IMG/VR virus record: IMGVR_UViG_3300042539_001740 | Strand: one strand, 5' to 3' | DNA length: 64,000 bases | DNA from: a virus | Taxonomy: Duplodnaviria; Caudoviricetes | In this document: positions 1-64,000 of the stretch, piece after piece | Layout of the letters: each line of letters starts with the position of its first letter | How positions within the stretch are numbered: the first letter of the stretch is position 1 | Program-made: the position numbers and the translations under genes | The notes under the pieces: generated by a model | Databases searched by the model: none | Seen by the model: only the letters and a program-made list of their open reading frames with translations | What the model was told of the DNA's origin: nothing

Positions 1-106
1 TTATAATTACCATCACAAACCACTTACAATCGAATGGAATCCTGAGACAAACGAAATTGAGTTCTTATAATAAAAAACCCCACCTAAAAAGTGGGGTTTA
101 ATTTTT

Positions 107-910
107 TTAAGCTAAAAGTAATTTTTCGAATCTTTTGAACTCGTGTTTTCTGTGGTCTAAACCATTGAATCCACCATTTACTCTTCTACTTACTTCTGTT
201 ACAACATCTTCACCAGTACCACGGTCGCAAACAGACCAAAGATTGTTACTATTGAAAAAGAATGCTGCGGAAGTTAAAGGGTATTTCGTTGCAACTAAGT
301 CTGGATTTGTTACTAAATCTTCACCTAAAAACTCACCAAATTTTTTGAAGTTGTCTTTTCCTGTCAACTGTATAAAACCTGCTCCACGATATTTCCAACC
401 TTCTTTAGTTGTTTCATCACCATTACCCAATCTACTTCCATAAACACGAGATGCAATTTTCTCAGGTTTATAAGCGTAAGATTCAGCTAAGTTACCAGGA
501 AAATACTTTGGAAAAATTTTCATCAAACCATCCTTTGAGTAATTAAGATTCTCATTAACAGCTTTGAAGTTACCTGATTCTGTTGAACATTGTGCTAAAA
601 AGTGTGTCAATCTCAAATTCGTGATAATACCGAACTTTTCACCATTGGCATTAATTTCATTGATTACTGAATCAGGAATTTGTCCTTTAAGTTTGTCCAA
701 TTTTAATGTCTCTTTTTCGACTTTTGGAAGAGATACCCCCATTTTCTCAAGTGTTGCAGGACCTGCAATACCATCAGCAACTAAACCATTTTTAGTTTGC
801 CATTCTTTAAGTGCTTTGTCAGTACCAGGACCGAATGCACCATCGGCAGTAACGCCTAATTTTGTTTGGAGTTGTTTAACTAATTCTCCTTGTGAACCGA
901 TTTTTAACAT
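107..910 (-). CDS. Endolysin: N-terminal peptidoglycan-binding domain plus GH19 (chitinase-like) muramidase
   Basis: PG-binding repeats (VKQLQTKLGVTADGAFGPGT, DGIAGPAT); GH19 motifs HFLAQCSTESG, YRGAGFIQLTGKDN, RRVNGGFNGLDHR. Confidence 0.92.
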   Translation of the reverse strand: MLKIGSQGELVKQLQTKLGVTADGAFGPGTDKALKEWQTKNGLVADGIAGPATLEKMGVSLPKVEKETLKLDKLKGQIPDSVINEINANGEKFGIITNLRLTHFLAQCSTESGNFKAVNENLNYSKDGLMKIFPKYFPGNLAESYAYKPEKIASRVYGSRLGNGDETTKEGWKYRGAGFIQLTGKDNFKKFGEFLGEDLVTNPDLVATKYPLTSAAFFFNSNNLWSVCDRGTGEDVVTEVSRRVNGGFNGLDHRKHEFKRFEKLLLA

Positions 911-958
911 AGTTTTATAGTTTTTTTTATAAATACCAATTAACTAGGTTCAGTTAGT

Positions 959-965
959 ATTTATA
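959..965 (+). promoter_or_regulatory. Putative phage late-promoter motif TATTTAT (representative; recurs before most lysis and structural genes on the coding strand)
   Basis: Also at 8715, 11358, 11698, 15823, 24030, 40727, 42968, 47413, 51352, 53137, 55152, 56644, 57764, 61337, 62038 (+) and 929, 5386, 7768, 8407, 11342, 38975 (-). Confidence 0.7.
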
Positions 966-984
966 TAAAAAAAAGTTATCAATT

Positions 985-3108
985 ATGTCAATCAAGGTTA
1001 AAATTTCTATTTACTTTTCAGTTTTAATTATGTCAATTTTCTTTATAATGAAGATGATTTCATTATTTTTTATAAATGACGCACTACAATTAATCAAAAT
1101 AATTGAATTATCTTGTTTTATTGTTTTTTTACCATTCTTTTCAATCTTGGTAAAAGAATATACTAATAAATTAAAACATAATATAAAATTAACACAATAC
1201 TCCAAAAAACTTAACAAAGTTCTTATATCACAATCACACAATTCATTATTTTATCAAGGAAATGTAAAGGATGGGGCAAAAACTTTAACAAAGGAAGTAA
1301 CAGAATCAATTGATGCTGATAGATGTTCAATTTGGTTATATAATTCAGATAAAACCTCAATTATCTGTCAACAACTTTATATTAAAAAAGAAGATGAATG
1401 GTATAGTGGGGCGGAAATGTATAAAAAAGATTTTATCGCCTATTTTGAACACTTAGAAATCAATCCGATTATTATTGCAAACAATGCTGAAACTCATACC
1501 GCAACATATTGTTTTGTTGAAGGGTATTTGAAACCCCTTGGTATTAAATCTATGTTGGATGTTCCAATTATGTACAGAGGCGATGTAATTGGTGTTGTGT
1601 GTATTGAGAGTAAAACATTAAGGGAATGGATTGGATTAGAAGTTAACTTTGCTCAAATGTTATCATCACTATATTCTTTTGCTTATTCGGTTAAAGAAAG
1701 TAATATTTTGAGAGGTAATTTACAAGAGTTCGAAAAGTTTGTTGATACATCTGTTTTGGTTTCTAAAGCGGACAATAAAGGTAGAATAACATATGTAAAT
1801 AAAAAGTTTGAGGAAGTATCTGGATGGTCTTTAGATGAAGTAAGAGGAAAAGACCATAGTATTGTTAATTCGGGTAAACATCCCAAGGAGTTTTGGGCTA
1901 ATATGTACAAAGATGTTGTCGTTGAGAAAAAGATTTGGAATGAGATTGTTACAAATAGGGATAAAAATGGTAACTTATATTGGGTTGATTCATATATAAA
2001 AGGTGATTTTGATGAAAATGGTAAGTTTTTGGGGTATATGTCAATCAGATATGATGTAACAGAAGTCAAGAAAAAAGAAATTGATATAAAAAATAGGATG
2101 AATGCTATTAATACATCGAATATGGTTATTGAGTTTGATTTGGATGGTAAAATTATGTTTGCTAATAGTTTATTCTGTGAAAAAATGGGTTATGAAGAAA
2201 AAGAATTAAAAGGTAAACATCATAAGATTTTTGTTTCAAAGGAATATTCAAAATCTCCTGAATATAAAGAGTTTTGGAAATTGTTAAAAAGTGGAGAATA
2301 TGTTACTGATGAGTTTTTAAGGTTTACTAAAGATAAAAACAAAGTTTGGATTCAAGCTTCATATAATCCTGTATTTGATATAGATGGTAAAGTACAAAGA
2401 GTAATGAAAATTGCAACAGATATAACTGATAGAATTACACAATCAATAGAAATTGAGAAAAAGAACACTTATTTAGAACACGCAGCAAAGATTCTAAGAC
2501 ACGATATGCACTCAGGTATTAACACATACATACCTAGGGGAGTTAGTTCATTAGAACGAAGATTAACTATTGAACAAATAGAGGAGTTAAAAATAACAGC
2601 ACCATTTAAAATGATTAAAGATGGGTTGAGCCATGCTCAAAAAGTTTATAAAGGTGTTTATGAATTTACAAACTTAGTAAAAAAAGATGTTGTATTAAAT
2701 AAAACAGAATGTAATCTAAAAAGTATTTTAGAAAGTTACTTAACAACAACCTCATACAAAAGTCAGGTTCATATCGAGGAATTAATAACTAAAGATGTGA
2801 ATGAGTCATTGTTTTGTACATCAATTGATAATCTGATAAGAAATGGTTTGAAATATAACGATTCTGATACGAAATTTGTTAAAATATTTATGGAGGGGGA
2901 TTTGTTAATAATACAAGATAATGGTAGAGGAATCACTCAACAAGATTTCGACCATTTATCAAAACCATATACAAGAAAAGAAGGACAAAAAGAGAGTGGT
3001 ACAGGATTAGGGTTAAATATTTGTGTTGCAATTTTAGAAGAACACGGATTTGAAATTACATGTGAAAAAAATGATATTGGTACTAAAATGAAAATAAACA
3101 TAAAATAA
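985..3108 (+). CDS. Sensor histidine kinase (2 TM - GAF - PAS/PAC - PAS/PAC - HisKA-like - HATPase_c)
   Basis: GAF (DADRCSIWLYN...SMLDVPI); two PAS (ITYVNKKFEEVSGW; FANSLFCEKMGY...WIQASYNPV); H-box-like ILRHDMH; N box NLIRNGLKYN; G boxes DNGRGI and GTGLGL. Confidence 0.9.
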   Translation: MSIKVKISIYFSVLIMSIFFIMKMISLFFINDALQLIKIIELSCFIVFLPFFSILVKEYTNKLKHNIKLTQYSKKLNKVLISQSHNSLFYQGNVKDGAKTLTKEVTESIDADRCSIWLYNSDKTSIICQQLYIKKEDEWYSGAEMYKKDFIAYFEHLEINPIIIANNAETHTATYCFVEGYLKPLGIKSMLDVPIMYRGDVIGVVCIESKTLREWIGLEVNFAQMLSSLYSFAYSVKESNILRGNLQEFEKFVDTSVLVSKADNKGRITYVNKKFEEVSGWSLDEVRGKDHSIVNSGKHPKEFWANMYKDVVVEKKIWNEIVTNRDKNGNLYWVDSYIKGDFDENGKFLGYMSIRYDVTEVKKKEIDIKNRMNAINTSNMVIEFDLDGKIMFANSLFCEKMGYEEKELKGKHHKIFVSKEYSKSPEYKEFWKLLKSGEYVTDEFLRFTKDKNKVWIQASYNPVFDIDGKVQRVMKIATDITDRITQSIEIEKKNTYLEHAAKILRHDMHSGINTYIPRGVSSLERRLTIEQIEELKITAPFKMIKDGLSHAQKVYKGVYEFTNLVKKDVVLNKTECNLKSILESYLTTTSYKSQVHIEELITKDVNESLFCTSIDNLIRNGLKYNDSDTKFVKIFMEGDLLIIQDNGRGITQQDFDHLSKPYTRKEGQKESGTGLGLNICVAILEEHGFEITCEKNDIGTKMKINIK

Positions 3109-3122
3109 AAAAAAAACAAAAA

Positions 3123-3557
3123 ATGATTGATTCGTTAATGTTGGTAGATGATGAGGACTTGTTCCATTTAGTTTTTGAAGACGCTTGTTCTTTATTAGAT
3201 ATTAGTTTATCACTAAAATCATTGAATAGTTCTGATGAAGCCGCTAAACTTTTTCAAAAATGGTTGGGTGGTGATTATTCAGATAGACCTGAGTGTGTAT
3301 TTGTTGATTTAAATATAATTGGTTCTTCCTTTGATGGTATAGAATTGATTAGAAAGATTAACTTTGAGTATGGTAATAATGTGGTTATAGGGATTATATC
3401 CTCATCTAATGAACCTGAAGAACAAGCTAAAGCTGTTCAAGCTGGCGCACAATTTTGGATTATAAAATCTGATGATATCGAACCTAGATTAGAAGAATTC
3501 AAAAAAGATTATGAAGGCTATAAAAAAAGAACTGCCTCATTTAAGGTGTATAAATAA
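3123..3557 (+). CDS. Stand-alone response regulator receiver (CheY-like)
   Basis: LMLVDDE acidic pocket, VFVDLN phospho-Asp, SSS, AGAQFWIIK; no output domain. Confidence 0.9.
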   Translation: MIDSLMLVDDEDLFHLVFEDACSLLDISLSLKSLNSSDEAAKLFQKWLGGDYSDRPECVFVDLNIIGSSFDGIELIRKINFEYGNNVVIGIISSSNEPEEQAKAVQAGAQFWIIKSDDIEPRLEEFKKDYEGYKKRTASFKVYK

Positions 3558-4234
3558 TGAAATTTAATAAGGAAACAAAACAAGAGTTAATAGAATTACT
3601 CGAAAAGAAAAATATTGGTTTAGAAGGTAATATTTTGAAGATTATTGACTCTTCAGATGACCCTGATTTTGCTAAATATGTTGAGAATTGTAAGGATAAA
3701 GATAAAGAAACAAGAAAAAAAAGGTTAGAAATAACAAAACAAGTTCAGGAAAAGAACAAAGAACTAATTGAACTCAATACTGAAAATCAAAGAATAATGG
3801 ATGAACTCCAAGTTTCTTTGAAAGAGGTTGAGGAGGCAAAAATGACTTTCGAAGTTCAAAATAGAGAGTTACTTGCTTGGCAACAAGACAACCAAAGAAT
3901 GAGTGTGGAACTTCAACAAGAGATGGCCAAGTCAGAATTAGCAAGAATCCAAGCAGAAGAAGCCAAAACTGCAGCGGTTAATGATTTGGATGTTCTACAA
4001 AAGAAAAAACAAACCGAATTAATTGGTAACATCGTGAGAATTGCATTAGGTGTTATTATATCTATCGGTATTATAACCACATTTATGTATATTTTGGCTT
4101 TAGTAATAAACAAAGATACACAAATGATTGGTTCTACTTGGTCAAATATGTTAGGTATATTATTAACTAACGCATTTAGTATAATCGGTACAATAATGGG
4201 GGTTAAATACTCAGGAAAAGAGGAAAAAGAATAA
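3557..4234 (+). CDS. Coiled-coil protein with two C-terminal TM helices, translationally coupled to the receiver gene
   Basis: TAATG stop/start overlap; long heptad region; hydrophobic IALGVIISIGIITTFMYILAL and MLGILLTNAFSIIGTIMGV. Confidence 0.7.
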   Translation: MKFNKETKQELIELLEKKNIGLEGNILKIIDSSDDPDFAKYVENCKDKDKETRKKRLEITKQVQEKNKELIELNTENQRIMDELQVSLKEVEEAKMTFEVQNRELLAWQQDNQRMSVELQQEMAKSELARIQAEEAKTAAVNDLDVLQKKKQTELIGNIVRIALGVIISIGIITTFMYILALVINKDTQMIGSTWSNMLGILLTNAFSIIGTIMGVKYSGKEEKE

Positions 4235-4246
4235 AAAAAAGGGGGT

Positions 4247-4432
4247 CTATTTCGACCCCTTTTTTAATTTACTAAACTTAGCTTCCCCTTTATAAACATT
4301 TTCCACTTCATAGGCATTTCTACCCAATTTTTTGTCATATTTCCATATTTGGATGATATCTCCGTGGTCTATAACAACTTCTGATTTGGTATCTTGTGTC
4401 ATTTGAGGTTCAGGGTTTAGTTTTTTCGCCAT
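4247..4432 (-). CDS. Hypothetical protein
   Basis: 61-aa ORF starting 3 nt after the stop of the upstream minus-strand gene. Confidence 0.6.
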   Translation of the reverse strand: MAKKLNPEPQMTQDTKSEVVIDHGDIIQIWKYDKKLGRNAYEVENVYKGEAKFSKLKKGSK

Positions 4433-4434
4433 AA

Positions 4435-5268
4435 TTAAATGATTGCTTCAGTAAGTTTTTTTGTAAGATTCAATTCATAAGCTCTTGCCAATCTTGTAAG
4501 GCCACAACCCCATCCAAATCTTGGGAAGAAATCCAAAGATAAGAAATGTTCCAATTCTTTTTCTACTCTTTCCTTACCAAATAATTCAAAAAGTTTTGCT
4601 GAGTAGTTCCCACCTTCGATTGTGTAGAACATTTCTTTCATACTTTCTTTATCACAACTTCTTTCAGCAGAACCGATTGTTTCTTGACCGAAAAGGATAA
4701 CATCAACCTTTTGGAATTTGTCACCTTCACCCTTTTGCATATTCCAAAAAGGATTTGTTCTCAATGGGAAGTTTTGAAGTGAGATAGAATCACCGATTTC
4801 ATTCCACATTTTTGTTTCGTGTTCAGCTTCAAGGATTTCAGTTCCGTATTTTTCACAAAGTTCATTATAATCTACAACTATTGGAATATCAAATCCCAAA
4901 TATTCTAACATTTCCGCTTGAAGTTTAACCATATCTTCTTTAGTTCCTTTTGTTTCAACTTCGAACATAGGGAAGATTAAGTCGTGACGACCAGGGATTG
5001 GGTTTGCTTCTTGTCTGTATGATGTGGAGATACAATATACACCAGGAAATTCAGGATTTAGAAGTAATTCATATTCCAACCACATTTGACCTGTTTGTGG
5101 TAAAGGCCAAATTTCACCTGAATATTCAAATTTTGTGATGCTATGTGGATTTTCACAAGCGGCAAGGATTGAAAGTCTAGATTGTGTTGGAACCTCCAAG
5201 AAACCTTTGGCTTGGAAAAAGTTTCTCATCTTTTGTACTAACTCGTTGTAGATTTGTGTGTTTTTCAT
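4435..5268 (-). CDS. Class IIb aaRS catalytic-domain-only protein (AsnRS/AspRS-like; possible archaeal-type asparagine synthetase)
   Basis: Motif 1 (FFQAKGFLEVPT), motif 2 (SYRQE...RHDLIFPMFEVE), motif 3 (GWGCGLTRL); no OB-fold anticodon domain; Asn-rich leader upstream. Confidence 0.8.
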   Translation of the reverse strand: MKNTQIYNELVQKMRNFFQAKGFLEVPTQSRLSILAACENPHSITKFEYSGEIWPLPQTGQMWLEYELLLNPEFPGVYCISTSYRQEANPIPGRHDLIFPMFEVETKGTKEDMVKLQAEMLEYLGFDIPIVVDYNELCEKYGTEILEAEHETKMWNEIGDSISLQNFPLRTNPFWNMQKGEGDKFQKVDVILFGQETIGSAERSCDKESMKEMFYTIEGGNYSAKLFELFGKERVEKELEHFLSLDFFPRFGWGCGLTRLARAYELNLTKKLTEAII

Positions 5269-5298
5269 TTTTGTTATTAATTTTGTTTATTGGTTTAT

Positions 5299-5328
5299 AA
5301 AAAAAAGCCCCCTAATAATAAGGGGGTT
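5299..5328 (-). terminator. Attenuator-type intrinsic terminator between the Asn leader and the AsnRS-like gene
   Basis: Minus strand reads AACCCCCT-TATTATT-AGGGGGC-T8. Confidence 0.8.
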
Positions 5329-5333
5329 ATGAA

Positions 5334-5369
5334 TTAAAAATTGTATATGTTGTTTAGATTGATGTCCAT
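5334..5369 (-). CDS. Putative Asn-rich leader peptide MDINLNNIYNF
   Basis: ATG GAC ATC AAT CTA AAC AAC ATA TAC AAT TTT TAA; 4 of 11 codons Asn; TATTTAT motif at 5386-5392 upstream and a terminator 5 nt downstream. Confidence 0.7.
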   Translation of the reverse strand: MDINLNNIYNF

Positions 5370-5449
5370 TTTTTTTCTTTTAGGAATAAATACGATAAGA
5401 TTTTAGAAAAATCAATTTTTTTATAAAAATAATAAAAAAAATTATGTTT

Positions 5450-5475
5450 TGTCATTAAAACTGACAATTTGTCAG
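5450..5475. promoter_or_regulatory. TGACA-N3-TGTCA palindromic operator upstream of dnaK
   Basis: TGTCAttaaaaCTGACAattTGTCAG; same palindrome at 45756-45768. Confidence 0.6.
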
Positions 5476-5574
5476 GTTAAAAAGGTTTGGATTAATTTTT
5501 TATAACAAATGTTTGTGAGTAGAATTGACTACATAAAAAATAAACAATATAATTCAAACAAAAACGAACAAAAT

Positions 5575-7440
5575 ATGAGTAAAATTATTGGAATCGATTT
5601 AGGGACTACAAACTCGTGTGTAGCCGTAATGGAAAATGGAGAACCAATTGTAATAACAAACAATGAAGGTAAAAGAACAACCCCTTCAATCATTGGATTT
5701 GTTGACAATGGTGAAAGAAAGATTGGAGACCCAGCAAAAAGACAAGCTGTAACCAATCCTGACAAAACAATTTATTCAATCAAACGCTTTATGGGCTCAA
5801 ATTATGACGAAACCAAGTCAGAGGTTAAGAGAGTTCCTTATAAGGTCGTAAAAGGGAAAAACAACACCCCAAGAGTAGAGATTGATGATAAACAATTCTC
5901 ACCTCAAGAAATCTCAGCAATGGTGTTACAGAAAATGAAACAAACTGCTGAAGATTATTTGGGTCAAGAAGTAACTGAAGCCGTTATCACAGTTCCTGCT
6001 TACTTCAATGATGCTCAAAGACAAGCAACAAAAGAAGCTGGTGAGATTGCGGGTCTGAAAGTTAAGAGAATTATCAATGAACCAACTGCAGCTGCTCTTG
6101 CTTATGGTCTTGATAAGAAAAACAAGGACTCTAAAATCGTTGTTTTTGACTGTGGTGGGGGTACACACGATGTATCTGTACTAGAATTAGGTGGTGGTGT
6201 ATTTGAAGTATTATCAACCGATGGTGATACACACTTAGGTGGTGATGACTTTGACAATGCTATTTCTGATTGGTTAAAAAACGAGTTCAAAAATGAGAAC
6301 AATGGTGCTTGGAATGATGATTCTATGGCAATCCAAAGGTTAAGAGAGGCAGCTGAGAAGGCAAAAATTGAATTATCTTCATCTCAAAGTACTGAAATTA
6401 ACTTACCTTACTTTATGGTAATTGATAATCAACCAAAACACCTTGTAAAAACACTTACAAGAGCAAAGTTTGAACAAATTATTGATAAATTGGTTGAAAG
6501 AACGATTGCACCTTGTAAATCAGCTCTTAAAAACGCTGGATTGACAATTAATGACATTGATGAGGTTATTTTGGTTGGTGGTTCTACTAGAATCCCTGCA
6601 ATTCAAGAAGCAGTTAAGAAGTTTTTCGGAAAAGAAGCGTCAAAAGGTGTAAATCCTGACGAAGTTGTTGCTTTGGGTGCTGCGATTCAAGGTGGTGTAT
6701 TAGCTGGTGATGTAAAAGATGTTCTTTTATTGGATGTTACCCCACTTTCATTAGGAATTGAGACAATGGGTGGTGTAATGACAAGATTAATCGAAGCAAA
6801 TACAACAATTCCAACCAAAAAGTCACAAATCTTCTCAACTGCGGTAGATAATCAACCTTCTGTTGAAATTCACGTAATACAAGGTGAAAGACCAATGGCA
6901 AAAGACAACAGAACTATTGGTAGATTCCATTTAGATGGTATTCCACCATCAATGAGAGGTATTCCTCAAATCGAAGTTACTTTTGACATCGATGCAAATG
7001 GTATTATCAATGTTTCGGCCTTAGACAAGGGAACAAACAAACAACAAACGATTAGAATTGAGTCATCATCTGGACTTTCACAAGAAGAAATCGACAGAAT
7101 GAAGAGAGAAGCTGAGGAAAATGCTGAAAGTGATAAATTAGCTAAAGAAAAAGCTGAAAAAATCAATGAGGCTGATAGTACAATCTTTAATATTGAGAAA
7201 ACTTTGAAGGATTTGGATGAAAAAATCTCTGATGAACACAAAGAAGAAGTTAAAAAAGGTTTGGAGGAATTAAAAGAGGCTAAAAACACTGGTGAAATTG
7301 AAAAAATTGACCCTGCGTTAGATAATGTTAATTCAATTATGCAAAAAATTACCCAAGAACTTTATAGTAATGTGAGTGAACAAACTGAAAACACTGATGG
7401 TTTTACAGGTTCAGATGTAGAGTTTGAAGAAGTAAAGTAA
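5575..7440 (+). CDS. dnaK: Chaperone DnaK (Hsp70)
   Basis: [50 protein letters not shown]; likely start 5575 rather than 5509. Confidence 0.98.
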
Positions 7441-7456
7441 AACAAAAAACCCCTGA

Positions 7457-7753
7457 CTATTCGTTGGGGGTTTCTTCTTTTTGTTCTTCAGTTTTCTTTT
7501 CTTTTTGGATTTGGTGAATAATATAACCTGAGATTGCAAACTCAACACCTGCCCACATAATCAAATCAGTCATTGTTAGAACTGAATGTTTTTCTAATAA
7601 AAAGAAAATCATTCCCCATTGTGCAATGATGAAAGCGATTCCGGACTCAATCCTTTTTTTGGAAAAAAATGATTCTTTAGATGAATACATATTAGTAACT
7701 TCTCTAATTAACCATTTAATATTTTCCCATCCGAAAAATAGTTTGTTTTTCAT
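7457..7753 (-). CDS. Small two-TM membrane protein (holin-like size)
   Basis: Two hydrophobic segments and a charged C-terminal tail. Confidence 0.55.
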   Translation of the reverse strand: MKNKLFFGWENIKWLIREVTNMYSSKESFFSKKRIESGIAFIIAQWGMIFFLLEKHSVLTMTDLIMWAGVEFAISGYIIHQIQKEKKTEEQKEETPNE

Positions 7754-7785
7754 AGTAAATTTTCTTAATAAATAGGATATAAAAG

Positions 7786-7817
7786 AAAAAGAGGACGTAG
7801 CGATGTCCTCTTTTTTT
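7786..7817. terminator. Intrinsic terminator
   Basis: AAAGAGGAC-gtagcgat-GTCCTCTTT flanked by A and T runs. Confidence 0.75.
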
Positions 7818-7864
7818 GTTGCCGTAACAGCAAACGGTCCTAATAGTCCTCCTAAGAGGTTAGA

Positions 7865-8392
7865 TTATTCACCTTTAACTAAAGCCAAAGCTCTTTTCAG
7901 GTATTCTTTCGCTCTTGGTGATGGAGTTAATTCATCATCTTTAGTTTGAAGATTTAAAACTCTCTCAATATCTTTAACAAGTTCAGTTCCGTGTTCGTTT
8001 TCTTTGTATAATTCAATAATTTTGTCCATAGCTTTATTACAACCACCTGTTGTTTCATCGTAATAATTTTTGTTTCTGAACTTATTTAAATGGTGCATCA
8101 TATCGTAAGCTAAGTGAGAACCACCATCTTTGATGTCTTTGAATAATCTTAAATTATTCAAAATACCTAAAGTATCTACCATAGAATTAACTCCCATTTT
8201 TCTTTTTGTAACACCAGGTGCGTATGTTACATACTCTCCAGCATTTCCTACAATTTCCTCCAATGGCATAATATTTTCAGGAACACATCTAACTTTTTTT
8301 TCTTCCTTTGGTTCAGACGTTTCCATTTGTTCCATTAATTTTTGTCGGATAACTTTACGTATATTAGATTCTTTTATATTGTAACCTTTCAT
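7865..8392 (-). CDS. Hypothetical, probably virion-associated protein
   Basis: N-terminal IKESNIRKVIRQKLME motif; TATTTAT motif upstream (8407-8413). Confidence 0.65.
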   Translation of the reverse strand: MKGYNIKESNIRKVIRQKLMEQMETSEPKEEKKVRCVPENIMPLEEIVGNAGEYVTYAPGVTKRKMGVNSMVDTLGILNNLRLFKDIKDGGSHLAYDMMHHLNKFRNKNYYDETTGGCNKAMDKIIELYKENEHGTELVKDIERVLNLQTKDDELTPSPRAKEYLKRALALVKGE

Positions 8393-8442
8393 AAACTTTT
8401 TTCTTTATAAATATAACAAGATTAACAAAATAAAAAAATCCC

Positions 8443-8673
8443 TCAATCGATGGACTCATCTTTTTTTTCTATTACTTTTTCTATTTTTTTGTTATTCAAT
8501 AAATGGTCAATCCATATATCAAAAATTAAAAAATAAATCCACCAAGTTAATAATGAAATAGGATATGTTTCGGGATAATAATAAGTCATACACATTAGAT
8601 AAAATACTTTAGCAAAAATGTATATTCTTATAAAGGTATGAACGATTAAAAATAAAATTAGTAACATAGTCAT
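8443..8673 (-). CDS. Small membrane protein
   Basis: Hydrophobic 76-aa ORF. Confidence 0.45.
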   Translation of the reverse strand: MTMLLILFLIVHTFIRIYIFAKVFYLMCMTYYYPETYPISLLTWWIYFLIFDIWIDHLLNNKKIEKVIEKKDESID

Positions 8674-8737
8674 TTATTAATTGTGATTATAAAATATCAT
8701 TACTAATATAAGGATATTTATTTTAAAAACAAAATAT

Positions 8738-9364
8738 ATGAGTACCAAGTTAGATAACTTAATAAAGAAAGTTCTAAGAGAATCACTAAATCCGGTAATG
8801 AAATTGACTGAACATTGTATGATTTCTGAGGATTTAAAATATCATTTGGAAAATAAGATTCCATTGAATGAAAATATTTTTAGAATATACTCTGAGAAAT
8901 ATTTTAAGTTAATTAATGAGGTAAGAAACTTATATTATGATGGTAAAATAGAATTGAATGAAGAGGACACTTGGTTGGTTGAGTCAGATTTAGGTAAAAA
9001 AGTTTTATTAGAAAATGGGGATGAGGTATGGTTAGATGCTCCAATGTATGAAGAGGAAGTTGAAGAATTATTGTTTGAAGCAAAACATCACGGAAAAAAT
9101 GTTAAACTTAATTCACCATTTAGAACACCAGGAGGACCTAAAAAGTTTGCGGTATATGTTAAAACACCAAAAGGAACAATCAAGAAAGTAACATTTGGTG
9201 ACCCCAACCTAAAGGTGAGAAATAGAAATCCAAAAGCAGCAAAATCATTTAGAGCAAGACATAAGTGTGACCAAAAGAAAGATAGAACAACTGCTGGTTA
9301 TTGGAGTTGTAATGTTGGTCGACACGCAAAAAAATTGGGTTTAAAGTCAAGTGCTAGTTGGTAA
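8738..9364 (+). CDS. Hypothetical virion protein with basic Cys/His C-terminal domain
   Basis: LIKKVLRE N-terminus; C-terminal FGDPNL...FRARHKCD...GYWSC. Confidence 0.7.
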   Translation: MSTKLDNLIKKVLRESLNPVMKLTEHCMISEDLKYHLENKIPLNENIFRIYSEKYFKLINEVRNLYYDGKIELNEEDTWLVESDLGKKVLLENGDEVWLDAPMYEEEVEELLFEAKHHGKNVKLNSPFRTPGGPKKFAVYVKTPKGTIKKVTFGDPNLKVRNRNPKAAKSFRARHKCDQKKDRTTAGYWSCNVGRHAKKLGLKSSASW

Positions 9365-9633
9365 TGGAAAAACTACCTTTCGAACAAGAAATAATTGGTA
9401 ATAAACGATTAAGAACATTTTCACCTGATGTTGACGATGAGGAATTAAAATGGCATCGTGATAGGGAAAATAGATTAGTTGAAATATTGGATGGGGATGA
9501 TTGGTTTTTACAAATGGACAACGAATTCCCTAAAAAATTAGTTATTGGTGAAAAGTATTATATACCTGAAGGTGTATATCATAGAGTAATAAAAGGTAAT
9601 CAAGAATTAAAAGTCCTGATTACCTTTGTTTGA
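9364..9633 (+). CDS. Cupin-fold protein
   Basis: WHRDRENR...YYIPEGVYHRVIKG cupin motifs; TAATG coupling with the upstream gene. Confidence 0.7.
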   Translation: MEKLPFEQEIIGNKRLRTFSPDVDDEELKWHRDRENRLVEILDGDDWFLQMDNEFPKKLVIGEKYYIPEGVYHRVIKGNQELKVLITFV

Positions 9634-9635
9634 TA

Positions 9636-10661
9636 TTACTTATTAAATCTTTTCAAAGCATTTTCTGTTATAAACACATATTCGGTTTCTTTGAGCTCCT
9701 CAAGTGTTTTTGAATTAGTATAAGACATTGCTGATTTTAGATAGTCTACAAGATTTTCAATCCATTTATCTAATGTATATTCTACCTTATTGTATTTCGT
9801 AATACCCTCAGATGTAATCAACTTATTTTTACCCCACTTTCTTTGTACTTCTTTTGTACTCATTCCTCTAAATTTCTTATACATAAACTTTCTAAGGAAT
9901 TTGAAATTATTCCAAACATATTTGGAGGTATTTTCATTTAATGGAATGAGTTTACCTAAATAAACAGGAGAACAAGATTCCAATGTTTTGTTTAATACTC
10001 CACCTAACATCACATAATCGGCACCAAGGGCTAATGCTTTGATAATATCATCATAGTTTCTAAATCCACCATCAGCAACAATATTTGTTGTATAACCTCT
10101 TTTCTTTTTGATGTTATAACACTCTGATATTAAAGAAGCCATTGGATAATGCACACCAGTATTTGCTGAAGTTAAACATCCTGAACCACCACCAATACCA
10201 ACTCTAATATAATCGACACCAAGTTCGGCAAATAACTCGTATGTATTAGGATTTGCAATATTTCCAATCATTAATTGGTTTGTACTTTTCATATTTTCAG
10301 TGAAATACTTACACAAGTCATATAGTTTTGACATATGACCATTTGCAATATCAACCAATATCCTTTTTTGATGAACCATAGTACCATAAGTTTTATGTTT
10401 ATGTATCATTAATTCAAAGTCTGATAAAGAAATTGACCAAAATGTATTGTCGTAGTATGGCCTTTCACCTCTAGGTAAACATACCTCAAGGTTTTCATCT
10501 AGGAATATTTCGTAATTTTCTTTGTTAACTACAGTGTCCATTGGACTAACTATGATTGGGAGAGACCCCTCTGGTGTGAAAATATTAATTTCACTTCTTG
10601 ATGATATTGTGGAAATTGTTTCAGGAACTAGTGTAATGTCCTTAAAGTCGAATTTTTGCAT
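9636..10661 (-). CDS. guaC: GMP reductase / IMP dehydrogenase family (no CBS domains)
   Basis: FDFKDITLVP, SPMDTV, VDIANGH, RVGIGGGSGCLTS catalytic loop, ADGGFR, LGADYVMLG. Confidence 0.85.
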   Translation of the reverse strand: MQKFDFKDITLVPETISTISSRSEINIFTPEGSLPIIVSPMDTVVNKENYEIFLDENLEVCLPRGERPYYDNTFWSISLSDFELMIHKHKTYGTMVHQKRILVDIANGHMSKLYDLCKYFTENMKSTNQLMIGNIANPNTYELFAELGVDYIRVGIGGGSGCLTSANTGVHYPMASLISECYNIKKKRGYTTNIVADGGFRNYDDIIKALALGADYVMLGGVLNKTLESCSPVYLGKLIPLNENTSKYVWNNFKFLRKFMYKKFRGMSTKEVQRKWGKNKLITSEGITKYNKVEYTLDKWIENLVDYLKSAMSYTNSKTLEELKETEYVFITENALKRFNK

Positions 10662-10713
10662 AATTTATCCTTTTTGATTTAAGGATAAAATATAAATCTT
10701 GAAAACTCAAATA

Positions 10714-11337
10714 TTATGATTTGAATCTTTTAACTAATTTGGATAATAATTCTTTGAAGATGATACCTGAAAGTGTTAAACCTGTAAAACTAATAATTCT
10801 GATAGCTAATTGTTTCAAATCCACATTTTCAGTACTTCCATCTTCAACCATTTGATATATCATAGGTAATATTGGGATAATAAAAGTATAGCTTAACATA
10901 TTTGTTATTTTGTGGAAAGTTAAACCCAAGCTATCAATAAAATTGATAAATGTATTTGTGAATGTATCAGTTTTTTTCAATATTCTATCAAAAATCCCAC
11001 TCAAACCATCCTCTTGTATTTTTGTATAGATTTTTGTAACAATTTTTTTGTTGTCTATAAAATATGTTGCAATTATACCAATCAAAATTAAAACTAACTC
11101 GTTCTCATCAATCTCAGGATATTTTCCTCTTACGAAATCTTCAACAGGACCCATAAAACCACCAATACCAGCACCCCAAGTTAATAAAAATTGTAAGTTC
11201 ATACCAATTTGGTCTTGAGCTTCATTTACAATTTTTTTTACCCTTTCAGTATTTTGTTTGATTAAATTACCAAGTTCCTCACCAGTACTTTCAGTGATAA
11301 TTATTCTTTTTTGTTGTTCGGTGATTATAATTTTCAT
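10714..11337 (-). CDS. Hypothetical membrane protein
   Basis: Start MKIIITEQQKRII at 11337; several hydrophobic helices. Confidence 0.7.
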   Translation of the reverse strand: MKIIITEQQKRIIITESTGEELGNLIKQNTERVKKIVNEAQDQIGMNLQFLLTWGAGIGGFMGPVEDFVRGKYPEIDENELVLILIGIIATYFIDNKKIVTKIYTKIQEDGLSGIFDRILKKTDTFTNTFINFIDSLGLTFHKITNMLSYTFIIPILPMIYQMVEDGSTENVDLKQLAIRIISFTGLTLSGIIFKELLSKLVKRFKS

Positions 11338-11380
11338 AATAATAAATATTGTATAAATATTTATATACAAAACTAAAATT

Positions 11381-11677
11381 ATGATTAATCCAGAATTAAA
11401 GGTTGGTGATAGAGTTATTCTACTAACTATGGAAGGTGAACCAAATATGACTTACGAAGGAGGTGTTGTTGTTCCTATAGATAAGTTTAATAATCCATAT
11501 GTAGTTGTGTTTGGACACAAACAATATAATGTCAAATGGGATAATGGCAGAACTTATAATTTATTAGAAGATGCTGATAAGTGGATGTATGAAAAAGATT
11601 TTAACAAAAAAAAGAAAAAGAAAAAAATAGAAGAAAGTTATACCATAACAAAAAAACAATTATTGGATAACATTTGA
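11381..11677 (+). CDS. Hypothetical protein (SH3-like start LKVGDRV)
   Basis: ORF with TATTTAT motif at 11358-11364. Confidence 0.6.
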   Translation: MINPELKVGDRVILLTMEGEPNMTYEGGVVVPIDKFNNPYVVVFGHKQYNVKWDNGRTYNLLEDADKWMYEKDFNKKKKKKKIEESYTITKKQLLDNI

Positions 11678-11718
11678 TTAAACAAAATAGTTTATAGTAT
11701 TTATTAAAAAAAAACAAT

Positions 11719-13185
11719 ATGCAAAAGTTTATAATTTCTGAATCAGATAGAAGTCATATTTTAAATTTATATGGTATCGTAAAGGATGAGGTAAGACCTT
11801 TACAAAAATTGTTAGAGTGTAAGTACACACCTGATGGAAAATATATTATGTATGAAAACAAAATATATTCTTGTCAAACAGGTGAAGAAGTTCCAATTAT
11901 GGAAGGTTGGAGTATCAGTGATATTCTTCATACAGGGGCTGATTTATTGTCTGCTGGAATGGACTTCGTAATTCCCGGTTCAGGAGCTATCGTAGATGCT
12001 TTGAATGCCCTCAGTTACATTATAGAAGCTCAATTTAAACCTGCTGAGGAGAGAGATTCACTATACACTATGGCAGCAATAACTTTTGCTTTTGTAATAT
12101 TACCCGGTCCACTACAAGCTGTTGCCCCAGTTTTAAAAAATGCAATAAAAACAGGTAGAGGATTTGCTTCAAAGGCTGTTTTGGGCGCGTTAGAAATTAT
12201 TGGAAAAAATTTAGGAACAATTCTTGGTGGTATAAAAAATTTACTTCAAAAAGCATTACAATCAAAGTTAGCTAGAAATATTTTAGGTAAACATGGAGAT
12301 AATATATCCAAGTATATTCAAAAATTTTACGATAGAGTAAAAACTATTTTTGATGGTGTTTTGGCAAAAGCTAAAGGTACAAAAACACCTGGAGTTAAAG
12401 CCACTGCCGATGATGTTGTTAAAAAACCTGGTTTGTTGAAAACAACAGCAAAAGAACTAGGACAACTAACATTAAGTAAACAACTTAAAGTTAGGTTGCA
12501 AAACTTCTTTAAAAAATTACCAAAAATAAAAAGTGGTCCTCTTTTTTTGAGGAAGTTGGGGTTTGTTCCTGGTAAAACTTATCGTTTAAAAGGTGCTGCC
12601 TTCAAAACGGACAAAATAATGATTGATAATGTCACCGATTCTAAAGTACTTGTTACTTATATTTCAAAAAATGGTGAAAAAATACCCGCAGAAATGTCTA
12701 TCGAGAAATTTACGAAAGATGCCATTGGAGCACCTTGGAGTAGAAGAGGGTATTCTGTTGCAGTTCCATTTTTTGTCAAAAGAACTGCTGATTTGTTAAA
12801 TAGTGATGGTAGTGATATAAATTATGATATACTAAATAGTATACCTGATGCTAACCCTGACCAAACATCTGCAGAATCATTAGCATTTATGGGTGAAGAG
12901 GTTGCTGAATTTGAAGGTGATACTGGTGCTTACACTATTCAAGGGAATGTAAAAACATTCCAAGATGGGTTACAATTGTTAGGATATAAGTTAGCTAGAT
13001 TTGGTGCGGATGGAAAATTTGGTGCTGAAACACAAGAACAATTAAAAAAATTCCAAACAGATAATGGATTAACAACCTCAATTGGTAAAATGGATAGATT
13101 GACAGCGAAAAAAATAGCTGAATTACTAAAAACAAAAAATATTCCTAATTCTCAGGAAATACAAAATCAACTTAATAAAATTTAA
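11719..13185 (+). CDS. Putative virion cargo protein: hydrophobic helical region plus C-terminal PG-binding domain
   Basis: N-terminal ISESDRSHILNLY; hydrophobic GADLLSAG...AFVILPG; C-terminal FQDGLQLLGY...GADGKFGAETQEQLKKFQTDNGL. Confidence 0.7.
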   Translation: MQKFIISESDRSHILNLYGIVKDEVRPLQKLLECKYTPDGKYIMYENKIYSCQTGEEVPIMEGWSISDILHTGADLLSAGMDFVIPGSGAIVDALNALSYIIEAQFKPAEERDSLYTMAAITFAFVILPGPLQAVAPVLKNAIKTGRGFASKAVLGALEIIGKNLGTILGGIKNLLQKALQSKLARNILGKHGDNISKYIQKFYDRVKTIFDGVLAKAKGTKTPGVKATADDVVKKPGLLKTTAKELGQLTLSKQLKVRLQNFFKKLPKIKSGPLFLRKLGFVPGKTYRLKGAAFKTDKIMIDNVTDSKVLVTYISKNGEKIPAEMSIEKFTKDAIGAPWSRRGYSVAVPFFVKRTADLLNSDGSDINYDILNSIPDANPDQTSAESLAFMGEEVAEFEGDTGAYTIQGNVKTFQDGLQLLGYKLARFGADGKFGAETQEQLKKFQTDNGLTTSIGKMDRLTAKKIAELLKTKNIPNSQEIQNQLNKI

Positions 13186-13188
13186 AAT

Positions 13189-13725
13189 ATGAACGCTTAT
13201 TTTTTCAAAATGAACCAAGCAGAACGAAATGATATTTTAGACCAACACAGAAAGGTTTATGATGGTTTCGTGACCACATATGGACAACAAATAAATCAAC
13301 AACCATTATATGTCCAAGATTTTGCAAATGACAAACAAGGTCTTACTGTAAGTAACAAGGGTGTTGTCAAAACATATACAAATATGAATATCAACGAATC
13401 TGATGCAATGACAGGTGCAAAATACTTACCTGATATTTCATTTGATTTTGGTGGCCCTGATGATGAATTTGAGTCAGAATATGTTGGTTTTGATGGTAGA
13501 GATATGATTGGTGATAGTAGTTCTGATATGGAACACGGAACATTTGATGATGAAGATGACGAGGTTACATATGAATTACATTTTGATGATGAAGATGATG
13601 AACCATCATTCAGTAAAATTTCAGTATTGGGTTTTGACGAAAATTTAGATGAGGAGATGGTTGAACCATTACAAGAGCAAGTCAACAAAACATTAGAAAT
13701 GTTTAAAAAATTTAAAAATTACTAA
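13189..13725 (+). CDS. Acidic hypothetical protein (probable internal head protein)
   Basis: MNQAERNDILDQH N-terminal motif; D/E-rich. Confidence 0.65.
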   Translation: MNAYFFKMNQAERNDILDQHRKVYDGFVTTYGQQINQQPLYVQDFANDKQGLTVSNKGVVKTYTNMNINESDAMTGAKYLPDISFDFGGPDDEFESEYVGFDGRDMIGDSSSDMEHGTFDDEDDEVTYELHFDDEDDEPSFSKISVLGFDENLDEEMVEPLQEQVNKTLEMFKKFKNY

Positions 13726-13726
13726 A

Positions 13727-14035
13727 ATGGAAATTGTAGAAGTAATAACATTTCATCTGAATAATTTGGAAGAAGTATTAGAAGTTACTTTTAGAACTAA
13801 CACTGATTCTGAAGAAATGTGTAGAGAGACAAAAATACCATTTATCGACATTTCTGATTTTGGTTATAAATTTCATAATGATATACCTGATGAATTATTT
13901 GAAGAAGATAATGATGAATATTATGAAGATTTTGAGGATGATGACTTATTTGTTGATGAAAATGAAATCCTTTCATTCCTAAATGAATATTTCGTTCTAT
14001 TTATAGATAAATTACCTAAACCTGAAATTTTTTAA
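13727..14035 (+). CDS. Acidic hypothetical protein
   Basis: Tightly packed operon ORF. Confidence 0.65.
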   Translation: MEIVEVITFHLNNLEEVLEVTFRTNTDSEEMCRETKIPFIDISDFGYKFHNDIPDELFEEDNDEYYEDFEDDDLFVDENEILSFLNEYFVLFIDKLPKPEIF

Positions 14036-14280
14036 TGGGACAATACGAAATAGATACTCTTATTTCTTTGATGAAAAGATACACAACCAAAAAAAATGAT
14101 GGTGAAATTGATGAACAAGACGCACCAGCAGGTGGAGGTGGTACTGGTGGAGGTACAAAATACCCAACCGTTACTAAGTGGGAATCAGGTGCAACAAGGG
14201 GTTTAGCAAATCCCATTGGTTTAACTAAATGGAGAGATGTCTATAAAATAACGAGAGGTAAAGCAAATACACTACTTTAG
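14035..14280 (+). CDS. Hypothetical protein
   Basis: TAATG coupling; ends RGKANTLL. Confidence 0.6.
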   Translation: MGQYEIDTLISLMKRYTTKKNDGEIDEQDAPAGGGGTGGGTKYPTVTKWESGATRGLANPIGLTKWRDVYKITRGKANTLL

Positions 14281-14283
14281 ACA

Positions 14284-15822
14284 ATGAATACGGAATTAAA
14301 AATACAAAGTATAACATATGATTTACAATATTTTTTCACTGATAAAGGTATTGTAAAAATTTCATTAGATGAAAATGAAAATATCCTCGAATATAACTCT
14401 CAGAATCTAAAATTAGGTCTCGATATTTTAAAGGAAAATCTCCAAGTTAAATTTGATATGGGATTGATAAATGAGAATGATTATATTTATTCCGCAAGAA
14501 AGTTCCTATATGAATCAATGAATATTGGGAGTATCAAAAATCAAATTTCTGTGATTAATGAGTGGGAAAATAAATATGGAAAAAATCTTTTGTTTATCAA
14601 TGAAAGTTCAGATAGAACTGATTTAAGAAAAGTTTTTGAAAATAGTTGGAAAGGTTTAAATACTTTATATGCTGAAAGGTTGATTGACTCACTAATATTA
14701 GAAAGAACTTGGTTACAATGGGGTTGGGATAATATAAAATCTACGATTTCAAAAGCATTTACTTGTGCTAAAGGTAGTGGATATATTGATTGTTTTATGG
14801 AAGGTTTAAGAACAATCGCAACCTCATTTTTGGGGGTAGCTGTTTTGACTGGTGTATCATTCATCCCTGTAATAGGAACAATCCCTAACGTAATAATTTT
14901 TGGAGCGTTATTAATTTATGATATCTATAAAATGATGTCTGGAAAAAAATGGAGTATTTCAGATATCATAGTTGATATTGTATCATTATTGGCACCAGCT
15001 TTAGCTAAAGGTTTAGGAGCATATACAAAAGGTTTGACTAACTTTTATGGATTAGGAACGTTGGCCGGGAAGGGCACATTTGGAAAAGTAATCCAAACAA
15101 TTTCTAAAGGTATTGGAAAATTAGCAACTTATATTGGTGAAAGTGTAGCTTACTTTTCAAGTAAGTTAGGTATAAAATGGTTAGGTGATATGGCAAAATA
15201 TGCGTATAATGGTCTTACTAAAATAAGTTCAGATATTTCAGCGGGACAAAAGGCCGCTAATAAAGAAACTAAGAAATCTGAAAAATCTAAGTCAGCTACT
15301 GAATTACTTAAAGACGTGCCTGAAAGTTGGAAAAAATATCCTTGTGTTGCGTTGTCTAAGAATGTAAAACAAAAGAAAACAAGTGATGGTACTATAGTTT
15401 ATGAAGGTGGTGGTTTTGTGTGGTTTGATAATGGTAAAAAAATTGACCCCAAAACTGAGGAGGTTTCATCATATTCTTGTACACCAGATGGAAAAGTTAA
15501 ATCTGGTGAATCTGAAAAAAAATCATTAGGTTTATTTGGTGCTCTGTTAGGACCTGATGGACTGAAAAAACAAATTATGTATAATAAATGTGATGATTTC
15601 CCATTTGAAGTTGGTTGTATTAATGATAAAATAAAGAGAGTCCAAAGTTGTTTGGAAGTCACAATTGATGGTAAGTTTACACCAACATTAAAAGAAAAAA
15701 TGGTGGAAAAGGGTTATGGTGAAATCCTTACAACATCAGTATATGATAAAATTATGAAAGATTGTGGTGCTGCACCTGAAGGTTCTGCATTACCTACAGC
15801 AGGATTTGCAAAAGACATATAA
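14284..15822 (+). CDS. Putative virion cargo protein (hydrophobic helices, Cys-flanked beta module, degenerate PG-binding C-terminus)
   Basis: LILE/INE motifs; hydrophobic FLGVAVLTGVSFIPVIG; module 15328-15498 shared with ORF 62059; IKRVQSCLEVTIDGKF. Confidence 0.65.
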   Translation: MNTELKIQSITYDLQYFFTDKGIVKISLDENENILEYNSQNLKLGLDILKENLQVKFDMGLINENDYIYSARKFLYESMNIGSIKNQISVINEWENKYGKNLLFINESSDRTDLRKVFENSWKGLNTLYAERLIDSLILERTWLQWGWDNIKSTISKAFTCAKGSGYIDCFMEGLRTIATSFLGVAVLTGVSFIPVIGTIPNVIIFGALLIYDIYKMMSGKKWSISDIIVDIVSLLAPALAKGLGAYTKGLTNFYGLGTLAGKGTFGKVIQTISKGIGKLATYIGESVAYFSSKLGIKWLGDMAKYAYNGLTKISSDISAGQKAANKETKKSEKSKSATELLKDVPESWKKYPCVALSKNVKQKKTSDGTIVYEGGGFVWFDNGKKIDPKTEEVSSYSCTPDGKVKSGESEKKSLGLFGALLGPDGLKKQIMYNKCDDFPFEVGCINDKIKRVQSCLEVTIDGKFTPTLKEKMVEKGYGEILTTSVYDKIMKDCGAAPEGSALPTAGFAKDI

Positions 15823-15843
15823 TATTTATAGTTAAATTAGGAT

Positions 15844-17559
15844 ATGAATAAGTATAAAATTTTCGAACAATATAAACAAGATGAACCTTTAGAAAAGTTC
15901 AAAGCTATAGAAAACCCAATTTTGAGAGCAGCTGCCGCGGCGAATTGTTTCCCTGAAGGATATGTAATTACTCAACATCCAGAAACAAATGAATTAGTTA
16001 TTTCGGCTTTGAGTAAAAAACCTGAAAACGCGAACAACAAGTTTGTTTATTACAAACCAGATTACACTTTAGAATATCGTACAACAAATGATAAAACAGG
16101 TAAAGTAGCTAGAACTTCAAAATGGAGTTGTTATGCTTTGTTAGAACGAACAAATCCTGAGACATCAAAAGTTCAACAAGAATTGTTATCAGCTTTAGAA
16201 AATAGTTTAGGTTGGAAACAATTTGCAAGTGTACAAGGTAATGACATATTAAATTATGATATAACTGATGTTGCGAAAGACCCAGACTTAAAACCTGGTG
16301 GTATGTATTATAATGTTGTAAAAGGATTACAACAATATATGGATGATTTAGTTAGTTCTAATAGACCATTCTATATGTGGAAAACTAAAAAGAAGGGGGT
16401 TGGAATTAAAAAAATGGAAGATGAACAAAAAAGAATTTTAGCACTTCCTGAGTTTTCGGGGTACAAGATTTGTTCAGTACCTGAACCTGAAAAGGGACCT
16501 GACGACATTATCGACATCGACATTAAGTATCCTGATTACTTTGAAAAAGGTACTAAACTTTGTAAGCCTATGTCTGATTTTTCCCCTAAACAGATTTATA
16601 GTAAAACCTTATCATTGGTAGAAAAACTAGGTAAAGGGGCTAACAAAAAAGATTGTAGAAACCTAATTTTGTCCTATTACGAATTGATTCAAAAAGAAAT
16701 TCCAATTAACCAAAACACTATTGACAAAATAAAACCAATTGTAAGAAATTGTTCAACTGCAATAAATTTTCCTGGTCTTAAAGATAAAATACAATATATG
16801 CAACGAATAAAAATTAGAGGTGGACAAGGTAATATATTAAATTATAGCCTTAAAGAATCAAAGAATGATGAACTTTCTACACTAGTATCAGAAAGTTTAA
16901 CAAGATTGAAAATTCAAAAAACAAAGAAGTTTATTACTGAAGGAAGAGAAGTAAGAAAAAGAATTGAATTCATTTTCGAAAGTATTGAGGTAAAGAATAG
17001 AAAGGATATTGAACTATTAGCTGATTGTTTATTGGGTGAAATGGTAAGATTGAGAAACGAGGGGTTTGATGAAATGATAATCAGTGAACAGATGGGTTTA
17101 TTATCAAACCTCACTAATTTTTTTACAGGTGGAAAAGGTGGTGACTTTTTATCAGGTCTAAAGGGTGCTGCAGGTGGAGGTTTAATGTCAACCGTTATTG
17201 AAACTATAGCAGGTGGTATCCTAAAAACAATGGGTATCGACCCTAAAGGAACTTTGGGTACTTTAATTTTAAAAACAATTACAAACCTAACACCAGCTGA
17301 CTTCCCTAAATTAAGTGATTGTAGATTTGTTTCAGGTTTAATCACAAAAAGTGTAATGGAAACTATTGCGGCTGAAGCGACAAAAAGTATTGGTGGAAAA
17401 ACTATGGTTGGAAGTTTTATCGAAAACACTCTATTCGAATTAGGTGAAGAAAGTGAAATATTCCAATCAATTAAGAACTTTATTGGTGATAAAATTGTTT
17501 GTCCATACCTAGAAGGTAAAGGTGGAAATGTTTTATCAAGTATTTTTGGAAAAAAATAA
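15844..17559 (+). CDS. Large hypothetical virion protein with Gly-rich hydrophobic C-terminus
   Basis: 571-aa ORF with TATTTAT motif at 15823-15829 and LKES/ISE motifs. Confidence 0.7.
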   Translation: MNKYKIFEQYKQDEPLEKFKAIENPILRAAAAANCFPEGYVITQHPETNELVISALSKKPENANNKFVYYKPDYTLEYRTTNDKTGKVARTSKWSCYALLERTNPETSKVQQELLSALENSLGWKQFASVQGNDILNYDITDVAKDPDLKPGGMYYNVVKGLQQYMDDLVSSNRPFYMWKTKKKGVGIKKMEDEQKRILALPEFSGYKICSVPEPEKGPDDIIDIDIKYPDYFEKGTKLCKPMSDFSPKQIYSKTLSLVEKLGKGANKKDCRNLILSYYELIQKEIPINQNTIDKIKPIVRNCSTAINFPGLKDKIQYMQRIKIRGGQGNILNYSLKESKNDELSTLVSESLTRLKIQKTKKFITEGREVRKRIEFIFESIEVKNRKDIELLADCLLGEMVRLRNEGFDEMIISEQMGLLSNLTNFFTGGKGGDFLSGLKGAAGGGLMSTVIETIAGGILKTMGIDPKGTLGTLILKTITNLTPADFPKLSDCRFVSGLITKSVMETIAAEATKSIGGKTMVGSFIENTLFELGEESEIFQSIKNFIGDKIVCPYLEGKGGNVLSSIFGKK

Positions 17560-17570
17560 TTTTAAAGAAA

Positions 17571-17658
17571 CCTGTGAGGTAGGACTCACATGGGATAAAC
17601 TCGACTAAAGAAAGGGAGGTATCCAACATCTACCAAAAGGACGTTTACACGTCCTTTT
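17571..17658 (+). ncRNA. Candidate structured RNA carrying an extended Shine-Dalgarno-like sequence, ending in a terminator
   Basis: Hairpin CCTGTGAG/CTCACATGG; AGAAAGGGAGGTATCC at 17609-17624 with no start codon behind it; terminator AAAAGGACG-tttaca-CGTCCTTTT. Confidence 0.45.
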
Positions 17659-17662
17659 GTGT

Positions 17663-18154
17663 TTAATAGAATGTTGTTTTGAATTCTTCCCAAATATCCC
17701 CAACTGATGAATTGATTATATCTGAAAATATAGTTGGTTCATAAGGTTTAATATTCATTTTCATATTTGCCTCGTCTGGTGTTCTATCACCCTTCAATCT
17801 ATTACAAGATGAACAACAAGTTACTAAGTTCATCCAAGTATTTTGTCCACCTTTAGATTTTGGTATAATATGGTCTATTGTAAGGTTTCTTTTACTTCCA
17901 CAATAAGTACATTCGTGACCATCACGTTTATATAATCTATGTCTATTGATTTTCAATTTATGAACTCTGAACTTGACAAAGTTTAATAATCTGATAATTA
18001 ATGGACGTATAAATTCACCCATACCTGATAATAAGGGTTTGTCACTCGCTTTTAACACTTCAGCTTTTCCTTTACTTACTAAAGTAAATCCTTTATAAAC
18101 ACTAGTTACATTAATAGGTGTAAAATCCGCATTCAATACTAGTACCTTTTCCAT
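17663..18154 (-). CDS. HNH endonuclease (McrA/HNH_5-like)
   Basis: VLVLNADFTP, RDGHECTYCG, TIDHIIPKSKGG, NLVTCCSSCNRLK. Confidence 0.9.
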   Translation of the reverse strand: MEKVLVLNADFTPINVTSVYKGFTLVSKGKAEVLKASDKPLLSGMGEFIRPLIIRLLNFVKFRVHKLKINRHRLYKRDGHECTYCGSKRNLTIDHIIPKSKGGQNTWMNLVTCCSSCNRLKGDRTPDEANMKMNIKPYEPTIFSDIINSSVGDIWEEFKTTFY

Positions 18155-18225
18155 ATGAATATTTTTTTTCTTTCAATTATAAATATTTTTTTTTGAAAGA
18201 ATAACTAGTTATCAAAAACTTTTAC

Positions 18226-18233
18226 TACATTTG
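18226..18233 (+). promoter_or_regulatory. Bacteroidota -7 promoter element TAnnTTTG (also at 22284, 24784, 27139, 27638, 30481, 33983, 36050)
   Basis: TACATTTG, TAACTTTG, TATCTTTG, TATATTTG directly upstream of genes or tRNAs; TTTG -33 elements at 22262 and 27116. Confidence 0.75.
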
Positions 18234-18256
18234 TATAATCAAAAGAAATAAATCAT

Positions 18257-18898
18257 ATGAAAACATTATTGAATCTTGCTGTTGTTGTATTTTTCATCTA
18301 CATTTTGAAGGATGTTAACTTTGATAATTTAGCTAAGGATGTTACCGAACAACCAAATCCTACACAATTTGATTCTTCATCACATAATGTAAGGGTATCC
18401 GATAATATTAAAATAAATCGGTCATTCAAGATAATTTGTTTGGGTGATGTAAATATTGATGAGTTACAAGATACAATAAATGAGGTTATCAATATTTTTA
18501 GTTCCCAAGGTATTAAAGTTGATTTTGAATATCACTCACAAATAGAATCAATCAGTGAATTTATGATTACAGATGATTTTGGTAATTTGACTGAAATTAT
18601 GGATAATCAAAAGTTATTACAAACATATTCAGAATATACCTCAGTTGTTTTCTTGACAGATAAAAGATTGTTTGATAGTAATATAAGAGATTATGTTAGA
18701 GGATATTCCACAGGTTTTAATATATCGGTAAGAGTGGGCAATGGGTTTATAAAAGAAACTATGGTACACGAGTTAGGTCACATTCTTGGTTTGAAACATT
18801 GTGACGATTTATCTTGTGTAATGGCTATAAATAATGATGATTATGATACTGGTCTTTTTTGTAAAAAATGTAAAAACACTTTGAACATATATGAGTAA
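18257..18898 (+). CDS. Zinc metalloprotease, archaemetzincin (M54)-like, N-terminal signal/TM
   Basis: VHELGHILGLKHC, CVM Met-turn, C-terminal CxxC. Confidence 0.8.
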   Translation: MKTLLNLAVVVFFIYILKDVNFDNLAKDVTEQPNPTQFDSSSHNVRVSDNIKINRSFKIICLGDVNIDELQDTINEVINIFSSQGIKVDFEYHSQIESISEFMITDDFGNLTEIMDNQKLLQTYSEYTSVVFLTDKRLFDSNIRDYVRGYSTGFNISVRVGNGFIKETMVHELGHILGLKHCDDLSCVMAINNDDYDTGLFCKKCKNTLNIYE

Positions 18899-19268
18899 TC
18901 CAAAAGAAAAAATGAAACAATTCTATACTGAAAATGGTATAGTAGAAACATCCAAAGTAACAGGTTTATCCTATCAACGATTAATTGATGAACTTGACTT
19001 GAAGTACAAAAAATTTGAAGATATCCAATTCACACCCCATCCTATGAGTGGTGTAAGAAGTGTAACTATGTTCGAAAATGGTTATGGTGCTTCAGTGGTT
19101 TCCCATCCAATGTCCTATGGTGGAAAGATGGGTTTATATGAAATGGCTGTACTTGACAAAAATGGTGAATTAACCTATACTACACCAATAACTGATGATG
19201 TCATAGGTTACCTCACACCTGAACAAGTGACAGAAAAATTAATTCAAATACAAGATTTAAAAAATTAA
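18891..19268 (+). CDS. Hypothetical phage protein
   Basis: FENGYGASVV...GLYEMAVLD...DDVIGYLT. Confidence 0.7.
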   Translation: MSNPKEKMKQFYTENGIVETSKVTGLSYQRLIDELDLKYKKFEDIQFTPHPMSGVRSVTMFENGYGASVVSHPMSYGGKMGLYEMAVLDKNGELTYTTPITDDVIGYLTPEQVTEKLIQIQDLKN

Positions 19269-19272
19269 AATT

Positions 19273-19545
19273 ATGCCAACCTTTTATCAAGATGTAGAAG
19301 CTGAAGTAGATATTGATGTTGAAGAATTTGTTGACTCATGTTCAGGTAGAGAAATCGAAAAACTAATTCGTTATTTGGTTGAAGATGGTAGTTTACCAAA
19401 AACACTTACTACTTATACCCAAACACAAAATTTATCACTTAATGACACCTTATGGTACGAAACCATAGAAAAAATTAGAAGTAATCGGTTAACTCTAACA
19501 GATGAGGAAATTGATATAATTGAGAATATTGCAAAACGATTTTAA
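19273..19545 (+). CDS. Hypothetical protein
   Basis: Operon ORF. Confidence 0.65.
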   Translation: MPTFYQDVEAEVDIDVEEFVDSCSGREIEKLIRYLVEDGSLPKTLTTYTQTQNLSLNDTLWYETIEKIRSNRLTLTDEEIDIIENIAKRF

Positions 19546-19547
19546 TT

Positions 19548-27150: not shown

Positions 27151-27630
27151 ATGAAAACGAAAACACCATACATATCATCATCAGTCGCCATCAAAGGGAT
27201 TGCAGAATCGAAGTTAGCTCAAAGTGAGAAAGACGATTGTGTCGTCAGAGCCTTTGCTTCAGCGTTTGGAGTTACTTACGACTACGCTCACAAAAAAGTG
27301 GCAGAGGTTTTTGGTAGAAAAAATAGACAAGGGACTGCACTCTTTGGTTTAACTATGAATGCACTTGCGTCAAAACAGATAAAGTTCAATCGTAAAGGTG
27401 TTACACCAATTAGAGAAGATATTCAAATGGCATATTGGGTTGAGGTGAAAGGAAGAAATGTTTTGAGAAATATGACAACAGCTAAGTTCTTGGAAAAGTA
27501 TTCAAAAGGAACTTACATTGTTACAATCAAGGGTCATGCTTTCACAATCAAAGATGGAGTTGTAATTGGAAACACAGAAGATGCACTACAGAGAAAAAAA
27601 GTTATCTATGGTGCTTGGAAAATTGGATAA
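27151..27630 (+). CDS. Hypothetical protein with Cys...His pair (papain-like fold possible)
   Basis: DDCVVRAFASAFG; GHAFTIKDGVV. Confidence 0.6.
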   Translation: MKTKTPYISSSVAIKGIAESKLAQSEKDDCVVRAFASAFGVTYDYAHKKVAEVFGRKNRQGTALFGLTMNALASKQIKFNRKGVTPIREDIQMAYWVEVKGRNVLRNMTTAKFLEKYSKGTYIVTIKGHAFTIKDGVVIGNTEDALQRKKVIYGAWKIG

Positions 27631-27683
27631 GATTGTTTAACTTTGTAAAGTTCATTGACATAGAGGGAAGAATTAATACAAAA

Positions 27684-27760
27684 GAGCTATTGGTGTAGGG
27701 GTTTAACATTTCAGCTTGTCACGCTGAAGACCAGGGGTTCGAATCCCCTATAGCTCGCCA
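27684..27760 (+). tRNA. tRNA-Asp(GUC)
   Basis: TCAGC-ttGTCac-GCTGA; encoded CCA. Confidence 0.93.
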
Positions 27761-27768
27761 ACAAATAT

Positions 27769-27840
27769 GGCCCGTTCGTATAATGGTTAGTACTCCAGAT
27801 TTTCATTCTGGCAATAGGGTTTCGACTACCCTACGGGCTA
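27769..27840 (+). tRNA. tRNA-Glu(UUC)
   Basis: CCAGA-ttTTCat-TCTGG. Confidence 0.92.
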
Positions 27841-27848
27841 CAAATATA

Positions 27849-27920
27849 TGCAAAGAAGTGTAGTGGTTGCACATTGGGCTCATAACCCAAAGGTAAAAGG
27901 TTCGATTCCTTTCTTTGCGT
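27849..27920 (+). tRNA. tRNA-fMet(CAU), initiator-like
   Basis: TTGGG-ctCATaa-CCCAA (three G-C pairs); weak 1:72 pair. Confidence 0.85.
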
Positions 27921-27929
27921 CAAACACAA

Positions 27930-28004
27930 TGCAGGATGGACTGGAAGTGGTTCCAGCTCGGTCTCATAAGCCGTACCATACGGGTTCGACTCCCGTTCCT
28001 GCAT
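27930..28004 (+). tRNA. tRNA-Met(CAU), elongator-like
   Basis: CGGT-ctCATaa-GCCG; TGCAGGA/TCCTGCA. Confidence 0.85.
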
Positions 28005-28015
28005 CAATTTATAAT

Positions 28016-28100
28016 GGGAGTGCGCCGAAGCTGGAGAGTCGGGGATGACTGTAAATCATTTGCATTAGCTGAGGGGGTTCGAATCCCTCCATTCCCACCA
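28016..28100 (+). tRNA. tRNA-Tyr(GUA)
   Basis: GATGA-ctGTAaa-TCATT; long variable arm; CCA. Confidence 0.93.
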
Positions 28101-28116
28101 CAAAAAAAGAAAAACT

Positions 28117-28638
28117 ATGAATAGAACGCCAAACAAAAGTGGTGGGGGTGCAAACACAAATGTTAACGGATTACATTTTGAAGCTACAACACACCTAAAA
28201 AAATTGTTAGTGGAACAAAGTGATTATGTGATGGATAATCAAGACCAAATTGTAAAAAATGGTATAATTGTCGGTGAATATTTTGAGAAATATGGTCTGT
28301 ACAAAAAATTGTTAAGTAGATATAATATTGACCACAATACGATTATCAGTAAAAAACTTTTACCTGATGCTGCAATATTAGTGGGGAATACCATCTACAT
28401 AATTGAAAAGAAATACCAAAATGGTGCCGGTTCTGTTGATGAGAAATTACAAACTTGTAATTTCAAAAAAAGACAATATAAAAAATTGTTTAGTCCAATC
28501 GGTATCCAAGTTGAGTACTATTATGTCTTAAGTAATTTTTTCAATAAAGATTGTTATAAGGATGTTTTTGAATATATAACAGATGTTGGTTGTAAATATT
28601 TCTTTGAGGTTTTACCTTTGGAGGAAATTGGGTTATAA
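28117..28638 (+). CDS. PD-(D/E)XK restriction-endonuclease-like protein
   Basis: LLPDAAIL...YIIEKKYQ...GSVDEKLQT. Confidence 0.7.
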   Translation: MNRTPNKSGGGANTNVNGLHFEATTHLKKLLVEQSDYVMDNQDQIVKNGIIVGEYFEKYGLYKKLLSRYNIDHNTIISKKLLPDAAILVGNTIYIIEKKYQNGAGSVDEKLQTCNFKKRQYKKLFSPIGIQVEYYYVLSNFFNKDCYKDVFEYITDVGCKYFFEVLPLEEIGL

Positions 28639-28646
28639 ATAAAAAT

Positions 28647-28724
28647 GGGGGCACATGTACCAAGACTTGGCGATGGATATTTGCAATATCTGTGAGGTGA
28701 GTTTGATTCTCACTGTCTCCACCA
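28647..28724 (+). tRNA. tRNA-Ala(UGC), T-loop TTTGATT
   Basis: GGATA-ttTGCaa-TATCT; G3:U70; CCA. Confidence 0.88.
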
Positions 28725-28737
28725 AAAAAATTGTTTT

Positions 28738-29334
28738 ATGAAGAAAATTAGTTTATTATTGTTATGTGTTATTTTATTAACTTCCTTTTCAACCCCACCT
28801 TTGAGGGTATTATTCATCGGTGATAGTTTAACTTGTTATACTGGTGGTTGGCAAGATATGGTAGCCAAGGAATTCGGTTATCAGAGTTTAAATAAATCAA
28901 GTGGTGGAAAGAGAACGGATTGGATGAGATTAACACTTAACGACCATTTGAAGAGAGATTCAATGTTTACCAGTGTGTTTATTTATGGGGGTTGTAATGA
29001 TGCTTTTTCTTATGTGAACTTACAGGGTGCCGTTAATAATATACAGATGATGGTTGATTCTTGTAATAGGAGGGGGATTAAACCGATTGTTATTGTTGGA
29101 TATGACCCCATCAAAGTTATGGTTAGAACTGTATATGGTACTGAGACCACTGATAGATGTAGAGCAAGGTATGTTGAATTTCAAAAATTGATGGTTGACC
29201 CAAAGACAGGTTTGAAAAATTGTCTTATAATTCCAAAGGATACATCTGTAACATTCAAAGATGCTGGTGATGGGGTTCATGTAAGTTTATCAGGACAAAA
29301 GAAGTTTGCGGATTGGGTAATTAAACATTTATGA
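28738..29334 (+). CDS. Secreted SGNH/GDSL hydrolase
   Basis: Signal peptide; FIGDSLT; GGCND; DGVH. Confidence 0.85.
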   Translation: MKKISLLLLCVILLTSFSTPPLRVLFIGDSLTCYTGGWQDMVAKEFGYQSLNKSSGGKRTDWMRLTLNDHLKRDSMFTSVFIYGGCNDAFSYVNLQGAVNNIQMMVDSCNRRGIKPIVIVGYDPIKVMVRTVYGTETTDRCRARYVEFQKLMVDPKTGLKNCLIIPKDTSVTFKDAGDGVHVSLSGQKKFADWVIKHL

Positions 29335-29579
29335 AAAAATATATTATAATTGGTATCGCATCATTTGTTATTGAGTTGGCCGCAACTATGTATATTGCAA
29401 CGGTTGCTGATAGAGATTTTATGATGATTTTTTGGGCTTGTATCGGGCCATTTTTGGGATTACCATTTGTTGGTTATATGGTTGAATCAAAGAATTGGAA
29501 TGAAAGAATCAAGATGGCCTTGGCATCCAGTATTGGTTATACTTTGGGTTCATTATTAATTTATTTGTTAAAAGTTTAA
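29331..29579 (+). CDS. Membrane protein
   Basis: Three hydrophobic helices. Confidence 0.6.
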   Translation: MKKYIIIGIASFVIELAATMYIATVADRDFMMIFWACIGPFLGLPFVGYMVESKNWNERIKMALASSIGYTLGSLLIYLLKV

Positions 29580-29581
29580 AG

Positions 29582-29854
29582 ATGAAATATTTAATTCCTT
29601 GTTTGTTTTTATTTTTTGTTTCATTTGTTTTATTAGCTTCAATTCTAAATAGAACAAACTATAATGAAATTGAAGATGGGGATATTGTTAAAAGATGTGT
29701 TATAGACACATTTTATGTTACAGAATCACCATCCACCATTGAATATGGGAAAAGATATCATTATTCAACAGATTGTGATGAGTTTGTTATAACCAAGAGA
29801 AATGATGTTTATAAGATTGGTGATACAATAACTTATGTTTATAAAAAGCGATAG
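29582..29854 (+). CDS. Hypothetical exported protein; stop codon lies inside tRNA-Gly
   Basis: N-terminal TM; TAG at 29852-29854. Confidence 0.6.
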   Translation: MKYLIPCLFLFFVSFVLLASILNRTNYNEIEDGDIVKRCVIDTFYVTESPSTIEYGKRYHYSTDCDEFVITKRNDVYKIGDTITYVYKKR

Positions 29855-29923
29855 TAGCTCAGTAGGTAGAGCATAATCTTGCCAAGATTAAAGTCGCAAG
29901 TTCGAATCTTGTCTATCGCTCCA
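29848..29923 (+). tRNA. tRNA-Gly(GCC)
   Basis: TAATC-ttGCCaa-GATTA; CCA. Confidence 0.93.
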
Positions 29924-29925
29924 TA

Positions 29926-30015
29926 AGGGACTCCCGTTTTAAGGTGAAGGACACACGGGCAGGTTATTGTAAAATAACTAAAAAACCTTAAGTCTATGGG
30001 TGGAAGTCCCTACCA
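29926..30015 (+). ncRNA. tRNA-sized RNA with acceptor-like stem and encoded ACCA end but no D/T loops
   Basis: AGGGACT/AGTCCCT-A-CCA; inner CCCGT/ACGGG, GGTTATT/AATAACT, TTAAGGT/ACCTTAA. Confidence 0.5.
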
Positions 30016-30028
30016 CCCAATTATAAAT

Positions 30029-30103
30029 GCCGGTAAAGCATAAGTGGTGATGTACTTGACTTGTAATCAAGATAATGGGGTTCGATTCCTCATACCGGCT
30101 CCA
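30029..30103 (+). tRNA. tRNA-Thr(UGU)
   Basis: CTTGA-ctTGTaa-TCAAG; CCA. Confidence 0.93.
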
Positions 30104-30120
30104 CTTTTTATTCAAATACT

Positions 30121-30351
30121 ATGGAATCACTTATGGAACAAATAAGATTGTCTCAGTTTAAGAACCTCAAAAATGGGGATAAAATCCATATCAAATCTCG
30201 TAATGGTATTTATACCTTTCTCAAAAAGGATAAATGGACAGGAGAAATCTATATAACTTGTAATAGGTGGAAATATGAAGAAAACCCTATAAGAGTTACA
30301 AGTTACAATGACTTCAAGTGTTTTGCTGGTGGTATTTGGAATCTAAGGTAA
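30121..30351 (+). CDS. Hypothetical protein
   Basis: ORF between tRNAs. Confidence 0.6.
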   Translation: MESLMEQIRLSQFKNLKNGDKIHIKSRNGIYTFLKKDKWTGEIYITCNRWKYEENPIRVTSYNDFKCFAGGIWNLR

Positions 30352-30355
30352 ATTA

Positions 30356-30426
30356 GCGGGTATAGCATAAAAGTAATGTTCTAGTCTTCCAAACTAGATA
30401 AGTTGGGGCGGTACCAACTATCCGCT
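30356..30426 (+). tRNA. tRNA-Gly(UCC), atypical T-loop GGCGGTA
   Basis: CTAGT-ctTCCaa-ACTAG; GTTGG/CCAAC T-stem. Confidence 0.85.
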
Positions 30427-30510
30427 CAAATATTTTCCCAAAAATATTCATCAAAGGTTGTGTAATTAAAAATCTATTTCTATATTTGTGAACACTTAAA
30501 CGGAAACACA

Positions 30511-30738
30511 ATGGCAAAAGAGAAAAAAACAATCCAAGTTCAAGAAATAAAAGATTATGCTAACTTGGTACTCAGTAACACCAATATATCTTTGGATGAA
30601 AAAATGGGGGTTATTACAATGATTGAACATATCTTACATAAATCTAATGCTTACAATGGTTTTATGTTTTTATCTCTACCTAATGGTAATGCTCCTGAGT
30701 TTTATACATATGAATGGGCGACAAGAAAATATTTCTAA
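30511..30738 (+). CDS. Hypothetical protein
   Basis: Follows the TATATTTG promoter at 30481. Confidence 0.65.
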   Translation: MAKEKKTIQVQEIKDYANLVLSNTNISLDEKMGVITMIEHILHKSNAYNGFMFLSLPNGNAPEFYTYEWATRKYF

Positions 30739-30741
30739 TGG

Positions 30742-30823
30742 TTGTGACACCTAATAATTCACAAGTAGTGGCTGACACTTAGATTGTTGCCTGACGTTAA
30801 GGTTTTGAATAGGAAAACCGAAA
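30742..30823 (+). ncRNA. Candidate structured RNA with GGTTTT-GAATAGG-AAAACC-GAAA module
   Basis: TTGTGA/TCACAA hairpin; module shared with 31851-31877. Confidence 0.4.
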
Positions 30824-30838
30824 AGTTTAAACAAACAA

Positions 30839-30919
30839 AGTCAGGTGGCAGAATTGGAGCTGCCAAGATGAGGTACACATCTGCGTTTATCGTCACAAGT
30901 TCGAATCCTGTCCTGACTA
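30839..30919 (+). tRNA. Aberrant tRNA-like RNA (Tyr-like GUA in loop AGGUACA, no U33)
   Basis: AGTCAGG/CCTGACT, GCAG/CTGC, AGATG/CATCT, T-loop TTCGAAT. Confidence 0.6.
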
Positions 30920-30951
30920 CTAACTTATTTAAAAAAATAAAAATTATAAAT

Positions 30952-31332
30952 ATGGAAAATATAATTTTAGAAGTAGGTAAAACTTACAAGAGTAGAGATG
31001 GTAGATTAGTAAAAATTATCAAGGGTAATCCACCAATAGAAGGGAAAAGAGATGGATGGGATGGAATTTATTTTGGTAAAAGCATTGACAATAAAAAACC
31101 AAAAATAGACCATGAAAGATATGTTTTTGATGGAAAGTGGTGGTCTTATATTTCTGACTTTTCAATGTTTGGTTATCAAGAATTATCTGACCCAGAAATG
31201 GATTTGGTGGAAGTCGTAAAAACAAAAGAAAAAAAAATAAAAGAAAAAAAAGGAAAAGAAAAAAATAAAAAAAAAAGAAAAAAAAAATTGACAAAAATTA
31301 ATATAAATAAAAGTTTACAACAATGGCACTAA
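30952..31332 (+). CDS. Hypothetical protein; 3' end runs into a low-complexity A tract
   Basis: MENIILEVGKTYKSRDG; likely start 30952 rather than 30784. Confidence 0.55.
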   Translation: MENIILEVGKTYKSRDGRLVKIIKGNPPIEGKRDGWDGIYFGKSIDNKKPKIDHERYVFDGKWWSYISDFSMFGYQELSDPEMDLVEVVKTKEKKIKEKKGKEKNKKKRKKKLTKININKSLQQWH

Positions 31333-31583
31333 TATATCTTATAGTAGATAGGGAAGATAAAATCCCAGTACTAACTGCAACGACAGTTGAAAAGGTCAAA
31401 CAACTCTTGGATGAGTATATGGGATTACCACCCTACTTTGAAGATAAGGATGTTGAATACTTGGGTTATTTTCCTTATGATAGTAGTTATCCCGACATAT
31501 ATGAGGGAACTTACAAGTATAGATATGGTGATGAAATACAAGAGTTCGGTTTGTATTGTATGGAAATAGATGCACTGAATTAA
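31323..31583 (+). CDS. Hypothetical protein
   Basis: Acidic, Tyr-rich ORF. Confidence 0.6.
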   Translation: MALIYLIVDREDKIPVLTATTVEKVKQLLDEYMGLPPYFEDKDVEYLGYFPYDSSYPDIYEGTYKYRYGDEIQEFGLYCMEIDALN

Positions 31584-31588
31584 AATTT

Positions 31589-31695
31589 AGCCAGGTGGCG
31601 GAATGGTAGACGCTATATGTTTTGGAAGGAGATAGGAATAGAACCTACCCTAAACCAGATAAAAGATTTTACAGGTTCGAATCCTGTCCTGACTA
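31589..31695 (+). tRNA. Aberrant Leu-like tRNA with greatly extended anticodon arm (loop AAUAGAA)
   Basis: Leu-type D arm GTGGCGGAATGGTAGACGC; ~50-nt arm tipped by TAGG-aaTAGaa-CCTA; 3' end identical to the 30839 RNA. Confidence 0.6.
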
Positions 31696-31696
31696 C

Positions 31697-31908
31697 AATG
31701 AGTAAGAGATACTCAGCAGTCTTTGGTTCAAGACTCATTTAACAATGAACTCGTTCAAATCGGACAACGGAATGCCGATTCTTAGGGTTAAAGGCGGCAG
31801 CACACCCCCTCCTTCGTATGTGTGACTTTTTTCAGTGGGGATGCCCAACAGGTTTTTTGAATAGGAAAAAACCGAAATAACTACTCACCAGTAATCTCAA
31901 GGTGGGGA
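31697..31908 (+). ncRNA. ~210-nt multi-hairpin RNA with possible pseudoknot
   Basis: AATGAGT/ACTCATT, AGTCTT/AAGACT, AATCGG/CCGATT, CACAC/GTGTG with CCCC-GGGG, GAATAGG hairpin, CACC/GGTG; no ORF. Confidence 0.55.
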
Positions 31909-31914
31909 AATTAT

Positions 31915-31988
31915 GCACCCATAGCTCAGCTGGATAGAGCAACTGCCTTCTAAGCAGTAGGTCTTTGGTTCGAATCCAAATGGGTGTA
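31915..31988 (+). tRNA. tRNA-Arg(UCU)
   Basis: ACTGC-ctTCTaa-GCAGT. Confidence 0.93.
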
Positions 31989-32002
31989 CTAAAACAAAAA
32001 TT

Positions 32003-32407
32003 ATGAAAAAAACGATTTTATTTCTATTATTATTTTTACCATTTTTAACATTTGCACAACTAGGTTTATCTCCCCAACAAATTGAAAAAAATCTAGGTAC
32101 AAATCACAAAACCGAATTCATTGATGGATTAAAGATTTTTACTTATTATTATGATATTGTGTATATGGACGAGAAACAATTGGAAAGTTATGGGTTCATT
32201 TTTGTTGAAAGTAATGGGGTAGAATATTGTGCAAATTGGAGTGTTTACAGACCAATCAAGATGTTAAACAAATCTTATAAAGATTTGGAGCCATATGTGA
32301 AAGTTGGTGAAAATGTTTGGGTTGATTATGTTACTGGTTCAAGGATGGAATTAAAAATAAATAGGAGTGAGGGTTTTCATTCAATACATGTTAATTATTT
32401 AAAATAG
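32003..32407 (+). CDS. Exported hypothetical protein
   Basis: Signal peptide MKKTILFLLLFLPFLTFA-Q. Confidence 0.7.
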   Translation: MKKTILFLLLFLPFLTFAQLGLSPQQIEKNLGTNHKTEFIDGLKIFTYYYDIVYMDEKQLESYGFIFVESNGVEYCANWSVYRPIKMLNKSYKDLEPYVKVGENVWVDYVTGSRMELKINRSEGFHSIHVNYLK

Positions 32408-32413
32408 AAAAAA

Positions 32414-32590
32414 ATGAAGTTCAAAGTAGGAGACAAGGTTTACAAACCAAAAGGGTATAAGTTCCCTGGTATCGTAGTGGCGGTATTTCAAACCACATCA
32501 GGTGAAACAAGAATTGTTGCTGAATTAATCGACAATGGAATGTTGCACATATTTAGTGAGAGTCAGTTGGAACTTGACATTAACAATTAA
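32414..32590 (+). CDS. Small SH3-like protein (58 aa, not in the ORF track)
   Basis: MKFKVGDKVYKPKGYKFPGIVVAVF. Confidence 0.65.
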   Translation: MKFKVGDKVYKPKGYKFPGIVVAVFQTTSGETRIVAELIDNGMLHIFSESQLELDINN

Positions 32591-32606
32591 AAAAATTAAA
32601 GTTGTG

Positions 32607-32849
32607 ATGAAAAACACCCCCATTCAAAATGTTATAGCAAAGTTAGAAAAACTTGTCAGAGAGTCCGAGGTTGGTACTGAGGAAAAACGGAAATTAAACT
32701 TGGCGATATCTTATCTTTGGGATGAGTTAGATAATGAAAGAAAAACGATGGTTGAAATTTTCGACCTAAGTAAACGAGAACATCCAACTCAAGTAACAGG
32801 TAAAATGTGGGTAAATAAACATTTTATGGATTATCAAAAATTTTTATGA
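32607..32849 (+). CDS. Hypothetical protein
   Basis: Likely start MKNTPIQ at 32607. Confidence 0.55.
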   Translation: MKNTPIQNVIAKLEKLVRESEVGTEEKRKLNLAISYLWDELDNERKTMVEIFDLSKREHPTQVTGKMWVNKHFMDYQKFL

Positions 32850-32981
32850 TGGAGAACAAGAATCAAGGAAAAAGTGAAGAACAAGTTAAGTTTTCTTTAC
32901 AGATGTTTGCAGGTACGATGTTAGCTTTAATTGTACTGGGTTTGGTATATCTCATTAAGTTGGGATTTGGTTTGTAATGTA

Positions 32982-33066
32982 GGTCGGGTGGTGAAATTGG
33001 TATCCACGCAACACTTAAACCGTTGTGGTCAGTAAGACCTTATGAGTTCGAGTCTCATCCCGACTA
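32982..33066 (+). tRNA. tRNA-Leu(UAA)
   Basis: CAAC(a)-ctTAAac-(c)GTTG; long variable arm GGTC-agtaa-GACC. Confidence 0.88.
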
Positions 33067-33073
33067 CAAAAAT

Positions 33074-33150
33074 ACCCCCTTGGCGGAATAGGTAGACGCG
33101 CATCATTTAGGATGATGTTTTGATTGAGAGTTCGATTCTCTCAGGGGGTA
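33074..33150 (+). tRNA. tRNA-Leu(UAG), short variable region
   Basis: CATCA-ttTAGga-TGATG; Leu-type D arm. Confidence 0.88.
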
Positions 33151-33239
33151 CAAAAATTATCTTATGCTTTATGTAATGTTAATTGTACTATTAATATTTT
33201 ATATGTTGGGATTTTTAGATACTGACATTTAGGATATTT

Positions 33240-33425
33240 ATGATAATGAAAAAGATATTAATATTATTTTTATTTTTTACACTTTCATCTTGTGTTGTAT
33301 TTCAAAGACCCTCTTGTCATTCTTATCCACAAGCGAGCTTAAGACACAAAATGAAAAGTCCAAATCTCAAAAAGAGGGGAAGTACACATAGAATGTTACC
33401 AATCCATATGAGAAACAGAGATTGA
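33240..33425 (+). CDS. Small lipoprotein
   Basis: Lipobox LSSC. Confidence 0.55.
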   Translation: MIMKKILILFLFFTLSSCVVFQRPSCHSYPQASLRHKMKSPNLKKRGSTHRMLPIHMRNRD

Positions 33426-33451
33426 TTTATTTACCACAATAATTTTTTCAA

Positions 33452-33667
33452 ATGAATATCCGTGTTTTACTTGTTTTACACCTAATGTTTTATATGTTGG
33501 GTGCTTATCATTTTGGTACTTTTAATATTTTCGAGTTTGAGGAGGTTAAAAGTATAATTATGAATTACTCACATGCAGATACTTCATTTTGTTTCTTGTT
33601 GACCTGTGAGGTTATAATTCTTATATTTTCATATCTAATATCAAAACACTTCTTCAATGAAAAATGA
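33452..33667 (+). CDS. Small membrane protein
   Basis: Two TM segments. Confidence 0.5.
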   Translation: MNIRVLLVLHLMFYMLGAYHFGTFNIFEFEEVKSIIMNYSHADTSFCFLLTCEVIILIFSYLISKHFFNEK

Positions 33668-33971
33668 CAAACTTGTAGTTAAAAAGAAACCAAATATAAC
33701 CACAATATATCCCCACGGAATATCTGAGCCATATGTAGTTTATATATTTCGTTCAGGATGGGAACAAAGATACCATATCATAAGTGAGTGGGGTGAAACT
33801 GATGAAACAACTCACAAACTTATGAAAGTTATTGAACTACTCGATTTCTATGGTATTGATGCAATTGACTTACCTTCTAAAGATTTACATTGTGTGAATA
33901 GGGAAGAAATCTTGAGTCATCCAAATGATGCAGATTTGGGAGAGTTTGTTCGAAAAAAGTTGTACGAATAA
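33657..33971 (+). CDS. Hypothetical protein
   Basis: Operon ORF. Confidence 0.6.
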   Translation: MKNDKLVVKKKPNITTIYPHGISEPYVVYIFRSGWEQRYHIISEWGETDETTHKLMKVIELLDFYGIDAIDLPSKDLHCVNREEILSHPNDADLGEFVRKKLYE

Positions 33972-34164
33972 AAAATTGTTTTTATATTTGTTGGACAAAC
34001 AAAGAACACTATGAAAACGAAGAATAAAATCAATATAACCCTGAATGCCATTGGTAATGGTGCTCGATTGGTATATTTAGAGAAGAACCCCCACGGTTTT
34101 TCAGCTGTGACTAAAGTTCATAAGAGTTCAAAACAATATTCTCGTAAAAACAAAAAACTGGTCT

Positions 34165-34587
34165 ATGAAATATAAAATCTATTTGGATGATGAAAGAACA
34201 CCTAATGACAAGGATTGGATTGTTGTTAGAAACTATGGGGCTTTCATCAAAAAAATCAACGAACTTGGTTTGGACAATGTTGATGTTATTTCATTTGACC
34301 ACGATTTGGGTGATACTGCGGTTGAGGAATATTTTAGAAATGTAATTAAAAAAGGAATATTGGATTATGATAACATCGAAGAAAAAACTGGATATGATGC
34401 AGCAAAATGGTTGGTTGGTCACTATATGGACAACTTTACAAGTCCTTTCCCTCAAATATATGTTCACTCCGCCAATCCTGTTGGAGCTGCTAATATTGTT
34501 AATTATATTAATGGTTTCTTAAAACATTTGGATAAGGAACAAACCGCAAAATTGAAAGTTCATCCGTTCACCATTCAAGAAAAATAA
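34165..34587 (+). CDS. Cyclic-phosphate-processing receiver-like domain protein
   Basis: IYLDDERTP, ISFDHDLG, TGYDAAKWL, YVHSANPVG. Confidence 0.75.
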   Translation: MKYKIYLDDERTPNDKDWIVVRNYGAFIKKINELGLDNVDVISFDHDLGDTAVEEYFRNVIKKGILDYDNIEEKTGYDAAKWLVGHYMDNFTSPFPQIYVHSANPVGAANIVNYINGFLKHLDKEQTAKLKVHPFTIQEK

Positions 34588-34589
34588 TA

Positions 34590-35081
34590 ATGAATATCTT
34601 CTTTTTAGATTATGATGTCATCAAGTGTGCAAGATATCATTGTGATAAACATTGTGTTAAACAACTATTGGAGGCGGCTCAACTTTTGTGTGGTGCTCAC
34701 CATGTTACAAACTCAGGTTTAGATATTCCATATAAATTATCACACAAAAACCACCCCTGTTCAATATGGGTTAGAGAGTCATTATCTAACTATTATTACC
34801 TATGTGAATTGGGGTTGGAGTTGTGTAAAGAATACACTTATCGTTATGGTAAAAGACATAAATCACAAGATGTTATTGAATGGTGTGTGATGAATCCAAT
34901 TAATGTAAAAGATAAGGATTTCACTGAACCACCCAAAGCAATGCCTGATGAATATAAGGTTAAGGATGTAATTCAATCATATAGAAACTATTATATTGGT
35001 GCAAAAAAAGATTTTGTTTCTTGGAAAAATCGTGATGTTCCCTCTTGGTTTTGTGAAGAAAATAACTTACAATTAGTATAA
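34590..35081 (+). CDS. Pyrimidine dimer DNA glycosylase / endonuclease V family
   Basis: MNIFFLD...HCDKHCVKQLLEAAQLLC, HKNHPCSIWVRES, YRNYY. Confidence 0.8.
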   Translation: MNIFFLDYDVIKCARYHCDKHCVKQLLEAAQLLCGAHHVTNSGLDIPYKLSHKNHPCSIWVRESLSNYYYLCELGLELCKEYTYRYGKRHKSQDVIEWCVMNPINVKDKDFTEPPKAMPDEYKVKDVIQSYRNYYIGAKKDFVSWKNRDVPSWFCEENNLQLV

Positions 35082-35087
35082 AATATT

Positions 35088-35348
35088 ATGACAGAAGAAA
35101 AATACAATGAGATAAAAAAACTCAAAGAAACAATAGTTAATTTGGAGTTCAAGTTATCAACAATCAATAACTTAATTGAGTCAAAAAAATTGGAAATGGA
35201 GATAAAGGGGACATCAACTTGTAACTTTAAAATCAATCGTTTTATCAAGTTAGGTGGTGATGATTTTATCAAATCAATCTTAGATAGTGAAAGAAAAACA
35301 ACGGAATATCAACTCTCAAAAATGAGAGAAGATTTCGATAAATTATAA
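35088..35348 (+). CDS. Hypothetical protein
   Basis: Operon ORF. Confidence 0.55.
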   Translation: MTEEKYNEIKKLKETIVNLEFKLSTINNLIESKKLEMEIKGTSTCNFKINRFIKLGGDDFIKSILDSERKTTEYQLSKMREDFDKL

Positions 35349-35439
35349 TATTTATGGATACCTACAACATTATTATGGCAAGCATTCTTACATCCCTTTT
35401 TATAATTTTAGCTTTACGAATTAGAAATAACAGAAAAGC

Positions 35440-35709
35440 ATGATACACAACTTAACAAAGTTTCAGCTCGAAGTTTGGAATAAAATCAAACCACACCTCA
35501 AAGAGGAATATGGTACTCAAATCAATTTCGATGATGAACTACAGATAAACTTTAGTTTTGGGAACGGAAAGATTGTCTTAGATGTTTTTCCACAAGATGA
35601 AGTATTGTTATTTATACATTTCGAAAATGAGGGGTTTGAAAAACATTTTTTTAATAGTAGTAATTTAGATAGTTTAATAGAAATTTTAAAGAAAAATGAA
35701 TATCAATGA
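35440..35709 (+). CDS. Hypothetical protein
   Basis: Operon ORF. Confidence 0.55.
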   Translation: MIHNLTKFQLEVWNKIKPHLKEEYGTQINFDDELQINFSFGNGKIVLDVFPQDEVLLFIHFENEGFEKHFFNSSNLDSLIEILKKNEYQ

Positions 35710-36001
35710 AGCATATGACTTTCTAATGAAGAAAGTTGATGAACTAAAAGAACAAGGAATAGAAGTATTAATCAAAGATTCTATAGTAACACCTGACACA
35801 AAAGAAAAATATAACAGACCAGATAGATTACCCTCAACAGAATGGAAAACTATTTGTTTAGGTCTTCAGTGTGAAGGTGACTTAGGTAAAGTTCGTGAAA
35901 TTGAACATTTATGTAGTATGGTTGGTATCTATTTCGACACAGGTTATGGTGGTGGTCAAAGAGAGTGGGAAATAGATTGGTCTTTCAGAGTTTCCCAATA
36001 A
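35696..36001 (+). CDS. Hypothetical protein
   Basis: Ends FDTGYGGGQREWEIDWSF. Confidence 0.6.
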   Translation: MNINEAYDFLMKKVDELKEQGIEVLIKDSIVTPDTKEKYNRPDRLPSTEWKTICLGLQCEGDLGKVREIEHLCSMVGIYFDTGYGGGQREWEIDWSFRVSQ

Positions 36002-36080
36002 AATTTAAAAAAAAACCCATTTTGATTTTGAAATTAGAATGGGGTTTTCTATTTTTGTAAGACAATAAAACAATATCACA

Positions 36081-36560
36081 ATGGGAACAAATTACTACAG
36101 AATACCAAGTGTCCAAGAAATGGAACAAAAAAAAGCTAAGTTAATTGAGAATGTTACCAACTTAGTAGTCTCACCATATATGATTGAACGTAAGTTCACA
36201 AATTTTGAGGTAGGATTTGATAGATATTCTGCTTGGGACATATTCACTATGGGGACTTCAATACATTTGGGTAAAAGAAGTAGTGGTTGGAAATTCTTAT
36301 GGAATTTTCACGATAACAATTATTACTCAAACAAAGAGGAATTATTTAACTTTATACGAACTGGTAGAATAGTTGATGAATATGGTGAAGAAATGGATGT
36401 TGAGGAGTTCATCAAAATGGCCTTAGAATGGGGACAACCTGATGGATTGGATGGGGAAACATATCGTAGACAACATCCTCGTCAATACTCCCACGATTTT
36501 GAAAAAAAAGAACAATATATTGATGGTTTAAGAGTTGCACCTTATACTGATTTTTCATAA
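36081..36560 (+). CDS. Hypothetical phage protein
   Basis: MGTNYY...IHLGKRSSGWKFLW...IVDEYG; follows the promoter at 36050. Confidence 0.7.
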   Translation: MGTNYYRIPSVQEMEQKKAKLIENVTNLVVSPYMIERKFTNFEVGFDRYSAWDIFTMGTSIHLGKRSSGWKFLWNFHDNNYYSNKEELFNFIRTGRIVDEYGEEMDVEEFIKMALEWGQPDGLDGETYRRQHPRQYSHDFEKKEQYIDGLRVAPYTDFS

Positions 36561-36580
36561 CAATTAAAATAATTATTACT

Positions 36581-36886
36581 ATGGCTAAGAGATTATCATA
36601 CGAACAAAAAAAAGAACAATTACTAATAGACATCATCAACAAGATGTTCGAATTTGCTGGTCATAATGTTACATTCGAAGATATCAAAGATAGAAAAGAT
36701 GATTGGTATGCTCAATGGACAATAACTGAAGACCAATATGACCAATGGCAAAAGTGGGGTGTGAAAGAAGTTAAGAAAAAGATGAAGATGACCGAAGATT
36801 TTGCTAAGAGACAAATGGCAATGATTGGTTTGAATTATGGTTTGAAATTCGCAGACCATAATATTTATCAAGAAAAAGAATTATGA
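36581..36886 (+). CDS. Hypothetical protein
   Basis: Operon ORF. Confidence 0.6.
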   Translation: MAKRLSYEQKKEQLLIDIINKMFEFAGHNVTFEDIKDRKDDWYAQWTITEDQYDQWQKWGVKEVKKKMKMTEDFAKRQMAMIGLNYGLKFADHNIYQEKEL

Positions 36887-36962
36887 AAAAATTTATCTGT
36901 AATTTCATTTCCAAAATAACATTCGGTAAAGTTTGTTTTGGGTGGTGTAAATTAAAATAGAA

Positions 36963-37376
36963 ATGAATCAAGATATCATATCATATCCGAGTGTTTTTGT
37001 TGATGATGTTACCATCTCTGTAATTTTCAAAGAAAATGAGAATTACGATATGATGACAAGATTATTTGACAAATATGGTTTTGGTTTTTATTACCCAAAG
37101 ACCAAAACCATTATGATTGATGGTGAACTTTTTGTTGATACAGATTTGACATTTGATGATTTACGATTTGTTGAGGCACACGAAGTTTCTCATTTATTAT
37201 TAGGACACACTGGTGGAATAAGATACGATGAAGATGAAATTGATGCAGATTTAATGGCATATCTTCTACTAAAAAAACAAGGATTGTCAACAGATAGATT
37301 AACAAGTACATTCCAAGAACGACATGGAATTGAGTTCACAAAAGAATTATTAAGTGATTTCCAATCAAAATTATAG
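36963..37376 (+). CDS. HExxH metallopeptidase-like protein
   Basis: AHEVSHLLLGH...DEIDAD. Confidence 0.7.
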   Translation: MNQDIISYPSVFVDDVTISVIFKENENYDMMTRLFDKYGFGFYYPKTKTIMIDGELFVDTDLTFDDLRFVEAHEVSHLLLGHTGGIRYDEDEIDADLMAYLLLKKQGLSTDRLTSTFQERHGIEFTKELLSDFQSKL

Positions 37377-37453
37377 AAGTACAACATAGTGTTGTACTTT
37401 TTTTGTTAAAGGTCAATATTTATTATTTATAATAACTAAAAATATTTAACCTT

Positions 37454-38059
37454 ATGTCATCAGATATTATTGTAGCGTTTATAACAGGGGTGATGGGACC
37501 TGTGACATTGTTATATGTTAAAAATCTATTAGATAAGAAAAAGAAAAAACCCGATATGTTACACGATGCCCTGAAAGTTGGGGAATTGGTAATGTCAAAA
37601 ATCGAACACATCAGGGAAGAAATCAATTGTGATAGAGTTTGGGTTACTCAGTTCCACAATGGTGGTAATTTTTATCCTACGGGCAAATCTATGGCCAAAT
37701 TCAGTATGATTTATGAAGCTGTCGGTCCTAATGCTACCTCAAAACAAAATACCTTCAAAAACCTACCTGTAAACCTCTTCACAAAATCAATCAATCAGTT
37801 ATTCGAAAATGATGTTATTGAAATTGTTGATTTTAAGGATGAAACAATTGCAACTTATGGGTTGAAGTATATTGCCGAAGAAACGGCTTGTAAATCTCAA
37901 TATATATTTGCCATCAAAACAATTGATAACAAATTCATTGGTACACTAGGAATTGATTTTACCAAAAGAAAAACAAAATTGGATATGGAAACCATAAATC
38001 ACCTCGCAGTTCATGCAAGTTCTTTAGGTGGGGTGTTAATGAATCACCTGAAACAATAA
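37454..38059 (+). CDS. N-terminal TM plus GAF-like domain protein
   Basis: CDRVWVTQFHNGG...YIFAIKTIDNKFIGTLGIDF. Confidence 0.65.
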   Translation: MSSDIIVAFITGVMGPVTLLYVKNLLDKKKKKPDMLHDALKVGELVMSKIEHIREEINCDRVWVTQFHNGGNFYPTGKSMAKFSMIYEAVGPNATSKQNTFKNLPVNLFTKSINQLFENDVIEIVDFKDETIATYGLKYIAEETACKSQYIFAIKTIDNKFIGTLGIDFTKRKTKLDMETINHLAVHASSLGGVLMNHLKQ

Positions 38060-38063
38060 ATTT

Positions 38064-38708
38064 ATGGTAAAATTTTATCCACCAACAACAGATGCTAATT
38101 TAGATACAAGTAAATTCAAAAGATGGACTTATACCCCTTATAGAAATGGTGTTGATGTTTACGCCCCTTTTGATGGAAAGATTTATGGTGTTGATAAGAA
38201 GAAGGGACTAGTTAAAATTAAACACTTTTTTTCAAAAGACACTTATACTACTAAATTTTATGAATTAGGTGACATATATAAATCTAATGGGGATACTGTA
38301 AGAATGGGGGAAATTATAGGTAAAACAAGTTCAAGTCCTTTCAGTATGGAAATTGTAGATTCAGGTAATTTGGAACAATTGATAACACCATTCTTCACTG
38401 GTAGTGTAAATCTTAGAACAGAACCTAAACAAGAAAAAAATGTATCAAAAGAAAAGGAAATCCAAATTAAAGACAAAGAAACTTCAGATAAATTCGAAAA
38501 ACAAAAAGAAAAAAATAAGAAAGAAAAATATGTACCTGGTTTAAAAACTTATGAACCTGGTAAACTTTCTTTACTAGATGTTGGTTTAGTCCCCTTTCAT
38601 TTATTAGGAATGGCTGGTACTTATCTTCAAAATAGAATGAAAAGGAAAAAAGCAGAAAAAGAAAATTTAGAAGAGGAAGTGCAAAGAATTAAACAACTTA
38701 TAAAATAA
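38064..38708 (+). CDS. Degenerate M23 peptidase-fold virion protein
   Basis: VYAPFDGKI, GDTVRMGEIIGK; lacks HxxxD/HxH; C-terminal LEEEVQRIKQLIK. Confidence 0.5.
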   Translation: MVKFYPPTTDANLDTSKFKRWTYTPYRNGVDVYAPFDGKIYGVDKKKGLVKIKHFFSKDTYTTKFYELGDIYKSNGDTVRMGEIIGKTSSSPFSMEIVDSGNLEQLITPFFTGSVNLRTEPKQEKNVSKEKEIQIKDKETSDKFEKQKEKNKKEKYVPGLKTYEPGKLSLLDVGLVPFHLLGMAGTYLQNRMKRKKAEKENLEEEVQRIKQLIK

Positions 38709-38759
38709 AAAAATCCCCATCTTAAAAAGTGGGGATTTATTTTTTGTAAGAAATTATAA

Positions 38760-38924
38760 CTATTTCTCAACTTTAGCTGAATCAACAGATGGAGTTGTAA
38801 CTGTAGTAGTTTCAACGGCTGTAGAATCTGTAGTTGTAGTTTTTTCTTCAGTAGCTGCAGTAGTTCCACAAGAAGCAAGAACAGTGCTAAGAACAACGAT
38901 TGTTCCAAAAAGTAATTTTCTCAT
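38760..38924 (-). CDS. Small Thr-rich lipoprotein (54 aa, not in the ORF track)
   Basis: MRKLLFGTIVVLSTVLAS-CGTTAATEEK; TATTTAT motif at 38975-38981. Confidence 0.75.
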   Translation of the reverse strand: MRKLLFGTIVVLSTVLASCGTTAATEEKTTTTDSTAVETTTVTTPSVDSAKVEK

Positions 38925-39057
38925 TTTGTCTAAAAAATTTAAGATTTTAATTTGATTTAGTTATTAAACACTTAATAAATACGCATTAAACTTTAATAAG
39001 TCAAATGGTGTTGAAAAATTTTTTGTTAAAATTATAATTATAAAAAAACTAAATAAT

Positions 39058-39414
39058 ATGAATTGGAAACACACCTTGATTATTGTGGTGTCTATTTTGT
39101 TTATTGGAATGGGTTTGGGTTATTTGATAAGTTATAACGCAAAGGAAACTAGAAATCTCCACCAACAACTAATAGATGCTGAAAGAAAAGCTATTGATTC
39201 TTTATATAAAGAATTGGAAGTTATGAAAACTGAAAGGGAAACTATGGAATCCCAACTAAATGCACTTACTACTGGTATTAGAATTAGTGAGTCAAACTTA
39301 TCAACAAAAATAAACCAACTAAAAATTCAAAACAATGTTAAGATTGAAGCTATTACTAATAGTACTAATGATGAGCTGCTCGATGGTTTACGCACAAGAT
39401 TTGGCAAAAAGTAA
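39058..39414 (+). CDS. N-terminal TM plus coiled-coil protein (spanin-like)
   Basis: TM then periplasmic coiled coil; overlaps the next gene. Confidence 0.5.
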   Translation: MNWKHTLIIVVSILFIGMGLGYLISYNAKETRNLHQQLIDAERKAIDSLYKELEVMKTERETMESQLNALTTGIRISESNLSTKINQLKIQNNVKIEAITNSTNDELLDGLRTRFGKK

Positions 39415-39829
39415 CAAAGATTCCGTAAGTCCTAAAATAGATTTAGTTGTTATAGATGGAGATACACTTTTTACAATCAATAGAAAGGTTGCAATACAAA
39501 TAGCAATTGAACATGATTCCTTAGAAATCGTAACAAGTAAATTGAAAGAATGTAATGGTGTATTAGATTATTGTCTTGAGGTTAAAAATCAGTACAAAAC
39601 TGCATTAGACCAATCCCAAGGTGTGAGTGATATGTTGAGAAAAGAAATTGAAAAGAAGGACAAAATTATTGGTAGTTACAAAAAGATTGATGAATCTCAA
39701 CAAGCTATGTACAAAGAACTGAATACTGAATTTAAGAAAGCTAAGAACAGAAACAAGTGGTTAACAGGATTAAGTATTGGTGGGGTTACAGTAGGATTCA
39801 CTTCAATTATCCTTTTACTTCTTAAGTAA
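39335..39829 (+). CDS. Signal peptide, coiled coil and C-terminal TM protein (spanin-partner-like)
   Basis: 80-nt overlap with the previous ORF; C-terminal hydrophobic helix. Confidence 0.45.
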   Translation: MLRLKLLLIVLMMSCSMVYAQDLAKSNKDSVSPKIDLVVIDGDTLFTINRKVAIQIAIEHDSLEIVTSKLKECNGVLDYCLEVKNQYKTALDQSQGVSDMLRKEIEKKDKIIGSYKKIDESQQAMYKELNTEFKKAKNRNKWLTGLSIGGVTVGFTSIILLLLK

Positions 39830-39881
39830 TCATATTATATTTTTTATGTCTTAGGACATAAAGATTAAATAATTTATTATT

Positions 39882-40250
39882 ATGGAAATTACTTATTTTG
39901 CTTTGGGTATGCTTTCGATGGTTGCTTTAACATTTGTTGGAGTTGTTGTTTGGGGTTTGTTCAGGGTCAGTAAAATTGAAAGACAAATTGCTGTCATAAA
40001 ACAAAACGATAGATTCGAGTTTGACAACGTTCAACGACAATTTGAAAATGTTTATCGTGGTATCGATAGTCAAAGGGATGATTACAGACACGAATTTGAA
40101 TCCGTGTTTCGTAGGTTTGAAACAATCGAGGAGAATTCAAGGTTGAATACCGATAACTTGGTGAGAATGATGAATGATAGATATGATGATTCAATTCGTT
40201 ACACAGACAAAAGAATTGATAAGTCATTAAATCAAAAAGAAGTATTATAA
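39882..40250 (+). CDS. TM plus coiled-coil protein
   Basis: N-terminal hydrophobic helix. Confidence 0.6.
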   Translation: MEITYFALGMLSMVALTFVGVVVWGLFRVSKIERQIAVIKQNDRFEFDNVQRQFENVYRGIDSQRDDYRHEFESVFRRFETIEENSRLNTDNLVRMMNDRYDDSIRYTDKRIDKSLNQKEVL

Positions 40251-40291
40251 CAACAAACCCCTCCTAAAAAGAGGGGTTTATTTTTTTCTGC

Positions 40292-40672
40292 GGTGGAGGT
40301 ATAGGGAGTCGAACCCTTTCCTGTCCATCTTAACTATTAAGGACTACATGCTTAGGACAACATTATTCGCAGTGCTCCGAGCTATTTGATTTTAATTACT
40401 ACCAAAACCAACAAAATCAGCCAATTCATTTTTAGGGATGAGAATTAGTTAGACAACCCTTCAGTGCTCCTGTTCCTGAGTTAATGCACCCCGACTCGAA
40501 AGTAATATCCTATTGACTAGGCTACTACCGCTTCTTCAGCACGGATTAAACCTACTGCAGAAAGTTTGTTGATAACGTTGCCGTGTATCGTTTCAAACCA
40601 GTTTAACGGACTTAGTTCAGGTCCGGCATGCCCCGAATAACTAACAACGTCAGTCGATTCCAGATTACCCCC
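40292..40672 (-). ncRNA. ssrA: tmRNA; tag (A)GNVINKLSAVGLIRAEEAVVA*
   Basis: 5' GGGGGTAATCTGGAATCGAC; 3' T-arm GGTTCGACTCCC and acceptor TACCTCC-A-CC; G3:U70; tag ORF 40582-40517. Confidence 0.92.
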
Positions 40673-40750
40673 ATATTTTCAATTAACTTTATACAAGGAT
40701 AAATATAAATAATGAATAAACCAAGGTATTTATAAAGAAAAATATTTTTT

Positions 40751-42145
40751 ATGACACCGAAGGAATTAGCTGATGAAGAATCAGAGATTAAATTTGAGGA
40801 TGATAAGGTTTTATTTATCAAAGTGAAAGGGTATGACGCTATGGACTACTACGCTTCTGAAAAATTGAAGAGAGAATATAATAAGTTCAATAGATATGGT
40901 GATGTCTATTTAATCGTTGATAAAGATGGTGAGAATAGTTATGTATTGAATCAAGTAAGAAATGGCTATACTGATGTGTTGGATTTTGATGGGATGGTAA
41001 ATAACTTTATGGATGTAATTGAGGATTATCCACAATTAGAATCGAAACTTGTTGAGTTCATTAAACCTGAGAACCCTTATGAAATGTTGTTATTAATTAA
41101 GGCGGGTAAAAAATATGATAAATGGGATATGAGAAGCATTGATGAATCTTTAAATGGGATGACACTTAACGAAAAGAATCCTGGTAAGAGTATGATTCAA
41201 CTTATGTTTGATGCTGATGAATATATATCTTTTTTTGACTATAAAGAAGGTGAATGGGATGCAAGGATATTGGGGTCTATATTTGGAAATAGTTATTATG
41301 GTAGTTCTTTTGATTTGATACCTAGTGATATGACTTGGGACGATTGGAAAGAAGGTTATATGTTTGGTTCATTTGATGATAAAAACAAAAAAAAGTTGGA
41401 TGATATTGTTTCATTTCTAATTCCTGGTGTAAAAGATTTAAAAGACAAAGATGAGGATAAATATAATAAGAGTGTTGTTCAGTTCTTAGATACCAATTTT
41501 CCGGTGGTTGGTGAAAGGATTGCTGATGAGTACAATTCATTAAGAAACGAATCCGCAGTAGAAAAAATCAAAGAAATTGGTATAAAAGATATTGCGGATG
41601 TATTCCAACAATATGGGGTTTTCAGAAAATCAGGTGTTTTTACAAATTATGTGACAACCGTAAATATCCTATTAAGTTTATATAAAAAAACTCAAAGTAA
41701 ACAAGCAACAATTGTTGAACTATTTAAGGAATTGGGTGAAGAAATGGACTTAGATATTGGTTATTATAATGAAGTGGCTATGGATAGTTGGGATTTTGAT
41801 TTTGAACAATTTAATGATGTTGTTGGTGACCAATTGGATACAATATTAGAAGAAATAGAAGATGAACCTGAAAAGTTTGAGGCCTTCAAAAACTATGCCG
41901 ATGTATTGAAAAAACTTAATGATATGGGTTACCAAATTGGTGGTCAATATAAATTACCAAACACGGAAAATTCATTCAGAATTGACGAAATTAGAAAAGA
42001 CGACTCAAAAGTAGTAATAGTTCATTGGAATAAATCATCAGGAAGGGGAGAAAGAAGAAGTTACACAATAGAAGAGTTTGTTAATTATTTACATTCACCA
42101 GAACTTTTTGAAAGTTTAGTAAAAAGATTGAAAAGAATTATGTAA
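40751..42145 (+). CDS. Large hypothetical protein
   Basis: 464-aa acidic ORF with TATTTAT motif at 40727-40733. Confidence 0.75.
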   Translation: MTPKELADEESEIKFEDDKVLFIKVKGYDAMDYYASEKLKREYNKFNRYGDVYLIVDKDGENSYVLNQVRNGYTDVLDFDGMVNNFMDVIEDYPQLESKLVEFIKPENPYEMLLLIKAGKKYDKWDMRSIDESLNGMTLNEKNPGKSMIQLMFDADEYISFFDYKEGEWDARILGSIFGNSYYGSSFDLIPSDMTWDDWKEGYMFGSFDDKNKKKLDDIVSFLIPGVKDLKDKDEDKYNKSVVQFLDTNFPVVGERIADEYNSLRNESAVEKIKEIGIKDIADVFQQYGVFRKSGVFTNYVTTVNILLSLYKKTQSKQATIVELFKELGEEMDLDIGYYNEVAMDSWDFDFEQFNDVVGDQLDTILEEIEDEPEKFEAFKNYADVLKKLNDMGYQIGGQYKLPNTENSFRIDEIRKDDSKVVIVHWNKSSGRGERRSYTIEEFVNYLHSPELFESLVKRLKRIM

Positions 42146-42154
42146 TATTGTTCT

Positions 42155-42946
42155 ATGGAACAAAATATCAATTTTTTAAAAAGGGTTTTATCTGTCCCCA
42201 CAAAAACATATAAAGAGGATTTAATGATTCAATTTTTAACCGAATGGTTGGTTGAAAATAATATTCCTTATTTTGTTGATAAGATGGGAAATGTTTATGC
42301 AACCAAACAAACTGATGAGGTTGAATATTTTCCTTGTGTCGTTGCCCACACAGATACCGTTCACGAGCTCGATACAATCAATATTCGTGAGATGATGTTA
42401 CCCAATGACCAAAACGAATTAAAGATGGCCTTAAAGGCTTTTAATGACCAAGGATTACCCACTGGAATTGGGGGTGATGACAAATGTGGTGTTTATGTTT
42501 GTTTGGAGTTATTAAAACAATTACCAAATGTCAAAGCAGCTTTCTTTGTATCGGAAGAAACAGGATGTCATGGGTCAAAAAAAGCCGATAAAGATTTCTT
42601 CTCAAATGTTGGTTATGTTATGCAATTTGATGCTCCTGGTAATTGGATGGTCAGTGAGTATTGTATGGGTGTCAAACTATTTGATAAGGGTAGTGATTTC
42701 TTCGATAAATGTGACAAAGTATTAACGGAGGGTTTTAATAGTCGAAACAAATACCAATCCCACCCTTATACTGATGTTTACGCACTTAAACAACTATTTG
42801 ATTTTTCCTGTATAAACTTTGCTGTTGGTTATTACAACTATCACACAGAACACGAATATGTAATTGTTGATGATGTATATAATACTTTGGATATTGCTAA
42901 GAAAATGATATCTGAGTTGGGTACAAAAAAATACACTAAAAAATAA
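42155..42946 (+). CDS. M20/M28/M42-clan zinc peptidase
   Basis: VAHTDTVH, GGDDKCG, EETGCHGS, GYYNYHT. Confidence 0.85.
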   Translation: MEQNINFLKRVLSVPTKTYKEDLMIQFLTEWLVENNIPYFVDKMGNVYATKQTDEVEYFPCVVAHTDTVHELDTINIREMMLPNDQNELKMALKAFNDQGLPTGIGGDDKCGVYVCLELLKQLPNVKAAFFVSEETGCHGSKKADKDFFSNVGYVMQFDAPGNWMVSEYCMGVKLFDKGSDFFDKCDKVLTEGFNSRNKYQSHPYTDVYALKQLFDFSCINFAVGYYNYHTEHEYVIVDDVYNTLDIAKKMISELGTKKYTKK

Positions 42947-42987
42947 TTTTTTTTTCATATATTACTATATTTATAAATAAAAAAATT

Positions 42988-43659
42988 ATGAGTAAGTATA
43001 GAAATATTAATGAAAGTGACATCGAAAGATTATCTAATATAATTTTAGAAACTGAATCTCAAACAGAAGAATTAGACGAAATTCTAAGTGGTACTAAAGC
43101 TAGTGACTTTTTCCAAGGTGTAAGAGGTTTTATGAAAGGTGAAAGTTTTGGTTATTTTAAATTTTTGAGTAAAATTAAAAATAGAAGTCAAAAAGTAATT
43201 AAAGAACTTGATGACATTGAAAAATTTATGGAAGAACTCAAGGAGTTAAAACCAAGAGTTGATAAGTTATCAATCGCACCTGAGAAAAAAATGAGATTGT
43301 TAAAACTTTTGGATTTTGTTATTACAAAGTGGGAACCATTTTTTCCTGGTTACAAAAAAGCTTTAGGTGAAATAAATCTTTTATCTACTGAAAAATTGAG
43401 TGGACAACGATTAGATGTTGTTCCTGGTTCAAAGAGAGCGCAAATAGGTAAAGATTTGATGATGTCAAAGGATGAAATGAGTCCTGAAGAAGATTTGAGT
43501 AAACCTGAAGTGGTTGATTTTGATACTACAACAACTACAACAACTAAGAAGTCAACAAGTCCTTTAACAAGTACAGGTGAAACAAAGGGTACAGAGGAAA
43601 AGAAAAAAGAAGAAAATTTAAAAGAGGAAATTGATAGATTCAAACAATTAATAAAATAA
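42988..43659 (+). CDS. Hypothetical virion protein
   Basis: INESDIERLSNIILE N-terminus; LKEEIDRFKQLIK C-terminus. Confidence 0.7.
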   Translation: MSKYRNINESDIERLSNIILETESQTEELDEILSGTKASDFFQGVRGFMKGESFGYFKFLSKIKNRSQKVIKELDDIEKFMEELKELKPRVDKLSIAPEKKMRLLKLLDFVITKWEPFFPGYKKALGEINLLSTEKLSGQRLDVVPGSKRAQIGKDLMMSKDEMSPEEDLSKPEVVDFDTTTTTTTKKSTSPLTSTGETKGTEEKKKEENLKEEIDRFKQLIK

Positions 43660-43671
43660 TAAAAAAAGGGA

Positions 43672-45702
43672 CTATTCAGTCCCTTTTTTCTTTTTGGTTT
43701 TTTTGGTTTCCTTTTCTTTGAAAATTATACTTTCATTATCTACGGTTAGAATGTATTGTTCATTTTCTATAATTTTACCATTTAACACCTCTTCTGATAC
43801 AAAATCTTCAATTTTATCTTGAATTGCTCTTTTGATTGGTCTGGCACCATATGTTTCATCAAAACCAACTTTAGAAATTAATTCTAAAACTGAATCATCA
43901 CAAGAAATATTATAATTCAAACCTTCTAATCTTTTAATTAGTTTATCGACCTCTAATTTAACAATTTGTTTTACTTCGTCTTCCTTCAATGTATTAAAAA
44001 CAATAATTTCATCAATACGATTAAGGAATTCAGGGGCAAAGAATTTCTGCAATTCCTTTTTTAACATATCCCTTTTATGTTCCTCTTCAATGTAAACATT
44101 CGCGTTTGTTTTGAATCCAACACCAGTACCAAAATCTTGTAGTTTTTTGACACCAAGGTTTGAGGTCATAATAATGATACAATTCTTGAAATTAATTTTT
44201 CTTCCAAGACCATCAGTAAGATGTCCATCGTCTAAAACTTGGAGTAACGTTGCAAACACGTCTTTATTTGCTTTCTCAATTTCATCGAATAAAATAACTG
44301 AATATGGTTTATTTTTCACTTGTTCGGTAAGTTGTCCCCCTTCATCGTAACCAACGTAACCTGGAGGTGAACCAATTAATCTTGATATTGAATGTTTTTC
44401 TTGGAATTCTGACATATCAACACGGATTAGATTTTCTTCACTACCAAATATTTCCTTAGCTAATTGTTTGGCTAAATAAGTTTTACCCACACCTGTTGAG
44501 CCTAAGAAAATAAATGAACCAATTGGTTTATTAGGGTCTTTAATCCCCAATCTATTTCTCCTTATTGCTTTTGCGATTTTAAGAACAGCTTCTGATTGTC
44601 CAATAACTTTCGAAGCCAAATTGTTATCAAGAGATGAAAGTTTATTAGTTTCATCAGAATCCATTTTTGAGACAGGAATCTTAGTCATATTAGATACAAC
44701 TTCATAAACTAGTTCCACACTAACTTCTTTCTTTTTGTTTAATAAATCAAATTCGAATTTCTTTTTTTCCTCTTCTAACTTATCTAATATTTTTGTTTCC
44801 TTATCTCTTAAATCTGCAGCCAGTTCATAGTTTTGACTTTTTACAACATCTATTTTTTGTTTTTTTATTTCTTGGGCTTGTGTTTTCAAATCCTCCACAA
44901 TTTGGGGCATTTTAATTTCAACCTGACTTCTTGCTCCGACTTCATCAATAATGTCAAATGCCTTATCCGGAAATTCTCTATCTGTAATATATCTTTCTGC
45001 TAAATCAACACAAAGTTTAAGTACATCATCACTATAATTTACTTTATGGTAATTTTCATATTTGTCTTTGACATTTAATAAAATTTGTAATGTTTCATCT
45101 TTAGTTGATGGGTCAACAATTACTTTTTGGAATCGTCTTTCTAATGCCCCATCTTTTTCAAAATTCTTTCTATATTCATCCAAAGTGGTTGCACCAATAC
45201 ATTGGATTTCCCCTCTTGCTAAGGCTGGTTTAAATATGTTAGAGGCATCCAATGAACCTGATGAATTACCTGCACCAACAATTTGATGGATTTCATCGAT
45301 AAACAAAATGATATTTGGGGCGGCTTGTAGTTCTTCTATAATCACCTTCATTCTTTCCTCAAATTGTCCTCTATATTTTGTACCTGCAACAATTGAGGTC
45401 ATATCTAAGGACATAATTCTTTTATCCATTAGATTTCTTGGACAATCTCCATTCAATATTTTCAAGGCCAAACCTTCTACTATAGCGGTTTTTCCACAAC
45501 CTGGTTCACCGATTATAATTGGATTATTTTTCTTTCTTCTTGATAATATTTGGGCTATTCTTGTTATTTCTCTATCTCTACCTACAACAGGGTCTAATTT
45601 TCCCTCCTCCGCAAGTTTAACCAAATCTTTTGCAAAATTATTTAATACTGGTGTGTCGCCCTTACCTTTACTTGAGTAATCTCCATCTTTAGATTCTATC
45701 AT
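43672..45702 (-). CDS. clpC: ClpC/ClpB-family AAA+ unfoldase lacking the N-terminal domain, UVR-type middle domain
   Basis: GKLDPVVGR, GEPGCGKT, FIDEIH, PDKAFD, QNYELAADLRD, GSTGVGKT, LFDEIEKA; likely start MIESKD at 45702. Confidence 0.9.
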   Translation of the reverse strand: MIESKDGDYSSKGKGDTPVLNNFAKDLVKLAEEGKLDPVVGRDREITRIAQILSRRKKNNPIIIGEPGCGKTAIVEGLALKILNGDCPRNLMDKRIMSLDMTSIVAGTKYRGQFEERMKVIIEELQAAPNIILFIDEIHQIVGAGNSSGSLDASNIFKPALARGEIQCIGATTLDEYRKNFEKDGALERRFQKVIVDPSTKDETLQILLNVKDKYENYHKVNYSDDVLKLCVDLAERYITDREFPDKAFDIIDEVGARSQVEIKMPQIVEDLKTQAQEIKKQKIDVVKSQNYELAADLRDKETKILDKLEEEKKKFEFDLLNKKKEVSVELVYEVVSNMTKIPVSKMDSDETNKLSSLDNNLASKVIGQSEAVLKIAKAIRRNRLGIKDPNKPIGSFIFLGSTGVGKTYLAKQLAKEIFGSEENLIRVDMSEFQEKHSISRLIGSPPGYVGYDEGGQLTEQVKNKPYSVILFDEIEKANKDVFATLLQVLDDGHLTDGLGRKINFKNCIIIMTSNLGVKKLQDFGTGVGFKTNANVYIEEEHKRDMLKKELQKFFAPEFLNRIDEIIVFNTLKEDEVKQIVKLEVDKLIKRLEGLNYNISCDDSVLELISKVGFDETYGARPIKRAIQDKIEDFVSEEVLNGKIIENEQYILTVDNESIIFKEKETKKTKKKKGTE

Positions 45703-45755
45703 AACTTTTTTATTTAATAATAATGTTTTATTTGGTATTTTCAACAATCTTGTAA

Positions 45756-45768
45756 TGACAAAATGTCA
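45756..45768. promoter_or_regulatory. TGACA-N3-TGTCA operator between clpC and the UVR gene
   Basis: TGACAaaaTGTCA; same palindrome upstream of dnaK. Confidence 0.6.
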
Positions 45769-45868
45769 GTATTTTTAATTACAAAGTGACATTATTGATT
45801 ATCTTAATTAATTGGTATATAATTCGTACAATACTAAGTAAAATAAACTTAATAACAAACAATTTATT

Positions 45869-46306
45869 ATGGATAACGATTTTTATAAAAAATTTGAGAA
45901 AATTTTGGATGAGATTTTCGGTGGAAAACATAAACCAACAATTCCATTTGAAAGTTTCTTGGAGAATTTAAAGTATGATGACATTGATACTGATTTTAGT
46001 AAACTAAGAAATTCAGTTAGAAAGACAAAGGATGGAATTATTACTTCGATTCATTTTGTGATTAACCCTAACACAAAATGGTCAGCATCTAATTCAAATA
46101 CAAAGAGGGATTTGGAAACTAAATTAAACGAATGTATCCAAAACCAAGATTTTGAACAGGCGGCTAAAATCAGAGACGAAATAAAAGAACTTCAGAAAAA
46201 CAAAGGGAAAATTGAAACTCTCAAAAAAGAAATGGAAATAGCTATTGAAAAACAAGATTTCGAAAGGGCTATAGAAATCAGAGATGAATTAAAAAAAATT
46301 AATTAA
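45869..46306 (+). CDS. Tandem UVR (UvrB/C) motif protein, McsA-like Clp adaptor candidate
   Basis: CIQNQDFEQAAKIRDEIK and AIEKQDFERAIEIRDELK. Confidence 0.8.
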   Translation: MDNDFYKKFEKILDEIFGGKHKPTIPFESFLENLKYDDIDTDFSKLRNSVRKTKDGIITSIHFVINPNTKWSASNSNTKRDLETKLNECIQNQDFEQAAKIRDEIKELQKNKGKIETLKKEMEIAIEKQDFERAIEIRDELKKIN

Positions 46307-46349
46307 CTTTAACCCCCGATATAAATGGGGGTTTTTTAAATTTAAAAAA

Positions 46350-46592
46350 ATGGCAATATTAAAAGAAGAAATAGTAGGTACAAAAATTATAAATGAAGTA
46401 CAATCAAGTAATTTAGTAAGAAGTGAGTATGATACAGCAACTAAAAAAATGATTGTTGAATTCAAAAATGGAACTAAATATGAATATGATGAAGTACCGC
46501 ACACAATTTACACTAGATTCAGGTTATCGGAATCCCAAGGTAAGTTTTTTAGTTCCACCATCGCTAAAAATTACAAGTACAAAAAGGTTTGA
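46350..46592 (+). CDS. KTSC domain protein
   Basis: VQSSNL...YDTATKKMIVEFKNGTKYEYDEVP...SESQGKFF. Confidence 0.88.
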   Translation: MAILKEEIVGTKIINEVQSSNLVRSEYDTATKKMIVEFKNGTKYEYDEVPHTIYTRFRLSESQGKFFSSTIAKNYKYKKV

Positions 46593-46627
46593 TGTATATT
46601 TCCAATGTATGTGAATATTTATCAGAC

Positions 46628-47389
46628 ATGGATAATATTGAAAATATTTTAAGTAGTTTCGAGGTACAAGACCAGTTGTATCCAAAAATATGGTATCTAC
46701 CAAATGAAAAACATATGGGTGACCCTGAAGGTCAGAAATATAAAATAAACCCAAAGGTTAGAAAAAATTTACTTGAGATAACTTACCAATTTATTGAAAG
46801 TTTGGACATTGACGTTGTTATTGAAGACATTATTGTAGTTGGTTCAATAGCTAACTATAATTGGTCTAAGTTCTCAGACATTGACGTGCACATATTAGTT
46901 GATTACAAACAATTTTCCAATGAACTTAAAGATATGTACGTTGAATATTTTGATTTGAAAAAAGTAATTTTCAATCAAAAAAGAGATGTAAAAATGTTTG
47001 GTTTTGATGTTGAGTTTTTCATTGAGGATACTGATATGCAAGGTATCAGTGGAGGTGTTTATTCGTTACTGAATGATGAATGGTTAAAAACACCCAAAAG
47101 GTTTGATTTTAAAGTGGATTTGAAAGATGTAAAAAATAAATCTAAACAATGGATGAGAACTATTGATTCTTCGATAAAAAATATGGAAGACCAAGATATT
47201 GACACAATCGAAAAAACACTAAATCAATTTAAAAATAAACTTAAAAAGTTTAGATTAAGTGGTTTAAAAGGGGGTGGTGAAATGAGCTTGGAAAATTTGG
47301 TTTTTAAAGTATTACGAAGAAATGGGTATATTGACAAATTATATAAAACGCCTTTAAAACTTATAGATAATAAACTTTCTATTGAGTAA
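46628..47389 (+). CDS. Pol-beta-superfamily nucleotidyltransferase
   Basis: VVGSIANYNWSKFSDIDVHIL (GS plus DxD), third acidic strand DVEFFIED. Confidence 0.8.
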   Translation: MDNIENILSSFEVQDQLYPKIWYLPNEKHMGDPEGQKYKINPKVRKNLLEITYQFIESLDIDVVIEDIIVVGSIANYNWSKFSDIDVHILVDYKQFSNELKDMYVEYFDLKKVIFNQKRDVKMFGFDVEFFIEDTDMQGISGGVYSLLNDEWLKTPKRFDFKVDLKDVKNKSKQWMRTIDSSIKNMEDQDIDTIEKTLNQFKNKLKKFRLSGLKGGGEMSLENLVFKVLRRNGYIDKLYKTPLKLIDNKLSIE

Positions 47390-47450
47390 ATGTAGAATTG
47401 ATTAATTGTACATATTTATATATAAAAAATAATAACAAAAAAATCGAAAT

Positions 47451-48698
47451 ATGGGAAAATTAAAACCTATTGGTAGTGAAAAATTAGGAGGAATGGAAAA
47501 AATTCAAAGGATTTTGGAAATTTCTAAATATAATTTAAATACTCCTCAGTCAATTAACGAGAGTGAATCTTTAGAATATTCAAAAACATTAGCTGATGGA
47601 AATACATATCATATCACAAAAGAAAAAAATGGATATGTTATTAAAAAAGGGTTGACCGAATCAGTTAGTGAATATATTGAGCCGATGAAAAATAGAAAGT
47701 ATTATTCGTCTTATTCACAAGCATTGAAACGTTTAAACCTTATTGTGAAAGAGGTAAATGTAAATGAGGGTTATAGAGGAAACTTGTCATTATTTAACGA
47801 ACAAGAAAATATTGATGACAAAAAATATTTTTTAGTAAAAGGTGGTGAAACCAATGAACAAGAAGAAACTCAAATTCCACCAGCACCAGCAGCACCTGCG
47901 ACACCACCAGCTGTACCAGCAACACCTGAAACTGAAATGCCTATCGAAGAACCATTACCCGCTGAAGAACCTATGACAGATGAGATGCCAATGGATGATG
48001 AAGTTCCTATGGATGGTGAGGGTGAAACTCCACAAGAGGAAGATGTTGTTACTTTCAAAAGTATTCAAAAACTTACTGGTAAATTAGCTCAAAAACTTAG
48101 AACATTTGGTACTGATGAAGATAATGATATGTCATCCCAAGATGTAAAATATGTTATTAATTCAATTTTGTCTGCTTTGGACTTAAGTAAACTTGAACCT
48201 GACGACATTGAAGAAATTACTTCAAAATTTGAAGAGGGGGAAGAAATTGAAGAACCTGAAATGAGTGATGAGGAATTACCTGAACCTGAAATGGGTGGTG
48301 AAGAATTACCTGAACCTGAGATGGGTGGTGAAGAATTACCTGAACCTGAAATACCAGTTGCACCAGAAGGTGAAATGGCTGAAATGTACCCAAGACACGG
48401 AAGAAGAGAAAGTTTTGAGGAACGTCAACACAAAATGAGGATGAAAGAAATGGGATATGGTGTATCTGAATCAAAAGTTGACAGAATATTACAAAAGTAT
48501 TTCAATGAAACTCCAAAAAATATTAATGAAAGTAAGTTGGAAAGGTTATCCGAAAACTTTAAACAAGAATCAACTTCAAAAAGATTTTTGAACAAATACC
48601 CCTCCGCTAAACTTATTGGTAAAAACAAAAAGGGAACTTTAGTTTTTGAAATGGAAGGAGAAAAATTTGGCGTAACAACAAGTGGTAGATTGATATGA
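47451..48698 (+). CDS. Head-module protein with acidic Pro-rich repeats
   Basis: LFNEQE/LTES motifs; EPEMGGEELP repeats. Confidence 0.7.
   Translation: MGKLKPIGSEKLGGMEKIQRILEISKYNLNTPQSINESESLEYSKTLADGNTYHITKEKNGYVIKKGLTESVSEYIEPMKNRKYYSSYSQALKRLNLIVKEVNVNEGYRGNLSLFNEQENIDDKKYFLVKGGETNEQEETQIPPAPAAPATPPAVPATPETEMPIEEPLPAEEPMTDEMPMDDEVPMDGEGETPQEEDVVTFKSIQKLTGKLAQKLRTFGTDEDNDMSSQDVKYVINSILSALDLSKLEPDDIEEITSKFEEGEEIEEPEMSDEELPEPEMGGEELPEPEMGGEELPEPEIPVAPEGEMAEMYPRHGRRESFEERQHKMRMKEMGYGVSESKVDRILQKYFNETPKNINESKLERLSENFKQESTSKRFLNKYPSAKLIGKNKKGTLVFEMEGEKFGVTTSGRLI
48252..48350 (+). repeat. 30-bp tandem repeat, three copies (EPEMGGEELP)
   Basis: GAACCTGAAATGGGTGGTGAAGAATTACCT units. Confidence 0.85.
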
Positions 48699-49105
48699 AC
48701 TATTTGATATATGTTAATGAATTAGGTCCGAATTATAAAGGTGATAACATTTACGAGTTTATATTTAGTGATAATATTACTGATGTTTGGGGTGAAATGT
48801 GGGAATCAAAACCATCTAATGGTTATCCACTACCACCTGATTTAGAACATATAAAAAAAGTAGGTGTTTTAAAAAATGATAAAATTTCTCTATCAGTCAT
48901 ACAAAAATCAGATTATTTTTCAATGATTGATGCAATAGATGATGTTGTAGCTTTAGGTTGGGAAAATGAATCTGAGTTAATTAATTTTGATTTAGTTAAA
49001 AGATTAGTTTTCAGATTTGGTGAAACTGAGGAGAATGTAAAAAATAAATTATATGAAAGGGATATAGTCCTTGAATTTGAAAAAAAATTTTCTTATGAAT
49101 CTTAA
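48695..49105 (+). CDS. Hypothetical protein
   Basis: ATGA overlap in the head operon. Confidence 0.7.
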   Translation: MNYLIYVNELGPNYKGDNIYEFIFSDNITDVWGEMWESKPSNGYPLPPDLEHIKKVGVLKNDKISLSVIQKSDYFSMIDAIDDVVALGWENESELINFDLVKRLVFRFGETEENVKNKLYERDIVLEFEKKFSYES

Positions 49106-50168
49106 TAATAAAGTTGGATTTTTATTGGATATTGGTCTCACTCCTGATTTTATTGTATCATTAAATGAAAGTACAATAAACGCATTGTATGAAAGAATGA
49201 ACAAAAAAAAGGTTGAGGAACAAACAACACAACCTATTAATGCGACCAAATCAACAAAGACAACTGACATCTACACATTGAATCCTGGTGGGTCAATGGA
49301 CGTAAAAAACGCTGTAGTATCAAACAAGGATGGGAAAACTACTGTTGAAATGATGGAGGATGATAAGTTAGATGAAAAATTCGAGTCAAAAGCACAACAA
49401 GGATTATTTTGGGCTCGTTGTAACAAATGTAAAAGTGATGATTGTAAATGGTGTAAAATGGCTAAAGAATTTTCTAAGAGTACATCAAAGAAACAATATA
49501 AAAATATGCCAGAAAAAAAACATCCTGAAAAAACAGTAAAATACAAAAAGAAGGAAACTAAGGAGAATTTCACGATGGCAAACTATTTGGAAAAAATAGG
49601 TTCTGTTGCGGCATCTCAAATGGGAAAAAATGTTAATAAGTCGATGAGACCAACGTTTGAAAATTTTATGACAGAAAAGAATTTGGATAAATTGGTTAAA
49701 GAATCATTACAACCAACTATAACTAAAAAGGATTTATTAGGTTTATTAAAAAATAGAATTAACGAGGATTTCTATTTCGGTGAATCCGAAATGTTAGAAG
49801 ATTTTGAATTTATGGCAGAACCTGGTGTAAAAGAACCAGTAACAAAACCTAAAACTCCAACTGAAAAACCTAAGGAAAAACCAAGAAGAAAACCATCACG
49901 TGAAACACCATACGAAAACCCTGAGACAAGACCTCAAGGGGAAGATGAAGATTTTGATTTGGATATGATGGACTTTGAATTTATGTCTGAACCAGGTGTA
50001 AAAGAACCTGCTACCAAACCAAAAACCCCAACAGAAAAACCAAAAGAAAAACCAAGAAGAAAACCTGAAAGAATTACGCCATACGAAAATCCTGAAACAA
50101 GACCTCAAGGGAAAGAAGAATTTGATTTTGTGATGGAAAAACTTTATAATAAATTAAAAAAGAAGTAA
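49095..50168 (+). CDS. Hypothetical virion protein with internal duplication
   Basis: LDEKFESKAQQ...CxxC; duplicated PGVKEP.TKPKTPTEKPKEKPRRKP..TPYENPETRPQG. Confidence 0.7.
   Translation: MNLNNKVGFLLDIGLTPDFIVSLNESTINALYERMNKKKVEEQTTQPINATKSTKTTDIYTLNPGGSMDVKNAVVSNKDGKTTVEMMEDDKLDEKFESKAQQGLFWARCNKCKSDDCKWCKMAKEFSKSTSKKQYKNMPEKKHPEKTVKYKKKETKENFTMANYLEKIGSVAASQMGKNVNKSMRPTFENFMTEKNLDKLVKESLQPTITKKDLLGLLKNRINEDFYFGESEMLEDFEFMAEPGVKEPVTKPKTPTEKPKEKPRRKPSRETPYENPETRPQGEDEDFDLDMMDFEFMSEPGVKEPATKPKTPTEKPKEKPRRKPERITPYENPETRPQGKEEFDFVMEKLYNKLKKK
49797..50111 (+). repeat. ~140-bp in-frame direct repeat, two copies
   Basis: Units near 49797-49940 and 49971-50111, with synonymous differences. Confidence 0.8.
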
Positions 50169-51313
50169 TGAAAAAAAATTGGTTATTTGAAGCACCGATT
50201 AGTGACTACTTACCTGATGATGTAAAAAACAGAATAGAACGAACAGCTAAAAATCTGTACGACAATCCTGAAAACAAAGCACCAAGTTCACAAGAATTCA
50301 CATCTTTAATGTTTGGGTTACCAAATATAGAATCAAGTCACAAAAGTGATTTACAAGATTTAGCTTTAGTTACATTTTTTAATATGTACCCTCATATAAA
50401 AAATGGGGTTGATAATGGTAAAATAAAGGTAAATGCAATTTTAGGTCAAGGTAGTGGTGGTAGAAGATTATCTCAAGAAATACCTACAACAAAAATAGAA
50501 AAGGCAAAACAAGTAGATTCATCATTTGACGAAAGAATAAAACAAAGACATATACAAAATGCTTTAACACAAGGAGCTGCTTGGAGGGATGGATTTAATG
50601 CTGTTAACAATATTGAGGATGAATTAAATTCGATTGACCCAAGATTAGTTGACTTATACAAAAAGTTCGGTTCGGGGGCTTCTCGTTTTTATTGGGAAAA
50701 CACGGCACAATTAGAAAGAATGGCTCAAAGTGTTACAGGGAGAGTCGCATATTGTGATGTCTATTTAGATAAAAATGGGGTTTGGATTATTGATGCTGCC
50801 GCACCAAATTTTCCTTTACTTATGCACGAATTGGTTAAAGGGGCGAGATATTATGATTCTATTTTCACATTACCTAAAAACAAAGAAGTGGGTGATACAA
50901 TTATGGGTGTAGCTGATGCCCACAAACACGAAATCAAAAATATGAATTATGGTAGAGCCCTAATAGAACAATTAAGATTTTTATGGGATATGGAACTTGA
51001 TGGTTATTCATATGAAATTGAACCCGATTTATTATTGATGTTGGCTCAAGAATTTGAGGGGAAACCTGATGATTACAATAAAATGATGTTAGGGGTTTTT
51101 AAAAATGACAAAGAACAAATCGATAGATTTTTAGATTTGTCACAAGAAATTATAGATGATATTAATTACGAAAAGAAAAAAGAAAAACCATTAGAAAAAA
51201 TGAAGTTTGAAAAGAAGAAACCAATTGAACCAGAGGAAAAAGAAGATGATGATGACGATTTCAATCCCGATGATTGGGATACATTCGATTTTGATGATGA
51301 AGATGAAGATTAA
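50168..51313 (+). CDS. Hypothetical protein
   Basis: LFEAPI start; FPLLMHELVKG; acidic tail. Confidence 0.75.
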   Translation: MKKNWLFEAPISDYLPDDVKNRIERTAKNLYDNPENKAPSSQEFTSLMFGLPNIESSHKSDLQDLALVTFFNMYPHIKNGVDNGKIKVNAILGQGSGGRRLSQEIPTTKIEKAKQVDSSFDERIKQRHIQNALTQGAAWRDGFNAVNNIEDELNSIDPRLVDLYKKFGSGASRFYWENTAQLERMAQSVTGRVAYCDVYLDKNGVWIIDAAAPNFPLLMHELVKGARYYDSIFTLPKNKEVGDTIMGVADAHKHEIKNMNYGRALIEQLRFLWDMELDGYSYEIEPDLLLMLAQEFEGKPDDYNKMMLGVFKNDKEQIDRFLDLSQEIIDDINYEKKKEKPLEKMKFEKKKPIEPEEKEDDDDDFNPDDWDTFDFDDEDED

Positions 51314-51372
51314 CTTACAAACCCCCATTTATAATTAAGTGGGGGTTTTTATATTTATATAAAATACAATTT

Positions 51373-53136
51373 ATGAGTTTAACAAAAGAACAAGTAATGA
51401 TAGAATATGTAAGATGTATGAAAGATACACCTTACGCATTAAGAACATACCTTGAAACATATGACAACACAGTTTCAAAATATGTCCCACTAGAGTTGTT
51501 TCCTGACCAAATATCATTATTAAATGACTACGAGGAATACAATGAAAATATTGCCTTGAAGTACAGACAAGCAGGAGTATCAACAGTTACGGCAGCATGG
51601 ATATCTAAAAGAATAGCGTTTGCTAAAAAAACAAAACCTGAAAAGATTTTGATTATCGCAAATAAACTAGATACTTCTATGGAAATGGCCAATAAAATCA
51701 GGATGTTTATTGGACAATGGCCATCTTGGGTTGGTATTGATTTTTCAAGTGATAAAAATTCACAAAAACACTATAAAACAAATAATGGTTGTGAGGTAAA
51801 AGCTGTTGCTACCTCTAAGGATGCCCTACGTGGTTTCACACCAACAATTCTTGTATTTGATGAAGCTGCGTTCATTGATGCAGATTCTGACTTCTGGGCA
51901 GCTTGTATGGCCTCACTTTCTACTGGTGGTAAAGTTATTGTGGTGTCAACACCAAATGGTTATGACCCAATTTATTATGAAATATATAATCAGGCACATA
52001 GAAATATGAATGATTTCAAAATATCTGAAATGTTTTGGTACAGAGACCCAAGATATACAAAAGATTTATTTTTAGTTAAAACTCAAGATACTATTCACTA
52101 CCTTCTAAACAAAGAAGAATATCCTAAAGATGAAATTATTAGTTGGGAAACTATACCATTTGAAGAAAGAAATTTTGAGGAACTCAAGTTGATAATGGAT
52201 TCAGGTTATAAACCTTGTTCTTCTTGGTTTGAAGGTATGGTTAAAAAATTGAAATATGATAAAAGAAAAGTATCACAAGAGTTAGAGTGTAACTTCCTTG
52301 GTTCAGGTGATAACGTTTTTGATTCACTATTGATGCAAAGGGTAAAAGAGAATATGATTAGAGAACCCCAAAATAAAATGATTGGTAACTCTTTATGGAT
52401 TTGGAAAGAACCTGTGATGGGTCACAAATATGTGATGGGTGTGGATGTGAGTAGAGGGGATAGTGAGGACTTTAGTTCATTTCAAATTATTGACTTTGAT
52501 GAAAGAGAACAAGTTGCGGAATATGTGGGTAAACTTCCACCTGATACGATGGCAGAAATTTGTTATAAGTGGGGTAATATGTATAATTGTTTCATTGTAA
52601 TAGATATAACAGGAGGAATGGGTGTTTCAACATCTAGAAAACTTCAAGAAATGGGTTACAAAAATTTATATGTTGATGGTATTGATTTAGCCAATAAGTG
52701 GAAATATGACCCAAAGGCTTTAGAAAAGATACCGGGTTTAAATTTCAACAACAAACGTGTACAAATTATAGCATCATTTGAGGAAGCTATGAGACATCAG
52801 TTTAAAATTTATAGTTTACGATTATTCAATGAAATGAATACATTCGTATATGTAAATGGAAGACCAGACCATCAAAAGGGTCAACACGATGATTTAATTA
52901 TGTCAATTGCAATGGCAACTTATGTTGCGGAATCATCATTCAGTAGTTTAGAAAAGGTGACCGAACAAACTAAAGCTATGTTAGAATCTTGGTCTGTTAC
53001 TAACAATGAAACTGCAGCTAAACAGATTGATTTCAATCCCGTGATACCTTTTGGAACTGAGAGAATTAATCAAAGAAATCAAAACGCAAGTAAGGAGGAC
53101 TATATGAAATACTCTTGGTTATTCGGAGGTAGATAA
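51373..53136 (+). CDS. terL: Terminase large subunit (T4 gp17-like)
   Basis: LKYRQAGVST Walker A, LVFDEAAF Walker B, VSTPNG, GVDVSRG, HDDLIMS. Confidence 0.95.
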   Translation: MSLTKEQVMIEYVRCMKDTPYALRTYLETYDNTVSKYVPLELFPDQISLLNDYEEYNENIALKYRQAGVSTVTAAWISKRIAFAKKTKPEKILIIANKLDTSMEMANKIRMFIGQWPSWVGIDFSSDKNSQKHYKTNNGCEVKAVATSKDALRGFTPTILVFDEAAFIDADSDFWAACMASLSTGGKVIVVSTPNGYDPIYYEIYNQAHRNMNDFKISEMFWYRDPRYTKDLFLVKTQDTIHYLLNKEEYPKDEIISWETIPFEERNFEELKLIMDSGYKPCSSWFEGMVKKLKYDKRKVSQELECNFLGSGDNVFDSLLMQRVKENMIREPQNKMIGNSLWIWKEPVMGHKYVMGVDVSRGDSEDFSSFQIIDFDEREQVAEYVGKLPPDTMAEICYKWGNMYNCFIVIDITGGMGVSTSRKLQEMGYKNLYVDGIDLANKWKYDPKALEKIPGLNFNNKRVQIIASFEEAMRHQFKIYSLRLFNEMNTFVYVNGRPDHQKGQHDDLIMSIAMATYVAESSFSSLEKVTEQTKAMLESWSVTNNETAAKQIDFNPVIPFGTERINQRNQNASKEDYMKYSWLFGGR

Positions 53137-53155
53137 TATTTATAAAAAAAAGATT

Positions 53156-53320
53156 ATGGGATTTGTAAACAGAAAAAAAAGTGGAGATAAGAAATTCAAT
53201 GGGTCAAAATTGAATGTTCCAGGTCAGGGTATATCAACTACAAAAATTAGTCCTCCTGATAAAGTCCCATTCAAAAACAATAATACGAATAGTACAACTA
53301 ATAATAATACATCAAATTAG
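53156..53320 (+). CDS. Small basic protein (54 aa, not in the ORF track)
   Basis: MGFVNRKKSG...; TATTTAT motif at 53137-53143. Confidence 0.55.
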   Translation: MGFVNRKKSGDKKFNGSKLNVPGQGISTTKISPPDKVPFKNNNTNSTTNNNTSN

Positions 53321-53363
53321 GTAGAACTATTTAAAACAATAGAAATATATTTAAAATTTCTTT

Positions 53364-55151
53364 ATGGAAAATAATCAAAATAATTTAACAGTTTGGCAAA
53401 GATTAACACAAGCATTCGGTCCTAATGCTTTACTTAATCAAGATTACCCAACTTATAGTTTCGATAGAAAGGAGTTATTAAAAACTAAATCAAAACAAGA
53501 ATTTGATAAGGAATTACTCCAAGCACAACAAACTTACTACTTAGCAAATCAATGGACTAAGATTGAAAGTAACTTATACACTCAGGCTGTATATTACGAA
53601 CCAACTAGATTGGCTTCGTTTTATGATTATGAATCTATGGAATATACACCCGAAATATCTGCTGCGTTAGACATTTATGGTGAGGAATCTACTACGGTTG
53701 ACCAGAATGGGTATATGTTACAAATATACTCAGAATCAAAACGTATCAAGGGTATTTTAATAGATTTATTTTTGAATGTTTTAGATTTAAATACAAATCT
53801 ACCAATGTGGACTAGAAATACTTGTAAGTATGGTGATAACTTTGTCTATCTTAAACTTGACCCTGAAAAAGGAGTTGTTGGTTGTATGCAATTACCAAAT
53901 ATCGAAATTGAACGTTTGGAAAGAGGTATGCCAGCGCAAGCAAGTAGACAAAACGTAGAAGAGCCAGCTGAAAACAAAGGACTAAGATTCAAGTGGAAAG
54001 CTAAAGATATGGAATTTAATTCTTGGGAAATAGCACACTTTAGATTATTAGGTGATGATAGAAAGTTACCATATGGTACATCAATGTTAGAAAAGGCAAG
54101 GCGTATTTGGAAACAACTATTGTTATCTGAAGATGCGATGTTAATTTATAGAACATCACGTGCACCTGAAAGAAGGGTGTTCAAAGTATTCGTTGGTAAT
54201 ATGGATGATAAAGATGTTGAACCATATGTACAACGTGTTGCAAACAAGTTCAAAAGAAGTCAGGTTGTTGATTCTCAAACAGGTAATGTGGATATGAGAT
54301 TTAATCAAATGGCTGTTGACCAAGATTATTTCATTCCTGTACGTGATGCCGCTGCGGCAAGTCCGATTGATACATTACCTGGTGGTCAAAACTTAGGTGA
54401 GATTGCTGATATTGAATACATCCAAAAGAAACTACTTACTGCTTTACGTGTACCTAAAGCGTTTTTAGGTTTTGAAGAACCAGTTGGTGATGGTAAAAAT
54501 TTATCATTAATTGATATTCGTTTTGCAAGAACAATTAACAGAATCCAAAAATCTATGGTTGCTGAGTTAAATAAGATTGCGATTGTACATTTATTCCTTT
54601 TAGGTTTTGAAGATGAATTATCCAATTTTACTTTAAGTTTAACAAACCCATCGAGTCAAGCAGATTTATTAAAAATTGACATATGGAAAGAGAAGGTCGC
54701 ATTATATAAGGAATGTGTTACATCAATTGAGGGTATTGCACCAACTTCTGTTTCATGGGCTAAGAAACACGTTATGGGATTCTCTGATGAGGAAATCAAA
54801 CTTGATTTACAACAACAGAGAATTGAAAAAGCTGTAGGTGCTGAGCTTACAAATACCGCAACAATTATAACAAATACTGGTGTGTTTGATAATGTTGATA
54901 AATTATATACTCAAACAACAGGTACAACATCAGGTGGGGCACCACCACCTCCAGGAGGAGCTGAAGGGGGAACTCCACCACCAGCAGGTGGTCCTGAAGG
55001 TATGGGTGAAACATTTAACAATAGAGATAATTTAAACATATTGTTGGAAAACGAAGGGATATTTGAGGAAATGAGTTTTATTGATTTGTCCAAAGCCAAA
55101 AATTATTTGGGGGAAATGGAGAGTCAACTAAGTAAACTCCTAAAAGATTAA
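53364..55151 (+). CDS. Portal protein (T4 gp20-like)
   Basis: YESMEYTPEISAALD, IYRTSRAPERRVF, QDYFIP, IDTLPGGQNLGEIADIEY. Confidence 0.93.
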   Translation: MENNQNNLTVWQRLTQAFGPNALLNQDYPTYSFDRKELLKTKSKQEFDKELLQAQQTYYLANQWTKIESNLYTQAVYYEPTRLASFYDYESMEYTPEISAALDIYGEESTTVDQNGYMLQIYSESKRIKGILIDLFLNVLDLNTNLPMWTRNTCKYGDNFVYLKLDPEKGVVGCMQLPNIEIERLERGMPAQASRQNVEEPAENKGLRFKWKAKDMEFNSWEIAHFRLLGDDRKLPYGTSMLEKARRIWKQLLLSEDAMLIYRTSRAPERRVFKVFVGNMDDKDVEPYVQRVANKFKRSQVVDSQTGNVDMRFNQMAVDQDYFIPVRDAAAASPIDTLPGGQNLGEIADIEYIQKKLLTALRVPKAFLGFEEPVGDGKNLSLIDIRFARTINRIQKSMVAELNKIAIVHLFLLGFEDELSNFTLSLTNPSSQADLLKIDIWKEKVALYKECVTSIEGIAPTSVSWAKKHVMGFSDEEIKLDLQQQRIEKAVGAELTNTATIITNTGVFDNVDKLYTQTTGTTSGGAPPPPGGAEGGTPPPAGGPEGMGETFNNRDNLNILLENEGIFEEMSFIDLSKAKNYLGEMESQLSKLLKD

Positions 55152-55172
55152 TATTTATTAATAAAAAAAATT

Positions 55173-55889
55173 ATGAAATTTGGTATAATTAAATCGAAAA
55201 TTGATAAGATTTTGTTGGAATCATTTTCCAATAAAAATGAATTTAAATCTGAACTTAAAAATTTTCAAAATACAATTTTAGAAAATAAAAATCTTACTAA
55301 ATTATTTTGGATTTATGATGAATTAAAAAATAAATCAAACATAGATAGTACGATTGTTAACGACTATGTTAATGAAACTATTAACCAATACAAAAATATT
55401 GTGAGCAAAATTAACCCAAAGAAATTGAGGAAACTTGAACTATGGGTTGAGGGTGTTGATGTTGAAAACGAATATACTGACATTGACAATTTGTTTTCTG
55501 ATAGTGTTCTAACTATTGAACAAAAAATTAATAGTAGAAAGAAAATAACAGAATCCCTTAAAAGAAAGGTTAAAAAAGAAAAAGAATCAATTAATTTACC
55601 AATATCAACAATGGTTAATATAGCAAATAAAACAATCAAAAACTACGTACAACAATTAGACGAAAACACTAAGGGTAAGTTGTTGAGATTTCTTTCTTCA
55701 GATGTTACTGAAATGGAATCTAAGTACAAAGTAGTTAAAGAAAGTGTTTTAAATAAACTAAGTAACATCAAACAAAATTCAGAAGAAGAAGTAGTCACCA
55801 AAATTGATGAAACAATTTCGAAGATTACAAATGAAAAGTTTGATAAATTGAATTTATTTAGATTGGAGGAATTGGATAATAGTATCTAA
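55173..55889 (+). CDS. Hypothetical head-module protein
   Basis: ILLES/ILEN/ITES motifs; lies between portal and bS21. Confidence 0.75.
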   Translation: MKFGIIKSKIDKILLESFSNKNEFKSELKNFQNTILENKNLTKLFWIYDELKNKSNIDSTIVNDYVNETINQYKNIVSKINPKKLRKLELWVEGVDVENEYTDIDNLFSDSVLTIEQKINSRKKITESLKRKVKKEKESINLPISTMVNIANKTIKNYVQQLDENTKGKLLRFLSSDVTEMESKYKVVKESVLNKLSNIKQNSEEEVVTKIDETISKITNEKFDKLNLFRLEELDNSI

Positions 55890-56077
55890 TCTATTTTATT
55901 TTTGATTTTTTGAACATATTTTGCTTTGTTCAATTCAGTTCTTCTTTTGACTGAATTTTTAACAAATTCCTTTCTGTTTTTTAACTCAGTCATCAATTTG
56001 GTCTTGATAACTTTACTTTTAAAAAGTTTCAAGGCCTTTTCTATTGGTGTTTTATTATCGACTTTGATTATTAGCAT
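55886..56077 (-). CDS. rpsU: Ribosomal protein bS21
   Basis: MLIIKVDNKTPIEKALKLFKSKV...ELKNRKEFVKNSVKRR; antisense within the head module. Confidence 0.88.
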   Translation of the reverse strand: MLIIKVDNKTPIEKALKLFKSKVIKTKLMTELKNRKEFVKNSVKRRTELNKAKYVQKIKNKID

Positions 56078-56171
56078 ATGATACAAATATTTGTTAAAAC
56101 AATTTATTTTTGACTATTAAGTAAATATCCCCTATTTTTATGAAAAAATAAACTGAAAATGTTACAAATTA

Positions 56172-56627
56172 ATGAAAAAAGGGAAAACCTCAAAAATACA
56201 AGGTTTTAAAATTGCAAAAGTTGTTTATGGTACTGTAGATTCGTTTGAATTGAACTCCATTTACCTAAACATACAAACATGGGTAGAACCAAAAGAAGAC
56301 GTAGAGAATTGGAATAGAGTTGTTTTGAATCTAAGTAGAAGTATCAAACATACAATTTATCACAATATAAACAAAGAATTATTCAACGAAAATTTTATTG
56401 TGGACTTAGATTTAAGGTCGAGTGGTATAAACTTAAATAAAAAATCTTTTCTCAACTTAGAAATAAACTTTTTTACAAAACAACCTTACTTAGATTTCAA
56501 ATCTTCTGAAATAAAGGATTGTTTGAAAAACATCACAAAAGACGTTTTCAGAGAAAACTTTCACAATAACAAATATTTTTCATTTACCTTAACCAAAAAG
56601 GATAAAAATAACTCTTCAGAAATATAA
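56172..56627 (+). CDS. Hypothetical protein
   Basis: ORF divergent from bS21. Confidence 0.7.
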   Translation: MKKGKTSKIQGFKIAKVVYGTVDSFELNSIYLNIQTWVEPKEDVENWNRVVLNLSRSIKHTIYHNINKELFNENFIVDLDLRSSGINLNKKSFLNLEINFFTKQPYLDFKSSEIKDCLKNITKDVFRENFHNNKYFSFTLTKKDKNNSSEI

Positions 56628-56666
56628 AACTATATTTGATTTATATTTATATAGTAAAATTCAAAT

Positions 56667-57389
56667 ATGAACTTAGAAGTAATCAAACCAGGACACGTGG
56701 GTAAAGGTATATTAATCGAATATGATGCAGGTTATGTTTCTCCTTCAATGGATGAAAATGCCAAAATAATAAAAGAATCTAAAAACTTTTTAGACCACTC
56801 CAAACCATTCGAATTTTATGCTGTATTACAAAAATATAACACCCCAAATCGTAATGGAAGAGTTTATCCTGAAAGAATCTTAAAAAGAGAAGCAGAAAAC
56901 TACAAAAAAATGATTGCTAAAGGTACTTCATTGTCTGAGTTAAATCACCCTGAGTCCTCCTTGATAGATTTAGATAGAGTTTCTCATATTATTACTGAAG
57001 TATGGTGGGAAGGACCTATATTGATGGGTAAACTAAAATTACTAACCTCACCAGGTTTTCACGAGAGGGGAATAGTTTCAACAAAAGGAGATATGGCTGC
57101 GAATTATCTCAGACAAGGAGTTACGTTAGGTATTTCATCTCGTGGTGTTGGTTCACTTAAAAAGGTTGGGGAACAGAATGAAGTACAAGATGACTTCGAG
57201 TTAATTTGTTTTGACTTAGTATCTTCACCATCAACACCAGGGGCTTACCTTTTTATAAATAAAGAGGATAGAGATATGTACGCTGAAAACTTAGACGAAG
57301 ATAAAAAAATGGCTATAGAAAGAAATGTTGGTGAAAAAGGTAACGCTACTCTTGATTTAATGAAAAAATTGGCTAAACTTGGGTATTAG
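56667..57389 (+). CDS. Prohead core protease (T4 gp21-like)
   Basis: NRNGRVYP, ELNHP, VSHII, LGISSRGVGSL, FDLVSSPSTPGA. Confidence 0.93.
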   Translation: MNLEVIKPGHVGKGILIEYDAGYVSPSMDENAKIIKESKNFLDHSKPFEFYAVLQKYNTPNRNGRVYPERILKREAENYKKMIAKGTSLSELNHPESSLIDLDRVSHIITEVWWEGPILMGKLKLLTSPGFHERGIVSTKGDMAANYLRQGVTLGISSRGVGSLKKVGEQNEVQDDFELICFDLVSSPSTPGAYLFINKEDRDMYAENLDEDKKMAIERNVGEKGNATLDLMKKLAKLGY

Positions 57390-57413
57390 TTAAATTAAAA
57401 AAATCATTAAGAT

Positions 57414-57629
57414 ATGGAAGATGGACAAAAGTATTTTGTAGCAAAAATTGCCGAGGATTTAGTTGATGAAGAATCAGGTAAAGTAAAAAAAATAAAATTA
57501 GAAAAATTAGTTCTTGGTTACAATCCCACAGATGTTGAAGCAAAAGTAACTAAAATCTATGAGCACTATACACAAGATTGGCGTATTACCGCAATAGTCG
57601 AGAGTAAAATAGATGAAGTAATTGAATAA
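57414..57629 (+). CDS. Hypothetical protein
   Basis: Operon ORF. Confidence 0.7.
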   Translation: MEDGQKYFVAKIAEDLVDEESGKVKKIKLEKLVLGYNPTDVEAKVTKIYEHYTQDWRITAIVESKIDEVIE

Positions 57630-57795
57630 TTTTTTTATCTAATTAAAAAATAAAGGAGGACTTTGTTCCTCCTTTTTTCATTTTATAGATTTTGGGGATA
57701 TTTATAAATAAACTTTTTTGGGTTTGTTTATAACTCTACAAAAGTTTTTTTAAAGTATTAACATATTTATAGAATAAAAATACAAAAAACCAAAA

Positions 57796-59346
57796 ATGGC
57801 TGAAGAAAAAAACATTTTAGAAGAGGCAATCATTCAAATGAAAAATTTGGAAGAAGCGGTTGCTGAGAATGCAAAAGGAATACTTGGTTCAGTAATGAGA
57901 CAAGAAATCAAGGAATTAGTAAAAGAATCTCTTAACGAACAAGAAGACGAAGAAGAGGTTGATTCAGAAGAAGAAGAATCTGACATTGCTGATGTTGAAT
58001 TCGATGACGAAATGGATGATGAAGACATGGAAGACGAAATGGACGATGAAGACGAAATGGATGATGAAGACATGGAAGACGAAATGGATGATGAAGACAT
58101 GGAATTTGAAGACGATGAAGAAATGGAAGATGATGAAGATGTTACAATTGATTTAACAAATGAACCAATCGAAAACGTAATGAAAGTATTTTCAAGAATG
58201 AAAGATACTGACAAAATATCGGTGGTTGAAGATGGTGAAGGTAACATTGAACTATCTGATGATGAGACTAATAAAGAGTATTACATTGTACGTGAAGGGT
58301 TAGATATGGATGAAGAAATGTATGAAATGGATGAACCAATCTATGAACTCGAAATGGAAACTGACGAAGAAATGGATGACATGGATATGATGGAAATGGA
58401 TGACATAGATATGATGGAAATGGATGACATGGATATGATGGAAATGGATGACATGGATATGATGGAAATGGATGAACCAATCTATGAAATCGAAATGGAC
58501 GAGGAAATGGATGATTCTATGGACGAGGAAATGGATGATTTAATGGAAGCAAAGAAAGCCAGAAAACCGAAAGGAGTTGGTATTGGACACGGACCTAAAT
58601 TTAACTATGGAAAGGTTATGGACTTCCCAACAAAGAAAATGAAAAAGGGTGATGAAGCACCATATACTGGTAAAGGACCGAAGTATGAATTCGACAAAAA
58701 ATCACCAAGTTTACAAGGTGAATTTAAGGAGGGTAAATATGGTATGAACAAAGGCGATAAATCAAAAACTCACAAAGGTGAAGAAGATTATACCGGAAAA
58801 AAAGGTATGAAATCAAAAACTCACAAAGGTTCAGATTTTGAAAAAAGGGAAACTAAAGAAGCTTCAAGAACACTAGGTAATGGTAAATATTGGGGTAGAG
58901 AAGGTCTTCCAAAACCAAAAGCAGCACCACGTCATATCAGAAAAGAATCTATCGAATCTCAAGAAGTAAATTTACTTAGAGAAAAAAATGAGGAATACAG
59001 AAAAGCATTAAACGTTTTCAGAAATAAATTAAATGAAGTTGCAATATTTAATTCAAACTTAGCTTATGCGACAAGATTGTTTACAGAACATTCAACTTCA
59101 AAACAAGAAAAAATTAACATTCTGAAAAGATTTGATGGTGTAGAAACTCTTAAAGAATCAAAAAATCTTTACAAAATTATTAAAGACGAATTAACTCCTT
59201 CTACAGGAAAACAAGTTAATGAATCAATCGAAAGAACAATTCAAAAAAGTCCTTCAAATGGTTCATCAATTAACTTGATTGAGTCAAAAACTTACGAAAA
59301 TCCTCAATTCCTTAGAATGAAAGATTTAATGTCAAAATTAAAATAA
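57796..59346 (+). CDS. Prohead scaffolding protein (T4 gp22-like) with D/E/M-rich repeats
   Basis: Position between protease and capsid; coiled-coil ends; very acidic middle. Confidence 0.75.
   Translation: MAEEKNILEEAIIQMKNLEEAVAENAKGILGSVMRQEIKELVKESLNEQEDEEEVDSEEEESDIADVEFDDEMDDEDMEDEMDDEDEMDDEDMEDEMDDEDMEFEDDEEMEDDEDVTIDLTNEPIENVMKVFSRMKDTDKISVVEDGEGNIELSDDETNKEYYIVREGLDMDEEMYEMDEPIYELEMETDEEMDDMDMMEMDDIDMMEMDDMDMMEMDDMDMMEMDEPIYEIEMDEEMDDSMDEEMDDLMEAKKARKPKGVGIGHGPKFNYGKVMDFPTKKMKKGDEAPYTGKGPKYEFDKKSPSLQGEFKEGKYGMNKGDKSKTHKGEEDYTGKKGMKSKTHKGSDFEKRETKEASRTLGNGKYWGREGLPKPKAAPRHIRKESIESQEVNLLREKNEEYRKALNVFRNKLNEVAIFNSNLAYATRLFTEHSTSKQEKINILKRFDGVETLKESKNLYKIIKDELTPSTGKQVNESIERTIQKSPSNGSSINLIESKTYENPQFLRMKDLMSKLK
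58369..58464 (+). repeat. 24-bp tandem repeat, four copies (EMDDMDMM)
   Basis: GAAATGGATGACATGGATATGATG units. Confidence 0.85.
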
Positions 59347-59382
59347 ACAATAAACTGCAAACTAAACTAAAAAAAATAGAAA

Positions 59383-61251
59383 ATGGGAGCATTATTAGAA
59401 TCGGGTCTTGTTGGTAATATTGGTTTGAAACACCTTAAAGTTATCAAAGAAGATACTATCAACAAATGGGATAAATTAGGATTCCTTGAAGGTCTTAGAG
59501 GCCACCTAAAAGAAAACGTAGCTCAGTTATATGAAAACCAAGCTTCTTTCTTAATCAATGAAGCAACTTCTGATGGAAGTTCAGGTTCTTTCGAAACTGT
59601 TGTATTTCCTATCGTAAGAAGAGTTTTCTCTAAATTGTTAGCTAACGATATCGTATCTGTACAAGCTATGAACTTACCTATTGGTAAATTGTTCTACTTC
59701 GTACCTAAAATCCAAGGTTACACTGGTGCTACTTACCCTTCAGGTAACTTCAATGCTGGTGATAGTGGTCAACACTACGCACCTGTAGGAAGTCCTGGTA
59801 ACTATCCTGGTGATACAAGTGCTGGTTATGGTACAAGTACTGGTGCTTATGCAAAAAATCTTTATGATTTATTCTATGAAGGTAATGAAGCTGCTTTAGA
59901 CCCTCCTGGTTTATTTGATTATTCAAAAGGTCGTTGGTCTGCTATTACTCAAACAGCTACTGTTCAAGTTTGGAGTAGTGGATTACTTACTGATGCAACA
60001 TCTCAATATCCAGCAACAACTAACGTAAGAAAAGTAATTATCAAAATGTGTGGATTTGCTGACACTGGTGTTGGTAAACTTATTGCACCTGATGGTAATG
60101 AAATTGATACTGAGGCATTCTTATCTGATTTAAGAGTATATGCAACAGCCGCTCAAGCATCTTCACCTTTCAGTGCAACAACTCCTTGTAATGTTATTTA
60201 CAATGCTGCTGGTACAAGAAACTCATTATTATTCCGTGTTGTAACTCAACAATATGGTAAAGGTATCGTTTCTCCAACTTCAACTAATACTAAAACTACT
60301 TGGCCTTCAAATGGTGGTGGTACTTACAATGACATTTGTAGTCAAGATGGTTGTATCTACTTAGAGGTAGACCTTTCTTGTCCAATATGTGCTGATTGTG
60401 GTTCTGACTCTTTAGATGGTTACACAGGTACAACTTTGACTGGTACACTTTCAGGTACTGCATTCACAACAGTATTTAGAAGATACGAAGAATTAGAATT
60501 TGAAGACAAAATTGGTGAAGTTTCTTTCGACCTTGAATCAGTAACTGTTTCTGTAACTGAAAGAAAATTAAGAGCTCAATGGTCTCCTGAATTAGCACAA
60601 GACGTTGCTGCATTCCACAACATCGATGCTGAAGCTGAATTAACTGCTCTTCTTTCTGAGCAAGTTGCAGCTGAAATCGATAGAGAAATCCTACGTGACC
60701 TTAGAAAAGGTGCTGCTTGGAATCTAAGATGGGATTACAACGGATGGAGAAGAATTAGTGCTACTACTTCTTACACTCAAAAAGATTGGAATCAAACGTT
60801 GATTACTGCTATCAACCAACTTTCTGCTCAAATCCACAAATCAACTCTTAGAGGTGGTGCTAACTGGATTGTTGTGTCTTCTGAGGTTTCTGCAATCTTT
60901 GATGACTTGGAATACTTCCACGTATCAAATGCTTCTCCTGACCAAGACCAATACAATATGGGTATTGAAAGAGTAGGTACATTAGCAGGTAGATACCAAG
61001 TATATCGTGACCCTTACTTCCCACCTAACCAAGTGTTAATTGGACACAAAGGTACGTCACTTCTTGATACTGGTTACATCTATGCTCCGTATGTTCCACT
61101 TCAATTGACTCCAACAATGTATAATCCATTCAACTTTACACCAATCAAAGGTATCATGACTAGATACGCTAAAAAAATGGTGAACAACAGGTTCTATGGA
61201 AGAATTACAGTTGATGGTGTTAGAACATTCGACTTACAAGAATTGAGATAA
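59383..61251 (+). CDS. Major capsid protein (T4 gp23-like) with a large insertion
   Basis: IVSVQAM..P.G.LFY, RKLRAQWSPELAQD, EIDREI, RGGANWIV, YAPYVPL, P..GIMTRYA. Confidence 0.95.
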   Translation: MGALLESGLVGNIGLKHLKVIKEDTINKWDKLGFLEGLRGHLKENVAQLYENQASFLINEATSDGSSGSFETVVFPIVRRVFSKLLANDIVSVQAMNLPIGKLFYFVPKIQGYTGATYPSGNFNAGDSGQHYAPVGSPGNYPGDTSAGYGTSTGAYAKNLYDLFYEGNEAALDPPGLFDYSKGRWSAITQTATVQVWSSGLLTDATSQYPATTNVRKVIIKMCGFADTGVGKLIAPDGNEIDTEAFLSDLRVYATAAQASSPFSATTPCNVIYNAAGTRNSLLFRVVTQQYGKGIVSPTSTNTKTTWPSNGGGTYNDICSQDGCIYLEVDLSCPICADCGSDSLDGYTGTTLTGTLSGTAFTTVFRRYEELEFEDKIGEVSFDLESVTVSVTERKLRAQWSPELAQDVAAFHNIDAEAELTALLSEQVAAEIDREILRDLRKGAAWNLRWDYNGWRRISATTSYTQKDWNQTLITAINQLSAQIHKSTLRGGANWIVVSSEVSAIFDDLEYFHVSNASPDQDQYNMGIERVGTLAGRYQVYRDPYFPPNQVLIGHKGTSLLDTGYIYAPYVPLQLTPTMYNPFNFTPIKGIMTRYAKKMVNNRFYGRITVDGVRTFDLQELR

Positions 61252-61348
61252 TCAATCTTAGTTAATATTGACGAGAGGGACAAGTTTTTGTCCCTTTTTT
61301 TTTTATTGATTATTGAAATAATCAACTTTATGTTTATATTTATCTTAT

Positions 61349-62029
61349 ATGAAAAAGATACAATTAGATAAACAAATAGTTAACGAAATAATAAGGTTAT
61401 ACAATGACGAAATGTTGGGTAGTCCCAGTATATCCGAAAGATTGGGTATTAATAAACATATTGTATTACGTATATTAAAAGAAAACAATGTGAAAGTTGG
61501 TGTCCCTGGTAAAAAGTTCAAAGGAGGTAAAAAAGCCACATATAAAAGAACTTATGAAAAATACAAAGAGAAGAAAACGATTTATCACAAAGAATGGCAA
61601 AAAAATAATAGGGATAAATTAAATTCATATCATAAAGAATGGAGAGAAAATAATATTAATAAACATCGAGAAAAAAAACGAGAATATCAAAAACACAAAA
61701 GACATACTGACCCAATTTATAAACTCATCTCTAACTTTAGAACTGCAATATACATAGTACTTAAAGAAAACAATTTACAGAAGTACGGACACTACTTTGA
61801 TATCTTGGGTTACTCACCTGAGGAACTTATTGTACATTTACAAAAACAATTTAACGATGGGATGAATTGGGATAACTATGGTGAGTGGCATATTGACCAT
61901 ATTAAACCAATATCATCGTTTATATTTGAGAGTAGTGGAGATGATGAGTTTAAGAAGTGTTGGTCGTTAGAAAATCTTCAACCAATGTGGGGAATAGAAA
62001 ATATTAAAAAGGGTAACAAGTTTTCATAG
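61349..62029 (+). CDS. HNH homing endonuclease
   Basis: N-terminal HTH; WHIDHIKP, NLQPMWGIENIKKGN. Confidence 0.85.
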   Translation: MKKIQLDKQIVNEIIRLYNDEMLGSPSISERLGINKHIVLRILKENNVKVGVPGKKFKGGKKATYKRTYEKYKEKKTIYHKEWQKNNRDKLNSYHKEWRENNINKHREKKREYQKHKRHTDPIYKLISNFRTAIYIVLKENNLQKYGHYFDILGYSPEELIVHLQKQFNDGMNWDNYGEWHIDHIKPISSFIFESSGDDEFKKCWSLENLQPMWGIENIKKGNKFS

Positions 62030-62058
62030 ATTAATGATATTTATAAAGAAAGATTTTT

Positions 62059-62541
62059 ATGAATAAGAAGTTATATTTTTTGAATGAATCCGAAAGAGAA
62101 AGGATTTTGAATTTACACGAAAACAGAACCAAAAAACAATATCTGACTGAAAATATCTTTTCCGACTTATTTAAAACTTTAGGAACAGGTATTATTACAA
62201 CAGGTTGGGAAAAATTTCCGTGTGTTGTACAATCTAAAAATGTTAAACCAATTTTAAGAAAGGATAATACAGTTATGTATGATGGAAGTGGTTTTTTATG
62301 GTTTGGGAATGGTAGAAGGATGAATAAAACAACTAAAGAAATGTCAACTTATTATTGTGGTACTGATGGAAAGATACAGATTACACCAGTAACAAGTGGA
62401 ACTAATATTATTGGAATGGGGAAAGTCATAAATAGTGTAAAACCACAAATACCTGAAGTTTTAAAACTTGCAGGTTTGAGTGGTACCGATTTAAGTCAGG
62501 AAAACATAAACAAACTTTATGATATATTATCAAAGAAATAG
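62059..62541 (+). CDS. Putative internal head protein with Cys-flanked module
   Basis: LNESERERILNLHE...YLTE; module 62206-62376. Confidence 0.7.
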   Translation: MNKKLYFLNESERERILNLHENRTKKQYLTENIFSDLFKTLGTGIITTGWEKFPCVVQSKNVKPILRKDNTVMYDGSGFLWFGNGRRMNKTTKEMSTYYCGTDGKIQITPVTSGTNIIGMGKVINSVKPQIPEVLKLAGLSGTDLSQENINKLYDILSKK

Positions 62542-62544
62542 AAT

Positions 62545-62955
62545 ATGAAACAAATAAGAATTGATAAAAATGATAAATTAAGAATATTAAGTTTACATAA
62601 CAAAAATATTTTGGCTGAACAAACAACAGAAAATAAATCTATCGCAGATATTCAAAAACTTTTGGGGTTAAAAGATGATAATCAGTTCGGGCCACAAACC
62701 TTAGCCGCAATTAAAACTAAGTTAGGACAACCTGATAAAGTGACAACAACACCTACTATAACGACAAGTTCTACTGAGACAACTAAAACAGATTTACCAA
62801 GTGACTTTGGACAAATTAAACCAATAGAAATGTCACAAATGAAAGTTGGGGCATTAACTACTGATGGTGGTAAAGTGACTGGGGTCGCAACTTCAACAGT
62901 TCAAGGTAAACCTGAGGAAAATGCTTCAGATGCTATAGATTCTAAGAATCCTTAG
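62545..62955 (+). CDS. Putative internal protein with PG-binding-like motif
   Basis: DKLRILSLHNKNILAEQ; IQKLLGLKDDNQFGPQT. Confidence 0.65.
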   Translation: MKQIRIDKNDKLRILSLHNKNILAEQTTENKSIADIQKLLGLKDDNQFGPQTLAAIKTKLGQPDKVTTTPTITTSSTETTKTDLPSDFGQIKPIEMSQMKVGALTTDGGKVTGVATSTVQGKPEENASDAIDSKNP

Positions 62956-63181
62956 TTTCTTTACTGGAGAGTATTCTAATAGATTTTGAAATTACTTCAA
63001 CTTCACCAATTGAATATACACCTGACATATATGCGTATTTTACAGCTTGTACTAACATAAAGATTGCTTGTTCTCTATCCATTACATCGAGTAATGTTTG
63101 TAAGTGGTCATCAGTTAATAAAGGAACACTATTAAATAATTTACCGAATAATTCTTTTTCTTCCATAAAAATAATATACAA
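62942..63181 (-). CDS. Hypothetical protein
   Basis: 79-aa ORF; likely start MEEKELF. Confidence 0.6.
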   Translation of the reverse strand: MYIIFMEEKELFGKLFNSVPLLTDDHLQTLLDVMDREQAIFMLVQAVKYAYMSGVYSIGEVEVISKSIRILSSKETKDS

Positions 63182-64000
63182 ATGATAGATAAGATTGTCA
63201 AGAAATTAAAACAAGAGATTTTAAAAGAAGCCACTTCAGATTCAAGTGGAGCTCGTGGTTCATTTGTTGTACCATTGAGACCAGGAAAAAGAATATTTGA
63301 TAAATCACAACTTGCACCTTTTAATGAACCCGCATCCAAATATTTTAGTCAGAAATTGGCAACAGATAGTTATGATGGGTCAATGGAGACACCAAAAAAA
63401 GAAATAAAAAAATTAGAATCAATCGCAAAAAAGGTATCAATATATGCAAAAAATAATCCTGTAAGAAATGATGATGATGGTGATGTAATTAATCCATTTC
63501 CAGGTCACAAAATCAAAAGACCATCAAAAAATGAAATTAACCAACCATTCAACAAAACAATTAAAGAGGTAACCTCAGGTTATGGTGGTGAGTACAATGC
63601 ACCCATAGAATTGGGTATGAAAAAATGGAAAAAAGAATCTTTAGCCCCATTTACAGAATTTGTTGATACTGAAGTTAATAACAAAAGTATTAAATCAACT
63701 ACCAAGGATAATATCAAACGTGTAGTTGGAATGTGGGAAAAGGGTAATGACAATACTTACAAGATTGATACCCACAATGTTCACACAATGAATGAATGGA
63801 GTTATGAAGAAGCCCCAATTTTGACTGAAGATTTGGCCGTATGGTTTGGAACAAAGAAAAAACCCAAGGGGTCAAAACAACCTAAAGGACCTTGGGTTAA
63901 CATATGTAGAAAAGTAGATGGTAAACATCCTCCTTGTGGAAGAAGTGAAGCTGATACAAAAGGATATCCCAAATGTAGAGCAGCTGGTGTTGCTGGTAAA
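63182..64000 (+). CDS. Partial virion protein running off the window
   Basis: MIDKIVKKLKQEILKE...LTEDLAVWFG...PWVNICRK...YPKCR; open to the window end. Confidence 0.7.
   Translation, partial: MIDKIVKKLKQEILKEATSDSSGARGSFVVPLRPGKRIFDKSQLAPFNEPASKYFSQKLATDSYDGSMETPKKEIKKLESIAKKVSIYAKNNPVRNDDDGDVINPFPGHKIKRPSKNEINQPFNKTIKEVTSGYGGEYNAPIELGMKKWKKESLAPFTEFVDTEVNNKSIKSTTKDNIKRVVGMWEKGNDNTYKIDTHNVHTMNEWSYEEAPILTEDLAVWFGTKKKPKGSKQPKGPWVNICRKVDGKHPPCGRSEADTKGYPKCRAAGVAGK

What the first reader, a model, noticed from the sequence alone, without database searches (positions are those of the whole stretch)
4435..5392. Asn-codon leader and terminator controlling an AsnRS-like catalytic protein
Seen on the minus strand: TATTTAT motif, then MDINLNNIYNF* (4 of 11 codons Asn), then a terminator 5 nt after the stop, then the class IIb synthetase catalytic-domain gene. 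Known: amino-acid attenuators are enriched in the regulated residue, and archaeal-type asparagine synthetases are AsnRS paralogues lacking the anticodon domain. Inference: the gene is an asparagine synthetase (or Asn-specific ligase) under an Asn-sensing attenuator, which assigns substrate from the cis element. No antiterminator helix is visible, so control probably works by a ribosome stalled at Asn10 covering the hairpin 5' arm.
Basis: partly seen in the sequence, partly recalled or inferred. Interest (0 to 1): 0.8.

Follow-up and report, generated by a model that had tools for sequence, protein, structure and literature searches.

The report
Asn-codon leader controlling phage AsnRS-like gene
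A freshwater jumbo phage places a tiny asparagine-codon-rich reading frame and a transcription terminator in front of a stripped-down asparaginyl-tRNA-synthetase-like gene, a conserved arrangement that most likely lets the gene be transcribed only when ribosomes can read asparagine codons quickly.

Summary
On the minus strand lie a Bacteroidota-type promoter box, an 11-codon uORF (MDINLNNIYNF, 5369-5334), a hairpin plus U8 terminator (5326-5299) and a 277-aa class IIb synthetase core without an anticodon domain.

- 55 of 59 non-redundant related phage loci keep a uORF ending at the hairpin; shuffles give 11.
- The stems differ but always pair.
- Asn codons make up 23% of the uORF frame, against 6% in the other frames and the proteome.

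There is no antiterminator. Asn codons sit 13-39 nt before the stem and stop codons sit at or inside it.

The enzyme is nearer to AsnRS than to archaeal asparagine synthetase in fold and profile. In marine phages, 95 of 95 unusual long-arm tRNA(GUU) genes lie directly behind a homologue. Earlier notes of this scan flagged that pairing on other DNA. Asn specificity is supported. Its reaction is not settled: tRNA charging, Asn synthesis or another acceptor. No step has been tested experimentally.

The parts
5413..5415 (-). TTG, putative -33 promoter element
   Evidence: Read from the sequence. TTG(A) lies about 19-20 nt upstream of the TAnnTTT box and recurs across leader classes. Its function is inferred.
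5385..5392 (-). TATTTATT box, putative Bacteroidota-type -7 promoter element
   Evidence: It lies 8-28 nt before the uORF ATG in 44 of 49 distinct leaders: -22 to -28 in the window's class, mostly -12 to -16 elsewhere. The transcription start is not mapped.
5334..5369 (-). Leader uORF MDINLNNIYNF plus TAA stop; Asn codons at 5360-5358, 5354-5352, 5351-5349 and 5342-5340
   Evidence: Asn enrichment is frame-specific, and the position of the uORF end relative to the hairpin is conserved.
5308..5326 (-). Terminator hairpin CCCCCT-TATTATT-AGGGGG
   Evidence: it is the only stable structure in the centroid fold. Related loci carry at least 8 different stem sequences, all of which pair.
5299..5306 (-). 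U-tract (T8) of the attenuator
4435..5268 (-). 277-aa class IIb (AsnRS-like) catalytic core without an anticodon-binding domain
   Evidence: Pfam PF00152, 57.8 bits. AlphaFold2 model with pLDDT 96.6. AsnRS catalytic domains are the top fold matches. Profile against PDB. PHROG 29758, function unknown.
4247..4432 (-). Conserved 61-aa ORF starting 2 nt after the enzyme's stop codon, function unknown
   Evidence: a family with invariant W30, Y32, Y41, E44, Y47 and K48 and a basic tail. No Pfam or PHROG match.
4233..4259 (-). Operon-end terminator (hairpin 4259-4242 plus T-run)

Best explanation
This is a ribosome-mediated transcription attenuator with a single hairpin and no antiterminator. Transcription starts at a Bacteroidota-type promoter a few nucleotides before the uORF. 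The first ribosome translates the uORF close behind RNA polymerase. If it reads the Asn codons quickly, it reaches the end of the uORF while polymerase is making the terminator. The uORF stop lies 7 nt before the stem in this window, and at -14 to +12 across the family. There the ribosome keeps the 5' arm from pairing. Polymerase then reads through into the AsnRS-like gene and the 61-aa ORF. If charged tRNA-Asn is scarce, the ribosome stops at the first Asn codons, 13-39 nt upstream. The hairpin then folds and transcription ends.

Expression therefore tracks the cell's capacity to decode Asn: on when Asn-tRNA is plentiful, off when it is short. The regulated enzyme activates asparagine or a close analogue. 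Its acceptor is unknown.

What is shown: the anatomy, its conservation, the frame-specific Asn enrichment and the positions of the codons. What is inferred: that the uORF is translated, that transcription and translation are coupled, the sign of control and the enzyme's substrate.
For: - The uORF-hairpin-gene unit is conserved in 55 of 59 non-redundant loci, against 11 expected from shuffles. The stems are different and compensatory.
- Asn codons are 23% in frame and 6% out of frame. AAT (102) outnumbers AAA (74) although the leaders are 50% A. The cluster-level test gives p = 5e-4.
- Asn codons reach 40-51% at -30 to -22, fall to 0-4% at -12 to -7, and stop codons lie at -14 to +12. In some loci the uORF runs into or through the hairpin (L024, L027, L031, L059).
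- No alternative helix exists.
- In E. coli, terminator tR2 fell from about 90% to under 10% efficiency when the stop codon was moved from 28 to 5 bp upstream. Efficiency rose to its maximum beyond 30 bp, and 10-15 nt of free RNA between the A site and the stem was reasoned to suffice for folding (PMC4824070).
- This is the only leader-type terminator in the window.
- The Asn link of the enzyme has three independent supports. AsnRS is the top fold and profile match. L64, E103 and R203 are nearly invariant and align to the QLYLE, E-x-E and GGSxR positions of AsnRS. 95 of 95 long-arm tRNA(GUU) genes lie directly behind a homologue.
Against: - There is no experimental evidence for translation, termination or any response to Asn.
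- In this window the stop codon is 7 nt before the stem, so static masking by a terminating ribosome is borderline.
- About a quarter of the peptide clusters carry few Asn codons (0-2), so Asn sensing may not be universal in the clade.
- 'Off under Asn-tRNA shortage' is the opposite of the feedback expected for a synthetase, as in pheST.
- The distance rule comes from E. coli, not from a Bacteroidota host or a phage-modified polymerase.
Confidence: 0.5

Rival explanations
1. The first reader's sign, with classical negative-feedback logic. Asn-tRNA shortage stalls the ribosome late in the uORF, at Asn10 or the last Asn codon. The stalled ribosome hinders the hairpin sterically, so the AsnRS-like gene is induced when Asn-tRNA is scarce.
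For: The regulated gene is synthetase-like, and leader-peptide control of a synthetase by its own amino acid has a precedent in pheST (my knowledge). In about a third of the uORFs the last Asn codon starts 13-17 nt before the stem, the zone where terminator efficiency in E. coli depended on sequence (0.12 at 17 bp, 0.8 at 18 bp).
Against: A starved ribosome stops at the first hungry codon. In the window that is N4, 34 nt upstream. Asn codons are depleted exactly where stalling would mask the stem, at -12 to -7. uORFs that run into or through the hairpin would give read-through without stalling. No antiterminator exists to transmit an upstream stall.
Confidence: 0.2
2. The uORF and terminator form a general gate that senses transcription-translation coupling, or simply dampens expression constitutively, without specific Asn sensing. 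The Asn richness would come from other constraints, such as unstructured A-rich RNA for Shine-Dalgarno-independent initiation or a nascent-peptide motif like N-L-x-N.
For: Some clusters have 0-1 Asn codons yet keep the architecture (MITKKKFTK, MRKKTQK). The leaders are 50% A. A recurrent N-L-x-N / N-x-Y-N motif with synonymous codon changes hints at constraint on the peptide.
Against: Asn is enriched twofold over the expectation from base composition, and only in frame. Lys (AAA/AAG) is not enriched over composition (my calculation from the codon counts and base composition). 20 of 26 clusters exceed the expectation. The regulated enzyme is independently tied to Asn.
Confidence: 0.2
3. The short promoter-to-terminator transcript is an independent small RNA, for example with ARN-repeat protein-binding sites plus a U-tail. 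The downstream gene would be expressed from elsewhere.
For: The transcript would be a compact 70-90 nt unit with AAN triplets, a hairpin and a U-tail.
Against: The ATG, the open frame and the stop position are conserved far beyond chance. AAT and AAC are preferred over AAA and AAG. Only 16-56 nt separate the U-tract from the gene's ATG, leaving no room for another promoter. Rfam has no family match. One metatranscriptome contig spans the uORF, the terminator and the gene start (a weak hint).
Confidence: 0.05

Closest known systems
pyrBI and pyrE (rph-pyrE) attenuators of E. coli; distance-dependent repression of terminators by the ribosome (Li et al. 2016, PMC4824070)
   Same: A single intrinsic terminator without an antiterminator. 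The leader ORF ends just before, or runs through, the hairpin. Read-through depends on a ribosome following polymerase closely (pyrBI and pyrE from my knowledge and as cited).
   Different: There the signal is polymerase slowing at low UTP. Here the variable element is a run of Asn codons that would slow the ribosome. This unit is also phage-borne, with a leaderless or near-leaderless uORF.
Classical amino-acid leader-peptide attenuators (trpL, hisL, pheL, and the pheM leader of pheST)
   Same: A short ORF enriched in one amino acid's codons, followed by a terminator, in front of a gene tied to that amino acid. pheST is the precedent for a synthetase (my knowledge).
   Different: There are no 1:2 / 2:3 / 3:4 alternative helices, and the sign of control is probably opposite. 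I know of no Asn-codon leader family. Rfam's best match was Phe_leader at 21.8 bits against a gathering score of 55, and two full-text searches found none.
Asparaginyl-tRNA synthetase (class IIb)
   Same: The catalytic-core fold and motifs 1-3. Residues aligning to the AsnRS QLYLE, E-x-E and GGSxR positions are present.
   Different: The N-terminal OB-fold anticodon-binding domain is missing. Identity is about 20%. The score is far below the NCBIfam cut-offs (36 against 414 bits).
Archaeal asparagine synthetase A (AS-AR, PDB 3P8T/3REU) and EpmA (PoxA/GenX)
   Same: Stand-alone class IIb cores of about 290-325 aa without an anticodon domain.
   Different: Both are more distant than AsnRS or AspRS: AS-AR scores E 7.8e-7 and EpmA about 1e-4, against 1.6e-15 for AsnRS. 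NCBIfam gives 19.6 of 389 bits and 18.1 of 287 bits. Five cellular genomes carrying the family have no asnS match over the cut-off.

Membership tests
Classical leader-peptide attenuator (trp/his/phe/pheST type) | Short translated ORF enriched in codons of the sensed amino acid | tested here: met
   23% Asn in frame against 6% in the other frames and the proteome; 20 of 26 clusters above expectation. Translation itself was not shown.
Classical leader-peptide attenuator (trp/his/phe/pheST type) | Intrinsic terminator between the leader ORF and the regulated gene | tested here: met
   Hairpin 5326-5308 plus T8, 39 nt before the gene. It is conserved, with compensatory stems.
Classical leader-peptide attenuator (trp/his/phe/pheST type) | Mutually exclusive antiterminator and anti-antiterminator helices | tested here: not met
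   The centroid fold contains only the terminator. The leader is 8% G and has no complement to the 5' arm.
Coupling-type attenuator (pyrBI/pyrE) | Leader ORF ends within a few nucleotides of the terminator hairpin or runs through it; no antiterminator | tested here: met
   The first nucleotide of the stop codon lies at -14 to +12 relative to the stem in 47 distinct uORFs. L027 and L059 read through the hairpin.
Coupling-type attenuator (pyrBI/pyrE) | Signal is nucleotide-dependent pausing of RNA polymerase | not testable with these tools
   It needs transcription assays. The codon bias here points to ribosome speed instead.
Asparaginyl-tRNA synthetase | Class II catalytic core with an Asn-type pocket | tested here: met
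   PF00152. AsnRS is the top fold and profile match. L64, E103, E105 and R203 are at least 90% conserved and align to AsnRS. The roles of these residues are recalled from memory.
Asparaginyl-tRNA synthetase | N-terminal OB-fold anticodon-binding domain | tested here: not met
   The protein's residue 4 aligns to about residue 130 of AsnRS. The whole 277-aa model is the catalytic domain.
Asparaginyl-tRNA synthetase | Reaches the curated equivalog score | tested here: not met
   36.1 bits against a cut-off of 414; 28.1 against 342.6.
Asparagine synthetase A (archaeal AS-AR / AsnA) | Reaches the curated family score, or is nearest to AS-AR | tested here: not met
   19.6 bits against 389. AS-AR scores E 7.8e-7 against 1.6e-15 for AsnRS. 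AS-AR ranks 40th or lower in Foldseek.
Asparagine synthetase A (archaeal AS-AR / AsnA) | Aspartate + NH3 + ATP gives Asn | not testable with these tools
   It needs an enzyme assay.
EpmA (EF-P lysine ligase) | Reaches the curated family score | tested here: not met
   18.1 bits against 286.9.

The most novel reading that the evidence does not exclude
Jumbo phages of freshwater Bacteroidota carry a previously undescribed asparagine-specific leader that has no antiterminator. It reads the host's capacity to decode Asn, and it gates a 'headless' AsnRS family. In marine phages the same family forms a private pair with a tRNA-Leu-shaped tRNA bearing the Asn anticodon GUU. Together these would mean that phages run their own Asn-decoding module, tuned in some lineages by a cis sensor and in others by a dedicated tRNA.
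Probability: 0.35. Interest if true: 0.85.

Novelty: new variant of a known kind. Interest (0 to 1): 0.72.

Why it matters
- Amino-acid-sensing leader peptides are textbook bacterial regulators. I know of none that senses asparagine and none encoded by a phage, and two literature searches found none.
- The design is minimal: one hairpin and a leaderless or near-leaderless uORF. It offers a clean natural test of how ribosome position controls intrinsic termination.
- The leader gives a functional handle, Asn, on a large uncharacterised protein family. The family has more than 8000 database hits and 414 clusters at 50% identity with E up to 1e-10. It occurs in jumbo phages, cyanophages, CPR bacteria, DPANN archaea and Rickettsiales.
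- The tRNA(GUU) association of that family points to a natural orthogonal synthetase-tRNA pair.

Tried and rejected
- Rfam at E up to 10 over 4100-5700 found no family. The best match in the leader was Phe_leader, 21.8 bits against a gathering score of 55.
- No whole genome is held for the window.
- Complex prediction of the enzyme with the 61-aa protein returned no verdict. It is not evidence either way.
- Pfam and PHROGs found nothing credible for the 61-aa protein.
- Read laying had only assembled contigs, so starts, ends and levels cannot be read. One metatranscriptome contig covers 5219-5385 across the terminator. That is a weak hint at most and may be DNA carry-over.
- The search for related loci with the alignment failed because no block was conserved enough. 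A DnaK query failed because I gave wrong frame coordinates. The host phylum therefore rests only on promoter type and the absence of Shine-Dalgarno sequences.
- A covariance model of the long-arm tRNA(GUU) found no such tRNA in the window or in five related jumbo-phage records. Its best matches were ordinary tRNA-Leu.
- Gene neighbourhoods of two distant homologues were heterogeneous and did not fix the reaction. One had purine and pyrimidine enzymes, the other a glycosyltransferase / radical-SAM cluster.
- I considered and set aside an ARN/Hfq-type small RNA; see the rivals.

Full report
**What is there.**
- Read on the minus strand, the 307-bp gap between a divergent DnaK gene (Hsp70) and a 277-aa ORF holds the following elements.
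  - TTG (5415-5413), and 20 nt later TATTTATT (5392-5385).
  - An A-rich stretch of 15 nt.
  - A uORF, ATG 5369 to TAA 5334, encoding MDINLNNIYNF.
  - Seven nucleotides, then the hairpin CCCCCT/TATTATT/AGGGGG (5326-5308), a C and T8 (5306-5299).
  - 30 A-rich nucleotides before the gene's ATG at 5268.
- The consensus scan also calls the terminator.
- The gene ends at 4435. A 61-aa ORF starts 2 nt later (4432-4247) and ends at a second terminator (4259-4242).
- My own scan of the window found about 21 terminator-like sites. All but this one follow an ORF end or lie on the opposite strand of such a site. This one has no ORF end within 2 kb upstream and sits 39 nt before a gene.

**Origin.**
- No genome is held for the window.
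- Identical and related sequence lies on IMG/VR viral contigs. These include complete records of 308-322 kb with terminal repeats.
- The DNA recurs in lake-water metagenomes.
- The window carries 21 tRNA genes. It is therefore part of a freshwater jumbo phage.
- A Bacteroidota host is an inference from two features. The promoter pattern is TTG-N19-TAnnTTT(A), and Shine-Dalgarno sequences are absent.

**Conservation of the leader.**
- I took 80 related viral loci whose enzymes are 70-100% identical to the window's and extracted the upstream regions.
- 55 of 59 non-redundant leaders have an ATG-uORF of 6-30 codons ending within 16 nt of the start of a hairpin with a U-tract. Shuffling the 80 nt upstream gives 11.1 +/- 3.1, with a maximum of 22.
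- The hairpins use at least eight unrelated stem sequences: CCCCCT, TCCTCC with a UUCG loop, CCCTTC, CCTGAC, CCCCTC, CCCATCA, GGAGA and TCCCTA. All pair, which is compensatory change.
- More distant loci mostly keep the unit, though some lack it.
- The promoter box lies 12-16 nt before the ATG in most classes, which makes the uORF leaderless or nearly so. In the window's class it lies 22-28 nt before the ATG.

**Asn enrichment.**
- In 47 distinct uORF sequences, Asn codons are 146 of 631 (23.1%) in frame. They are 5.8% and 6.2% in the other two frames of the same DNA.
- The window's long ORFs have 6.1% Asn, and random short ORFs have 6.0%.
- The leaders are 50% A, so composition alone predicts 11.8%. 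The observed count is 9 SD above mononucleotide shuffles. AAT (102) exceeds AAA (74), which composition would not give.
- Grouped into 26 peptide clusters, 20 exceed 11.8% (binomial p = 0.005, Wilcoxon p = 5e-4).
- About a quarter of the clusters carry two Asn codons or fewer.

**Mechanism.**
- Folding shows only the terminator.
- Positions decide the rest. Relative to the first G or C of the stem, Asn codons make up 20-51% of codons from -39 to -13. They are 0-4% from -12 to -7. The first nucleotide of the stop codon lies at -14 to +12.
- Several uORFs end inside the hairpin, and two classes read through it.
- A ribosome covers about 12-13 nt beyond the first nucleotide of the A-site codon (my knowledge). 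One waiting at an Asn codon therefore leaves the stem free, while one at the uORF end abuts or covers it.
- A starved ribosome also stops at the first hungry codon. In the window that is N4, 34 nt upstream, not Asn10.
- E. coli measurements fit this reading (PMC4824070).
  - Terminator tR2 fell from about 90% to under 10% efficiency when the stop codon was moved from 28 to 5 bp upstream.
  - Efficiency reached its maximum beyond 30 bp.
  - The repression vanished when translation was uncoupled from transcription.
  - 10-15 nt of free RNA between the A site and the stem were reasoned to allow folding.
- The anatomy therefore matches a pyrBI/pyrE-like coupling attenuator in which Asn codons act as the brake. 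Read-through occurs when Asn-tRNA is plentiful, and termination when it is short.
- This sign is inferred from geometry alone. In the window the 7-nt gap is borderline, and the logic is unexpected for a synthetase. I give it 0.5, and about 0.7 for an Asn-codon-dependent ribosome-mediated attenuator of either sign.

**The enzyme.**
- Pfam sees only the class II D/K/N core. NCBIfam ranks AsnRS first but far below its cut-off, with AsnA and EpmA lower still. PHROGs gives a family of unknown function.
- The AlphaFold2 model is confident (pLDDT 96.6). Its best matches are AsnRS catalytic domains, then AspRS. Archaeal asparagine synthetase A ranks from 40th.
- A family profile scores AsnRS at 1.6e-15, archaeal AspRS at 1.4e-13 and AS-AR at 7.8e-7.
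- The alignment to Brugia AsnRS pairs three segments.
  - Q58-T-G-Q61-M-W-L64-E with AsnRS QSSQLYLE. This puts Leu where AspRS has the Lys that binds the substrate carboxylate.
  - E103-V-E105 with AsnRS E-A-E.
  - R203 with the GGSxR arginine.
- These positions are at least 90% conserved in 53 diverse members. The functional reading of the residues is from my memory of AsnRS and AspRS structures.

**Independent Asn link.**
- Homologues in Prochlorococcus phages P-SSM7 and P-SSM2, annotated 'tRNA ligase', and in other marine viral contigs share 42-52% identity with the window protein or a 54%-identical relative. They are followed within tens of nucleotides by an 85-89-nt tRNA.
- That tRNA has a long variable arm and a tRNA-Leu-like D-arm. 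Its anticodon loop is C-N-G-U-U-U-A, giving anticodon GUU, U37 and a variable position 33. It has G73.
- All 24 modelled pairs form in all six sequences, and 18 of them covary.
- Scanning IMG/VR for this tRNA's signature gave 120 loci. All 95 with at least 900 nt of room upstream have the enzyme gene directly upstream on the same strand. Those loci have no Asn leader.
- The window's clade has no such tRNA. Related complete genomes carry ordinary 72-76-nt tRNA-Asn genes. The window's own 21 tRNAs include none for Asn.
- The same enzyme family is thus tied to Asn decoding in two different ways in two phage lineages.

**Wider distribution.**
- The family has more than 8000 hits and 414 clusters at 50% identity with E up to 1e-10.
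- It also occurs at 50-61% identity in MAGs of Saccharibacteria and other CPR bacteria, Dependentiae, Rickettsiales, DPANN archaea, Chitinophagales and Weeksellaceae. No tRNA-Asn lies next to it there.
- Five such genomes have gatB but no asnS match over the cut-off. An enzyme that makes free Asn is hard to use without AsnRS, so this argues mildly against the asparagine-synthetase reading.
- Neighbourhoods of two distant members differ widely. The acceptor remains open: tRNA-Asn, the 61-aa protein with its invariant Lys48, or something else.

**Verdict.**
- The Asn assignment is supported by two independent lines.
- The 'asparagine synthetase' label and the stall-covers-hairpin mechanism are not supported.
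- It is best filed as a new variant of ribosome-mediated attenuation, phage-borne and Asn-specific, in front of an uncharacterised AsnRS-like family.
- Earlier first-reader notes of this scan had flagged the headless AsnRS with a long-arm tRNA(GUU) on other DNA. I found it independently and quantified it here.

Noticed in passing
L081:2474-3364, L082:2474-3373, L091-L095, L129-L248: Marine phage homologues of the enzyme are always followed by an 85-89-nt tRNA. It has a long variable arm, a tRNA-Leu-like D-arm, the anticodon loop C-N-G-U-U-U-A (GUU, U37, no fixed U33) and G73. 95 of 95 testable loci show this, which makes it a candidate private synthetase-tRNA pair.
   Followed up: partly
window 4247-4432 (-): A conserved 61-aa protein with the motif KKWE..IW(K/R)Y(D/N)..PYEVE..YK and a Lys-rich tail lies next to the enzyme gene in many loci. 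It starts 2 nt after the enzyme's stop in the window's class and 11-66 nt after it in others. Lys48 is invariant and no family is known. It could be a partner or a substrate of the ligase.
   Followed up: partly
window 30839-30920 and 31589-31696 (+): Two odd tRNA-like genes share the 3' end ...GTTCGAATCCTGTCCTGACTAC. The first is called tRNA-Tyr(GTA) but has G at position 33 and C at position 37. The second is 108 nt, has a tRNA-Leu-like D-arm, and is found only by the covariance model, not by ARAGORN; it may contain an intron.
   Followed up: no
window 21759-33151 (+): An array of 21 phage tRNA genes covers 18 amino acids but has none for Asn, Ser or Ala within the window. Related complete phage genomes do carry ordinary tRNA-Asn.
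   Followed up: partly
window 985-4234 and 5509-7440 (+): The phage encodes a GAF-PAS histidine kinase (707 aa), a receiver-domain protein (144 aa) and a full-length DnaK/Hsp70. The DnaK gene is transcribed divergently from the leader.
   Followed up: no
L249-L328 (genome contigs): The same headless AsnRS-like family occurs in CPR, Dependentiae, Rickettsiales, DPANN and Bacteroidota MAGs. All five genomes tested have gatB but no asnS match over the cut-off.
   Followed up: partly
L022-L080, just after the attenuator U-tract: Many leader classes with unrelated hairpins share TTTTTTTTGCCC immediately after the terminator. The window has TTTTTTTTATAAACC instead. The conserved GCCC is unexplained.
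   Followed up: no
L334:4001-5107: A distant homologue (P0138) sits in a glycosyltransferase / methyltransferase / radical-SAM-SPASM cluster and is followed by a 78-aa ORF. This suggests that some family members act in other pathways.
   Followed up: no

What the first reader, a model, noticed from the sequence alone, without database searches (positions are those of the whole stretch)
17571..17658. Non-coding element nearly complementary to the 16S rRNA 3' tail in a bS21-encoding phage
Seen: AGAAAGGGAGGTATCC (17609-17624) aligns to the reverse complement of the conserved 16S tail (AGAAAGGAGGTGATCC) with one insertion and one deletion. It has no start codon behind it, may be displayed in a GGATA/TATCC loop, and lies between a hairpin and a terminator. 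The protein genes I inspected in this window have A-rich starts without SD. Known: Bacteroidia ribosomes hide the anti-SD in a bS21/bS6/bS18 pocket, and bS21-deficient subunits expose it. Inference: the RNA could trap bS21-less 30S subunits. Transcribed from the other strand, it would instead mimic the anti-SD and bind bS21.
Basis: partly seen in the sequence, partly recalled or inferred. Interest (0 to 1): 0.7.

Follow-up and report, generated by a model that had tools for sequence, protein, structure and literature searches.

The report
Phage RNA complementary to 16S tail
A group of large lake phages that carry their own ribosomal protein bS21 also carry a strongly conserved ~100-base non-coding RNA with a stretch that can pair with the whole free 3' end of the host's 16S ribosomal RNA; it looks like a start-codon-less copy of the signal the host uses to re-make its own bS21, so it is a concrete candidate for how these phages take over the ribosome.

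Summary
AGAAAGGGAGGTATCC lies at 17609-17624, between a hairpin and a terminator, with no ATG/GTG/TTG behind it. The window's genes lack Shine-Dalgarno (SD) sequences.

The site is part of a ~100-nt conserved RNA family not found in Rfam. I found about 47 IMG/VR loci and about 60 distinct sequences in all, mostly from lake metagenomes. There is one copy per phage genome, always directly after the stop codon of a fast-evolving late gene.

Stem covariation and G-U pairs place the RNA on the + strand. The core is 84-100% identical where neighbouring third codon positions are only 46-64% identical.

Bacteroidia 16S tails include GGAAUACCUCCUUUCU. The family consensus AGAAAGGGGGUAUUCC pairs with all 16 bases of it (-27 kcal/mol; 0 of 300 shuffles reach this). 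Other variants each match another natural tail variant.

Host rpsU leaders use the same extended SD, including GGGGGUAU. The phage element keeps the rpsU-like 7-nt spacing but has CUA where rpsU has AUG.

Best reading (about 0.5): an anti-SD-binding decoy of the rpsU leader that captures bS21-free 30S subunits, evicts host bS21, or both. Expression and binding are untested.

The parts
15844..17559 (+). Upstream late gene (571 aa, no Pfam or PHROG family). Its stop codon lies 0-10 nt before the conserved RNA block in all relatives.
   Evidence: ORF; no family. Homologues of only 22-33% aa identity precede the element in nearly all loci. Stop codon positions.
17564..17572 (+). Conserved leader AAAGAAACC (family consensus AAGAWACC). 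Conservation begins abruptly here.
   Evidence: Alignments. Pairing of this leader with GGUAUC was tested and is poorly supported (74.5% paired).
17573..17590 (+). Hairpin 1: 6-bp stem with loop GGUAGGA. The stem sequence varies freely and covaries.
   Evidence: All 6 pairs show changes on both sides across 32 variants. G-U intermediates lie on the + strand.
17592..17624 (+). Hairpin 2, nearly invariant in sequence. GGGAUAAAC forms the 5' arm. The A-rich loop ends in AAAGAAAG. The 3' arm is GAGGUAUCC.
   Evidence: MFE folds. 94.5% of cells are paired; only one pair covaries (CUC:GAG to CC:GG). GGGAUAAAC is invariant.
17609..17624 (+). Complement of the 16S rRNA 3' tail (extended SD-like): AGAAAGGGAGGUAUCC. 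The 5' half sits in the loop of hairpin 2 and the 3' half in its stem.
   Evidence: Duplex energies (window variant -20.8; family consensus -27.2 with 16 of 16 paired). Tail sequences.
17625..17634 (+). Spacer holding the invariant AUCUA (17628-17632). CUA lies 7 nt after the U that would pair with 16S position 1532, which is where rpsU mRNA has its AUG.
   Evidence: Invariant columns. Spacing read from the variants against rpsU leaders and the 13-bp helix description.
17635..17664 (+). Intrinsic terminator: 10-bp stem AAAAGGACGU/ACGUCCUUUU, loop UUAC, then UUUUGUGUUU.
   Evidence: 6 of 8 pairs with changes on both sides. 37 G-U pairs on the + strand against 0 on the - strand.
17663..18154 (-). 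Convergent HNH endonuclease gene, probably a free-standing homing endonuclease. It is not part of the RNA: it is present in most relatives and absent in some.
   Evidence: Pfam and PHROG hits. 64-92% aa identity in relatives (80-92% in the window's subgroup), but absent downstream of the element in L073, L074, L078, L083, L097 and L100. L069 has the HNH gene but no element.
55886..56086 (-). Phage bS21 gene without an SD, keeping the Bacteroidia signature Tyr (KAKYVQ). It is the presumed functional partner of the RNA.
   Evidence: Pfam PF01165. Alignment with host and other phage bS21 proteins, and the upstream regions. bS21 was found in 10 of 10 long element-bearing contigs.

Best explanation
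Window 17564-17664 (+) encodes a conserved ~100-nt non-coding RNA. It is made either as the 3' end of the late mRNA of the 571-aa gene or as a small RNA processed from it. It consists of a variable covarying hairpin, a sequence-invariant hairpin and an intrinsic terminator. The invariant hairpin carries a 16-nt complement of the single-stranded 3' tail of host Bacteroidia 16S rRNA (positions 1529-1544, which include the anti-SD). The first 6-7 bases (AGAAAG) are exposed in the loop and could act as a toehold. I propose that it is a start-codon-less mimic of the extended Shine-Dalgarno leader of the host rpsU (bS21) mRNA. It would pair with the 16S tail of 30S subunits whose tail is free because they lack bS21. 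Because such a long helix is sterically incompatible with bound bS21, it could also help evict resident host bS21. Either way the host's bS21 autoregulatory re-synthesis would be out-competed, and the SD-less phage bS21 gene could repopulate the ribosomes late in infection. Shown: conservation, RNA structure, strand, single copy, complementarity to natural tails, likeness to host rpsU leaders, and co-occurrence with phage bS21. Inferred: transcription, 30S binding and every downstream consequence.
For: 1) It is a real conserved RNA. About 47 IMG/VR loci and about 60 distinct sequences share the unit. Hairpin 1 and the terminator covary (13 pairs with double changes; 92.5% paired against about 50% in slid controls). 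G-U pairs and stability favour the + strand. A 1-nt indel in the loop rules out coding. The core is 84-100% identical where third codon positions of the adjacent HNH gene are 46-64% identical, in loci retrieved independently of the element. There is one copy per genome, including two complete genomes of 290 and 321 kb. It has no Rfam family and was not found in 596 Gb of bacterial genomes.
2) It is complementary to the 16S tail. The F. johnsoniae tail complement is AGAAAGGAGGTGTTCC (PMC13000453). Natural Bacteroidia tails include GGAAUACCUCCUUUCU and GGAAUACCUCCUUUUU, as well as GGAACAUC, GGAAUAUC and GGAACACC forms. The family consensus AGAAAGGGGGUAUUCC pairs 16 of 16 at -27.2 kcal/mol. All 17 variants reach -20 to -27, while shuffles average -8 and 0 of 300 reach the observed value. 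Variant 3' parts (UAUUCC, GAUAUUCC, GAUGUUCC, GGUGUUC) are each the exact complement of a natural tail variant. The invariant part of the otherwise variable loop starts where the complementarity to the 16S 3' terminus starts.
3) It resembles rpsU leaders. Host rpsU leaders carry GAGAGGAGGUGU-7nt-AUG, GAGAGGAGGUAUUUC-6nt-AUG and AAAGGGGGUAUCAUUCC-AUG. The phage element keeps a 7-nt spacing to an invariant CUA and has no start codon.
4) The biological context fits. Only extended SDs are read, and only by bS21-free ribosomes (PMC9976891). A 13-bp SD-ASD helix expels bS21 (PMC13000457). An AGAAAGGAGGU oligo binds F. johnsoniae 30S (PMC7797042). McNutt et al. speculated that bS21 phages encode products that aid bS21 exchange, and that rpsU autoregulation is a host counter-defence. 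All phage bS21 genes examined lack an SD and keep Tyr54. 10 of 10 long element-bearing contigs encode bS21.
Against: There is no evidence of transcription, transcript ends or abundance. No binding to 30S has been shown. Hosts of the individual phage variants are unknown, so the match between phage variants and tail variants is not a demonstrated phage-host covariation. All four combinations at positions 1533 and 1535 exist in nature, so any purine variant would find some partner. G-rich purine tracts pair promiscuously with pyrimidine tails through G-U pairs. The window's own variant needs a bulge (-20.8 kcal/mol) and is no stronger than a non-conserved chance site in the same window. Half of the complement is sequestered in hairpin 2. 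GGGAUAAAC and AUCUA are equally invariant and are not explained by tail pairing alone. Co-occurrence with bS21 is confounded by common descent, because all carriers belong to one phage lineage. An RNA that strips or blocks bS21 could also harm phage translation.
Confidence: 0.5

Rival explanations
1. It is a cis-acting 3'-end element of the late mRNA. The SD-like tract would tether a 30S or 70S ribosome near the terminator, either to protect the long late transcript from 3' decay (a 3' analogue of STAB-SD) or to keep terminating ribosomes on the message. Under this reading it has no role in bS21 exchange.
For: The element starts 0-10 nt after the stop codon in every relative and ends in a terminator. 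No conserved promoter lies upstream of it. SD-like stabilisers without a start codon are known in Bacillus (own knowledge: the cryIIIA STAB-SD). The tail complementarity is the same as for the main hypothesis.
Against: There is only one copy per genome of about 300 kb, although many late operons would profit from a stabiliser. Normal Bacteroidia ribosomes hide the anti-SD. The known STAB-SD acts at the 5' end against 5'-to-3' decay. The rpsU-like spacing to an invariant CUA is not needed for tethering.
Confidence: 0.15
2. It is a structured RNA whose invariant sequences (GGGAUAAAC, the purine tract, AUCUA) bind a phage or host protein, or pair with another RNA. The likeness to an SD is then incidental.
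For: Both arms of hairpin 2 and AUCUA are invariant, which is typical of protein- or ligand-contacting RNAs. Purine-rich tracts pair easily with the pyrimidine tail through G-U. bS21 itself binds other RNAs such as OLE (PMC12054373, abstract seen).
Against: Pairing of 16 of 16 positions with a natural tail, with 0 of 300 composition-matched shuffles reaching the observed energy for every variant. Variant 3' parts match natural tail variants. The same GGGGGUAU occurs in a host rpsU leader. No complementary target was found in the window.
Confidence: 0.15
3. Conservation acts at the DNA level. The stretch would be the recognition or homing site of the neighbouring HNH endonuclease, or be homogenised by gene conversion that accompanies homing, rather than a functional RNA.
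For: The HNH gene is convergent and adjacent. It shows a presence/absence pattern typical of free-standing homing endonucleases. Such enzymes target conserved sequences (own knowledge: T4 Seg and Mob enzymes).
Against: The element is equally conserved in genomes without the HNH gene (L073, L074, L078, L083, L097, L100). Compensatory changes and strand-specific G-U pairs in two helices show selection on RNA folding. The HNH gene itself has diverged to 46-64% identity at third codon positions, so recent conversion cannot explain 84-100% identity in the core.
Confidence: 0.05
4. It is a genuine translation initiation region for a tiny reading frame. This would be a near-cognate AUC start followed by UAA or UAG in most relatives (a 'start-stop'), or a 12-codon frame in the window, read by bS21-free ribosomes as a sensor.
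For: AUCUA is invariant and lies at SD-start distance. In most group-2 members it reads AUC-UAA or AUC-UAG.
Against: In the window's group and in L080 the next codon is UAC, and the frame runs into the terminator. AUC is a very poor start codon (own knowledge). With the rpsU register, CUA and not AUC falls in the P site. No gene lies downstream to be regulated.
Confidence: 0.05
5. It is a minus-strand transcript that mimics the 16S 3' tail (GGAUACCUCCCUUUCU) and titrates bS21, bS18 or bS6.
For: The reverse complement resembles the tail by construction. The terminator is roughly bidirectional.
Against: Both hairpins are less stable on the - strand, and the G-U pairs become A-C mismatches there. 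On the - strand the element lies beyond the terminator of the HNH gene. In genomes without the HNH gene nothing would drive minus-strand transcription.
Confidence: 0.03

Closest known systems
Extended Shine-Dalgarno leader of rpsU (bS21) mRNA in Bacteroidia, with autoregulation through bS21-free ribosomes (McNutt 2023, PMC9976891; cryo-EM 2026, PMC13000457)
   Same: A purine tract pairing with 13 or more bases of the 16S 3' tail, including the linker 5' of CCUCC. The sequence type is the same (GGAGGUAUU or GGGGGUAU in hosts with GGAAUACC tails). The spacing of about 7 nt to the P-site position is the same. It occurs in a lineage where ordinary genes have no SD.
   Different: No start codon and no coding sequence follow. 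It lies at the 3' end of an unrelated phage gene, just before a terminator. It is embedded in a conserved hairpin with invariant flanks. The complementarity is longer (up to 16 nt). It is phage-encoded, while the phage's own bS21 gene has no SD.
STAB-SD mRNA stabilisers of Bacillus (cryIIIA 5' leader; own knowledge)
   Same: An SD-like sequence that is not used for initiation and is thought to act by binding the 30S anti-SD.
   Different: STAB-SD sits near the 5' end and blocks 5'-to-3' decay in an SD-using host. This element is 3'-terminal, in an SD-blind host, and has far longer complementarity.
Bacterial and phage sponge or decoy RNAs and 3'UTR-derived small RNAs (for example GlmY/GlmZ decoys and SroC-type sponges; own knowledge)
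   Same: A short terminator-ended RNA, probably released from an mRNA 3' end, proposed to act by titrating a cellular partner through mimicry of that partner's natural target.
   Different: The proposed partner is the ribosomal RNA tail itself, not an sRNA or a regulatory protein. I found no such phage RNA in Rfam or in the papers searched.
Phage-encoded bS21 of freshwater Bacteroidetes phages (Chen 2022, PMC9723584)
   Same: It is the same phage lineage with the same genome layout: bS21 on the reverse strand between the terminase, portal and capsid genes. That paper proposes ribosome takeover late in infection.
   Different: That work describes only the protein. The sections and keyword searches I made in it found no RNA element, SD-like element or mechanism of exchange.

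Membership tests
rpsU-type extended SD translation initiation region | 9-13 or more consecutive base pairs with the 16S 3' tail (nt 1532-1544), delta-G below -13 kcal/mol | tested here: met
   Energies of -20.8 (window) to -27.2 kcal/mol; 11-16 paired positions.
rpsU-type extended SD translation initiation region | A start codon about 7 nt downstream of the helix, followed by a coding sequence | tested here: not met
   No ATG, GTG or TTG within 3-13 nt. CUA occupies the position and a terminator follows within 25 nt.
rpsU-type extended SD translation initiation region | It precedes the bS21 gene | tested here: not met
   bS21 lies 38 kb away on the other strand, and none of the phage bS21 genes examined has an SD.
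STAB-SD stabiliser | An SD-like sequence without an associated start codon | tested here: met
STAB-SD stabiliser | Located in the 5' untranslated leader, close to the 5' end of the stabilised mRNA | tested here: not met
   It lies after the stop codon and before the terminator.
Any Rfam 15 family (including CRISPR repeats, tracrRNA, ribozymes, riboswitches) | A score at or above the family's gathering threshold | tested here: not met
   No hit at gathering threshold. The best sub-threshold hits score 15-22 bits against thresholds of 39-70 and match mostly the terminator.
Intrinsic (Rho-independent) terminator | A GC-rich stem-loop followed by a U-run on the transcribed strand | tested here: met
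   17635-17664. The stem covaries across the family.
Terminator-ended small RNA or 3'UTR-derived sRNA | A discrete transcript with defined 5' and 3' ends that accumulates in vivo | not testable with these tools
   No RNA holder was listed, and the one run guessed to be RNA is held only as contigs.
Protein-coding small ORF | A reading frame conserved across relatives | tested here: not met
   A 1-nt indel lies inside the core (ACTAAAG against ACTAAAAG). The sequence upstream of the block is unrelated between relatives.

The most novel reading that the evidence does not exclude
A phage-encoded RNA that targets the ribosome's own rRNA. By forming a 15-16-bp helix with the 16S 3' tail it would pry host bS21 off Bacteroidia ribosomes and act as a decoy for the rpsU leader. 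That would shut down the host's bS21 autoregulatory counter-defence, so that the phage's SD-less bS21 paralogue takes over. This would be the first RNA-based ribosome-remodelling factor of a virus, with phage variants tuned to the 16S tail variants of their hosts.
Probability: 0.3. Interest if true: 0.9.

Novelty: new variant of a known kind. Interest (0 to 1): 0.8.

Why it matters
bS21 is the ribosomal protein most often encoded by phages, yet how a phage copy displaces the resident host protein is unknown. McNutt et al. (2023) explicitly speculated that such phages encode factors that aid exchange, and that rpsU autoregulation is the host's counter-measure. The 2026 cryo-EM work showed that a long SD-anti-SD helix expels bS21.

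This element is a specific, conserved, short RNA in exactly those phages, and it could form an even longer helix. That turns the open question into bench experiments with existing F. johnsoniae tools: 30S binding, competition with rpsU mRNA, bS21 release, and an rpsU'-gfp reporter.

It also adds an RNA family not found in Rfam. It suggests that the 16S tail variant of a host could be read off a phage genome, which would help host prediction for uncultured lake phages.

Tried and rejected
- The search for related loci with the 571-aa protein found no relatives in IMG/VR. Relatives were reached through DNA patterns instead.
- Rfam gave nothing at gathering or E-value thresholds.
- The GTDB genome scan with the family pattern gave only chance hits.
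- For expression, no RNA holder was listed. The one run guessed to be RNA is held as contigs that break at the element in DNA runs too, because several strains share it. It says nothing about transcripts.
- Alternative pairing of the leader GAUACC with GGUAUC: one compensatory case (L209), but only 74.5% paired overall, so rejected in favour of hairpin 2.
- A pseudoknot between the hairpin 1 loop GGUAG and CUACC fits the window's group only and does not covary (read).
- The idea that the window's AUCC tracks GGAUCACC hosts was weakened. GGAUCA tails are rare in the Cytophagales sampled, and the two GGAUCA genomes whose rpsU was examined have bS21 without the signature Tyr.
- The second strong SD-like site at 11455 is not conserved in homologues and is taken as chance.
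- A scan for GAAAGGAGGTRTTCC in IMG/VR returned mostly ordinary gene starts or coding sequence of unrelated phages. It added only L348, a divergent family member.
- The protein atlas gave nothing for the 571-aa protein.
- A CRISPR-repeat mimic (anti-CRISPR RNA) was considered. The only support is a 15-bit sub-threshold hit, so it was rejected.

Full report
**What is in the window**

Positions 17560-17662 are the gap between two convergent genes. One is a 571-aa + strand ORF (15844-17559) with no Pfam or PHROG family. The other is a 163-aa HNH endonuclease gene on the - strand (17663-18154).

The gap holds four parts:
- a 6-bp hairpin (17573-17590);
- a second hairpin closed by GGAUA/UAUCC (17593-17624), whose loop and 3' arm contain AGAAAGGGAGGUAUCC (17609-17624);
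- a short spacer containing AUCUA;
- a strong terminator (17635-17664).

No ATG, GTG or TTG follows the purine tract at initiation distance.

The window is a 31% G+C T4-like phage, with a gp20 portal, a gp23 capsid protein and a large terminase. It carries 21 tRNAs, a tmRNA and a bS21 gene on the reverse strand. This is the layout of the freshwater Bacteroidetes bS21 phages of Chen et al. 2022 (PMC9723584). None of about 90 ORF starts has an SD; their upstream regions are A-rich.

**It is a conserved RNA family**

An exact 15-mer scan of IMG/VR returned 47 loci. In 21 of them the whole unit was shared: hairpin, purine hairpin, spacer and terminator, with compensatory changes in both outer stems. 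A looser pattern (GGGATAAAC...AAGAAAGGG) and a metagenome scan widened this to about 47 viral loci and about 60 distinct sequences, mostly from lake metagenomes. The same pattern found only chance hits in 596 Gb of bacterial and archaeal genomes. Rfam has no matching family.

Several results define the family:
- **Boundary.** Conservation starts abruptly 0-10 nt after the stop codon of the upstream gene. That gene's protein is only 22-33% identical between relatives.
- **HNH gene.** It is present in most relatives but missing from six element-bearing loci, and one HNH-bearing relative lacks the element. The RNA is therefore tied to the 3' end of the upstream gene. The HNH gene looks like a homing endonuclease parked beside a conserved target.
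- **Purifying selection.** In loci retrieved through the HNH protein, independently of the element, third codon positions of HNH are 46-64% identical to the window. The 43-nt core of the element is 84-100% identical.
- **Not coding.** A 1-nt indel inside the core excludes a reading frame.
- **Structure.** On a 32-sequence alignment, all 6 pairs of hairpin 1 and 6 of 8 pairs of the terminator change on both sides. 92.5% of cells are paired, against about 50% when partners are slid.
- **Hairpin 2.** It is almost invariant in sequence (94.5% paired, one covarying pair).
- **Strand.** Both variable helices are more stable on the + strand (35 of 42 and 44 of 52 variants). G-U pairs lie on the + strand (14 against 5, and 37 against 0).
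- **Copy number.** A covariance model finds exactly one copy in each of five phage records, two of them complete genomes of 290 and 321 kb. It also finds a divergent member, L348.

**Complementarity to the 16S tail**

The F. johnsoniae tail is GGAACACCUCCUUUCU (oligo T1 in PMC13000453).

I read 16S ends from Bacteroidota genomes. Bacteroidia carry several natural variants:
- GGAACACC... in Flavobacterium-like and most sampled Cytophagales genomes;
- GGAAUACCUCCUUUCU and GGAAUACCUCCUUUUU, the latter typical of Chitinophagales, where GTDB (from my own knowledge) also places Saprospiraceae;
- GGAACAUCUCC..., GGAAUAUCUCC... and GGAUUACC....

Most of the family does not have the window's GGGAGGUAUCC. 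It has AGAAAGGGGGUAUUCC, which pairs with all 16 bases of GGAAUACCUCCUUUCU (15 Watson-Crick pairs and one G-U; -27.2 kcal/mol). That is as good as the perfect complement (-26.1).

Every one of 17 distinct variants reaches -20 to -27 kcal/mol with some natural tail. Composition-matched shuffles average -8, and none of 300 per variant reaches the observed value.

The rarer variants are informative:
- GAUAUUCC (L079) is the exact complement of GGAAUAUC.
- GAUGUUCC (L073) is the exact complement of GGAACAUC.
- GGAGGUGUUC (L088) is the exact complement of GAACACCUCC.

The loop of hairpin 2 varies freely in its 5' part but is fixed from (A)GAAAG onward. That is where pairing with the 3' terminus ...CUUUCU begins.

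The window's own variant forms 11 contiguous pairs, or 15 with one bulge (-20.8). By itself it is no better than a chance site at 11445, but that site is not conserved in homologues.

**Likeness to the host rpsU leader**

In Bacteroidia the anti-SD is buried by bS21, bS18 and bS6. Only rpsU carries an extended SD, which is read by bS21-free ribosomes (PMC9976891). [quoted passage not shown]

I extracted rpsU leaders from genomes with known tails:
- Flavobacterium-type: GAGAGGAGGUGU-7nt-AUG.
- Genomes with GGAAUACC tails: GAGAGGAGGUAUUUC-6nt-AUG, AAAGGAGGUAUAAC, and AAAGGGGGUAUCAUUCC-AUG. The last has the same unusual GGGGGUAU as the phage consensus.

In nearly all phage variants the invariant CUA (of AUCUA) lies 7 nt after the U that would pair with position 1532. 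The window's group lost a U in UAUUCC and gained a C in AACAUC, so the spacing is kept. This is the spacing between the helix and AUG in rpsU. The element therefore looks like an rpsU initiation region with an even longer helix and no start codon.

All phage bS21 genes examined lack an SD and keep the signature tyrosine. Ten of ten long element-bearing contigs encode bS21, though all belong to one lineage.

**Most likely mechanism**

The RNA would be made late, since the upstream gene has the late-promoter-like TATTTATA box (an earlier scan note describes this box). It would arise as the 3' end of the late transcript or as a fragment of it.

The loop toehold AGAAAG would pair with the free 3' terminus of 16S rRNA, and the helix would extend by opening the weak hairpin 2. 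Two consequences are possible:
- competition with rpsU mRNA for bS21-free subunits, which would block host re-supply;
- displacement of resident bS21.

Either would favour occupation by the phage paralogue. McNutt et al. speculated that such exchange-promoting phage products exist, and that rpsU autoregulation is the host counter-defence. Neither the papers searched nor Rfam describe such an RNA.

I put about 0.9 on a functional + strand RNA, about 0.6 on function through tail pairing, and 0.3-0.4 on the specific decoy or eviction mechanism.

**Caveats**

- Expression could not be assessed.
- Hosts of individual variants are unknown, so the variant-to-tail matches are suggestive and not demonstrated covariation.
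- GGGAUAAAC and AUCUA are as invariant as the purine tract and remain unexplained.
- Half of the complement is base-paired within hairpin 2.
- Co-occurrence with bS21 is phylogenetically confounded.
- The rivals considered are a cis-acting 3' stabiliser or tether, a protein-binding RNA, an HNH target, a start-stop mini-frame, and a minus-strand tail mimic. They are listed with their evidence in the rival explanations.

**Earlier notes of this scan**

They helped me locate bS21 and the late-promoter box. One note called the host Flavobacterium-like. The tail complementarity of most family members instead points to hosts with GGAAUACC tails (Chitinophagales-like).

Noticed in passing
window 17663-18154 (-): The HNH endonuclease gene is 64-92% identical in relatives (80-92% in the window's subgroup), far more than its neighbours, yet it is absent from some element-bearing genomes. 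It shares a 71-bp stretch at 79% identity with Synechococcus phage S-CRM01. It looks like a free-standing homing endonuclease that uses the conserved RNA gene as its landing site.
   Followed up: partly
window 11455-11468 (+), inside ORF 11381-11677: AAGGAGGTGTT is an 11-nt perfect complement of the GGAACACCUCCUU tail (-19.5 kcal/mol). It encodes E-G-G-V-V and is not conserved in homologues, so it is probably chance.
   Followed up: yes
L348 (IMG/VR contig of 134 kb, also encoding bS21): A divergent member of the RNA family (31 bits with model R1) with a perfect GAAAGGAGGUAUUCC. It lacks GGGAUAAAC. A late-promoter-like ATATTTATA box lies about 80 nt upstream of the SD-like tract, after the upstream stop codon, which hints that the RNA can have its own promoter.
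   Followed up: partly
L270 and L357 (AT-rich IMG/VR contigs of about 39 kb): A T4-type TATAAATA box is followed by GAAAGGAGGTATTCC and a T-run, with no start codon. This may be an unrelated second kind of start-less extended SD. No bS21 was found on these partial contigs.
   Followed up: no
window 53092-53135 (+): AAGGAGGACTAT followed by ATG and a 10-codon frame (MKYSWLFGGR) at the very end of the terminase gene. It is the only canonical SD-plus-ATG pairing seen in the window.
   Followed up: no
window 57653-57674: A terminator hairpin is built from AAGGAGG...CCTCCTT after the DUF4494-like gene. It is an SD/anti-SD-like palindrome.
   Followed up: no
L253-L264 and (Bacteroidia genomes): The 16S 3' tails of Bacteroidia vary more than usually assumed (GGAACACC, GGAAUACC, GGAACAUC, GGAAUAUC, GGAUUACC; endings UUUCU or UUUUU). 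Host rpsU leaders covary with them, for example GGAGGUAUUUC with GGAAUACC.
   Followed up: partly
window 985-3108 and 5509-7440: The phage encodes a GAF-PAS histidine-kinase-like protein and a full-length Hsp70 (DnaK), which are unusual auxiliary genes.
   Followed up: no

What the first reader, a model, noticed from the sequence alone, without database searches (positions are those of the whole stretch)
29926..30019. CCA-ended non-tRNA between tRNA-Gly and tRNA-Thr
Seen: a perfect 7-bp terminal stem AGGGACT/AGTCCCT, then A-CCA, like the neighbouring tRNAs, but no GTTC loop or D loop. The loop of arm CCCGT/ACGGG holds TTAAGGT (29939-29945), complementary to ACCTTAA (29985-29991), so a pseudoknot is possible. 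An alternative hairpin TGGGTGG/CCACCCA would hide the CCA end. Inference: an aminoacylatable or RNase P-processed tRNA-like RNA, possibly a conformational switch.
Basis: partly seen in the sequence, partly recalled or inferred. Interest (0 to 1): 0.6.

Follow-up and report, generated by a model that had tools for sequence, protein, structure and literature searches.

The report
Pseudoknotted RNA family beside phage tRNA-Gly
The odd 'CCA-ended' stretch between two phage tRNA genes belongs to a previously undescribed family of small, tightly folded RNAs that large freshwater phages keep right after their glycine tRNA gene; its CCA is incidental, and its job is unknown, with tRNA-array processing or a new self-cutting RNA as the leading ideas.

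Summary
A 7-bp stem plus N-CCA alone is common by chance, about 10 non-tRNA cases per strand here. Relatives make the element real. I found 15 distinct versions in five subgroups, all from large freshwater phage contigs. There is one copy per genome. It starts 2 nt (UA) after a tRNA-Gly and ends 3-9 nt before the next tRNA. In total 96.7% of cells pair, against 87.2% when shuffled (0/500), and 9 pairs change on both sides. The loop/downstream pseudoknot H3 is invariant, so it is untested. The CCA is not conserved (ACCA, ACCC or ACCU): 'ACC' is an invariant A plus two invariant G-C pairs of H5. H1's 3' strand is the H5 loop, so H1 and H5 probably coexist as a second pseudoknot. There is no match in Rfam 15 or ARAGORN, no similarity to T4 rnaC/rnaD, and none in cultured phages or 185,579 prokaryote genomes. 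Best reading: a new structured small RNA cut out of the tRNA transcript. A new tRNA-trailer ribozyme is a live rival. An aminoacylatable tRNA mimic is unlikely.

The parts
29848..29923 (+). tRNA-Gly(GCC), the constant upstream neighbour. Together with the element it forms a 175-nt block that is absent from the closest IMG/VR relative.
   Evidence: ARAGORN; Rfam 69.8 bits; indel against L001
29924..29925 (+). Invariant UA spacer between the tRNA-Gly CCA and the first base of the element.
   Evidence: Identical in all 15 family members, including those where the tRNA was replaced by an endonuclease ORF
29926..29932 (+). H1 5' strand (element positions 1-7), which pairs with 30005-30011.
   Evidence: Pairs 4, 5 and 6 change on both sides across subgroups; pairs 1-3 are invariant
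29933..29937 (+). H2 5' strand CCCGU (8-12), which pairs with 29955-29959.
   Evidence: Paired in 100% of cells; pair 5 is U-A in 7 and C-G in 8 sequences; RNAalifold predicts it independently
29938..29954 (+). 17-nt H2 loop. U13 is a 1-nt linker, UUAAGGU (29939-29945) is the H3 5' strand, and GAAGGACAC (29946-29954) is an invariant unpaired segment.
   Evidence: 16 of its 17 positions are identical in at least 14 of 15 sequences (the last is C in 13 and U in 2)
29955..29959 (+). H2 3' strand ACGGG (30-34).
29962..29979 (+). Peripheral hairpin H4 (37-54): 7 bp with a GUAA loop. In the other subgroups it is replaced by a longer domain that can form its own small H-type pseudoknot (H4 plus H6).
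   Evidence: Fold; long-form helices have changes on both sides (alignment)
29985..29991 (+). H3 3' strand ACCUUAA (60-66). It is preceded by conserved A's and followed by invariant GUCU + A/G (29992-29996).
   Evidence: Invariant in all 15 sequences; complementary to 29939-29945
29997..30003 (+). H5 5' strand UGGGUGG (72-78), which pairs with 30013-30019.
   Evidence: Five of seven pairs change on both sides across subgroups; the two loop-closing G-C pairs are invariant; predicted by RNAalifold
30005..30011 (+). H1 3' strand AGUCCCU (80-86). It lies inside the H5 loop, flanked by A79 and A87.
30012..30019 (+). The 'CCA' is its first three bases.
   Evidence: Position 90 is A, C or U and covaries with position 76
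30029..30103 (+). tRNA-Thr(UGU), the downstream tRNA. In every family member a tRNA starts 3-9 nt after H5.

Best explanation
The element (29926-30019, + strand) belongs to an undescribed family of ~94-109-nt structured RNAs in the tRNA arrays of large freshwater phages, several with T4-type capsid genes. It is transcribed within the tRNA polycistron and folds into a compact double pseudoknot. The 5' strand 1-20 pairs in turn with 80-86 (H1), 30-34 (H2) and 60-66 (H3). The 3' hairpin H5 (72-78/88-94) carries the H1 3' strand in its loop, so both RNA ends are clamped together. A variable peripheral domain (H4, plus H6 in long forms) projects from the core. I infer that it is released as a discrete, nuclease-resistant small RNA by the tRNA-processing machinery. 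RNase P cuts the next tRNA 3-9 nt downstream, and 3' exonucleases then stop at H5. An endonucleolytic cut at the invariant UA/A1 junction frees tRNA-Gly. That cut could come from RNase P reading the constant 7+5-bp H1-H2 stack as an acceptor/T-arm mimic, or from a single-strand endonuclease. The encoded CCA is a by-product of H5, not a charging end. Its function in trans is unknown, as for T4 RNAs C and D. Shown here: the family, helices H1, H2, H4 and H5, the strand and the synteny. Inferred: that H1 and H5 coexist, the processing route, stability, and any function.
For: The covariance model R1 and pattern scans found 15 distinct homologues in 5 subgroups. Each of the 5 record handles searched with R1 holds one copy, and two of those records are rated 100% complete (266 and 207 kb). 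Every copy lies 2 nt after a tRNA-Gly (GCC, or UCC in L058/L059/L062) and 3-9 nt before another tRNA. The core structure pairs in 96.7% of cells against 87.2% when shuffled (0/500). Nine pairs change on both sides, against at most 3 in registers slid by 1-3 columns. RNAalifold finds H2 and H5 unaided. U-G pairs in H1 (12 of 15 at pair 7) would be C-A on the other strand, so the RNA is on the tRNA strand. Loop and junction sequences are invariant while stems covary. The H5 loop's 5' linker varies from 1 to 4 nt, while its 3' linker is always one A. This fits the established rule that 1-2 nt can span the deep groove of a 6-7-bp helix (Pleij H-type pseudoknots, 6-7-nt kissing loops). No intrinsic terminator lies in or next to the element, and promoter-like sites are no more frequent than in shuffles, which fits read-through in the array. 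Precedent: T4 rnaD starts 1 nt after tRNA-Arg and rnaC follows it 6 nt later, and their functions are still unknown (PMC9697503).
Against: There is no expression or end-mapping evidence. H3 never covaries, and its only variant (U15>C in L078) breaks a pair. H1 pair 6 is mismatched in 5 of 15 sequences. If H5 stacks under H1, the 'ACC' and the cleavage site are buried, which is unlike a normal RNase P substrate. The strict link to tRNA-Gly and the invariant UA hint at a role in cis on tRNA-Gly rather than a free-standing small RNA. The element is accessory: the closest relative, 95-98% identical in the flanks, lacks it together with tRNA-Gly(GCC). Within the window-type lineage it is no better conserved than neighbouring ORFs (95.6-97.8% against 93-98%).
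Confidence: 0.42

Rival explanations
1. A new class of self-cleaving ribozyme that cuts at its own 5' edge, at or next to the invariant UA before A1, and so removes the 3' trailer of tRNA-Gly. This would be analogous in function to the HDV-like theta ribozymes next to phage tRNAs, but with a different fold.
For: The element begins 2 nt after the tRNA 3' end in every member. Theta ribozymes set the precedent of phage ribozymes whose cleavage site abuts tRNA 3' ends (PMC10879173). The size is ~100 nt, the fold is a double pseudoknot, junction nucleotides are invariant and the peripheral domain varies. If H1 stacks on H5, the 5' leader leaves at a helix-helix junction opposite the invariant A87 and above two invariant G-C pairs, which resembles P1/P1.1 of HDV ribozymes (inference). 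UA is kept even where the tRNA was lost. Without a dedicated cut, tRNA-Gly would stay fused to a very stable 3' structure (inference).
Against: No cleavage data exist. The helix order does not fit the HDV fold, and no Rfam ribozyme model matches at E<=10. The hammerhead core sequences are absent. New ribozyme classes are rare among new RNA motifs. Only one of more than 20 tRNAs per phage has the element. The element persists intact where tRNA-Gly was replaced by an endonuclease gene.
Confidence: 0.23
2. One reading: a tRNA-like RNA with a functional acceptor stem and NCCA end that is completed by the CCA-adding enzyme and possibly aminoacylated. In this view H5 is an alternative conformer that hides the end, making a conformational switch.
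For: A 7-bp H1 is followed by an invariant A and CC. H1+H2 make a constant 12-bp stack, the length of a tRNA acceptor/T stack. The element sits in a tRNA slot. Nested-only energy models put the H1 state and the H5 state within about 1-3 kcal/mol of each other in most subgroups. RNase P is known to cut pseudoknotted substrates that carry RCCA (abstract of PMC12710915).
Against: The CCA is not conserved. The third base is A, C or U and covaries with H5 position 76. H5's 3' strand extends 5 nt beyond 'CC' and is maintained by covariation, which makes little sense if it is trimmed away. There are no T- or D-loop motifs and no tRNA model hit. The first pair A1-U86 and the A 'discriminator' match no glycine identity set (established knowledge). 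The H5 loop geometry allows both helices at once, so no switch is required.
Confidence: 0.07
3. A cis-acting element of the tRNA operon without a life of its own. It could be a structured spacer that controls processing order or exonuclease access for tRNA-Gly or the next tRNA, or a ligand- or tRNA-sensing switch that uses the invariant alternative pairing of U-2..G3 with 61-65.
For: The flanking tRNAs and spacings are constant. RNAalifold finds an invariant 5-bp alternative between the UAAGG at the junction and CCUUA of the H3 3' strand. H5 ends only 3-9 nt from the next RNase P site.
Against: There is no terminator or other recognisable expression platform. The downstream tRNA differs between lineages (Thr, Gly-UCC, Tyr, Leu). 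Some 45 invariant nucleotides and up to three pseudoknot-type pairings (H3, H1/H5, H4/H6 in long forms) are far more than a spacer needs. The alternative pairing cannot be tested because it never varies.
Confidence: 0.12
4. A decaying relic, for example a degenerate tRNA gene, or passenger DNA of a mobile tRNA-Gly/homing-endonuclease cassette, with no RNA function.
For: It is present or absent together with tRNA-Gly(GCC) between near-identical phages. Endonuclease genes (HNH-like in L039, DUF559 in L078) sit at the same junction. Within the window lineage it is no more conserved than its flanks.
Against: Across subgroups whose neighbouring tRNA-Gly genes differ at about a quarter of their bases or more (75-82% identity within the window lineage; sequences), the core blocks stay identical and the stems keep pairing through changes on both sides. 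A relic would not do this.
Confidence: 0.03

Closest known systems
Phage T4 stable RNAs C and D (species 1 and 2; rnaC, rnaD)
   Same: They are small non-tRNA RNAs encoded inside a T4-type phage tRNA cluster, on the tRNA strand and directly after a tRNA. rnaD starts 1 nt after tRNA-Arg and rnaC follows 6 nt later. Their function is still unknown (PMC9697503).
   Different: There is no sequence or model similarity: R1 and R2 find nothing in the T4 region. rnaC carries a canonical T-arm sequence, whereas this family has none and is built from pseudoknots.
Theta (minimal HDV-like) ribozymes next to phage tRNA genes (Kienbeck et al. 2024, PMC10879173)
   Same: They are ~100-nt-or-smaller double-pseudoknot RNAs in phages whose 5' edge abuts the 3' end of a tRNA. 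They are proposed to process tRNA 3' trailers.
   Different: The helix order here (H1a-H2a-H3a-H2b-periphery-H3b-H5a-H1b-H5b) is not the P1-P2-P3-P1-P4-P2 order of HDV. No HDV-type Rfam hit was found. The element starts 2 nt after the CCA rather than within 1 nt. It is known only after tRNA-Gly and in freshwater rather than gut phages. Self-cleavage is untested.
Viral tRNA-like structures with a pseudoknotted acceptor arm (e.g. TYMV TLS), and other non-tRNA RNase P substrates
   Same: An acceptor-like helix is built with the help of a pseudoknot, and a 12-bp coaxial stack resembles the acceptor/T arm. RNase P can cut pseudoknotted RNAs that have RCCA (abstract of PMC12710915).
   Different: Those RNAs end in a free, conserved CCA and are charged. 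Here the CCA is not conserved and the ACC is base-paired in H5.

Membership tests
tRNA (Rfam RF00005 / ARAGORN cloverleaf) | Cloverleaf with D arm, anticodon arm and T arm (GTTC-type loop) | tested here: not met
   ARAGORN does not call it. There is no RF00005 hit at E<=10 on the window, L061 or L065 versions.
tRNA-like RNA with a functional NCCA end (TLS, tmRNA-type acceptor) | Conserved single-stranded 3' NCCA after the acceptor stem | tested here: not met
   The family has ACCA, ACCC or ACCU. The third base covaries with H5 position 76, and CC pairs with the invariant GG 77-78.
tRNA-like RNA with a functional NCCA end (TLS, tmRNA-type acceptor) | Aminoacylation or CCA addition | not testable with these tools
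   This needs biochemical assays.
T4 rnaC/rnaD-type stable RNAs | Encoded in a phage tRNA cluster directly after a tRNA, on the same strand | tested here: met
T4 rnaC/rnaD-type stable RNAs | Sequence or structure homology to rnaC or rnaD | tested here: not met
   R1 and R2 find nothing in the T4 region L037. The folds differ.
HDV-like / theta ribozymes | 5' edge (cleavage site) adjacent to a tRNA 3' end | tested here: met
   The offset from the encoded CCA is a constant 2 nt. Theta ribozymes are mostly within 1 nt.
HDV-like / theta ribozymes | Nested double pseudoknot with order P1-P2-P3/L3-P1'-P1.1-P4-J4/2(C)-P2' | tested here: not met
   The helix order from the covariation analysis differs. 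No HDV-family Rfam hit at E<=10.
HDV-like / theta ribozymes | Self-cleavage giving 2',3'-cyclic phosphate and 5'-OH | not testable with these tools
   No raw RNA reads were available. The runs that were laid are contigs only.
Other Rfam self-cleaving classes (hammerhead, twister, twister-sister, pistol, hatchet, hairpin) | Match to the family covariance model or its conserved core | tested here: not met
   No hits at E<=10. The CUGAUGA and GAAA hammerhead cores are absent from the conserved blocks.
H-type pseudoknot (H2 with H3) | A hairpin loop pairs with a downstream strand, with loop lengths that can span the grooves | tested here: inconclusive
   A 7-nt complement is present in all 15 sequences. 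Loop 1 is 1 nt across a 7-bp stem and an A-rich strand enters H3b, which fits the geometry. There is no covariation, and one variant breaks a pair.
Riboswitch / transcription attenuator | An aptamer coupled to a terminator or a ribosome-binding-site sequestering hairpin upstream of a gene | tested here: not met
   H5 has no U tract and no terminator is called in or next to the element. The downstream feature is a tRNA 3-9 nt away.

The most novel reading that the evidence does not exclude
The family is a new class of small self-cleaving ribozyme, unrelated in fold to HDV or theta ribozymes. It would cut at the invariant UA/A1 junction to release tRNA-Gly from the phage tRNA polycistron. The scissile site would sit at the H1/H5 pseudoknot junction opposite the invariant A87.
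Probability: 0.2. Interest if true: 0.9.

Novelty: new variant of a known kind. Interest (0 to 1): 0.62.

Why it matters
Non-tRNA RNAs inside phage tRNA clusters have been known since T4 RNAs C and D in the 1970s, and their function is still unexplained. This family is a second, unrelated example, and it has features that make it testable. The fold is supported by covariation. The anatomy is very constant, with an invariant junction to tRNA-Gly, both ends locked in one pseudoknot, and a peripheral domain that can be swapped. Natural variants exist with and without the tRNA. If the RNA cuts itself, it would be a new ribozyme class. It would also show that phages evolved RNA-only processing of tRNA 3' ends twice, with theta ribozymes in gut phages being the first case. 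If it is a stable small RNA, it is a compact, nuclease-resistant scaffold made by abundant lake phages, with invariant exposed segments that should point to a host or phage target. The case also carries a caution for annotation: an encoded 'acceptor stem + CCA' can arise as a side effect of a different fold.

Tried and rejected
1. The rod-like minimum-energy fold pairs CCCGU with AUGGG 71-75. Shallow variants at 71/72 seemed to support it. The partner is missing in L063/L061, and those bases belong to H5. Rejected in favour of H2 = 8-12/30-34.

2. Strict mutual exclusion of H1 and H5. I first reasoned that a 1-nt linker could not cross a 7-bp stem. Viewed as the H5 hairpin loop pairing with the free 5' end, the short 5' linker crosses the deep groove, as in H-type knots and kissing loops. 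I therefore no longer treat the two helices as exclusive. Nested energy models cannot judge this.

3. An alternative pairing of GGACU 3-7 with AGUCU 66-70 in the window is not conserved in other subgroups.

4. Homologue searches that found nothing:
- INPHARED phages by blastn.
- The window's 27 related IMG/VR loci, by blastn, nhmmer and the covariance model.
- Exact window-type words in IMG/VR.
- GTDB species genomes. One pattern gave no hits and the other gave 18 chance hits, none confirmed by the model. L082 at 18 bits is coding-like sequence.
- A block-A-only pattern gave 10 chance hits.

5. A 98-nt 'CCA-ended' candidate in L007/L014 has no similarity to the element and no tRNA-family hit. 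I treated it as chance.

6. Public runs. All are assembled contigs. One metatranscriptome contig (X18) spans 29951-30098 at a depth like that of the neighbouring ORFs. It shows no start, end or strand, so it says nothing about a discrete transcript. Its value was to reveal sequence variants, which led to the homologues.

7. Hammerhead permutations (PMC10085705): the core motifs are absent.

8. A Ro60/Y-RNA link with the DUF2828 gene at 19785-21182. The element has none of the Y-RNA stem features I know of and lies 9 kb away. Not pursued.

Full report
**The observation**

- AGGGACT (29926-29932) pairs with AGTCCCT (30005-30011), followed by A and CCA (30012-30015).
- An arm CCCGT/ACGGG (29933-29937 / 29955-29959) has a 17-nt loop holding TTAAGGT (29939-29945). 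This is complementary to ACCTTAA (29985-29991).
- TGGGTGG (29997-30003) is complementary to CCACCCA (30013-30019).
- The stretch starts 2 nt after tRNA-Gly(GCC) (29848-29923) and ends before tRNA-Thr (30029-30103).

It is not a tRNA. ARAGORN does not call it. A permissive scan of all 4227 Rfam families over 29800-30150 gives nothing in the element even at E<=10.

The stem-plus-CCA motif is weak evidence on its own. Perfect 7-bp + N + CCA arrangements occur 16 and 10 times on the two strands of the window, against 4.2 in shuffles. Only four of these are real tRNAs. The single-sequence fold is unremarkable (z = -1.5).

**Context**

The window is phage DNA at 30-33% G+C. It carries T4-type terminase, portal and Gp23 capsid genes and more than 21 tRNA genes, all on the + strand. 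No whole genome is held for it.

The closest IMG/VR relative (L001) is 95.6-98.3% identical in the flanks. It lacks precisely 29847-30021, that is tRNA-Gly(GCC) plus the element. Identical copies of the window arrangement occur in other lake metagenome contigs.

**Finding homologues**

blastn, nhmmer and a single-sequence covariance model (R1) found nothing in 27 related loci or in cultured phages.

Laying assembled contigs of public runs on the region revealed variants (A29961G and others). One variant contig has the tRNA-Gly body replaced by 481 nt while the element is kept.

A scan of JGI metagenomes for the variant word returned two contigs. Exact-protein look-ups of their neighbouring ORFs returned more. 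This gave 7 full-length window-type haplotypes.

Searching whole related phage records with R1 then found a distant copy at 47 bits, again directly after a tRNA-Gly(GCC). Its conserved blocks allowed two pattern scans of IMG/VR, which recovered 11 element-bearing contigs in all.

A block-A-only pattern and two scans of 185,579 prokaryote species genomes gave only chance hits.

**The family**

It has 15 distinct sequences in five subgroups:
- window type;
- L060;
- L063 and L061;
- L065, L064 and L058 (L058 is identical to L059 and L062);
- L078 and L079.

Each of the five phage records searched whole with R1 holds one copy, including two rated 100% complete at 266 and 207 kb. Two of these five records show a T4-type Gp23.

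**Anatomy**

Element numbering sets position 1 at window 29926. The order along the RNA is:
- invariant UA;
- H1a (1-7);
- H2a CCCGY (8-12);
- U13;
- H3a UUAAGGU (14-20);
- invariant GAAGGACAY (21-29);
- H2b RCGGG (30-34);
- C35;
- a variable peripheral domain;
- AA, then H3b ACCUUAA (60-66);
- GUCUR (67-71);
- H5a (72-78);
- a 1-4-nt linker beginning with A;
- H1b (80-86);
- invariant A87;
- H5b (88-94);
- 3-9 A/U-rich nt, then the next tRNA.

The neighbours are constant. Upstream is always a tRNA-Gly ending GCUCCA: GCC in most, and a true UCC-type gene in L058/L059/L062. There are two exceptions. In the L039-type variants an HNH-like ORF has replaced the tRNA body; these come from at least five samples. 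In L078 a DUF559 endonuclease-fold ORF sits upstream. In both, the junction ...CAUA|AGG is kept. Downstream is always a tRNA: Thr, Gly-UCC, Tyr or Leu.

**Covariation**

I counted pairs on a MAFFT alignment that had not been fitted to any structure.
- 96.7% of 390 cells form standard pairs, against 87.2% after shuffling partners (0 of 500 shuffles reach the observed value).
- Registers slid by 1-3 columns give 30-55%.
- Nine pairs change on both sides, in 41 cells; slid registers give at most 3 pairs.

By helix:
- H5: five of seven pairs change on both sides. Examples are UGGGUGG/CCACCCA, UGAUGGG/CCCAUUA, UGUAGG/CCUACA and GUGUGGG/CCCACAC. The two loop-closing G-C pairs never vary.
- H1: pairs 1-3 are invariant. 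Pair 4 is G-C or A-U. Pair 5 is A-U, G-C or U-G. Pair 6 is weak, mismatched in 5 of 15. Pair 7 is mostly U-G.
- H2: pair 5 is U-A or C-G.
- H3: invariant on both strands, so untested. Its only variant breaks a pair.

The frequent U-G pairs would be C-A on the opposite strand, which places the RNA on the tRNA strand. RNAalifold predicts H2 and H5 independently.

In the long forms the peripheral domain has two helices, H4 and H6, arranged as a small H-type pseudoknot with some changes on both sides. The window type has a plain 7-bp GUAA-capped hairpin instead.

The CCA is not a conserved end. The family has ACCA, ACCC or ACCU, and the third base covaries with position 76 of H5. 'ACC' is A87 plus the two invariant G-C pairs.

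The 3' strand of H5 runs 5 nt past 'CC' and is maintained by selection. That makes trimming to a tRNA-like end unlikely.

The 'alternative' hairpin is as well supported as the 'acceptor' stem. The H5 loop consists of a 1-4-nt 5' linker, the 7 nt of H1b and exactly one A. The established geometry of H-type pseudoknots and 6-7-nt kissing loops lets 1-2 nt span the deep groove of a 6-7-bp helix. The RNA's free 5' end can therefore pair into the H5 loop while H5 stands (inference).

The core would then be a quasi-continuous stack H5-H1-H2-H3 with both termini clamped. Nested energy models cannot evaluate this. They place the two 'states' within about 1-3 kcal/mol of each other in most subgroups, so a switch is not excluded.

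**Mechanism**

Shown: a conserved structured RNA on the tRNA strand, sitting in a tRNA slot.

Inferred: it is co-transcribed with the tRNAs. No terminator lies in or beside it, and promoter-like sites are not enriched. It is then excised. RNase P cleavage of the next tRNA leaves a 3-9-nt tail that exonucleases can remove up to H5. A cut at the UA/A1 junction must free tRNA-Gly. RNase P might make this cut by reading the constant 7+5-bp H1-H2 stack. Alternatively a single-strand endonuclease might, or the RNA itself.

I rate a host-processed stable small RNA of unknown trans function as most likely (0.42). A new self-cleaving ribozyme for the tRNA-Gly trailer comes second (0.23). Its support is the theta-ribozyme precedent (PMC10879173), the invariant junction, and the HDV-like placement of the 5' end at a helix junction above two invariant G-C pairs. 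Against it are a non-HDV helix order, the absence of any Rfam ribozyme hit and the absence of cleavage data. A cis-acting processing or switch element (0.12), the aminoacylatable tRNA mimic (0.07) and a relic (0.03) follow.

**Comparison with known systems**

In arrangement the nearest case is T4 rnaD/rnaC. They lie directly after tRNA-Arg and their function is still unknown (PMC9697503). There is no similarity to them, and rnaC has a true T arm.

In possible function the nearest case is the theta ribozymes. In mimicry of form it is the pseudoknotted viral tRNA-like structures.

The family matches nothing in Rfam 15, and I found no description of it in the papers searched. I class it as a new variant of a known kind, namely non-tRNA structured RNAs embedded in phage tRNA arrays. 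There is about a one-in-five chance that it is something categorically new, a new ribozyme class.

**Limits**

- All homologues come from exact-word scans plus model confirmation, so more divergent members were probably missed.
- The family sampled is phylogenetically narrow, and about 45 positions never vary.
- There are no expression or end data.
- H3, the coexistence of H1 and H5, and every functional statement are inferences.

Noticed in passing
window 40291-40672 (- strand): Rfam finds a full-length tmRNA (95.4 bits, E 6e-36) on the minus strand, in a gap between + strand ORFs. ARAGORN did not report it. A related phage contig (L059 1363-1749) has an ARAGORN-called tmRNA on the same strand as its tRNAs.
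   Followed up: no
window 30356-30426 and 31589-31695: Two tRNA-model hits that ARAGORN misses. One is a 71-nt tRNA-Gly(UCC)-like gene with an unusual T loop (46 bits). The other is a 107-nt hit (34 bits), presumably with a large insertion. In other subgroups a normal tRNA-Gly(UCC) directly follows the element.
   Followed up: partly
L039 2056-2466 (also L051, L052, L054, L055); L078 1986-2837 (- strand): Endonuclease-type ORFs occupy the place of the tRNA-Gly gene in front of the element. In window-type variants it is a 136-aa HNH-like protein that leaves only the first 10 nt of the tRNA. In L078 it is a 283-aa DUF559 (Vsr-fold) protein. Free-standing homing endonucleases may be driving the mosaicism of these tRNA arrays, as SegB does in T4.
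   Followed up: partly
window 29852-29854: The stop codon TAG of the 90-aa ORF 29582-29854 lies inside the first 7 nt of tRNA-Gly(GCC), so the ORF and the tRNA gene overlap.
   Followed up: no
L038 7467-7539 (- strand), L039 2591-2663: The tRNA-Thr after the element ends ...GGCTCTA in these variants, with no encoded CCA, but ...GGCTCCA in the window. Its anticodon stem differs by compensatory changes. Encoded CCA is therefore variable among these phage tRNAs.
   Followed up: no
L005 4085-4179; L059 3081-3153; L062 8120-8190; L014 8805-8878: ARAGORN reports tRNA-like genes with irregular anticodon loops in related phages: a 4-nt 'aaag' anticodon and 2-nt 'tc' or 'at' anticodons.
   Followed up: no
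window 985-3108 and 5509-7440: A PAS/GAF histidine-kinase-like ORF (707 aa) and a full-length DnaK/Hsp70 (643 aa, 858 bits) lie in the same window as the T4-type structural genes.
   Followed up: no
window 29924-29928 with 29986-29990: The invariant UAAGG at the tRNA/element junction repeats the UAAGG of the H2 loop. It can pair with the same CCUUA strand (RNAalifold). This alternative is invariant and so cannot be tested.
   Followed up: partly

What the first reader, a model, noticed from the sequence alone, without database searches (positions are those of the whole stretch)
30742..31908. Repeated GAATAGG-loop hairpin plus GAAA module and a 210-nt pseudoknotted RNA
Seen: GGTTTT-GAATAGG-AAAACC-GAAA (30801-30823) and GGTTTTTT-GAATAGG-AAAAAACC-GAAA (31851-31877). 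The T and A runs change length together while the loop is invariant, which supports pairing. The second copy lies in an ORF-free GC-rich stretch (31697-31908) with at least six stems and a possible H-type pseudoknot. The two modules bracket the aberrant tRNAs. Known: large ncRNAs such as GOLLD and ROOL occur in phage tRNA arrays, but this is much shorter and I cannot match it to either.
Basis: partly seen in the sequence, partly recalled or inferred. Interest (0 to 1): 0.6.

Follow-up and report, generated by a model that had tools for sequence, protein, structure and literature searches.

The report
Clamped triple-pseudoknot RNA in phage tRNA array
The flagged 210-base stretch is a real gene for a tightly folded RNA of unknown function that many uncultured lake phages keep wedged exactly between their tRNA genes; the repeated AU hairpin is one helix of it and also occurs in a separate, unrelated conserved spacer upstream.

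Summary
The generalised module occurs twice in 64 kb against 0.01 expected.

**Second module (window 31696-31914, +).** It lies in a ~219-nt RNA of a large family absent from Rfam 15. I collected 126 distinct full-length members from IMG/VR and metagenome contigs. There was one hit in 185,579 prokaryote genomes and none in 50,697 GenBank phage records.

- Covariation supports eight helices, three consecutive H-type pseudoknots and a pairing between the first and last hairpin loops. 84.8% of cells pair, against 36-48% when partners are slid, and 48 of 60 pairs show compensatory changes.
Its stem is kept, but its loop is not invariant: 2 of 126 members have GAATAGG.
- The RNA abuts a tRNA or tRNA look-alike on both sides, so excision by tRNA-processing enzymes is inferred.
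- Function is unknown. My best guess is a stable trans-acting RNA.

**First module (30742-30838).** It belongs to a different, narrowly distributed conserved spacer that shares only the hairpin module.

This scan found the same family earlier on other genomes (e1-5391329, e1-5391333). My independent analysis agrees with those notes.

The parts
31696..31914 (+). Whole ~219-nt structured RNA ('element 2'), from the base after the upstream tRNA-like gene to the base before tRNA-Arg
   Evidence: An nhmmer profile of 57 relatives matches 31696-31911 at E=2.4e-59. The family alignments are A2 and A4.
31699..31715 (+). P1 hairpin (31699-31704 with 31710-31715), loop AGAGA
   Evidence: 98.5% of cells paired and 5 of 6 pairs have compensatory changes. 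Variants seen: GGATA/TATCC, GAATA/TATTC, AAGTA/TACTT, GTGTA/TACAC, GGGTG/CACCC.
31706..31709 (+). P1-loop half (GAGA) of the loop-loop pairing with 31895-31898 (TCTC) in the P8 loop
   Evidence: 94.6% of cells paired and all four pairs show changes on both sides. Independent swaps: GGAA/UUCC in L064, GGGA/UCCC in L091, ACAGC/GCUGU in L086, GGC/GCC in L103.
31718..31751 (+). Pseudoknot 1. P2 is 31718-31723 with 31730-31735. The P2 loop 31725-31729 pairs with 31747-31751. The crossing strand CAUUUAACAAU is near-invariant.
   Evidence: P2 is 99.9% paired with two compensatory events. PK1 is 94.6% paired with all 5 pairs covarying, for example GGUUC/GAAC, AUCC/GGAU, ACCU/AGGU and GUCC/GGAC.
31752..31780 (+). 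Pseudoknot 2, variable in sequence. S1 is 31752-31755 with 31766-31769; S2 is 31758-31763 with 31775-31780.
   Evidence: A per-sequence search for crossing helices scored a mean of 24.5 against 18.7 for shuffles. The same topology is built from many different helix sequences. S1 is 80.6% paired and S2 about 69% on the MAFFT alignment, with many double changes.
31784..31824 (+). P4 (31784-31786 with 31811-31813) encloses the AAUAAAG-like junction and the P5 hairpin (31793-31797 with 31805-31809). The P5 loop 31801-31804 pairs with 31821-31824 (pseudoknot 3).
   Evidence: P4 is 85-96% paired with all 3 pairs covarying. PK3 is kept with different sequences: CACAC/GUGUG, GACCUA/UAGGUU, GGUUC/GAACU, GACAC/GUGUU. 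P5 and PK3 columns are poorly aligned by MAFFT (64% and 54% paired).
31836..31847 (+). P6 hairpin (31836-31839 with 31844-31847), loop GAUG; some relatives have GUAAGA
   Evidence: 76.6% of cells paired and all 4 pairs have double changes, for example GAGG/CCUC, GGA/UCC, GCA/UGC and GUG/CAC.
31851..31877 (+).
   Evidence: 90.4% of cells paired. The loop varies, with more than 35 versions. 69 of 126 members fit GGTTT..AAACCGAWA.
31884..31906 (+). P8 hairpin (31884-31889 with 31901-31906), loop AGUAAUCUCAA
   Evidence: 92.2% of cells paired and 5 of 6 pairs have compensatory changes.
31589..31695 (+). Upstream tRNA look-alike with a 47-nt insert. It supplies the 5' processing boundary.
   Evidence: Rfam tRNA at 34.4 bits; ARAGORN does not call it. 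In other members a canonical tRNA sits in this position.
31915..31989 (+). tRNA-Arg(UCU). It supplies the 3' processing boundary.
   Evidence: ARAGORN and Rfam at 70.4 bits.
30742..30838 (+). 'Element 1': a separate conserved non-coding spacer after the 75-aa ORF.
   Evidence: 83-87% identical among relatives, whereas the upstream ORF is 58-71% identical. The 19-mer anchor matched 10 IMG/VR stretches (7 contigs once the window's three near-identical relatives are counted), and two metagenome loci carry the module as well. It is not a member of the element 2 family.

Best explanation
Window 31696-31914 (+) encodes one member of a large, uncatalogued family of ~215-nt phage non-coding RNAs.

**Shown here**
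- The RNA folds into eight helices. These include three successive H-type pseudoknots (PK1, PK2, PK3).
- The loop of the first hairpin (GAGA) pairs with the loop of the last (UCUC).

**Inferred from gene layout**
- The RNA is transcribed with the tRNA array and cut out by the host's tRNA-processing enzymes. An RNase Z-type cut after the upstream tRNA or tRNA look-alike would make its 5' end. An RNase P cut before the downstream tRNA would make its 3' end. The product would be a stable free RNA of about 219 nt.

**Guess (about 30-35% on its own)**
- It acts in trans during infection as a compact, nuclease-resistant RNA. It would bind and divert a host or phage component of the translation or tRNA machinery, or of a defence system.
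- The near-invariant single-stranded junctions (CAUUUAACAAU, AAUAAAG, UUGACUUUUU, GAAAUAACUAC) would be the contact or core-forming surfaces.

**Element 1 (30742-30838)**
- It is a different element: a conserved spacer between two small phage ORFs. It shares only a P7-like hairpin-CCGAAA module, possibly because the same factor binds both.
For: **Family size and distribution**
- Scans returned 52, 77 and 110 matching stretches. These yielded 126 distinct full-length members.
- The family is essentially phage-only: one hit in 185,579 species genomes, on a 1.5-kb MAG contig.

**Fold**
- 84.8% of cells are paired, against 36-48% with slid partners.
- 48 of 60 pairs have compensatory changes.
- The covariation score is 0.288 against 0.144, and 0 of 500 shuffles reached it (the same picture on 57 sequences).
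- The loop-loop pairing switches together in four lineages.
- PK2 and PK3 are kept with many different sequences.

**Processing layout**
- 68 of 121 upstream flanks have a canonical tRNA, of 14 different amino-acid identities, ending at the first base of the RNA.
- 39 of the other 53 upstream flanks have a T-arm-like motif in that position.
- 81 of 126 downstream flanks have a canonical tRNA starting right after the RNA.

**Trans-acting rather than tied to a neighbour**
- The tRNA neighbours change, loci nearly always hold a single copy, and there is no conserved adjacent protein.

**Shared module**
- The expectation is 0.01 matches per window.
- The local alignment scores 34, against a maximum of 28 in shuffles.
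- In 1.45 Mb of related phage DNA, the strict module variant ending in an extra A matched 20 times, never inside the family RNA. 19 matches are element 1 relatives.
Against: - No expression or end-mapping data exist, so excision and stability are inferred from layout alone.
- Function is entirely unsupported by homology. There is no Rfam hit, no relation to T4 rnaC or rnaD, and no linked protein.
- A few members lack a tRNA on one side, for example L101 and L138.
- P5, PK3 and PK2 pair poorly on the MAFFT alignment (54-69%). Their support rests partly on per-sequence searches, whose shuffle tests are only moderate: 33 of 57 and 31 of 126 sequences pass.
- The covariation cannot say whether the loop-loop pairing forms within one molecule or between molecules.
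- The sequences were collected with anchors in P1, P2 and PK1, so conservation there is partly by construction.
Confidence: 0.75

Rival explanations
1. The P1 and P8 loops pair between molecules rather than within one.
For: The 4-5-nt loop complementarity covaries, exactly as the pRNA loops do (my own knowledge of pRNA). ROOL and GOLLD also sit near phage tRNAs and oligomerise through kissing loops (PMC12286853, listed).
Against: Covariation is equally expected for an intramolecular clamp. There is no sequence or Rfam relation to pRNA, ROOL or GOLLD. At 215 nt the RNA is far smaller than ROOL or GOLLD.
Confidence: 0.15
2. The RNA is a ribozyme. It would either self-cleave at one of its borders to free the neighbouring tRNAs or act on tRNA precursors.
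For: The fold is complex, with several pseudoknots and near-invariant junction nucleotides, as in glmS, HDV-like or twister ribozymes. The position exactly between tRNAs would suit a processing role.
Against: No match to any Rfam ribozyme or RNase P model at E<=10 or at E<=1 in nine other members. The helix order does not fit HDV-like, hatchet, twister or hammerhead cores by inspection. Host RNase P and RNase Z already explain both borders.
Confidence: 0.1
3. The element works only in cis. It would be a structured spacer that insulates, paces or protects processing of the tRNA-array transcript and would have no function once released.
For: It always lies inside tRNA arrays on the tRNA strand. 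Phage arrays hold other structured spacers too (earlier scan notes; a near-threshold freshwater-1 hit in L103).
Against: 215 nt with three pseudoknots, a covarying long-range loop pairing and invariant junctions far exceeds what a spacer needs. Loci nearly always hold one copy, although arrays have many tRNA junctions. The neighbouring tRNAs are not conserved.
Confidence: 0.1
4. For element 1 (30742-30838): it is a regulatory leader or intergenic signal of the small-ORF operon (75-aa and 86-aa ORFs). Its P7-like hairpin-CCGAAA module mimics the binding site of a factor that also binds the big RNA, in the manner of ribosomal-protein feedback.
For: - It is 83-87% identical, against 58-71% for the adjacent ORF.
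- It always lies between homologues of the same two ORFs, about 20-35 nt before the second start codon in most relatives.
- One covarying pair is seen: GGC..GCC becomes GGU..ACC.
- The module similarity is significant.
Against: - There is only one covarying pair and few independent lineages.
- The hairpin's top pair is lost in several relatives (GGTTTG...).
- Four element-1 contigs show no element 2 by BLAST, although they are only 15-48% complete.
- No factor is known.
- It could instead be a DNA-level signal: the repeats GGTTGTGACAC and GGTTGACAC look like protein-binding sites.
Confidence: 0.3
5. The stretch is decayed tRNA or intron debris, or a chance GC-rich spacer with no function.
For: Single-sequence folding energy is no better than that of shuffles.
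Against: There are 126 distinct homologues with compensatory changes in 48 of 60 pairs. The profile match in the window is E=2.4e-59.
Confidence: 0.01

Closest known systems
Phage T4 small stable RNAs, species 1 (rnaC, 139 nt) and species 2 (rnaD, 119 nt)
   Same: They are non-tRNA stable RNAs encoded inside a phage tRNA cluster, on the tRNA strand and butted against tRNA genes (annotation). They are presumably released by the same processing. Their function is, to my knowledge, still unknown.
   Different: There is no sequence relation: nhmmer with two family profiles finds nothing at E<=100 in the T4 region. They differ in size. No triple-pseudoknot fold is known for them.
ROOL and GOLLD RNAs (Rfam; PMC12286853, PMC5737381)
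   Same: They are ornate orphan RNAs, often in phages or prophages and often next to tRNA genes. Kissing-loop contacts matter for their architecture.
   Different: They are roughly three to four times longer by my recollection and form multimeric cages. cmscan gives no match, even at E<=10. The helix plan is different.
phi29 prohead RNA (pRNA)
   Same: It is a phage RNA of 120-174 nt in which two loops with a 4-nt covarying complementarity pair with each other (my own knowledge).
   Different: pRNA loops pair between molecules on the packaging motor. pRNA is not in a tRNA array and has no pseudoknot string. There is no Rfam match here.
Pseudoknot strings of tmRNA and of dicistrovirus IGR IRES
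   Same: They have several H-type pseudoknots in a row within an RNA of about 200 nt that works on the ribosome. This is an analogy only.
   Different: There is no tRNA-like domain, no tag reading frame and no IRES context. The Rfam tmRNA model hits a different locus in this window, 40291-40672 on the minus strand, not this RNA.

Membership tests
Uncatalogued ~215-nt triple-pseudoknot RNA of phage tRNA arrays (this report; scan notes e1-5391329 and e1-5391333) | Full-length profile match to the family | tested here: met
   nhmmer with the A2 profile matches window 31696-31911 at E=2.4e-59, covering model positions 1-220.
Uncatalogued ~215-nt triple-pseudoknot RNA of phage tRNA arrays (this report; scan notes e1-5391329 and e1-5391333) | P1 hairpin loop complementary to the P8 hairpin loop | tested here: met
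   GAGA at 31706-31709 pairs with TCTC at 31895-31898. Family-wide 94.6% of cells are paired, with compensatory swaps.
Uncatalogued ~215-nt triple-pseudoknot RNA of phage tRNA arrays (this report; scan notes e1-5391329 and e1-5391333) | Three successive H-type pseudoknots, including PK1 with the crossing strand CAUUUAACAAU | tested here: met
   All helices can be drawn on the window sequence.
Uncatalogued ~215-nt triple-pseudoknot RNA of phage tRNA arrays (this report; scan notes e1-5391329 and e1-5391333) | Directly flanked by tRNA or tRNA-like genes on the same strand | tested here: met
   A tRNA-like gene ends at 31695 and tRNA-Arg starts at 31915.
Same family, applied to element 1 (30742-30838) | Profile or sequence similarity beyond the P7-like hairpin | tested here: not met
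   nhmmer finds only 30800-25 at E=5.7. 30742-30799 scores no better than 173 of 200 shuffles.
Any Rfam 15 family (GOLLD, ROOL, raiA, RNase P, tmRNA, self-cleaving ribozymes, riboswitches) | Covariance-model match | tested here: not met
   No hit on 31696-31914 or on 30742-30838 at the gathering threshold or at E<=10. No hit on the element in nine other members at E<=1.
T4 rnaC / rnaD | Sequence homology | tested here: not met
   nhmmer --max with the A2 and A4 profiles against T4 69000-75000 gives no hit at E<=100.
T4 rnaC / rnaD | Non-tRNA stable RNA encoded within and co-oriented with a phage tRNA cluster | tested here: met
   T4 annotation compared with the window layout. Stability of the window RNA is not testable here.
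   This needs an in vitro transcript assay. Only the lack of any Rfam ribozyme match is known.

The most novel reading that the evidence does not exclude
The RNA is a new functional class. The P7-type hairpin-CCGAAA module would be a portable binding site, reused in an mRNA leader (element 1) for feedback control.
Probability: 0.25. Interest if true: 0.85.

Novelty: new variant of a known kind. Interest (0 to 1): 0.68.

Why it matters
Complex-folded RNAs of this size are rare, and nearly every well-studied class turned out to be a ribozyme, a riboswitch or a core part of a ribonucleoprotein.

This family has a well-determined fold, well over a hundred distinct members, and a strict home in the tRNA arrays of large uncultured lake phages. 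No protein partner is linked to it. It therefore joins T4 species 1 and 2 RNAs, ROOL and GOLLD as orphan RNAs that phages carry alongside their tRNAs.

Because its ends are set by tRNA processing and its end loops carry a simple covarying code, it can be tested directly:
- transcribe it;
- ask whether it is a monomer or a ring;
- find what it binds;
- test whether it cleaves.

Knowing its role would bear on why large phages carry tRNA arrays at all.

Tried and rejected
1. **Element 1 as a truncated paralogue of the 3' half of the RNA.** It looked so by eye (CACAAGTAGTGGCTGAC against CCCAGTAGTGTTGAC). nhmmer and a shuffle-controlled local alignment rejected it.
2. **A long-range helix between the P1 5' strand (GAGUA) and the UACUC just before P8.** One lineage (L062 type) seemed to covary three ways. 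L081, L157, L166 and L201 change P1 without any change there, so it is rejected.
3. **RNAalifold's long-range GUC/GAC pairing (A1 columns 24-26 with 150-152) and a GUA/UAC pairing.** Both involve invariant bases and compete with P2 or P8. They cannot be tested. P2 has two compensatory events.
4. **A conserved protein neighbour.** The commonest is a PF04308 RNase H-like protein, present in only 15 of 60 distinct loci and at varying distances.
5. **Homologues in cultured phages or in bacteria.** None in 50,697 GenBank phage records. One MAG contig in 185,579 genomes.
6. **Homology to T4 rnaC or rnaD.** None.
7. **A full-length covariance model.** I used HMM profiles, MAFFT alignments and per-sequence pseudoknot searches instead.
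8. **Sigma-70-type promoter or terminator signals in the region.** No more than in shuffles.
9. **Single-stranded UGGN elements complementary to tRNA 3' ends (a lead from note e1-5380924).** The UGG runs here lie inside helices, by inspection only.
10. **Obligatory co-occurrence of element 1 and element 2.** Four element-1 contigs show no element 2, but all are incomplete.
Full report
**Observation.** Both modules are present as written: GGTTTT-GAATAGG-AAAACC-GAAA at 30801-30823 and GGTTTTTT-GAATAGG-AAAAAACC-GAAA at 31851-31877. The generalised module GGTTT-N5-16-AAACCGAWA occurs twice in the 64-kb window against 0.01 expected, and 0 of 100 shuffles reached two matches. The stretch 31697-31908 is ORF-free on the + strand. 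Its GC is 0.41-0.44 in a 0.25-0.33 background. The window is a phage-type tRNA array: ARAGORN finds 21 tRNAs, Rfam adds a few more, and there is a tmRNA on the other strand. No whole genome is held for it. Single-sequence folding gives no signal, with z-scores of -0.73 and -0.19. Everything below therefore rests on comparison with relatives.

**What the 210-nt stretch is.** Rfam 15 has nothing for it, even at E<=10.
- Three near-identical IMG/VR relatives and one diverged relative (L010) showed compensatory changes by eye, plus a 21-nt identical start.
- A scan with GAGTAAGAGATACTC-N15-40-TTTAACAA returned 52 viral stretches.
- A second anchor, AAGACTCATTTAACAAT, returned 77 stretches, seven of them chance hits in coding DNA.
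- A metagenome scan returned 110 stretches.
- An HMM profile found 181 full-length copies, of which 126 are distinct. They are aligned as A4.
- The same anchor gave one hit in one genome each of 185,579 prokaryote species, on a 1.5-kb MAG contig.
- blastn of the element against 50,697 GenBank phage records gave nothing.

The family is therefore large and, as far as I could see, confined to uncultured phages, mostly from lakes.

**Fold.** In window coordinates:

| Element | Strands | Note |
|---|---|---|
| P1 | 31699-31704 / 31710-31715 | loop AGAGA |
| P2 | 31718-31723 / 31730-31735 | |
| PK1 | P2 loop 31725-31729 / 31747-31751 | crossing strand CAUUUAACAAU is near-invariant |
| PK2 | S1 31752-31755 / 31766-31769; S2 31758-31763 / 31775-31780 | variable in sequence |
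| P4 | 31784-31786 / 31811-31813 | encloses P5 |
| P5 | 31793-31797 / 31805-31809 | |
| PK3 | P5 loop 31801-31804 / 31821-31824 | |
| P6 | 31836-31839 / 31844-31847 | |
| P8 | 31884-31889 / 31901-31906 | |
| Loop-loop pairing | P1 loop GAGA 31706-31709 / P8 loop UCUC 31895-31898 | |

On 126 distinct sequences, 84.8% of cells form standard pairs, against 36-48% when the 3' partners are slid. 48 of 60 pairs carry changes on both sides. The covariation score is 0.288 against 0.144 in shuffles, and 0 of 500 shuffles reached it. The 57-sequence alignment gave the same picture.

Paired cells per helix:

| Helix | Cells paired |
|---|---|
| P2 | 99.9% |
| P1 | 98.5% |
| PK1 | 94.6% |
| Loop-loop pairing | 94.6% |
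| P8 | 92.2% |
| P7 | 90.4% |
| P4 | 85% |

- P1 is rebuilt as GGAUA/UAUCC, GAAUA/UAUUC, AAGUA/UACUU, GUGUA/UACAC and GGGUG/CACCC.
- The loop-loop pairing switches together from GAGA/UCUC to GGAA/UUCC (L064), GGGA/UCCC (L091), ACAGC/GCUGU (L086) and GGC/GCC (L103).
- MAFFT aligns PK2, P5 and PK3 badly (54-69% paired). Per-sequence searches for crossing helices nevertheless find the same topology built from many different sequences. PK2 scores a mean of 24.5 against 18.7 in shuffles. PK3 appears as CACAC/GUGUG, GACCUA/UAGGUU, GGUUC/GAACU and GACAC/GUGUU.
- The anchors I used fix parts of P1, P2 and PK1, so conservation there is partly by construction. The second anchor freed P1 and the loops.

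**Context.**
- In 68 of 121 distinct members with enough upstream flank, a canonical tRNA ends at the first base of the RNA. Fourteen different amino-acid identities are represented.
- 39 of the other 53 have a T-arm-like motif there, as in this window. Here the neighbour is the tRNA look-alike 31589-31695.
- 81 of 126 have a canonical tRNA starting just after the RNA.
- Loci hold one copy, with one exception that has two (L200).
- No protein family travels with it. The commonest neighbour is a PF04308 RNase H-like protein, present in 15 of 60 distinct loci at varying distances.

From this layout I infer, but have not shown, that the RNA is transcribed with the array and released by RNase Z-type and RNase P cuts.

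It is P7. The stem is conserved and AU-rich, and 69 of 126 members fit GGTTT..AAACCGAWA. The loop has more than 35 versions, and only 2 of 126 are GAAUAGG. A loose AAnAG core recurs. Even the window's closest relatives read GAAUAGCAU. Loop invariance is therefore a feature of this one genome.

**Element 1 (30742-30838).**
- It is 83-87% identical among relatives, while the upstream 75-aa ORF is 58-71% identical.
- It always lies between homologues of that ORF and of the 86-aa ORF. Only in the window's lineage has a tRNA look-alike plus a 126-aa ORF been inserted after it.
- It shows one covarying pair: GGC..GCC becomes GGU..ACC.
- It is not a member of the big family. nhmmer finds only the hairpin, at E=5.7. 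Without the hairpin it resembles the family no better than 173 of 200 shuffles.
- The hairpin-CCGAAA module itself is significantly shared, scoring 34 against a shuffle maximum of 28.
- In 1.45 Mb of related phage DNA, a stricter variant of the module (ending in an extra A) matched 20 times and never inside the family RNA. Nineteen of those matches are element 1 relatives.
- Four element-1 contigs show no element 2, but they are only 15-48% complete.

A shared binding factor, or mimicry of P7 in an mRNA leader, is a possible reading. A DNA-level signal is another.

**How it may work.**
- Shown: a conserved, compact, pseudoknot-rich fold with paired end loops, phage-only, set in tRNA arrays.
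- Inferred: excision by tRNA-processing enzymes, giving a stable free RNA.
- Guessed: a trans-acting RNA that binds a component of translation, tRNA handling or host defence.
- Rivals: intermolecular loop pairing giving rings or cages as in pRNA, ROOL or GOLLD (0.15); a ribozyme (0.1); a purely cis-acting processing spacer (0.1); debris (refuted).

**Comparison with what is known.**
- The closest by context are T4 species 1 and 2 RNAs in the T4 tRNA cluster, but there is no sequence relation.
- ROOL and GOLLD share the tRNA-adjacent phage setting (PMC12286853) but are several times longer and do not match.
- Three literature searches found no description of this RNA.

**Earlier notes of this scan.** Notes e1-5391329 and e1-5391333 describe the same family on other genomes, with the same three-pseudoknot and end-loop reading. 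I reached that reading before seeing them, and my tests agree. What this report adds:
- the larger member set;
- the extra loop-pairing swaps;
- the rejection of a distal P1 pairing;
- the finding that P7 shares a module with an unrelated conserved spacer.

**Verdict.** The element is a new, well-supported RNA family of unknown function, not in Rfam 15 or in the papers I searched.

Noticed in passing
window 30839-30920 and 31589-31695; also loci such as L097, L131, L106, L081, L040: tRNA look-alikes of one type (5' AGTCAGGTGGC..., 3' ...GGTTCGAATCCTGTCCTGACTA, with large inserts in place of a normal anticodon arm) abut the triple-pseudoknot RNA on one side in about 24 of 127 distinct members. 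In L010 the T-arm covaries (ACAGG/CCTGT becomes ATAGG/CCTAT), while the acceptor stem has two mismatches.
   Followed up: partly
window 30839-31332: Compared with L010, L085, L092 and others, the window's lineage has an insertion of a tRNA look-alike plus a 126-aa ORF (30952-31332, with a very Lys-rich C-terminus encoded by a long A-run) between element 1 and the 86-aa ORF.
   Followed up: partly
window 30456-30488: A Bacteroidota-type promoter look-alike precedes the 75-aa ORF: TTG about 20 nt before TATATTTG at 30481-30488. The motif GGTTGTG recurs here and at the start of element 1 (GGTTGTGACAC, then GGCTGACAC), which suggests a repeated protein-binding site.
   Followed up: no
L103:803-864 (-): A near-threshold match to Rfam freshwater-1 RNA (RF02979, 67.6 bits against a gathering score of 72, E=3e-14) lies in the same tRNA array as a family member. 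This known orphan motif therefore also lives in these phage tRNA arrays.
   Followed up: no
L200:3-220 and L200:455-686: One metagenome contig carries two diverged copies of the triple-pseudoknot RNA about 235 nt apart. It is the only locus seen with more than one copy.
   Followed up: no
L039:1350-1940 and 14 other loci: A PF04308 (RNase H-like, DUF458) protein is the most frequent protein neighbour of the RNA. It occurs in 15 of 60 distinct loci, always on the same strand, at distances from about -5.8 to +5.7 kb.
   Followed up: partly
window 40291-40672 (-): A full-length tmRNA gene (Rfam 95.4 bits) lies on the strand opposite to the tRNA array.
   Followed up: no
L120 (TARA_R110000868 scaffold): At least one family member comes from a Tara Oceans scaffold, so the family is not strictly limited to fresh water.
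   Followed up: no
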